NCBI RefSeq assembly: GCF_002571385.2
Contig: NW_019217847.1
Location: 47,599-111,598, forward strand
Origin: Stylophora pistillata
Taxonomy: Eukaryota
DNA: 64,000 nucleotides
Direction of reading: 5' to 3'
Program-made: the position numbers and the translations under genes
Notes under the pieces: model-generated
Seen by the model: only the letters and a program-made list of their open reading frames with translations
What the model was told of the DNA's origin: nothing
Databases searched by the model: none
Part shown: piece by piece, positions 1 to 64,000 of the stretch
How the letters are laid out: every line of letters starts with the position of its first letter
Numbering within the stretch: the first letter of the stretch is position 1

Positions 1-12048: not shown

Positions 12049-15000
12049 TTATTTCAAGGATAGGTCGCCATAGTCAGTTGAGAAAAGAAGATAAACCCGT
12101 CGAGAAAGTTCAGGTCCAATTCTTCGGCTACTGGCCAGTACCCCGGCGCCACGACGGACCTGGAAGGAAAGGAAAACATCAAGATAAGTCTAACAAGGCA
12201 GATGTGTGAACTGAGTGTGGAAAGCATGTGATTATTGCAATTGGGGATGGGAGCACTTTAGACAGAACACAAACATTGTTTGAAAAAATAAAGTCATCAA
12301 GAAACCTATAGTGTTTATTCCTATTGGATAGATACCTTAGTTATTACATAATCTGGATTCTAACCACACCTTAACCGCAGTCACGTGATTATCCATATAT
12401 TTATCATTGAATGTTGAGTTCATCAGTATTCTAATAAAGCAGTTGTGTAGAGCACTTGGTCTGTGCACACGTTACTCTATAGTAGTGTGCATCGAACCCT
12501 AATACAAAACAAAACCCTTGGGAAATTTCAATTTTACAAACAGTAAACTGACGAACGAAACATTTTCTATTTTCTGAGAGCTTACCAAGATGTCCTGGAG
12601 CAGTTTAGAAGCTTCCTCCCTACTGCTACATCCTCGATAGGCCTTAAAAACATAGCGTTATGTTAATTATTAAGATTCACTACTTCTTTCGTGAAAGAAT
12701 ATTATAAGAATAACAAATATAAATTGTCGGGTAAGTTCACAAGATCTAAGAACAGTTAGAGTGTGAAAAGACTTAATGTAATTGAGATGACAGCATCTGC
12801 AAAGAAAATTATTTAGAGAGGAAAAAACATCATGATGCAGTACCTTAAGGAGACTCTGTGGAGAAGGATAAACGTTTGTTATGGCGGCCGCCATCTCAGC
12901 TGATACATTTCTCAACTGTTGAAAGTGTTTCTGCCAGACTTTCTTCAAACCTTCACCGTCTTTTGACACCTGCAAAAAGGAAAAATAACCACCTGCAGAA
13001 AGGAACAATAACCATGCTAGCAACCTCTTAGCAAACAGCAACATTTGAGGGACAGTGGAGAATTAAAAATAGTTGAGATTCATGGAAAATAACGAAAACG
13101 AGAAACTGTTGACAGGGGGCAATGGTAGGAATGGTCTGGTGACATCTTTTCTGCCTATCATGGCTCAATTTTAGTTCACCCTTCAAAGGATGTAAATGTA
13201 TCGCTGCTGCCCCCCCCCCCCCCCCCCCCTCTTCTGCTACCATTTAACCCCACACCATTTTTTGAGATTCTCCTGGGTAAAGGACCAAACATAATAATCC
13301 TGCCAGGGCTAAAACTAATATGGAGCACGGTGCACTAACCATGGGGCCAGCCCATCCTCCTCAATACGGAGCACAGAGGCCTCATATGTACTTGCCCCAC
13401 CCTTGACTCCCTCTGACAACCCCAACTGCATAAGTACCAAATCATGACACGAGTGCTGGGACAAAGAAGATAGCATTTGTTGATGATGTTGGGCTTCACA
13501 GTGTACCTTCACAGATCGTTTCTGTCCTTCCACACAGAATGAAAATACTTCTGGTTGTTTCCTCCTATTGATGCAGAATGTAATTCATTAATTCTTTGAC
13601 TACTAACAAAACTTTACAAGTGAATGGTCTGAGCAGCAGTTGTTGAACTTAATAATCAGAGATGAGGAGCTTTCAAGTACACATACCTACTGGTAACATT
13701 AATTCTAAAAGAGAAACCAAAACGAGATTGCCCAGGCAATAGCAAGAGAGCCACATGCTCAACTGGTTTAAGGCACTTTGACCTTTGTACCTATGGTCTA
13801 GCAAAGGGTTAACTTAGTCACCATCATAAAAGACTAAGACAACCATGCATGATTAAACTTCAATTTTAAAATCAAGTTTCTGTTATTATGTATTTATTCA
13901 ACTTATTAAGGTGTGGCAATAGACACAATGAATAGATATTTGAGTGATCTTACTTGAATGGTGCTTCAGCAACAGCTTTAGTTAACATGGCCAACAGATC
14001 AGCAAACTCCTCTTCAGTTTCACACATGCGTACTCGGCAGTCAGGCTGTTTAATCTGTAAGTCCACAAGCGCTTCTTCTACATCAACCCTTGACACCGTA
14101 ACACTGGGTACAGATTCCTTATTTGTTTTCTTTCGTCGTTTACCACTGGAATTATCACTATCTGAGGAGCTTTGTCCACGAACAGCATTTCGAAACTGGC
14201 GGTTTTGAGAGAGTTTCACATCTCTTTAGAGAAATCAAAGAAAAAAGTGTGACAATTCACTTTGCATTTTGTAAAATCTTCCTCTGTGCAGTGCATAACT
14301 AAAAAAATCCAAGAAAGGTGTTCTGTACTATTTGCACTCAAGGTAGCATGAGCACCTACTGGAAGTGCACTTTATAAAAAGCAATATTTTTATCATTCTT
14401 ATTGTGACAGTTATTATCATCATGTTGGTGATGTTGATGATGATGTTGATGTTGATAATGATGATGATGATGTCAATTATCATTATAATTATTAACTTTC
14501 AAGACATACCTGAAATACTTTTCAAGACCCATGACAACAAAAGTGATGATTTTTCCAGGGTAAATTGTCAGAGCTCTTTCAAAGAATTCAGTCAGAGTTT
14601 CTTCATCAGAGATAATAGATACTGCTGGATTTTGAATCTCCTAAATGAAAACAATGGGAATACAAAAGGTAGTACTGCAATCATGTTATGTTCAAGCCCC
14701 ATGACACAAACAGTAAAAAATTGTCAATCTATAATCATAAATAGGAAGCAAATATACAGATACTATTTCCTGCTTCCCTATTTGATCTCACCTCACGAAA
14801 TCGTACAACCATTTCCACAAACTTGACTACTGACAGACGAAGAACTGCATGGTTTTCATCAGTGACAGTTGTTCTGGTGGAGATCTACCAAGAAAGATGA
14901 AACAACACACACAAAACAGTGTTTCTATGAATGCTGAATCAATTCACTTTAATTCCCTTTTCATGGTTTGATATTTTATTTTCTAAAGATCCTGTCTCTT

Positions 15001-18000
15001 AACCACACTGTGCAAACTAGGATCTTATTGATGAAAAAAATGGAACAAATAAAATCAGTCAAAATACAAGAGACACAGAACTTAAACTGATCCCAAATTC
15101 CTTTTATCTGTTTTTCTCTTTTCATTTTCCGAGGAGAAGTACCACAATACAGGGCTGGAAATTAAAAAAAATTCCAAGTCGCCTTTTGGCAACTATCAGA
15201 GAAAAAATGGTCCCCAAGTGCAAAAAATGCAGTCACAAGATAGTACAAGAACAGAAATCAGATTAGAGCCTTACTCAATTGGCGTTGTTGATCGGCTTCT
15301 GGTGGATTGTGGTTGCGATTGTGGGGTAGACCGAAATACTCAATCTTGAATGACTTAAAACATGAAAACACAAAAGAAGAAACTCCAAAAGACTTTTGCA
15401 TGACAATCTTACCTTGAGTAGTAAGCGAAAAAAGTAATAAGAACATTTCAGGGCTACTTTAGCTAGGAAAATATGTCAGAGGCTTTTCAACAAAATATTG
15501 CACTCGTGATCACCTGCATGAAGAAGCCACTGTAATATGTCGTCTCAGAAGACACAATTTGAAAGCCATTTCAAGTTTTAGCTTAAAGGTAAACAGACTT
15601 TGCTTTGGCAGAAAAGCAGAAACACAGAAACGAAACTTAAGAAATTTTTCTCATCTACAATCTTTTATTTATCAGAGGAATTAGTTCGAGCTTAGTCGCC
15701 ACTTTGGCGACTAAACTCGAACTTAGTTTAGTTTAATTTAGTTTAGTCGCCACTTTGGCGACTAAACTCGAACTTAGTTTAGTTTAATTTAGTTTAGTCG
15801 CCACTTTGGCGACTAAACTCGAACTTTTAGTCGCCAAGTTAAAAGTTTTAGTCACATTGGCGACTGTATTGGTTGCAATTTCGAGACCTGCTATAGAAAT
15901 AAACCATCCTCTTGTTATATTGTTTACATGTGTGTGTACCTGAAGTGTCTCTTCTTGTACGTCATGTTGCAGACAAGTTCTCTGCCAGGTGATACTGCTG
16001 GGAAATTGCTGTGATTGTATCTTATGAGCTGCTCCCAGTGATTCCAATCTTTGAAGAAGAAGATTTTCCCCTGCTAGCTGACAACAGTTCACTATTTCAT
16101 GATCCATGCAGACCACTATTTGCTGTTTGAAAGAATTTTTTAGCACTTAATGAGAAAAAGTTGACATTTGCCAACATCAATTAACATAATTCTGTACTTT
16201 AAGAGGATGAAAAGAAACAACATACAAAATAATGCAATATTTGAACTTTAAAAGAACATGTGCAATAATACAAAGCCATACATTTTGGGATTCAAGAATA
16301 TGTAAATATTATGGCTACTCTATTGAGAATTTGGACTTACTTTTTCAAGTTTGATTCTTTCAGTTTTTCCATATGCTATTGAAGTCTGGGGGTGTGCTTT
16401 TTATAGTAAATATTTAAGTAGAATTGATAAGCTCTTTGCCAGGTGTTATAAGCTGGGTTACTGCTTAAAACAGCACAGTATCTTGGATATCCATCGTAAT
16501 AAAGATAAGAAATTATGGCAAAGGATCTTTTCCACCAACACTGCATTGAGCAATCTCTTACTTCCCCAGAGAACACAGCAGTTGAGAACTAGGTCGCATA
16601 ATTATATTTTACCTTAGGTTCAGACAAACCGTTTTAAATCAGTTTTTATTAAAAGATGTCTTTTCAATAGTAATTAATACCTTTTCCTTTTCCTTAGTCA
16701 TTCTAATCATGTTAATTGTTGCACGTCTGTTTGCACAGTAATTCTTAATAAAGACCTTTATTATTATTATTATTTATTAAAACACTTTTCTTGCCACATA
16801 GTACCTTGATACAGCCATCCAATCGATTGTTTGATTTCTGATTCATTCTCACAGCCTAAACAAGAAAGAAAGCACAAAATATTAAATCTGCCATCTAAAT
16901 TATATGTAAATCCCGAAAAAAAATTTAATACTAAGAAATTTTTTTTTACATGCTTCCCACTAATTTTTTCTTGTTAGTAACAAAACACGATTTTTAAAGG
17001 CTTCCCCAAGAACCATTTACACTTAAACATCAATATCTATATGTTTAAAAATGGAAAAAGTGTAGTCAGGAGATGTCATGAGTTTTATAGAAATTGGTTG
17101 CCTCTGACTGTTGTTATTTTTTAAACAGACGTTTCAGCTAATGCTTAAGCCTTCATCAGTGATATGAAAAACGAAGATCATTATCATACGCTATTTAAAG
17201 TTAAAAAAACGTGACTCGAAGCTTGCTCCCGTAACTTCCAGAAGCCTATAAAGACCTCGTGCGAGCTCAAATACATAGTTACGCACGCAAGCTTTGCGTC
17301 ACGTTTTTTAACTTTAAATAGTGTGTGACAATGATCTTCGTTTTTCATATCACTGATGAAGGCTTAAGCATTAGCTGAAATGTCTGTTTAAAAAATAACA
17401 ACAGTCAGAGGCAACCAATTTCTATAAAAATCAATATCTATATTCTCCTACTATTTTCTGTACATAGACAGGTAAAAACAAACGATATAAAATCCCGACG
17501 TTTCAGCGACTTCATGACGCCATTGTCAAGGGTACAAATGAAAATTCTTGAACAAACCCTTGTTCAAGAACTCGCATTTGTTAATTTTATTTTCATTTGT
17601 ACCCTTGACAATGGCGTCATGAAGTCGCTGAAACGTAGGGATTTTATATCGTTTGTTTTTACCTGTCTATGTATTACTAAATCTTTGTTAATATTTTCTG
17701 TACATTTCTTAAGGTACTGACAAGGAGAAGTTTTTGAACATTCAGGTTCTCCTTATGTTGGCGATCATTGTTATTATCCTCCTAACCAAATTGTTTGATT
17801 CAGTTAAGATATTGTAAGGAGAAGTAGGATCAGAGGTAACGAAAAAAGTTCACAGGAGAGATAGCACAGCTGGCCCCCAAACAAAAAGTACCAGTATATA
17901 AAATAAAAGGGAAGGAGTTTGGAGATCCTAAAATTTCAATAACACACCATTTTCAGCAGTCTGTCCTTGTCCTTCTGAATTTTCAACTGTTCCCTAGCTT

Positions 18001-19993
18001 GTTTTCTGGCCTGTTGTTCTTTTTCTTTTGCTTGTTTCTTTGTTCTTTTTTCAAGTTCTTTTGCTTGTTTCTTTAGCTACAAAAGTGAGTAGTGATACAA
18101 AGAATTCTAAATAAATTAACTGTAAAAAGCACATATTGCAAAATAATCGAAAGAATACCTTATGATAAGTCTATGCAAGAGATGCTTTTTCAGGATTTTA
18201 AAAAATTGAAGATGTTGACATGGACAGATTGAAGCTTATAAACATCATCTGCCAACTCAGTGTCGACACTCCTCCTGACTATTCCTCAGTGCTGTATCAA
18301 ATTACATTATCCTTGCAAAGTGGACTGAGCCTCATCAGTATCAATAAAAAATAAAGTCTCTCAATATGCAAGTATCTATTTAAAGTGATACTTACATGAG
18401 CTTCATTTCTCTGTTTTGCAATTTCCTGTGGTAACCTTCTCCTTCTTTTAACAGGGATTTGAGAATCATCCTGAGAGTCAAAGTTGCTTCCTTGAAACTG
18501 AGAGTCATGTCTTTCATAATTATCTGTGTATGAGTTTGAATGTGATGGAGAAGATAGGGTGCCTCTACTACATGAATGTAAAGATGGAAGAACACATGGA
18601 AGATCATCACTGTCAGAGCTGTCATGATCACATGGAGAGGAATCTACAAATTTTTCTCCCTGTCTCTCCACAGCTTTCCTGTTCTTCTTTAGTGGCATTT
18701 GATTCCCTGAGTTTTTAGCTAGTGTTTTAGCAGCAGATGAATGTAAAGTGTTTCTAACATCCTGAATATCCTCTTGCTCATCATCATCCAAGAAGGAAAG
18801 ATCAATTATTGAACTTGCATGTTTGACCTTCCCTACCCCTACCTCACCCTTTTCTTCAGGGTGGTAAGAAGAAACATGTCCTACGCTGACAGCTGACTCC
18901 ATAGTTTGTGACTGCTTTCCAGGGCTTTTTCTAGATTCCTTGTCATTCATTCTGCTTCTTAAGGCACTGAACAAGCTTTTTCTCTCTTCATTTGCTACAA
19001 TAATGTCATCATCAGTACTATCTGCATCAGTGTAAACATCAGTGTCACTGGAATCATCTTTAATTTCTAAAACTTTTTCTCTGTTAACAGATACCTCTGA
19101 TTTATCAAAAGTCCTTGAATTAACCAGATTCCTTTGGGTCTGATCCTTGGCTTTGTTTTCAACATCAACATCAACATCAATATTGACTATGGCAGGAAAC
19201 TGAAAAACAAATAAGTTGATATTTGATGAACTGCAGTCAATTTCCACGGAGACTGGTAAACAGCTGTACGTGCAAATTGACGTAGTGTATTTGATAAATG
19301 TTTTTCTGTCAAATTCGAAGCATATTATATCGGCTATGACTTCAGTTACTCGCACTAAACGTAAAGGAAATGACAATGAAAGATTTGTAAACAAAGTAAA
19401 CACAGTAAACAGAGCATAAAAATCTGTGAACGTAGGCACAGGTACAGTCAATGATCAGCAGTTAAGGATGAAGAAAACTCATTATCATTCAAACTTTAAA
19501 AAGGCTCTTACTAATGGAGTGAATAAAAACTATTTTCATGTCACAGACGATAGCTCAAACTTTTGAGATCAGTTTCCCATAATTTGGGTTGTTTTGTTGG
19601 CGAATTATGCGACTATCGCGGTCTATGAACTGGAAAATATTACGCCACTAACTTAGTCTGTACATACTGTACAACTTTATCATAGTTATACTGACGAAGA
19701 TAGTGACGTAAAATCTTCCAGTTTATTGACTGAGATATTCACATATTATATTGTTATTATATACATGTATATTCCCAGCAGTTTTGATTGTTTCATCCGG
19801 TACTAACCTGACCATCCAGTATCCTGTTAATAGTTTTCATTGGACCTCTAGTGATTTCCAAATCTTTAGCTATATCTATTGGATCAACATCTGGGCAGAC
19901 TGACAGTACATTTTCGATCATAGTATGTGCTACAGGCTTTATACTACTAATACTACAGGAAAGATATTCCAGATTGTCTGCTTCATTAGCCAT
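12049..19993 (-). CDS. EME1: Crossover junction endonuclease subunit EME1; 12 exons: 19993-19808, 19199-18396, 18076-17948, 16855-16805, 16122-15940, 14884-14792, 14640-14510, 14223-13954, 13564-13507, 12969-12844, 12642-12586, 12159-12049
   Basis: ERCC4-like region (VSRVDVEEALVDLQ...TKAVAEAPFK), HhH region (AAAITNVYPSPQSLL) and the EME1-type C-terminus VRRGAGVLASSRRIGPELSRRVY. Splice phases are consistent. Confidence 0.92.
15150..15890. mobile_element. hAT-like MITE in an EME1 intron, with a 51-bp tandem hairpin unit in about 3 copies (15693-15830)
   Basis: Ends CAGGGCTGGAAATT and AATTTCGAGACCTG; subterminal GTCGCCA/TGGCGAC motifs. No TSD is retained. Confidence 0.6.
16290..16780 (+). mobile_element. 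5'-truncated LINE 3' fragment
   Basis: Text typical of an RT C-terminus (YAIEVWG...RTRSHNYILP*VQTNRFKSVFIKRCLF), followed by AATAAA and a (TTA)n tail. Confidence 0.7.
17043..17429. mobile_element. Penelope-like inverted-repeat insertion with a hammerhead-like core
   Basis: Inverted arms of about 130 bp containing CTGATGA-stem-GAAA(C/T)GTC. 14-bp flanking duplication ATCAATATCTATAT at 17029-17042 and 17430-17443. Confidence 0.75.
17466..17691. mobile_element. Second Penelope-like inverted-repeat insertion (variant core TTGACAA...GAAACGT)
   Basis: Inverted arms of about 80 bp. 14-bp flanking duplication TATTTTCTGTACAT at 17452-17465 and 17692-17705. Confidence 0.7.
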
Positions 19994-20216
19994 TTTTTCC
20001 CATTTTTGTGGATGGCGCGCTCTTCATTTGAAGAACCGCTGTATGCATAAGCTGTGGGCGTCGATGGGGGGAGGGGTGCTTATAATTTCCCGTACTACTT
20101 TAGACGCCCATTACTTTACTACTTACTTTACCTGCTTGGTGTACAGCCCATTACTTGCCTGATGTACTTTATTATCATACTTTACTTATTTGCTTAGTAT
20201 ACTTTACTTCCTTGAT

Positions 20217-20803
20217 GGGGGGTCCCCTGTACCTTTTTTGTGATTGGACGACTTTTTTCTCGTGAATCATAATTTGATTTTTTCTTTATTCGTGAATCGT
20301 ATTTAGAGACGATAACAAAACAACAACAACAATTTATTTCACGTCGGTAACGATAAGATCTTTTAATGTCCACATGAACTAACTTTTTTTAATCAAACGT
20401 GAAATAAGAGCTGAATTAAAGGTGATTAGAGAAACATTTTGTTTTGCGGGTTTTTATGGTTTTGAAAATGTATGTATTGTTCTCGAACGATTGTGCACAG
20501 GTTTTGACCAGGATTTTGACAGAACATGGACTTCATATGGATCGACAAAAGTTATAAAACAGACCACAAATGGTACTTGAACAAATAAGAAAAGATATTA
20601 CGTCATCTTTTGTTACTGAAGATTGGTAAGACTAGTAAAAGTAAAGATGTTAATTCGTGGAGTTGCGTTTTTAATTATAATGTGGAACGTGACTGTCGCA
20701 AACTTTGCGTGAAGGTGAAAAGATTTTGGACATTATGCGTGATGCGCGAAAAGGCCTAATATTTTTACGTGACTGAGTTTTATAAAGAGGTATCCGGGAC
20801 TCT
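20217..20803. mobile_element. Degenerate MITE nested in the satellite
   Basis: Imperfect TIRs GGGGGTCCCCTGTACC and GGTATCCGGGACTC; CGTGA subterminal motifs. Confidence 0.45.
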
Positions 20804-21339
20804 TTTGGTGTATCAATTACTTGCTTGATGTACTTTACTTGCTTGGCATATTTTACTTGCTTGGCATACTTTACTTGCTTAGCGTACTTTACTAAGTGAA
20901 TAAATTACTTGTTTGATATATTTTATTTACTTTACTTCATATATTTTCCCTGCTTGATGCGGTGATTATTTGCTTTATGTACTTTACTTCCTTAGTGTCC
21001 TTAACTTGCTCGGCATACTTAACTTACTCGGCGTAATCTACTTGCTTGGCATACTTAACTTACTCGGCCTACTTTACTTGCTCGGCATACTTAACTTACT
21101 CGGCGTACTTTACTTGCTCGGCATACTTAACTTACTCGGCGTCCTTTACTTGATTGGCATACTTAACTTGACTTATTCGGCGTACTTTACTTGCTTGGCG
21201 TATTTAACTTACTCGGCGTACTTTACTTGCTTGGCATACTCAACTTACTCGGCGTACTTTACTTGCTCGGCATACCTTTCTTGCTTGATGTACTTTACTT
21301 GCCTGGCATATTTTACTTGCTTGATGTACTTTACTTGTT

Positions 21340-22388
21340 TATTTTATTTATTTATTTAATCGCTTTCACCATACTTACAATACTAAAAGGACTAAAATAT
21401 ACATATGAACAAGACACAGAGGAGAACGGAGGACAAAGGTGCGGGACACACAACAGAGCGAGGCTCCAAATTAAGTGTGCCCTTACGAGAAATATACAAA
21501 TACTAACTATGTAAACAACAGACAGTGTAAAAAGTATATAAAAAAGTATATACAATAATAAAAGCAAAAACGAAAACGATATGAATAAATCCCTTATGCG
21601 GCCGATAGAAAGTCCTAATAGCAACAGTTACCATCTAATAGAAGATCACGTGACCTGCTGCATTTGCAGCAGATCGACTTCCAGGTGTTGAAGTTAGTGA
21701 CGTCATAGTTTGTACGAAAAGCAGCGGAATAGCGTTGGAGTACGTGAGATTTAAACTGATTGAGAGAACTAATAATACGAGTGGATACAGGTAAGGTATT
21801 CCATAGTTTAGCGACACGATTAAAGTAACTAAATTGAAAGAGCTTTGTACGGCACTTAGGAATTAGTACGTCTAGATCAGAGCTATGGCGAGTAAGACNT
21901 CACCAGCCGTCCAGCCTGTCCAGGTCTTTTTGGAGTGACTCACAGTCCTGTAGACTATCAATGACACTGGAACACTTTGAGTCGTCGGCGAAGAGTGCGA
22001 TATGATTCTGTATCACCGGCGGGAGGTCGTTCACATAAACTAAGAACAGCAGAGGACCAAGGATACTGCCTTGAGGGACTCCTGATGGAACTGGGGAACG
22101 ACTAGAGGTGAAACCGTGGACCAAGCACTGCTGACCACGTCCATCTAGATAACTCTCAAACCACTGGAGAAGTTTCCCACTGACACCGTATTGGGAGAGT
22201 TTCAGAAGCAACCCTTGGTGGGAAACACTGTCGAAAGCCTTCGCGAGATCCAGGTACACTATGTCCGACTGCAGGCCCTTATCAAGAGACTGGCTAATCT
22301 CGTGATAGAACGTTAGAAGCTGGGTGACTGTAGATCGACCCTGAAGGAAACCGTGCTGAGCATTGTCAAACAAAGGACAAAGAAAATC
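21340..22388 (-). mobile_element. CR1/L2-clade LINE fragment (RT core plus 3' UTR), with an assembly N at 21899
   Basis: QHGF..GRST, YLDLAKAFDSV, GVPQGSILGPLLFLVYVNDL and FADD motifs; (TAAA)n tail at about 21340-21358. Confidence 0.92.
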
Positions 22389-25300
22389 ATTACTTGCTTG
22401 ATGTACTAATTAATTGCTTGGCATGTGCTTAAAAGTACTTGCTTGGCGTACTTTACTTAACTTGCTCGATATACTTTCTTTGCTTAGTGTACTTTACTTC
22501 CTTCATGTATCATTTACTTGCTTGTTGTACTCTACTTCCTTGATGCGTACTTTACTTACTTGGCGTACTTTACTTGCTCAATGTAATTAATAATTTCTTG
22601 ACGTACTTTGCTTGCTCAATGTTCTTATTAATCTCTTGGTGTACTTTACTAGCTGAATGTACTTATTAATTTCTTGAAGTACTTTACTTGCTCAATTTAC
22701 GTATCAATTACTTGTCGTGCTTTACTCGCTTGGCGTAGTTTTATTGCTTGGTTTACTTTACTTGCTTAATGTACTTATTACTTTCTTGATGTACGTTACA
22801 TCCTTGGTGTGCTTAACTTGCTTGATGTACTTAATTGGCTCGACGTACTCTACTTGCTTGGTGTACTTCATTTGCTCGGTGTACTTTACTTTAGGTGTTC
22901 CAAGCACTGAGTTAAGTACACTAAGGAAATAGAGTAAGTCGAGCAAATAATTGGTACATCAAGCAAGTAAAGTATACGAAGCAAGTAAAGCAAACAAAGT
23001 ATATTAAGCAATTACAGTTAAGTAGGCCAAGCAAGTAATTAAAGTATGCCTAGCAAGTAAAGTACACCAAGCGAGTAGAGAAGTAACGTAATGGCCGTAA
23101 CCAGGAGTTTGTATAGCTCGGGACATTAAAAGTTGTCTTACACCATCTGCTCCAAAAGTGCTGTTCTTTCGTTTCAAGCGTTTGGCAGATTCTGGGAAAA
23201 TTCGGGAGAAACGAATCATAAAAGTTCATATGAGATATATTCTGTATCCAGTTTTAAGTACAGATGTCTTAGTTTTCAGGAATTTGTTTTATCCTAAGTC
23301 ATTAGAAGTCCCAGATGCCTTTGCTTGAGAGTGAAGACTGATTGCTTTTCATCTAACGCAAGCACTTCCGTAATAGCAAATGGTCGTATGCTCAGGGGTT
23401 CCCACTTTTTCTTTATCGAGAACCGGTTGATTAAAAGAAAAATTATGAAATCCGTTTTTTAAAGATTCCGGAGCTCAAATAAATCAAGTTGAGTTTTTTG
23501 GTGAGCAACATGGTCAAACATTTGTCCAGGGAACTTAAAGGAAAATAAGAACTCATGCCGGCATAACACTGAACACCTTTTTACTCACATTCAGTACCGC
23601 TCAGTGCTAGAATTTTTATCTCAACCCAAGTGAACGACTAAGTCAAGCTTGGTTTTGCGTTATCAAAAAAGCTCTGATTTCATAAATTATCAAGCTTCCG
23701 TTGGTAAGTATACATTTAATCCAGAGAAGAAAAGATTTATCACACATAGAGCTAACAAAATACCTCTTCCTTTAAAACTTCACTCGGTCGCGAAAAGTCG
23801 TCCGTTGCTCAATTAGAAGTAAACTGAAATCATTTTCGTCGCCGCTTCTCAGATAGAAGTTGACACAAGTTAACTAACAAAGATATAAGCGAAGATCTGA
23901 AGTGTAAAATTCCAGGCTTGGTGCTAAAGATAACTCCGTCGGATTTGATGAACACATAATTAATTTCTTTTGTTTGAGAATTTATTGGGGCACCTTGGCA
24001 AGGCTCAAGGCAAAGCCAAAAATTAAGAAAGTTATAAACTTATAAGTATTAAAATGCCCCGTGGTATTATTATGGGAGCTATAGAAATCATGTTATTACG
24101 GAAATGATTAAAGAGAGTCATGGAGCGGCTTCAAAACACGCAAAGACACTGATCTCCTCGCAAAAGGCAACTTTAAAAACCTGGCTTTTCACTGCAAAAA
24201 ACATAAAGTTAAAAAATTGAAACAGCGAGGTTTTGTCTACTTTAAACGGAGGGATGTGCATTGTGATAGGAGAAAAAGCTGTCGGGTTTGGAAATATGTC
24301 TTTCACAGAAAGGAAACAGAATATGTGCTCATTAGGAACTCATGTGATTACAAAAGCTCTTCACAATATCCGCCTTTTAAGACTCCTTTTCCATTCAAGA
24401 AGAGTTTATAAACATTGGAAATTAATACGAATGATAAAAATAAGGCTGGGAAAAGTTTTTATATATTCTTTAGAGAATAATTTACAGAAATTGGAACTAT
24501 TATGTTTGGAAAAGATGGAAGCAATAGAATCTATGACGCGGATGTTTGGGCCGGTAAATAAAATGTGGCCTATGAACAAAGGAAATCTCTTTTTTCTTTT
24601 ACTTTCACTGATTAATATCGAACACAAAGAAACGATATTGAATGAAAAGGCGGAGCAGTAATTGTCGATAGGAATATATAAAACATACTTGTTAATGAGG
24701 TTTGACCGGATGCCTTTTAAACTGCTAATTGCGACCAGTGGGAGGACGTTTGTTCCGCGTCAGTCGGGAAGAACATTTTATTTGATGATGATCAGTAAGA
24801 TTGTAATTAAAAAGATAATTGAAGTGTTGACAATGAAAATGCTTGGAGGGAATTGTATATTAAGTGCGGTGTTTTCATCCGACGCTCACTTTCAGTTGGT
24901 GCGACTAACACGAAACACTTTGTAAATCTGGTTCTAGAACGACTTTTTCATCGACAAGGAACAGCAGAGTACAGGTAAGAAGACTGTGTATGATAAAATT
25001 TCATTTACGATGATGTTTGAGTATTTATTCTTTGAGTGGTGTTTCTGGTATTGATGTAAAGGTATGGGAATGTTTTTGCTATTCATTATAACTGCCGAGC
25101 TGAATTTCTATCATGTTTCAAAAAAGCTCATCATGAGCTCAAAGATGATGTTTGAGAAATTTTCAGCACTTTTTTTGTTGCATGTGTTACCCATTATTTT
25201 AAGGCTGGCGTATTAAATTGGGTGTCACTGATCTGAATCTTGGTTTCTAGTAGGACTTTTTTTTTGTCCTTTCAGACAATATCGGATGAATTCATGCCTC

Positions 25301-50111: not shown

Positions 50112-53100
50112 ATGGCTTCCTCTGATAAGGTATCTAGTTTAAGTAGTATCACGTCTCAAATCTTATGGTTGTTCTTTCTGACAGACGAATGTTTTCTGTG
50201 TTTCAGAAATTCCTCCTGACAGGAGCTCAAACCGATGGTAAGTCAGAATTGTTTATTTTACTTATTTAATGAATCGTTTGGTGTCGTTATTATTTGATTC
50301 GTTCCGCAAATGTACACATTCTTGGCCCTTCGAACAAGACTTAAAAGCATTCTTCTGCGCTTACTTAAAGCATCTCGTTAACATGTCTAGACTGTTAATT
50401 CGGTTTTCGCAAATAGCTATAACTGTCTTCTATTATTTCTCTCAAGGTTAGGCCAACCTTGCAAATATTCAAGCTATTATTAAGATATATTGCAGTTTCA
50501 ATTTGTCTTTTGCAGTATTGGGATTACTTATGCATGTACGTGGTTTTTGATAGCCCACAGTATGATTAAATCGTTATTGTTTGGAAGCGTTTTAAACTTT
50601 TATGAAGGTTTGCGACAAATCGATTGGCTCTTTTTTCATAACAAAACCATTGTTTTTTGTTTGACCCGTTTTCCTTTCAAAGTAATCAGTTCTTTTAACT
50701 CAACCTCTACGTGTGTTTTTCCAATAACTATTTGGTTATTTCACTTAAAAAACTACTTCATGGATACGGAATTTCCGGAACAATCCACCTTTCGTCATTG
50801 TGAGTATTTTGTACGCTTTACTGGTGGCGGTTCATTTATAATTCACGTGTTCGAGGATTTAAACATTTCCATTCATCACGAGTGAAAATGTTGAATGAAG
50901 AGCGTAGTCTCGATCCAAATCATTGAAAATTTAAGAAAAAAAGTTATTTGTAACGCAAAAACTGACGACCGACTTAATGTCTCTTTTGTTGGAGAAATGA
51001 GTGTTGTTTTGGGGGTTCTTCTCGCTTTATTTTCGACTTTTGCGTTGAAAATGTGGGCCCATACATACAACAATCATTAACATTTATATGAAAAATCTCA
51101 GGTACAACGCAGTGAACTTTGGGAGCTAATTACAAATAACAAAGTTGTTCTAGCCAAAAGCAGTCCTTGTTTAGAAAATTCTACCAAGTCTCAGTAAATT
51201 TGAGGCAAACAATTTGGCTTCAGACCAAATTTATTGTGGTAGGAAGGGAGTGTCACTACAAAAGAGCTTTCTCACCACCTGTCAAACTTCTTCTATTGTC
51301 TTGTGTCACATGGAGTCAATCATTAGAATTGAATAAGCACTCGAACTTGTTTTTACTTGTTGTTATGCTGGCCGCATAAATGTTGTCTCAGTTATAACTC
51401 TTAAATTGTATCAAGTATTTTAGTTTAAATGTTGTTCAGGTCTATTTTCAAATCATTGACTTTTCAATTTTGTTGCAATGATCTTATCGGTGGCCATACT
51501 ATGGCACCAGTGTGTACTTAAGATTTAAATGTTCTGAAATTCTCCTTGTTTAAAATAAGTCTTAAATGCCCATCATTTTGTAAAATATACTCATTATGTT
51601 CATTTATTTCATTAAAAGTTATTGTCATGGTGAGAGCTCTAGTTTATCTGCTATTCCAAATGTATCATGAGTATCAACCCTGTCCTTTGAAATCCCAGGG
51701 AGAGGAGAGGGGAGAGGGAGGGGATCTCTAGGGAGGTATGTTACAAAAGGGAAATTCCAAAGAAGGGTGGGATTCAAACCAAGCCAAATGCCCTTGAAGA
51801 TGAATGATAAATGTTTGATCCATGGTTGTTACTGTATGTTACAACTCAATGAAGTGTTTAACTTTTCCAGCTTTGTCTAAGGTGTTCAAGTTTGCTGATG
51901 TTGAGGAGACTGGGTATGTTGATGTGGCAACAATCTCAACTCTTGCTGTACAACTACTGGGAGCTCAGCTTAGTGAAAATGAGAAAGAAACAATAAATAG
52001 TAAAGCAGAGAGCAAGGCTGACAAAGGTGTAGTGAAGCATGTCATTTTTTAATTTTACCAGTTAAAGAGCTCACTGTGATCACAGCTACCTCAATTAAGG
52101 ATACGTGGTAGATGCAGTCTCCTTTACATCTCTGGCGTACATTTTTGTTTAGCTACTGAGTGCCAGCCACATGCATGAAGAACACTAAAAATAAGAAACT
52201 GGTTGAATTACTGTACATGAGGAAGGATAGGTTATCTTGATTTGAAAACGTCTTGAATACACAATCATCCTCATCTTCTTTGTGTCATCACTTTCTTTTG
52301 CTTTAGGGTTACTTTCTTACCAGAACTTTATAGAGATCATGATGGAGACAATGCAGGCTATGACACATTGGGGAAAGTTGAAGACAGTTCTAGAAGGTTA
52401 TGTTGGTTTTGATACAGTGCAGGAGCAAATCCGCAAAAAATCTCTCAAAAGAGGATTTGAATTTAATCTCATGGTTGTTGGTAAGTTTTTATCAGTTATG
52501 ATTTTATTTTTAATACCTTCAATTCTACTCTTTGACAAGTTAATTGGGTTTGAATGTGACTACTGTAAATTAAAATAAAATCTTATTGGCATTTCAAGTC
52601 AGTTTATAGTCATACATTCAGCAGTAGTTTGGTATATGCATAAAAATAGACCATTTTACAGTTGTGTACTTAGTTGCCAAGCCTTTGATTTGGAGAGAGG
52701 CTGAAGGTGACCTTGTTGTGGTAGAGACCAGTATCTAGTTGGCATGATAACAAAGTAATTTACATTTGAAAAGCAGCAAGGTCTGTATCAAGGTTTGTAT
52801 CATGCAGAAAACACAGTCACCCTTAGCCTCACTCCTATTCAAAGGCTTGGCAACCAAGCATGCAACTGTAAAATGGACTATTCCTGTCATCTTTTTCTCA
52901 CTTGATATGTATAGGAAGTATTCTTCTTTGAAAAAGACTGCAAGTGCTTTCCTTATTCAAAGATATGAAGGAAAAAGGCGAAAGATTCCTTTCTTGTCTT
53001 TTTTAGGTGCAACAGGCCTTGGTAAATCAACCATGGTGAACACTTTGTTTAAAGGAAGATTGAGTAGAATATCTTCCACTGGAGCCACCCCCTGTATTCC

Positions 53101-55719
53101 CAAGACTGTTGAAGTCAAATCAGTGAGTCATGGTGTGTTTGGGTTCATTGCTATCTTATAATCACCTGTGTTATTTCTTTGGTATTATATACTTTTTGGG
53201 TGAGATATGATACTTGGAATGTTTAGGTTAAGGCAAGGTTATGGGCGATAAGAAAGTAAATCTTTATGAATGCTATTATAAGCCAAAATTTCATTTCTTA
53301 TTTTGCAGTCATTGAGGAGAAAGGAGTAAGACTAAAACTTACCATCACAGACACACCTGGGTTTGGTGATCAGATCAATAATGAAAGTTGGTAAGGCTGT
53401 TCTACTGTTCATTGTATTAATAAGTTTTTTCGATACTGTAGATGCATGCCCCCCTTACTAACACTGTACATTTTGATGCCCTTAATGCCTTATTAGAGTA
53501 TGCTAAGGACCAGCTGACTCGCTGGTTCTACACAGCAGGTATACAGCAATGCAGCTGTACCTGTTTACCAAGAAATGTTTAGCAAATACTGTGAGTTAGT
53601 TCTGGTTGTTTTGGCTCCATCTGGTAGCATCTGTTATATTTATGTATACATGCTTTGTGAGATAGTATTCACATTTGCTATAATTAGCGTGAATCACCTT
53701 TATTATTGGAGTGGGAAACTCTTCAAATAAAACTGTATTAATTTGAATAAAAGTAAGATATGAAGGTCTGTTTGATAATGGTAGTAGTTATTTCACGCCT
53801 GTTTCAATTATGTTGCTGCAGCTGGGACCCAATCCTGCAGTTCATAAATGAACAGTACAACAAATATTTGAAAGAGGAAACTAGCATCAACAGAAAGCCT
53901 CGAGTTCCAGATAGCAGAGTTCACTGCTGTCTGTACTTTATTGCACCAACTGGCCACAGGTGGGTTCATCCTAACCAACACTAAGATCTTCTTTATTAAT
54001 TTTTGAAAAAATGGCTTGTTTTAGGTCAGTGGAATCCTGAAAAGTTGTGTACAGCTTTATATGAACAATTTTGTCCCAGTGGTGAGGTTTGTTAATTCCA
54101 AAGAGCAGCTGAATGCAGTACATCGAGCAATTTATTTTCTAAAGAAGTTTGAATATTAATTTTTTGTACATGTATGTGTGGAGTGTGTGTTGATGCTTAT
54201 AAAGTTTCCATGCAAATTTTAATGAACACTTTTATGTGTACATCTGCAATAGCAACTATTTGCATTGAAAAAATGCAACATTAATTAACAGGAAAAGCAC
54301 TCAAGGTGTTCAAAATGAAGTGGCTTGCCCAGTGATGAGTGACGGAGAACTGGTGTGCCCGATTGGTGACTTACGGCCATGGTTTGAATTTTTTTCAGGT
54401 TGAGGCCCATTGATGTGGAATTCATGAAGAGATTAGACAAGTGTGTCAATATTGTGCCAGTGATTGCAAAGGCAGACACACTAACTGTTGAAGAACGTGA
54501 AGCCTTCAGAAGGAGGGTACAGTCTAACTTCTGTGAATTTTCATGTATTTACCAGTCAGTTAATTTAGCTTTCCATTTTTGGACAATCGAAACACATTAA
54601 ATGAAATTATTCAGTACATGTGTTCTTATTGTAGCTGCGGGAGGATATAGAGAAAAATCGCATTAATATCTACCCAGTTCTTAATCGACATGACTTGGAT
54701 GAAGAAGAAGCTAGGACAACGTCAAGAATAAGGGTCTGTAAGAAATGGAATGTTACTTATGGAATTTGTTACTTAATGGAATTTGTTATTTAATGGAATT
54801 TGTTACTTAATGGAATTTGTTCCACAATGAACTAGCACATTGTTAATTTCGCCCAAAATTTTACTTATCATTAAATGATATAAAGTGAAGTATGAATATT
54901 TGTTGTTTAAGGTGCGTTTATTACATAATCACTGAGTCGATATTTTTCATTTTGAAGTACAAAGCTTTAGTGAAAGAGTACTAATCTAGTTCACATTGCC
55001 GAGATGTGGTCAGACCACATCAGTATTGGAAGTTCCTGTCTTACAGTTAGTTTATTGGCTTTTCTCAACGTTCTGTTTGCGTCATGTCTTACTTCTTAGG
55101 ATCAGCTGCCCTTTGCTGTAATTGGTAGTGATCGATACGTCACTGTGTCAGGAAAGCCAGTTCTTGGAAGGAAGACAAAATGGGGCCTCATTGAAGGTAA
55201 CGAGAATTTGCAGACATTCCGGCTAGTGTTGAAAATGTTCCTCTTGTTGTCGTGCATTTGCTAGAGGTAATTTATTTTATGATTTGCTTTCAGTTGAAAA
55301 CAAGAACCACTGTGAATTTTCTCAGTTACGAGACATGTTAATCAAGTAAGTGTGAAATTGGTGGACGAGCACAAGCTATTAAAGGATAGCTACCCTCTGG
55401 AGTCTGTTCCGGTCTGTCAGTTAGGGAAATATCGTGTGGGGACTAGGGAGAGCGACCGAAAGCCAGGCTAATGAGTCGCTTAAAATGGAGGACGTTTTTG
55501 TCGCAATCTATATGGGGATTTGTTGTTCTTGGAAATAATTAACAAACTTATATGTCTTTTCATAGAACACACATGCAAGATTTAAAGGAGGTCACAGATA
55601 ACATTCATTATGAAAATTATCGCCGCAAACATCTGACAGAGGAGAAACACGAACAAGTGGTTCTACAAAACAATGTAGTGAACATGGAGGACGTCATGGG
55701 TCAGGAGAGTAAAATTTAA
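50112..55719 (+). CDS. SEPT3/9/12-group septin with N-terminal EF-hand-like lobe; 12 exons (50112-50129, 50207-50237, 51871-52026, 52307-52480, 53007-53132, 53309-53390, 53822-53959, 54399-54516, about 54635-54733, 55100-55196, 55294-55345, 55566-55719)
   Basis: [17 protein letters not shown]1 [10 protein letters not shown]3 [19 protein letters not shown]4 AKAD, PFAVIGS..GRKTKWG and HYENYR motifs; no C-terminal coiled coil. Confidence 0.92.
52646..52882. mobile_element. MITE in a septin intron
   Basis: TIRs AATAGACCATTTTACAGTTG..TTGCCAAGCCTTTG and CAAAGGCTTGGCAA..CAACTGTAAAATGGACTATT. Confidence 0.8.
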
Positions 55720-57599
55720 AAGAGGCATGAGAGCAGAAGATTTTTTACTAGAAATTCTCGGTCATATCAGACTCAAGAAATATTTACAACTAATGTAAGA
55801 TGTTTGCTATTCAATATATTAATAATTTAGTCTTTGTTACAATTGTCGAAAATTGATGCGTTAAGTTTTCATAGTGCACTATGCATTGAGAAACTCTCTC
55901 GCAATGGTTTGTACAAAATGGTGCAGCTAGCTTTCTCTATCCCTATTGTATTAATGTATTGGAATCTACAATGACTTGGAATTCGAAATTTTGGTTCTGA
56001 CTCCTTTGGCTACTTAGATTAAAAAGTTATTGATATCAACAATTCCAAACAATCTAAGCTTGTTATTAATAGCGTTTTTTTCTAAATAAATTAAACTTAA
56101 AGTTTTTTCTTCAATAAAAACGCAAATTTCAATACGTAAATCATTGTTGGTGTCAGTAGCTTGGATTTCAACGGTATGTGGAGGTTGTATGGGGCGTTCC
56201 CATCAAATGCCTTGTTTCAGCAGAGCGAGGATGATCTATCAACGTTTTCTACCATCAATAAATCAAAATCATTGTCCCCAGCTGTAAAAATGTTTTCACC
56301 GGGTTTACCTGATAGAGGTTTTTTCACTCCATGTGATAGCCCTGAACAAAAACTCACCCTCGCTATTCCAAGGCGGGGGTAATAACAAGTTATTGTAACA
56401 TTACAAGGGTTGGAGATTAAGTGGGATAACAAGATAAAAGAACACTTCATTACCCATGTCGGCGTTTGTGCGCTCTTAATCACTGAAACAGCAACTGTTC
56501 TGCCCGAAATAACCTCTTGTTGTCGATCTGAGGCGAAAATGTGAGGGCTTCTCAACTCTAAGGTTGATTATTCCGACCCTTAAAGAACGAGGCTCGAATG
56601 CTTGAACTGAATCGAGTATAATGATCAACGCATACATCGTCTGAAAATTTTTATCCACCCTCCCAAGCCTGTTAGACCTTGAATTTATTCCTAACACCCA
56701 CGTTACCAGCAAAAAGGAACAAAAGCTTGGCATCGCTGTTGAAAAGAAAATAGAAACGTCATTCATGTTTTCAACTCAGTCAGTGACTCAGGTTTGTATA
56801 GACGCAACCGTAGTCATCATAACTCTTAGTTTGGAAGAAGTAAAGAGATACCTAACTGCAGAGCACGGGATTGGTCTTTGCAGATGTTTCGCTCTTCTCT
56901 CTTTCAGCGCGTTATGCCAATGCGTGACGCCAATGCGTGACCATGTTGGTCATGCATTAGTCTCGAATGCATCCTGTCTGCAATTTTCCTTTTACAGCAA
57001 ATCCACGAAGATTGAAGTTTGTTTGTAACGGCCTTTAAAATCGCCGTAAATCTAAATTACTTTGTATTTAAAGATTAAAAGGATTAAGCCATGATTGGTC
57101 GCACACACTCTTTTTTCTTCTTTTTTCCCCCTATATTTGTGACAGACATTGGCCAATAATATAGTTAAGTGTAGGTTAAAGTCCATTGTATTATTAGATC
57201 CTCCTGGCCGGTAACATTTAAATACTACACGTGGATGAGACAGGACATTTACTTCAGGTGTAATGTCCTAAATGCGTGAAAACCTGTTTTCTTTACCAAG
57301 AAACACTTTTGCAACATGTCAACGACTACAAAAACTACTTGGTAGGGACTGGTCAACAAAAAGCCTTTCGTGAAAAAAGCACAGGGGGCGTTGCTCACTT
57401 GTAATATTTGAAAAAGCCAAGCATTAAAACAGGACAGGTTGGTATTTGAACAAAAGCTGGTTTAGGTGACAAAGGTATAAAGGCCATGAAAATGCAATCA
57501 GAGATGCTTTGGAATTTTTTTCCTTCCACCACGCAGCATCGTGCTTGAGTTACGAGAACAAACAGGATCCATTGCTGAGGAAAAGCAAACTTGTTTAAC

Positions 57600-58455
57600 A
57601 TGCCTCGTTCATTTACACTAAGAAGACTGACTACGCCAAAACATTCGGACACGTCGCAAAGTACAGGTAAGGCTTCATTTTACTGAAATATAGGGTGTTT
57701 TTTCCAACCTTGATGCAAAAATTTTAAAATCTAAGTGTCTGAGGCGAAGGAGGCCAACCAAAAATTGAAAAAAAGCACTTAGCTTCTTTATTAAGCACCG
57801 TATATGATGTTTTAAGTCGTCTGCAGCTTAAAACCCACTTTTGAATATGCTGTTCATAAAAGTTCCCTTCTCATTTGTAGGAAGGGATGAAAGTGAAAGA
57901 GAACAAAAAGTCTTGGAACATCCAGATGCAGATAACACAAGAGTAAGGACTGAAACTAGCCAAGTAAGAAGTGATTGGAGTGTGACACAAGAGTTAGTAG
58001 ATGGGAGCCAATCGCAGGAGAGTGCTAATAGGGAATGCGCAGAGGGTCTGTCCTTTTCCATAGAAAAAATCCTGACTTTACCTGCCTCTGGAGCAAAACG
58101 TACCCATCGGAAACCTATTGTTAAAAAGTCCAGCAATGCTTCAAATTACCACTGCCCTCACTGCGGAAAAGTCTTTAAAACTAATTACACTTTTGGAAAG
58201 CACATGAAAATGCCCGAACACACGAGTGACAAGCCATTTGCATGTCAAACATGTGGCAAAGGTTTTCGTCTCTCCAGTACACTGTGTAGACACAAGATTA
58301 TCCACACCAATCAGCGACCCTTCAAATGTCACGTGTGTAACAAAGCCTTCAATCGCCAATCTACACTAAAGACACATTACAAAATCCATAAAGGCCTGGT
58401 AACGAATGACAACAATGTTGTACAGCCAAGCTACGGCTGCGTTGCAGTCTGGTAA
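57600..58455 (+). CDS. Fez/Fezf-like C2H2 repressor with SNAG-like N-terminus, eh1 motif and 3 zinc fingers; exons 57600-57666 and 57881-58455
   Basis: Starts MPRSFTLRR; phase-1 GT-AG join; FSIEKIL motif; fingers [18 protein letters not shown] and [12 protein letters not shown] match Fez fingers 2-3. Confidence 0.85.
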
Positions 58456-60115
58456 AGTGATCAAGGTGCTTGGTTTAATCAAGTTGCTTCGGACTTGCTT
58501 GCAAAAAAGTATTGTCCCGGTCCATGATAAATTTATCTTCAAGGTGAACATTTCTCGTGCAGATCTCTTGATCCGATAATTCGATAACTATCGTTAATCT
58601 CCACCCAGTGTGGTCCTTGCACATGATGTGTTGGAAAGTAGAAGTGTCAAAATTTGGTCGTGCACGTTTTCCAACATGATGTGTTGGAAAGTAGAAGTGT
58701 TAAAATTTGGTCGTACACGAGGATTTTCCTCGTAATGAGGATGTGTGTTGGGAATTGTTTCCTCTATTAAAATACCCTCAGAGGTGTTTACATTAATGTT
58801 GCATTAGCAGTGCTTGGTTGGTTTTTCCGCTTCAAAATTTATTTTAATCTCACATGAAACTCTTCAAATTAATTTCAATAAACTTGATGATACTTCAGCT
58901 CATTTTTCAAGCACTGCTAATGCTGATAAACACTGTTTGTGCTGTTGTACTTAGAAGAGTTTTTGAATACACTGAACATAGAAATTCTTACTTCTTATAA
59001 CCGCACAATGTTCTCATGTCTCGTGAGTCTAACCTGAGTTTTCCTATTTTTTCTCAAATAAAACTCGGAAATCAACGGCCAGCTAATGTATTTTTGAGCA
59101 AATAATGTGGTCAAGTCTGTATGTGTGTATTGGTTCTGATTCTTTGCGCTGCCGTCAGTTTTACATGTTCTCTTTTCAAATATTACTGTGCGTTTGGATC
59201 GAACCAAACATTGTTGGTTACGTGAATTATCCATACGATCTACACCTCCCCTTAATTTCAGTATTAATAGAAATGCAATGTGTTTGATATAAAAATGATA
59301 TCAAGTTTTCGAGTCCCCAATTCACCGAAAAAAGAATGAATCGAATTTCGATCTTTCGACGGTCTCTTTCTTCTTCTCCGCAATACTTTATTTCTTCCGG
59401 GCGATCCTGAATACAAATGCAAATAATAAACGCACTACTAAAATGGTTAAAAAATTGGATAAAAGATATTCTTCGTCGGTGGGTGTTTACATCGAAACAA
59501 CTTAACTCTTAGGCTGTTTATTTTCACTGGAATATTATGAAAAATGACAATAAAGCTTTTTAGAAAGACAACAAAACCCAAAAAACGCCAAAATAAAGCA
59601 AAGGCATTCAAAGACTGAGCATCGGTTTATTTTGACAAGCCGACCTGCCAAACATTACATATTAATGAGATTCTATGTCTTTCAGTCATTAAAACTAATT
59701 GCGCGCATATCACGGTAGGCAAAGGTCGTAAAAAAAGTGAATTCTGAGAACTAACATGTCGTTTAAATCCGAAGAGTCTACCCGGCTAATATTTTTTAGT
59801 AGTTCCTACAACAAATGTCATTGAACATCGGTATTAAACAATTTTTTTGTAGCACCTGTTCCAGAAAAGACTAGCGATATCTCAGTAAGTCTCAGCTGAA
59901 TTAATAATTTACTTATTAGGTACTTTGTGTGCAAGAAAGCTTACCAGCCAGTATTGTTCTTGCAACATCTTCCGCTCAGTGGGCATGTTACACTTATATT
60001 TACTAAGTCACGGAAAAATTCGTTGTTTTCTTTGGTCGAGCAGGACCTCTGATAAGAGGAGGATCTAACAGAAATTATCAACCCCAGACACGTTTTTTTC
60101 AAATAAGTATCTGAG

Positions 60116-63100
60116 ATGCTGCAGCTGCATGTAATGTTCAGCATCGAGGTAAAGTTGTATTTATTTCTTCTTGGTACATCAGCGGCGACCAGTGTGGCTT
60201 CTTACCCAAACTGTGACCAGCTCTCGTCAACCGAGCTAAGTTTTGACGTAGAATACTGGGAGACAAGCCCATATACAAGTTGCCGAGACACAAAGCAGAT
60301 GAGCTTGCAGTCCTGTGCAGAGGGTTAAGTATAAATATCATGATTCTAAATACATGTAGTTGTTGACACAGAAGAAGATGACACAGAACAATCTGACTCC
60401 GCAGAGCACGGCCCCCAACACATTTGAGTGTGTATTAACAACACGTTTGCGCAATACGATCAATTCCGTTTTAGTAGCTTTTTGTTTTAGGATGCAAAGA
60501 AACTTCCCAAGATCACTTTCCTCCTTGAATCTATGTTTTTATACTCATTTGGGTTAATTTTAACCTTGAAATGACAAAAAAAAAAAAAACAAGCCGGATC
60601 TGTAAATCGGATACTTGTGATGGAAAATTAATCCTGAGCCGGCTTCTAGGTGACAAAATTTCAACGAAAATAATTACAAATGTCGGTCTTCCTGTTTATA
60701 TGCACAGGAAGCGAAAAGAAAACACCAAGACAAAGCCTTTAATGTAACTGAGAACTCTTTATTATTATTATTTTTTGGGAGGATAGTTTGTTCCCTGGAG
60801 TGTGGTGTTTAATACACGGTTTGCGCTCGATTCAATGCTTAAAACAAGCTAAGTACAGTTATACAAGCCCACGTAAATGCCATCAAAATAACTTGCATTG
60901 CGAAGAACAAAAAGAGATTTTCGTATTTTTTCTACAGATACAGTTCATTAAAACTGTCACTCGACAGCAATTTCTTTTTCAGTTTGAAAGTAGGTCTTTG
61001 TTCACTAAAGGAAAATACGAAATAGGTATTGTTTTGTAAATTTTATACGATCTAAAACAAAAACTGTTAATCGCAGAGTTATGCAAAGCTCAGGCAAAGT
61101 AGATGCTATTGAATATCACTCCAAATTTATGAAAAAAGATTTTTTGGAATTACTATAATATTGCGGTTTTGACTTAGAAAGATATAAGCCTAAAATGCTA
61201 CGATCCTAAATTTTCGTTTTTATGTTTTCATAGCGAATTGCAAGCGAAGAACTCTCACACTGTGAGAAGTATGACAGCTGGCCAAAAAGATAAAATAAGT
61301 ATGACCAAGACAACTTAGAACGCTAGTTTTTACTTCCCACCCCTACTCCGTTAATTAGGGACCTTAATTCGATTAAAAAATGAATTTCTACTCTTAGTTA
61401 GAATTTCAAAAATGATTGCAGGAGCTTACTGTCTTATACGGCGCCACAGCTCAACTTCAGCATGACGTATAAAAGTAGCGTTGAGTTCCAAATGGAAATT
61501 AACATAATTTGCCGTCGCGGTTTCGGTTCGCAGACGACGCAAATTTTGGCGATTTCACGTTGTTGTTTTGCATGGGACGGCTAAGAAATGTACAAAGTTT
61601 CAAAATGCACGTCCCGAGCTATTGTTCAGCCAATTAGATTTCTTGTTTTTCCACGTCCTCGTTGCCGTCGCCGTTGTGGTTGCGTAAGGTCCCTTGAAAA
61701 TAGTAGTGCTACATTGCTGCTAGTCTAGTACCCAGACCTTTTACGGTCAAGCGGTTGTACATTTCAGTTACAATTACACGGTAGGATACATACAAACATA
61801 CATACATACATATACTTTATTTAATCTCGAATTTGGAGTAGCTAAAGAATAAGCTAGTATCTTCGAGTTACAAGTATAATTCTAAATACTACTAAAATGT
61901 AAAATGTAAAATTGTAACATTCTAAAATTTAACTATGAGAAAGAGTCATACTGTAGAATCTTGCGCTTGAAATCAGAAAAGTCAGACGTTCTAAAAGAGT
62001 CCGGAAGAGAGTTCCATAGTTTTGAAGCCATATATGAAAAGGAGTGAAGACCATAAGTAGTAGTTTTTGTAGACGGTAGAGACAAAATATAATTTCCGCG
62101 TAGATTATAGGATACAGACCGGAAACTAAACATATTCTTTAGATAGCCTGGATAGCAGTTAAAAAACAAGGTCTTGTACAATATGATCTGGTTACAAGAT
62201 TAGGTTCCAACTACTGTTAAATACCAAATGATATTCACCTTCTTTACCTCATCCCAGTTAATAACATAGTAAGCAATGCGTGAAATCAAATTCTATTGCC
62301 CCAGCCTACTCCATATTCCGATTGTGCACGCTGAAATGCATTGATATGGGAATTTCTCCCTAAGAAAAAAATTGAATCGACTACCACGTTGAAATTCAGT
62401 ATTAGCAGGTTCAGAACGTGCTATGCGTTTATCGAGAAATTTTTATGGAACTTCAAGTTGGAGCTCTTCAAACTTTCCGCATTCTATATATCTCGCTGAG
62501 TGCACGTCAACGCATGAACACAGCTGTCAATTTTCCTCAAATCCCTTTCTCAGATGAGAACCTGTTTAGCCAACTTCCAATAAGATCTACGAACTTAACA
62601 GGAGGATAAAAAGGGGCAATAAAGCACCTCTTCGATTCTGAAGGAGATTCTTCAGTTTTAGTGAGTGACCCAAGCATGCTCGTATTTTTTAAAACCTCAT
62701 CTCTATCGATCTTTGCAGCCGGCTTCCTTGGTACATTCCTTCGCCAGATGATCAAGCCCTCTAAAATTTCCTTCAAACCAACTGAGAAAAAATTCCAAAA
62801 GACTTCTTCGAATAACACTCAAAATGTAACCATTGCCATACCTTTTATGATAAAAAGGAACACGGACGATCCATGTGAGATTAAAGTACATCACTCCAAA
62901 GGACCAGCCTACATTGCTAAGAGAAACCGGATGAAGCCATTGGAACAACTTGGAGGCTCGTTTATTAACGGAGGACAGATTATCGGTTTGACCCTCATCC
63001 TCACGGTTATATCCGGGGTCTTTATATGGATACTAGTAAGTGACTTACACCATGCAAATGCGTCAGGCAAACAAATTTACTTTAAATTTGATTTATTTTT

Positions 63101-63683
63101 GTATTGTCTTTAGCTGACACACGGAAAGGGAAAAAAGCCTGATTATTCTGCTTCTAAATGGCCCAATTTTGCAGCCAATTAGGTCGCGACATGGACTGGC
63201 TCGTACTCGTCATGTATTTTGTTGTATAGCACGTAAATGTAACATCTCTTTCAACAGGATCGCCATAAGAATCCGGTGGACTTTCCCCCTTCGTTCATCA
63301 GTGGTTCCTGGCAGGGCTTTTGGTGGGCTTTCGTGACAATGACTACTGTTGGGTAGATAGCATTCATTGCCTTTAGATATTGTCATAAAGTTGTAAATTT
63401 CATATAAAAAATGTGTAATAGTAGTTATTATAAGAATAATAATGATGGTGATGATATCGATTTATTTAATTATATGATGGTAATAATTACGATAATTGTG
63501 TACTTACATGCAGTAGTTGATGTCTGTAGGTATGGAGACACATCTCCCAAGTCCGTGCCAGCTCGTTTATACAGTATTTTGTGGATGTTGTTGGGCATGG
63601 TCGCCTTCTCAGTTCTTACAGCCAATGTCACGAGTTCTTTGAATTATGAAATTGAAGAAGACTTGAATCTATTTGGCAAAACG
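60116..63683 (+). CDS. Partial GluR0-like K+-filter ion channel; exons 60116-60323, 62719-63035, 63258-63352, 63530-63683, continuing beyond the window
   Basis: Signal-peptide exon, about 150-aa ectodomain, TM (IIGLTLILTVISGVFIWIL), pore GFWWAFVTMTTVGYGD, TM ending FSVLTANVTSSL. Splice phases 1, 0 and 2 are all consistent. Confidence 0.82.
61357..61694. mobile_element. Degenerate MITE in the channel intron
   Basis: Ends AGGGACCTTA and TAAGGTCCCT, with CGTCGCCGT-type repeats. Confidence 0.5.
61787..62190 (-). mobile_element. LINE 3' fragment with (TATG)n tail
   Basis: YKTL...YNLRG...TTTYGLHSFSYMASKLWNSLP is a typical CR1/L2 ORF2 C-terminus. Confidence 0.8.
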
Positions 63684-64000
63684 GTAAGCGCCGTTTTGTA
63701 TCGTCCTGTGGCAATATTTGCCGAACAGTGACATTGATTGAAAAAACTTTTAACGGCACGCAGATCTGACCATCATCAAAAGCCGATAGTTAAAATCTCT
63801 GATTCCATTCTACTTTTTTCAAGGGGTGATTGCTACCAAAGCCTTTTAAGCACAGTCAATAACATCGATCTATCCGTTGACTACCAAAATTTCAACTAAT
63901 TAAATAAAAATAATAGCATCCCGTACAGAATCTGCGCTACTGTTTCTCAAAATGTTCTTAAGATGAACATCTTGAAATGATTCAATGTCTGGCGAATAGA

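Follow-up and report, generated by a model that had tools for sequence, protein, structure and literature searches.

An expressed SEPT3/9-group septin of the coral Stylophora pistillata with a predicted calmodulin/centrin-like EF-hand lobe at its N-terminus

Introduction

Does a coral septin carry an EF-hand domain ahead of its GTPase domain, and if it does, is the resulting filament subunit a calcium sensor? The question is raised by a gene in a 64,000-nucleotide stretch of Stylophora pistillata DNA (contig NW_019217847.1; hereafter the window), in which an earlier note, made from the letters alone, had seen a SEPT3-group septin fused to a calmodulin/centrin-like lobe. In septin reviews the N-terminal extension is described as variable, and in SEPT9 it is a tail that binds actin and microtubules (PMC8801916). 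At the centre of the octamer, Group 1A subunits pair as an NC homodimer whose interface, in SEPT3, opens and closes; helix α0 stabilises the NC interface and carries a membrane-binding polybasic patch (10.1101/2023.04.22.537027 and PMC8801916).

Results

Gene model and transcripts

The septin gene consists of 12 exons at 50112-55719 on the forward strand (Table 1), all 11 introns being of the GT-AG type, and its joined frame encodes 414 amino acids up to the stop. The product is identical at 406 of 414 positions to a Pocillopora damicornis record named 'neuronal-specific septin-3-like'. The peptide that had been read from in-phase exons, and on which the EF-hand claim was based, corresponds to residues 17-81 of this model.

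RNA joins were seen for 10 of the 11 exon joints. In three raw RNA runs, all from one study and each examined to about 2%, the exon 2-exon 3 joint is covered by 7, 5, and 9 reads and the exon 3-exon 4 joint by 10, 22, and 10 reads, and the RNA-seq junctions that the earlier note had wished to see are thus present. A contig set from a second study contains the exon 3-exon 4 joint and lacks the exon 2-exon 3 joint, and a single 543-base RNA contig spans exons 3, 4, and 5. The first intron, which follows the 18-base exon 1, is supported by loose read ends matching exon 1 only (4 and 5 reads). The candidate alternative first exon listed in Table 1 has trace read depth and no joint among those listed for the three runs.

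The read depth of exon 3, which is the EF exon and has one copy genome-wide, is 12, 20, and 16 in the three runs, similar to that of exon 4 (9-10, 12-15, and 19-31), and the lobe therefore belongs to the main transcript. A start at an internal methionine that omits exon 3, which had been named as a possible refutation, is rejected as the main form for the same reason. The statement that the fusion is no artefact of the gene model is confirmed by the RNA that joins the EF exon to the septin exons; these joints, together with the exon shared by the two domains, rule such an artefact out. That shared exon, exon 4, had been described as holding the second helix of the lobe along with the septin start. 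It does combine a lobe helix with the septin start, but the helix is the fourth, preceded by the end of loop 2.

Table 1. Features of the septin gene, in window positions.
Feature	Position	Strand	Evidence and remarks
Exon 1, 6 codons including the start codon	50112..50129	+	GT donor; loose RNA ends at 50205 match in 2 runs; Pocillopora record starts alike
Exon 2, start of helix 1, with L-T-x-x-Q motif aligning with first helix of centrin/calmodulin	50207..50237	+	Joint to exon 3 in 3 raw runs
Candidate alternative first exon, 13 codons and 1 base, GTGAGT donor	50760..50799	+	In frame with exon 3; resembles start of Acropora X3 isoform
Exon 3, remainder of helix 1, EF loop 1, helices 2 and 3, first part of loop 2	51871..52026	+	RNA, model, single copy
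EF loop 1, residues 26-37	51897..51932	+	Degenerate: D1, E3, T5, G6, V8, D9, T12
EF loop 2, residues 64-75, split by intron 52027-52306	52011..52326	+	S1, A3, K5, G6, N12; canonical ligands absent
Exon 4, loop 2 end, helix 4, T-x-W-G linker, YVGF hook, α0 and polybasic patch, first G-domain strand	52307..52480	+	RNA, model
Linker T88-x-W90-G91-x-L93-x-T95-x-L97	52363..52392	+	T88, W90, G91 invariant, 41/41
YVGF hook and helix α0/polybasic region, residues 100-117	52399..52452	+	Helix in model; aligns to SEPT3
Exon 5, P-loop (G1) and switch I Thr160	53007..53132	+	Gene model, RNA, motif check
Exon 6, G3 motif DTPG	53309..53390	+	Gene model, RNA, motif check
Exon 7, septin G domain	53822..53959	+	Gene model, RNA
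Exon 8, G4 motif AKAD	54399..54516	+	Gene model, RNA, motif check
Exon 9, Tyr294-Pro295 (SEPT3-group proline) and polyacidic region	54635..54733	+	Gene model, alignment to SEPT3
Exon 10, septin G domain	55100..55196	+	Gene model, RNA
Exon 11, septin G domain	55294..55345	+	Gene model, RNA
Exon 12, coding part: last helix, short tail, stop	55566..55719	+	Gene model, RNA

The septin body

The Pfam Septin domain (PF00735) covers residues 117-393 with an E value of 1e-113, as scored on the 98% identical Pocillopora record, and the G1, G3, and G4 motifs lie at residues 127, 183, and 265 of the window model. When the 42 PDB septin sequences are ranked, SEPT3 (4.5e-123), SEPT9 (1.2e-116), and SEPT12 (1.3e-114) are followed by the weaker matches SEPT7 (3.5e-102), SEPT2 (4.4e-92), and SEPT6 (1.9e-75), and the best 10 are all SEPT3, SEPT9, or SEPT12, which is a ranking and not a tree. 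Tyr294-Pro295 aligns with Tyr198-Pro199 of SEPT3, the position of SEPT3 Phe203 being lost; a Tyr-Pro with Pro199 is a feature of the SEPT3 subgroup (10.1101/2023.04.22.537027). On sequence grounds the coral protein is a SEPT3/9-group (Group 1A) septin, as had been proposed.

The protein has in common with vertebrate SEPT3, SEPT9, and SEPT12 and with yeast Cdc10 (PDB 4z54, 5cyp, 6mq9, and 8sgd) the G1, G3, and G4 motifs, the switch I threonine, the YVGF hook with α0, the Tyr-Pro ahead of the polyacidic region, and the short C-terminal tail, whose 21 residues after the Pfam domain are, judged by length, too few for a coiled coil. By analogy with the human and yeast proteins, it would form a central NC homodimer and hydrolyse GTP, Thr160 of switch I being present. 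The difference lies at the N-terminus, where the coral protein has a predicted folded EF-hand pair and a T-x-W-G linker, and no alignment with the 42 solved septin sequences reaches back beyond coral residue 88. Five further septin loci, which would supply partner subunits, were found in the genome (SEPT2-, SEPT6-, and SEPT7-like by eye), and in stretches of about 9.5 kb, which may miss distant first exons, none of them carries an EF lobe (best E 0.43).

The N-terminal lobe

The EF-hand pair occupies residues ~10-86. A profile of 10 cnidarian lobes matches 204 PDB sequences at E ≤ 1 (best E 7.7e-9), and the best 60 of these comprise only centrins, calmodulins, one myosin light chain, and radial spoke protein 7; PF13499 is matched by all 10 members of the lobe set. 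The coral lobe scores 45.2 bits against a calmodulin-type profile, compared to at most 12.3 for shuffled versions (2,000 shuffles, scores reported for 1,884) and -1.0 for the reversed one, in a control that favours the real sequence, the profile consisting of 20 calmodulin-sized proteins gathered by our own search. The earlier note had called for EF-hand profiles, and Pfam EF-hand_7 does span residues 17-81, yet with 18.2-21.8 bits it stays below the cut-off of 30, which may explain why annotation names miss the lobe. Pfam gives no match for exon 3 alone or exon 4 alone, and one of 13 further orthologues, that of Vazella, clears the EF-hand_1 cut-off (28.1 vs 25.4).

With centrin and calmodulin lobes (PDB 2ggm/28js, 5d43, and 1a29; PF13499) the coral lobe shares two helix-loop-helix units, the glycine at loop position 6, a hydrophobic residue at position 8, the L-T-x-x-Q start, and a Phe after loop 2. 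L10 is found in 36 and Q14 in 37 of the 39 aligned rows that have a residue there. Unlike those proteins, the coral septin has a single lobe fused to a GTPase, with an extra residue in helix 2 and another near loop 2, and the ligands at positions 3, 5, and 12 are lost. The scores fail to separate centrin from calmodulin as the likely source.

A structure model was obtained with AlphaFold for a 120-residue fragment of the Nematostella orthologue, rather than for the window's own protein, using 45 sequences. It has four helices and short strands (H4-19, E26-28, H29-40, H46-59, E64-66, H67-83) with a pLDDT of 66-78, followed by an unstructured linker (pLDDT <50). A full-length AlphaFold run with 16 sequences had a mean pLDDT of 41.7 and was not used. 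The best fold matches of the Nematostella model are EF-hand proteins, with a top Z of 10.7 (rmsd 2.1, 86 aligned) and a CaBP1 N-domain at Z 9.8 (rmsd 2.2, 74 aligned); the EF-hand matches span Z 7-10.7, a range that by itself is modest for helical domains. Foldseek returned nothing at E ≤ 0.001 among 500 rows, the rows shown being mostly EF-hand proteins, and both ESM Atlas searches, at 0.89 and 0.80, fell below 0.9 and give leads only.

Sequence and fold agree in that the N-terminal ~86 residues are predicted to be a calmodulin/centrin-like EF-hand pair. The lobe that had been recognised by motif is thus recovered by the profile, by the shuffle control, and by a predicted four-helix fold, the last of which also answers the fold check that had been suggested. 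Whatever its mechanism, the protein is near certain to be an expressed EF-lobe septin of the SEPT3/9 group. Between coral and 14 medusozoan-type rows the lobe is 65-71% identical and the G domain 64-70%; compared to sponge or amphioxus, lobe identity is 26-44% and that of the linker and α0 is 50-83%.

Calcium-binding loops

Tight Ca2+ binding and the opening of an EF-hand lobe need a bidentate Glu at loop position 12. In the coral this position is taken by Thr37 (loop 1) and Asn75 (loop 2), and the loops are degenerate, as had been noted. Against the canonical ligands D1, D/N3, D/N/S5, and E12, loop 1 reads D, E, T, T and loop 2 reads S, A, K, N; neither follows the pattern. Among 41 aligned orthologues, loop 1 keeps D1 (41/41), E3 (32/41), T/S5 (35/41), G6 (41/41), and D/E9 (39/41), as well as E29 of the coral numbering (39/41), but Glu12 occurs in none and Asp12 in three glass-sponge proteins; the amphioxus loop 1 carries Lys/Arg. 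Loop 2 has Asp1 in 0 of 41. A PS00018-like pattern fits loop 1 in 2 and loop 2 in none of the 41.

By the usual rules, neither coral loop should bind Ca2+ tightly, although the retained loop 1 residues D26, E29, G31, and D/E34 could still hold a metal. The earlier note had offered a 'Ca2+-regulated or EF-scaffolded' subunit. Because both loops fail the canonical pattern, the scaffolding half of this phrase fits the coral gene better, and Ca2+ control appears to be the less likely reading.

Linker and α0

Directly after helix 4, residues T88, W90, and G91 are invariant, and the lobe ends about 12 residues upstream of the YVGF hook and α0. The net charge is -6 for the lobe and +4 for α0. An XPC-type centrin-target motif has the form W1xxL4xxxL8 (PMC3871271). 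In the linker, the hydrophobic spacing is 1-4-8 in 27 and 1-5-9 in 14 of the 41 orthologues, a Gly follows the Trp, Pro is common, and a helix is not predicted; the last Leu of this spacing is also found in lobe-less septins. When the lobe (7-86) was modelled in complex with the remainder of the protein (87-392), alignments being unused, the score was 0.01, which counts neither way.

Distribution of the fusion

Sequence searches place the lobe on septins of hexacorals, one octocoral, Hydra, Clytia, and Sanderia, of the demosponges Amphimedon, Ephydatia, and Dysidea, and of the glass sponges Vazella and Oopsacas. Absence elsewhere is weak evidence, because such searches depend on shared words. 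Branchiostoma RefSeq entries include septin isoforms with and without the lobe, which means that it can be dispensable. The RefSeq 'neuronal-specific septin-3-like' models of corals, anemones, Hydra, Clytia, sponges, and Branchiostoma are orthologues that already contain the lobe; they are named as plain septins, and among the full-length rows listed a precomputed Pfam EF-hand appears on three sponge-type proteins only. In Branchiostoma belcheri, a PKD1L2-septin fusion (P0040) was set aside as a probable merger of two gene models, since separate 407-aa models exist.

File S1 of a 2026 preprint (PMC13081904) gives InterProScan results for ~200 candidate septins, with EF-hand rows on eight proteins, from Hydra, Acropora digitifera, Clytia, Mnemiopsis, Sycon, Amphimedon, Salpingoeca macrocollata, and Capsaspora. 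The Capsaspora owczarzaki septin P002729 resembles the coral protein in architecture, in length (414 aa), and in its linker, and it differs in that both of its loops are canonical, with PROSITE PS00018 on each and a Pfam E of 1.5e-13; both read D-x-D-x-S-G-x-I-x-x-x-E, whereas both coral loops are non-canonical. Among the File S1 sequences covered, the Sept9-type proteins of all 8 choanoflagellates and of Oscarella have, by eye, a lobe-like N-terminus and the linker, the T-x-W-G form recurring in Capsaspora and the choanoflagellates and Choanoeca having Tyr in place of Trp; choanoflagellate Sept9 is described as sister to animal SEPT9. Models of Trichoplax, sea urchin, and Pigoraptor start inside helix 4 and keep the linker, and the proteins of Daphnia and of ichthyosporeans and the Ciona PDB chain start too late for the lobe to be judged. 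In these File S1 rows there is no EF-hand on human or chicken SEPT9, which also lack the T-x-W-G linker, human SEPT9 having disorder predictions instead, and neither linker nor EF-hand row on a Group 1A-like protein of Fonticula.

A lobe shared from Capsaspora to amphioxus means that the fusion predates animals. The cnidarian framing of the earlier note does not hold, and a cnidarian-specific origin is rejected, the lobe being present in sponges, amphioxus, and, by the File S1 rows, Capsaspora. The presence/absence patterns suggest a single origin and a vertebrate loss, which we infer from two species, human and chicken. The lobes can be arranged as a putative series, from canonical in Capsaspora through partly intact in glass sponges and degenerate in cnidarians and choanoflagellates to optional in amphioxus and absent in human and chicken.

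Our search of the literature on septins with EF-hand or calmodulin-like domains, subscription papers being outside its scope, found, among the records listed, no paper describing an EF-hand septin, and 'EF-hand' is absent from the main texts of PMC11238149, PMC8801916, and PMC13081904. The belief that such a septin is undescribed thus stands for the paper texts found, but not for the InterProScan output, which lists the domain on the eight proteins above. The EF-lobe SEPT3/9 septin is real and ancient, visible in automated annotation and apparently undescribed in papers.

Discussion

We give about an even chance to the proposal that the coral lobe, its Ca2+ ligands lost, is a Ca2+-insensitive clamp or spacer at the septin NC interface. 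Since the subunits of this group pair via their NC faces, two lobes would flank each other at each octamer centre, ~12 residues upstream of α0, the octamer position of the coral septin being transferred from human and yeast. Trp90 of the linker would likely act as an anchor, docking either on the lobe or on the interface, and the acidic lobe may bias the basic α0 between buried and exposed states, which would tune octamer closure or membrane binding.

We have also considered that metal sensing persists in the coral lobe, with loop 1 binding Ca2+ or Mg2+ via the non-canonical residues D26, E28, E29, T30, and D34, a set that a neighbouring subunit might complete, and so gating filament assembly. 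Residues 20-43 around loop 1 are near-invariant across cnidarians, two of the three glass-sponge proteins with Asp12 fit the canonical pattern, with Vazella passing Pfam EF-hand_1, and the Capsaspora loops as given in File S1 are both canonical. However, the coral has Thr at position 12 and Glu at position 3, and the 0/41 counts for Glu12 and for Asp1 of loop 2, the Lys/Arg of amphioxus, and the requirement of Glu12 for tight binding make this reading unlikely for the coral. Rather improbable, too, is an adaptor that, in the manner of centrin or a myosin light chain, grips the amphipathic helix of an outside partner (an IQ motif, or a protein of the centrosome or cilium) and tethers that partner mid-octamer. 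The nearest sequence matches are centrins and calmodulins, myosin light chains and axonemal EF-hand proteins are among the fold neighbours, and a hydrophobic core of F22, L41, F76, M80, and M84 is conserved; yet the lobe diverges fast between phyla while the linker and α0 hold steady, and all full orthologues seen have the T-x-W-G linker together with the lobe, a pairing that suggests a contact within the protein.

A functionless vestige, or an artefact merging two neighbouring genes, would be in line with the sub-threshold Pfam scores, with the amphioxus isoforms that do without the lobe, and with the Trichoplax and sea urchin reference models, which begin within helix 4. It is made very improbable by the direct RNA joints, by the placement of helix 4 and the septin start on one exon, by a conservation of the lobe within Cnidaria that equals that of the G domain, and by the single architecture found, in our searches and in File S1, from Capsaspora to amphioxus.

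As to history, the clamp or spacer would descend from a fusion that predates animals and was originally a true Ca2+ sensor, as the canonical loops of Capsaspora suggest; in choanoflagellates and most animals it would have degenerated into a structural lobe, and on the route to vertebrate SEPT9 it would have been lost. We put forward tentatively, and with less confidence than the clamp itself, that in the common ancestor of Capsaspora, choanoflagellates, and animals the central septin was a direct Ca2+ sensor, its EF-hand pair gating the NC interface and hence assembly and membrane binding. Such a switch may be working in Capsaspora, locked or of low affinity in corals, and replaced by a disordered extension in vertebrates. 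Should the lobe be ancestral, then our picture of septin structure is drawn from lobe-less proteins, those of vertebrates and yeast, whereas in much of early animal diversity the octamer has a folded domain at its centre. With lobes that range from canonical to absent, one can test whether Ca2+ is directly linked to septin assembly. In the choanoflagellate Salpingoeca rosetta, a sept9 truncation mutant has cell-size and rosette phenotypes (PMC13081904).

Alternative Starts of the Septin

One stretch of the window, in frame with exon 3, is a candidate for an alternative first exon in the septin gene and resembles the start of the Acropora X3 isoform. First exons are switched at the identical codon in septin isoforms of anemone and amphioxus. 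Use of the alternative exon would alter helix 1 of the N-terminal EF-hand lobe. The Branchiostoma RefSeq isoforms P0204 and P0211, of 329 aa, do not contain the lobe and start at a Met within helix 4; such isoforms possibly represent a step toward the vertebrate state.

Elsewhere in the coral genome, the septin loci L002 and L003 (G000:C32) form a near-identical pair ca. 16 kb apart, which reflects either tandem duplication or a repeat in the assembly.

Neighboring Genes and Repeats

The features of the window are collected in the table below.

Features of the window by position
Feature	Position	Strand	Basis
Nuclear receptor gene	2370-5544	+	C4 zinc finger (Pfam), ligand-binding-like exons
ERCC4-domain exon, further exons nearby	13953-14225	-	Pfam
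Reverse-transcriptase fragment, LINE-like element	21618-22409	-	Pfam
Short frame	26170-26454	+	Signal-peptide-like start, then H-I-R-G-K-R
Three mutually similar single-frame ORFs (504-576 aa)	29213-30796, 31398-33125, 34280-35791	-, -, +	Shared G-G-S-x-S-A-G
Two Kunitz/BPTI domain exons	37002-37358, 40141-40473	-, -	Pfam
Broken frames	47340-48527	-	Likeness to hAT-type transposase
Candidate alternative septin first exon	50760-50799	+	Frame fits exon 3
C2H2 zinc-finger gene	57832-58452	+	Pfam
Ion-channel pore-like exons	62610-63728	+	Pfam Ion_trans_2, E 7.4e-5

The C2H2 gene, which looks Fez-like, carries an upstream F-S-I-x-x-I-L motif, presumably an eh1 repressor motif. The gene containing the ERCC4-domain exon is probably EME1-like, in our assumption; two long open frames near this exon, 7752-9725 and 18300-19454 (-), gave no match in a Pfam search. 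The three mutually similar ORFs, presumably SGNH-hydrolase-like, had no Pfam match at 1e-4, and the short frame, which resembles a HIRamide-type precursor of an amidated neuropeptide, had no match in Pfam either.

The broken frames resemble a transposase of the hAT type. High-copy repeats are located directly 5′ of the septin (~49000-49270) and within its intron 4 (~52645-52882), both covered very deeply, by diverged reads.

What the first reader, a model, noticed from the sequence alone, without database searches (positions are those of the whole stretch)
60116..63683. Intron-containing animal gene for a GluR0-like, signal-peptide-bearing K+ channel
Seen: the spliced product runs hydrophobic leader, ectodomain (starts FDVEYWETSPY, ends HSKGPAYIAKR), TM, NPVDFPPSFISGSWQGFWWAFVTMTTVGYGD, then a TM ending VLTANVTSSL. 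No S1-S4 voltage sensor precedes the pore. Known: TVGYG is the K+ selectivity filter, SYTANLAAF is the iGluR M3 gating motif, and the cyanobacterial GluR0 combines a signal peptide, a split periplasmic-binding domain and an inverted K+ pore. Typical animal iGluRs lack an intact GYG filter, and animal Kv/Kir/K2P channels lack signal peptides. Inference: this is an inverted-topology, possibly ligand-gated K+ channel, i.e. a candidate inhibitory chemosensory or neurotransmitter receptor family in cnidarians. Its introns argue against bacterial contamination.
Basis: partly seen in the sequence, partly recalled or inferred. Interest (0 to 1): 0.85.

Follow-up and report, generated by a model that had tools for sequence, protein, structure and literature searches.

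The report
Coral glutamate-receptor-like potassium channel gene
This is a real, expressed coral gene for a channel built like a glutamate receptor (outer ligand-binding clamshell, inverted pore, extra membrane helix) but with a textbook potassium-channel filter; it belongs to a large, old animal family that I could not find described and that may be ligand-gated inhibitory receptors.

Summary
The four exons in the window are the first half of an 8-exon gene, Stylophora pistillata LOC111324830 (531 aa, P0027). The gene runs about 3.7 kb past the window end.

RNA contigs confirm the exon 1-2, 2-3, 3-4 and 4-5 joins. They also show an unspliced 5' UTR of at least 324 nt with an in-frame TAA, so no upstream voltage-sensor exons exist.

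The protein reads: signal peptide, S1, M1, pore helix with TTVGYGD, M2/M3 (TANVTSSL), S2, a further helix (M4), cytoplasmic tail.
- A profile of 50 animal relatives aligns end to end (S1, pore, S2) with bacterial GluR0-type channels (hhalign 100%, E 8e-53).
- In the AlphaFold model, S1 and S2 together superpose on the GluR0 ligand-binding core (Z 18.8, 208 of 221 residues).
- The whole model matches AMPA/NMDA/kainate LBD-TMD structures.

The family has at least 24 paralogues in this genome. It occurs across Cnidaria and in hemichordates and annelids.

The arginine that binds the alpha-carboxylate of amino acids is not conserved, so the ligand is unknown and probably not a classical amino acid. 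K+ selectivity and ligand gating are inferred, not shown.

The scan met paralogues of this family before on other DNA of this genome. I found no paper describing the family.

The parts
59792..60115 (+). 5' UTR, contiguous with exon 1 (minimum extent), holding an in-frame TAA at 60104-60106
   Evidence: RNA contig X6 record 8 lies unspliced on L020 592-1122, which is window 59792-60322. The sequence itself was read.
60116..60323 (+). Coding exon 1: start codon, signal peptide (about residues 1-28) and start of S1 (FDVEYWETSPY = first strand and PY motif of lobe 1)
   Evidence: ORF and GT donor. P0027 residues 1-69 match at 100%. The joint to exon 2 is seen in RNA. The VxW...PPY/GI motif is conserved in the family.
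60324..62718 (+). Intron 1 (2395 nt). It holds a high-copy interspersed repeat at about 61200-62200.
   Evidence: The joint skips it in RNA contigs. The repeat has at least 1926 candidate copies at 94-97% identity.
62719..63035 (+). Coding exon 2: rest of S1 (ends HSKGPAYIAKR), the pre-M1 linker and helix M1
   Evidence: Translation. P0027 match. Joints on both sides in RNA. Model helix 141-176.
63258..63352 (+). Coding exon 3: cytoplasmic M1-P linker (DRHKNPVDFP), pore helix, and TTVG of the filter
   Evidence: The motif is shared with the bacterial GluR0-type consensus ERRxNPxxF...GFWWSAVTMTTVGYGD.
63530..63683 (+). Coding exon 4: YGD of the filter, inner helix M2 (= iGluR M3) with SVLTANVTSSL, and start of the M3-S2 linker
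   Evidence: Pfam Ion_trans_2 and Lig_chan hit this exon alone. P0027 match. Joints in RNA.
63684..64000 (+). Start of intron 4; the gene runs off the window. Remaining coding exons, in L004 coordinates (add 60000 for window-equivalent positions): 4028-4091 (S2 start), 6116-6384 (S2), 6711-6885 (end of S2, M4), 7369-7679 plus stop at 7680-7682 (cytoplasmic tail).
   Evidence: tblastn of P0027 on L004. Sequence read. The 4-5 joint is seen in RNA.

Best explanation
The gene encodes a subunit of a tetrameric, glutamate-receptor-superfamily channel with an intact K+ channel selectivity filter.

Shown here:
- It is a genuine, spliced, polyadenylated coral transcript.
- The product reads: signal peptide, S1, M1, P-loop (TTVGYGD), M2/M3, S2, M4, cytoplasmic tail.
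- S1+S2 are predicted to form a complete periplasmic-binding-protein type II clamshell.
- The protein is homologous along S1, pore and S2 to bacterial GluR0-type channels.
- The family is old, large and under selection on the filter.

Inferred:
- The signal peptide puts S1 and S2 outside the cell, so the pore is inverted as in iGluRs and GluR0, with the filter facing the cytoplasm and the M3 gate facing outward.
- An extracellular small molecule closes the clamshell and pulls the M3-S2 linkers. The gate opens and K+ leaves the cell, which hyperpolarises it. This would make it an inhibitory ligand-gated receptor.
- The S2 acidic residue (D305) and the Ser/Thr (S265) are kept, but the S1 arginine that holds an alpha-carboxylate is lost. 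The ligand is therefore probably not a classical alpha-amino acid. It may bear an amine.
For: - Gene structure and expression.
- No voltage sensor; three TM helices plus a P-loop.
- Pfam Ion_trans_2 (51 bits) and Lig_chan (33.1 bits, above the 30.8 cut-off) on M1-P-M3.
- hhalign of 50 animal against 42 bacterial GluR0-type proteins: probability 100%, E 8.2e-53, 322 columns, query 38-381 against template 32-364 of 370.
- AlphaFold model: mean pLDDT 80, mostly above 90 over residues 31-370.
- Foldseek best hits are all iGluR LBD-TMD chains (GluA2 8vj6_A, E 1e-10; GluN1; GluK2) over 420-476 columns.
- VIA-align: GluR0 core 1ii5 at Z 18.8, rmsd 3.0, 208 of 221 residues; Nostoc GluR0 2pyy at Z 18.7; AvGluR1 4io2 at Z 17.6; GluA1 LBD-TMD 8p3t_B aligned over model residues 42-429, which includes M4.
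- Y208, G209 and D210 are invariant, and T204, T205, V206 and G207 are at least 90% conserved, in 50 relatives.
- D305 is D or E in 48 of 50 relatives, and S265 is S or T in 45 of 50.
- N-glycosylation sequons lie in S1 and S2. The segments before M4 are acidic and those after it are basic.
- Paralogues carry CUB, Ig or FN3 domains in front of S1. These are extracellular domain types.
- The Nematostella orthologue has a canonical signal peptide ending ALA.
Against: - No function was measured.
- The arginine that binds the ligand carboxylate in iGluRs and amino-acid-binding proteins is not conserved: R in at most 2 of 50 at the aligned column.
- No member hits SBP_bac_3 or Lig_chan-Glu_bd in Pfam on its own, so the clamshell could be degenerate.
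- A K+ signature does not guarantee K+ selectivity.
- The basic pre-M1 segment (5 K/R) does not fit the positive-inside rule.
- The signal peptide was judged by eye and hydropathy only; its Kyte-Doolittle maximum of 1.5 is modest.
- The model is a monomer, so the relative position of LBD and TMD is uncertain (rmsd 10-14 A to whole iGluR chains).
Confidence: 0.6

Rival explanations
1. Same architecture, but the clamshell no longer binds a small ligand. The protein would be a constitutively active or otherwise regulated K+ channel. The regulator could be a protein partner, a co-receptor subunit as with insect IR co-receptors, the cytoplasmic CxxC tail, or contact through added adhesion domains in paralogues.
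For: - The canonical arginine is lost.
- No single-sequence SBP hit in any of 50 members.
- Paralogues have CUB/Ig/FN3 N-terminal domains, and earlier notes report adhesion-type domains, which suggest macromolecular partners.
- The cytoplasmic tail is conserved, with CxxC and PLDGFxxIGxQLxxIPGVS motifs.
Against: - The clamshell fold is complete and confidently predicted, with 208 of 221 GluR0-core residues aligned.
- The pocket residues D305 and S/T265 and the G301 hinge-side motif are conserved across roughly 25%-identical paralogues. This is not expected for a vestigial domain.
- The lobes diverge fast between paralogues while the pore stays fixed, as in chemoreceptor families.
Confidence: 0.2
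2. A ligand-gated channel that is only weakly K+-selective or non-selective for cations despite the TTVGYGD signature. It would then be excitatory or shunting rather than inhibitory.
For: - The rotifer AvGluR1 is cited as an iGluR with the K+ signature and properties intermediate between bacterial and eukaryotic receptors (PMC12332018; details from my memory of Janovjak et al. 2011, a paper not held here).
- Other channels carry a GYG signature yet are poorly K+-selective (PMC9614928, title and abstract as listed).
Against: - The pore helix and filter (GFWWAFVTMTTVGYGD) are nearly identical to Shaker's, and Shaker pores are the best PDB sequence matches (E 4.6e-15).
- The filter is invariant or nearly so across 50 relatives.
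- GluR0, which has the same filter, is K+-selective (Chen et al. 1999, as cited).
Confidence: 0.15
3. An ordinary-topology K+ channel (Kv-like fragment or 2TM channel) with unrelated flanking domains, a misassembled gene model, or bacterial contamination.
For: - Some database names call relatives 'Potassium voltage-gated channel subfamily F member 1, partial'.
- The best PDB sequence matches are Kv pores.
Against: - There is no S1-S4 and no upstream exon.
- Seven spliceosomal introns, four of them seen spliced in polyA RNA.
- Orthologues follow the anthozoan species tree.
- The flanks are homologous to S1 and S2.
Confidence: 0.03

Closest known systems
GluR0 of Synechocystis and the bacterial 'group 1' K+-filter glutamate receptors (SBP_bac_3 + Lig_chan + Ion_trans_2; Chen et al. 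1999; Ger et al. 2010, PMC2950845)
   Same: - Collinear S1, M1, P, M2, S2.
- TTVGYGD filter.
- Shared motifs (D/E)RxxNPxxF after M1, GFWW(A/S)xVTMTTVGYGDxAP, and S.FTAxxTSSL in the inner helix.
- No amino-terminal domain.
- Profile-profile E 8e-53 and Z 18.8 to the GluR0 core.
   Different: - It has a fourth helix (M4) and a cytoplasmic tail of about 100 residues.
- It is an intron-rich animal gene.
- The S1 arginine of the T.T.ER motif is not conserved.
- Lobe 1 is diverged enough that Pfam SBP models no longer see it.
Eukaryotic ionotropic glutamate receptors (AMPA, kainate, NMDA, delta, epsilon, plant GLRs, insect IRs)
   Same: - LBD-TMD layout with M4; signal peptide; inverted pore.
- Foldseek best hits are all iGluR LBD-TMD chains.
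- Lig_chan scores above Pfam's cut-off.
   Different: - An intact K+ filter instead of the Q/R/N-site pore.
- No amino-terminal domain.
- Only TAN of the SYTANLAAF motif is kept. The inclusion rule of the main metazoan survey (at least 4 residues; PMC6307864) would have excluded it.
- At sequence level it is far closer to the bacterial K+-filter group than to the iGluRs in the PDB.
[quoted passage not shown] 2011)
   Same: - An animal iGluR-type protein that carries the TXVGYG signature (as described in PMC12332018).
- Its LBD superposes on the model at Z 17.6.
   Different: - AvGluR1 is described as having the full eukaryotic iGluR architecture and binds glutamate.
- Here there is no amino-terminal domain and the arginine is missing.
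- Only 7% identity in the structural alignment, against 14% for GluR0.
Shaker-type Kv channels
   Same: Pore helix and filter are almost letter for letter the same (FWWAxVTMTTVGYGD); best PDB sequence hits.
   Different: No voltage sensor, no T1 domain, opposite predicted orientation, and extracellular clamshell halves flank the pore.

Membership tests
iGluR superfamily (Pfam Lig_chan PF00060 architecture) | Bilobed PBP-II ligand-binding domain whose two halves (S1, S2) flank the channel segment | tested here: met
   hhalign covers S1, pore and S2. The model's residues 38-373 superpose on the GluR0, AvGluR1 and GluK1 cores and on amino-acid-binding proteins at Z 16.9-18.9.
iGluR superfamily (Pfam Lig_chan PF00060 architecture) | M1, re-entrant loop and M3 matched by the Lig_chan model above its curated cut-off | tested here: met
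   33.1 bits against a cut-off of 30.8 for P0027. 49 of 50 relatives hit at E <= 0.01.
iGluR superfamily (Pfam Lig_chan PF00060 architecture) | Additional transmembrane helix M4 after S2 (eukaryotic members) | tested here: met
   Hydrophobic stretch around residues 393-411 within model helix 391-429. GluA1 LBD-TMD aligns with the model through residue 429. Homology of this helix to iGluR M4 is not proven.
iGluR superfamily (Pfam Lig_chan PF00060 architecture) | SYTANLAAF gating motif in M3 | tested here: not met
   The sequence is SVLTANVTSSL. Only T, A and N coincide. The family consensus is SVFTAxxTSSL, which matches the bacterial S.FTAxITSSL.
iGluR superfamily (Pfam Lig_chan PF00060 architecture) | Conserved arginine in S1 that binds the ligand's alpha-carboxylate | tested here: not met
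   P0027 has R116 at the aligned column, but the column is E/K/S/L/T... in the other relatives, with R in at most 2 of 50.
iGluR superfamily (Pfam Lig_chan PF00060 architecture) | Extracellular LBD and inverted pore orientation | tested here: inconclusive
   In favour: the signal peptide, sequons in S1/S2, charge pattern around M4, and CUB/Ig/FN3 domains ahead of S1 in paralogues. No topology predictor or experiment was available.
iGluR superfamily (Pfam Lig_chan PF00060 architecture) | Current gated by an extracellular ligand | not testable with these tools
   Needs electrophysiology.
GluR0-type bacterial K+-selective glutamate receptors | TXVGYGD K+ filter within an S1-M1-P-M2-S2 protein | tested here: met
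   TTVGYGD at residues 204-210. Y208, G209 and D210 are invariant in 50 relatives. End-to-end profile match.
GluR0-type bacterial K+-selective glutamate receptors | Two transmembrane helices only; the protein ends after S2 | tested here: not met
   M4 plus a cytoplasmic tail of about 100 residues follow S2.
GluR0-type bacterial K+-selective glutamate receptors | Glutamate/amino-acid binding pocket (T.T.ER arginine; S2 Ser/Thr; S2 Asp) | tested here: inconclusive
   The S2 residues are kept (S/T in 45 of 50; D/E in 48 of 50). The S1 arginine motif is lost.
Voltage-gated K+ channels (Shaker/Kv) | S1-S4 voltage-sensor domain before the pore | tested here: not met
   Only a signal peptide and the S1 lobe precede M1. 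RNA shows no upstream coding exon.

The most novel reading that the evidence does not exclude
This gene belongs to an undescribed, ancient animal family that dates at least to the cnidarian-bilaterian ancestor. The family would be ligand-gated K+ channels that are the surviving intermediate between bacterial GluR0 and animal glutamate receptors: M4 already gained, amino-terminal domain not yet added, K+ filter still intact. With dozens of paralogues per cnidarian genome and fast-evolving clamshells that have lost the amino-acid arginine, they would act as inhibitory chemoreceptors or transmitter receptors for non-amino-acid ligands.
Probability: 0.35. Interest if true: 0.9.

Novelty: new variant of a known kind. 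Interest (0 to 1): 0.75.

Why it matters
Textbook accounts derive animal glutamate receptors from a fusion of a binding protein with an inverted K+ channel. The known witnesses are bacterial GluR0 and a single rotifer receptor.

A large, conserved animal family that keeps the K+ filter, already has M4 and lacks the amino-terminal domain would give that account living intermediates that can be cloned and recorded.

It would also add a fast, ligand-gated K+ (hyperpolarising) receptor class to animal signalling. At present, fast inhibition is attributed to Cl- channels.

For coral and sea-anemone biology, it offers dozens of candidate receptors for environmental or symbiosis-related chemicals. 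The gene has a Nematostella orthologue (LOC116610353), which makes it genetically tractable.

Tried and rejected
- Pfam on single exons found only the pore.
- Exon 2 and exon 6 as single-sequence queries find no paralogue in the own genome, although the family profile finds many.
- phmmer of the S2 exon against the PDB gave only a chance hit.
- Pfam on all 50 members gave no SBP_bac_3 or Lig_chan-Glu_bd hit. The clamshell is visible only to profile-profile and structure comparison.
- Two wrong-frame translations were corrected.
- The exhaustive protein search with exon 2 returned mostly exon-sized fragments, but it yielded the full-length entry points P0009 and P0013.
- Eight literature searches, including six RefSeq locus names and six phrasings for 'GluR0-like / K+-selective iGluR', found no description of the family. 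Janovjak et al. 2011 and Lomash et al. 2013 are not held, and subscription journals are not covered.
- Rfam on the highly expressed part of intron 1 found nothing. That part is a genomic repeat.
- Contamination, a Kv fragment and a gene-model artefact were considered and rejected (see rivals).
All whole-protein steps used the database protein P0027, which tblastn shows to be identical to the eight exons.
- I did not run complex prediction. Tetramer formation is assumed from homology.
- The quick tree has SH-aLRT support only, holds no eukaryotic iGluRs, and is rooted on the bacterial sample by assumption. It says nothing on whether the family is sister to iGluRs.
Full report
**Where it is.** The window is G000:C64:47599-111598, a 956,391-bp contig. 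A database protein seen on a contig of exactly that length is named 'uncharacterized protein LOC111324830 isoform X2 [Stylophora pistillata]' (P0027). I fetched the DNA beyond the window end as L004 (L004 position = window position minus 60000) and L020 (L020 position = window position minus 59200).

**Observation.** Reading the sequence gives four exons with consensus splice sites and fitting phases: 60116-60323, 62719-63035, 63258-63352 and 63530-63683. TVG|YGD is split by intron 3.
- Downstream I found by eye, then confirmed, four more coding exons: L004 4028-4091, 6116-6384, 6711-6885 and 7369-7679, followed by a stop.
- tblastn of P0027 on L004 matches all eight exons at 100% where exon-limited. 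The total is 1593 nt, or 531 codons.
Whole-protein analyses use the database protein P0027.

**Transcription and the 5' end.** Seven runs on record as RNA hold part of the locus. I laid three polyA-RNA contig sets and one raw-read run on L020. The joints seen were:
- 1122->3521 (exon 1 to exon 2; two contig sets, plus one raw read)
- 3835->4058 (exon 2 to exon 3)
- 4151->4329 (exon 3 to exon 4)
- 4482->4827 (exon 4 to exon 5; all four runs)

The exon 1-2 joint is displaced by 3 nt because the sequenced individuals lack 3 nt at L020 3519-3521. Unspliced contigs of the same runs show the same deletion, so this is an allelic in-frame indel (AEAGF against AEGF), not a different acceptor. One contig runs unspliced from L020 592 into exon 1, which gives a 5' UTR of at least 324 nt. 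A TAA sits in frame four codons before the ATG. Raw reads over the exons have their first mate on the minus strand, as expected for a plus-strand RNA in a standard stranded library. There is therefore no upstream coding exon and no voltage sensor.

**Architecture.**
- Hydropathy gives a modest N-terminal hydrophobic segment (signal peptide, cleavage near TSVA|S) and three strong TM segments, at about 155-175, 220-243 and 393-411.
- The Nematostella orthologue has a canonical signal peptide ending ALA.
- Pfam sees only Ion_trans_2, Ion_trans and Lig_chan on M1-P-M2. Lig_chan scores 33.1 bits, above its 30.8 cut-off.
- N-glycosylation sequons fall in S1 (N101, N105) and S2 (N263, N342, N382). 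The segment before M4 is acidic and the one after it is basic.

**Relatives.** The exhaustive HMMER search with exon 2 gave full-length homologues. Word-indexed searches with the Nematostella orthologue P0013 and with a hemichordate member P0050 followed.
- *Orthologues.* They occur across Hexacorallia and Octocorallia.
- *Paralogues.* Many paralogues of 450-570 aa occur in Anthozoa, Scyphozoa and Hydrozoa. Some versions carry CUB and Ig or FN3 domains ahead of S1.
- *Bilaterian members.* Three hemichordates (Glandiceps, Saccoglossus, Ptychodera) and two annelids (Dimorphilus, Owenia) have members.
- *Next-best hits.* These are bacterial proteins with SBP_bac_3 + Lig_chan-Glu_bd + Lig_chan + Ion_trans_2, the GluR0 type.
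- *Database names.* Animal members are called 'uncharacterized', 'Potassium channel domain-containing protein', 'Cubilin' or 'Kv subfamily F, partial'.
- *Count in this genome.* A profile search of the coral's own genome finds 24 full and 4 partial S1 exons, with matching pore, M2 and S2 exons. They are often in tandem clusters (contigs C22, C298, C238, C384, C201, C409). This count is a lower bound, since 88 of 337 candidates were scored.

**Homology to GluR0-type channels.** I aligned 50 animal members (A1) and 42 bacterial members (A2).
- *Shared motifs.* The consensus sequences share (D/E)RxxNPxxF after M1, GFWW(A/S)xVTMTTVGYGDxAP, and S.FTAxxTSSL in the inner helix. They also share VGVLxGS and GxLxD in S2 and PPY/GI in S1.
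- *hhalign.* Probability 100%, E 8.2e-53, 322 aligned columns. P0027 residues 38-381 align with template positions 32-364 of 370, which is the entire bacterial protein.
- *PDB by sequence.* Against PDB sequences the animal profile hits Shaker pores best (E 4.6e-15). It also hits the GlnPQ substrate-binding domain with its S2 part (6h30_A, profile positions 248-378, E 2e-10).

**Structure.** I built the AlphaFold2 model on A1 only, leaving out bacterial rows so that they could not impose the fold. It has mean pLDDT 80, with values mostly above 90 over residues 31-370 and for M4.
- Foldseek's best matches are all iGluR LBD-TMD chains (GluA2, GluA1, GluN1, GluK2) with 420-476 aligned columns. TM-scores are low, which reflects the uncertain LBD/TMD orientation in a monomer model.
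- VIA-align superposes model residues 38-373, skipping the channel insert, on several structures:
  - GluR0 core 1ii5: Z 18.8, rmsd 3.0 A, 208 of 221 residues.
  - Nostoc GluR0 2pyy: Z 18.7.
  - Glutamine-, arginine- and cysteine-binding proteins: Z 17-19.
  - AvGluR1 LBD 4io2: Z 17.6.
  - GluK1 LBD 1ycj: Z 16.9.
  - GluA1 LBD-TMD 8p3t_B: aligned with the model through M4, to residue 429.
- Language-model features (ESM Atlas) point the same way. After the family's own cnidarian clusters, the nearest clusters are Lig_chan families of diatoms and plants, bacterial GluR0-type proteins, IRs and iGluRs (a lead only).

**Pocket and pore conservation.**
- Y208, G209 and D210 are invariant, and T204, T205, V206 and G207 are at least 90% conserved. 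This indicates selection on a K+ filter.
- In S2, S265 is S or T in 45 of 50 relatives, G301 is G in 47 of 50, and D305 is D or E in 48 of 50. From general knowledge of iGluR and SBP pockets (not tested here), these are the positions that hold the ligand's amino group and distal groups.
- In S1, the bacterial T.T.ER motif has no counterpart. The aligned column holds R in P0027 but E/K/S/L/T in others.
- The clamshell is thus kept and constrained, but it is not a classical alpha-amino-acid site.

**Evolution.** I built a quick maximum-likelihood tree of 48 animal and 20 bacterial sequences.
- Animals and bacteria separate (SH-aLRT 100).
- The orthologue group of this gene recovers the anthozoan species relationships: (Stylophora, Oculina), (Montipora, Acropora); Nematostella with (Actinostola, Actinia); Octocorallia outside.
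- The hemichordate and annelid sequences fall into one group (94), sister to a cnidarian subfamily.
- This fits vertical descent from at least the cnidarian-bilaterian ancestor, with paralogy older than that split and many later losses.
- The tree contains no eukaryotic iGluRs, so the position of the family relative to them is open.

**Mechanism (inference).** By analogy with GluR0 and iGluRs, four subunits would form an inverted K+ pore. Ligand-induced closure of the extracellular clamshell would pull on the M3-S2 and S2-M4 linkers and open the outer bundle crossing. K+ efflux would then hyperpolarise the cell. The conserved cytoplasmic tail (CxxC, PLDGFxxIGxQLxxIPGVS) may serve trafficking or regulation. 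None of this is measured.

**Known or new.** Reviews up to 2025 name only bacterial GluR0 and the rotifer AvGluR1 as glutamate receptors with the K+ signature (PMC12332018; PMC12226733). The main metazoan iGluR survey excluded sequences with fewer than four SYTANLAAF residues (PMC6307864), a rule this family fails. Eight searches found no description of the family; the call numbers are listed under Tried and rejected. The library lacks most subscription journals. The scan itself met paralogues of this family on four other stretches of this genome, with the same reading. These are AI notes, and I re-derived the claims here independently on this locus.

**Verdict.** The corrections are that M4 is present, the family is wider than Cnidaria, and the arginine is lost. 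Function remains inferred.

Noticed in passing
window 61200-62200 (intron 1; L020 2000-3000): This stretch has RNA contig depth of 10^3-10^4 on both strands, with many loose ends and an inverted joint. It is a high-copy interspersed repeat: at least 1926 candidate copies, and the 40 scored copies are 94-97% identical over 295 nt. That suggests a young mobile element. There is no Rfam match.
   Followed up: partly
window 62719-62721 (L020 3519-3521): In-frame 3-nt deletion polymorphism exactly at the start of exon 2. It is seen in unspliced contigs of two runs and in spliced contigs of two runs. The product reads AEGF instead of AEAGF.
   Followed up: partly
window 60120 (L020 920): One RNA contig (depth 6) reads T>C in codon 2 (CTG to CCG, Leu2Pro). 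This is probably an allele or an error.
   Followed up: no
G000 contigs C22:531-596 kb, C298:320-365 kb, C238:92-133 kb, C384:105-193 kb, C201, C409, C1294: Tandem clusters of paralogues that share the same intron positions around the pore (profile positions 184/185, 216/217, about 270, 289). In most paralogues S1 is a single exon, whereas in this gene it is split in two.
   Followed up: partly
L004 7369-7679 (cytoplasmic tail, beyond the window): The tail is conserved among anthozoan orthologues. It has a CxxC pair (EEMCEECRAKVEHI) and a PLDGFxxIGxQLxxIPGVS motif. There is no Pfam match, pLDDT is low, and the function is unknown.
   Followed up: no
L020 3966-4151 (window 63166-63351): The 2075-nt RNA contig of run X9 starts 92 nt inside intron 2 before exon 3. 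This is either partial intron retention or simply the contig's end.
   Followed up: no
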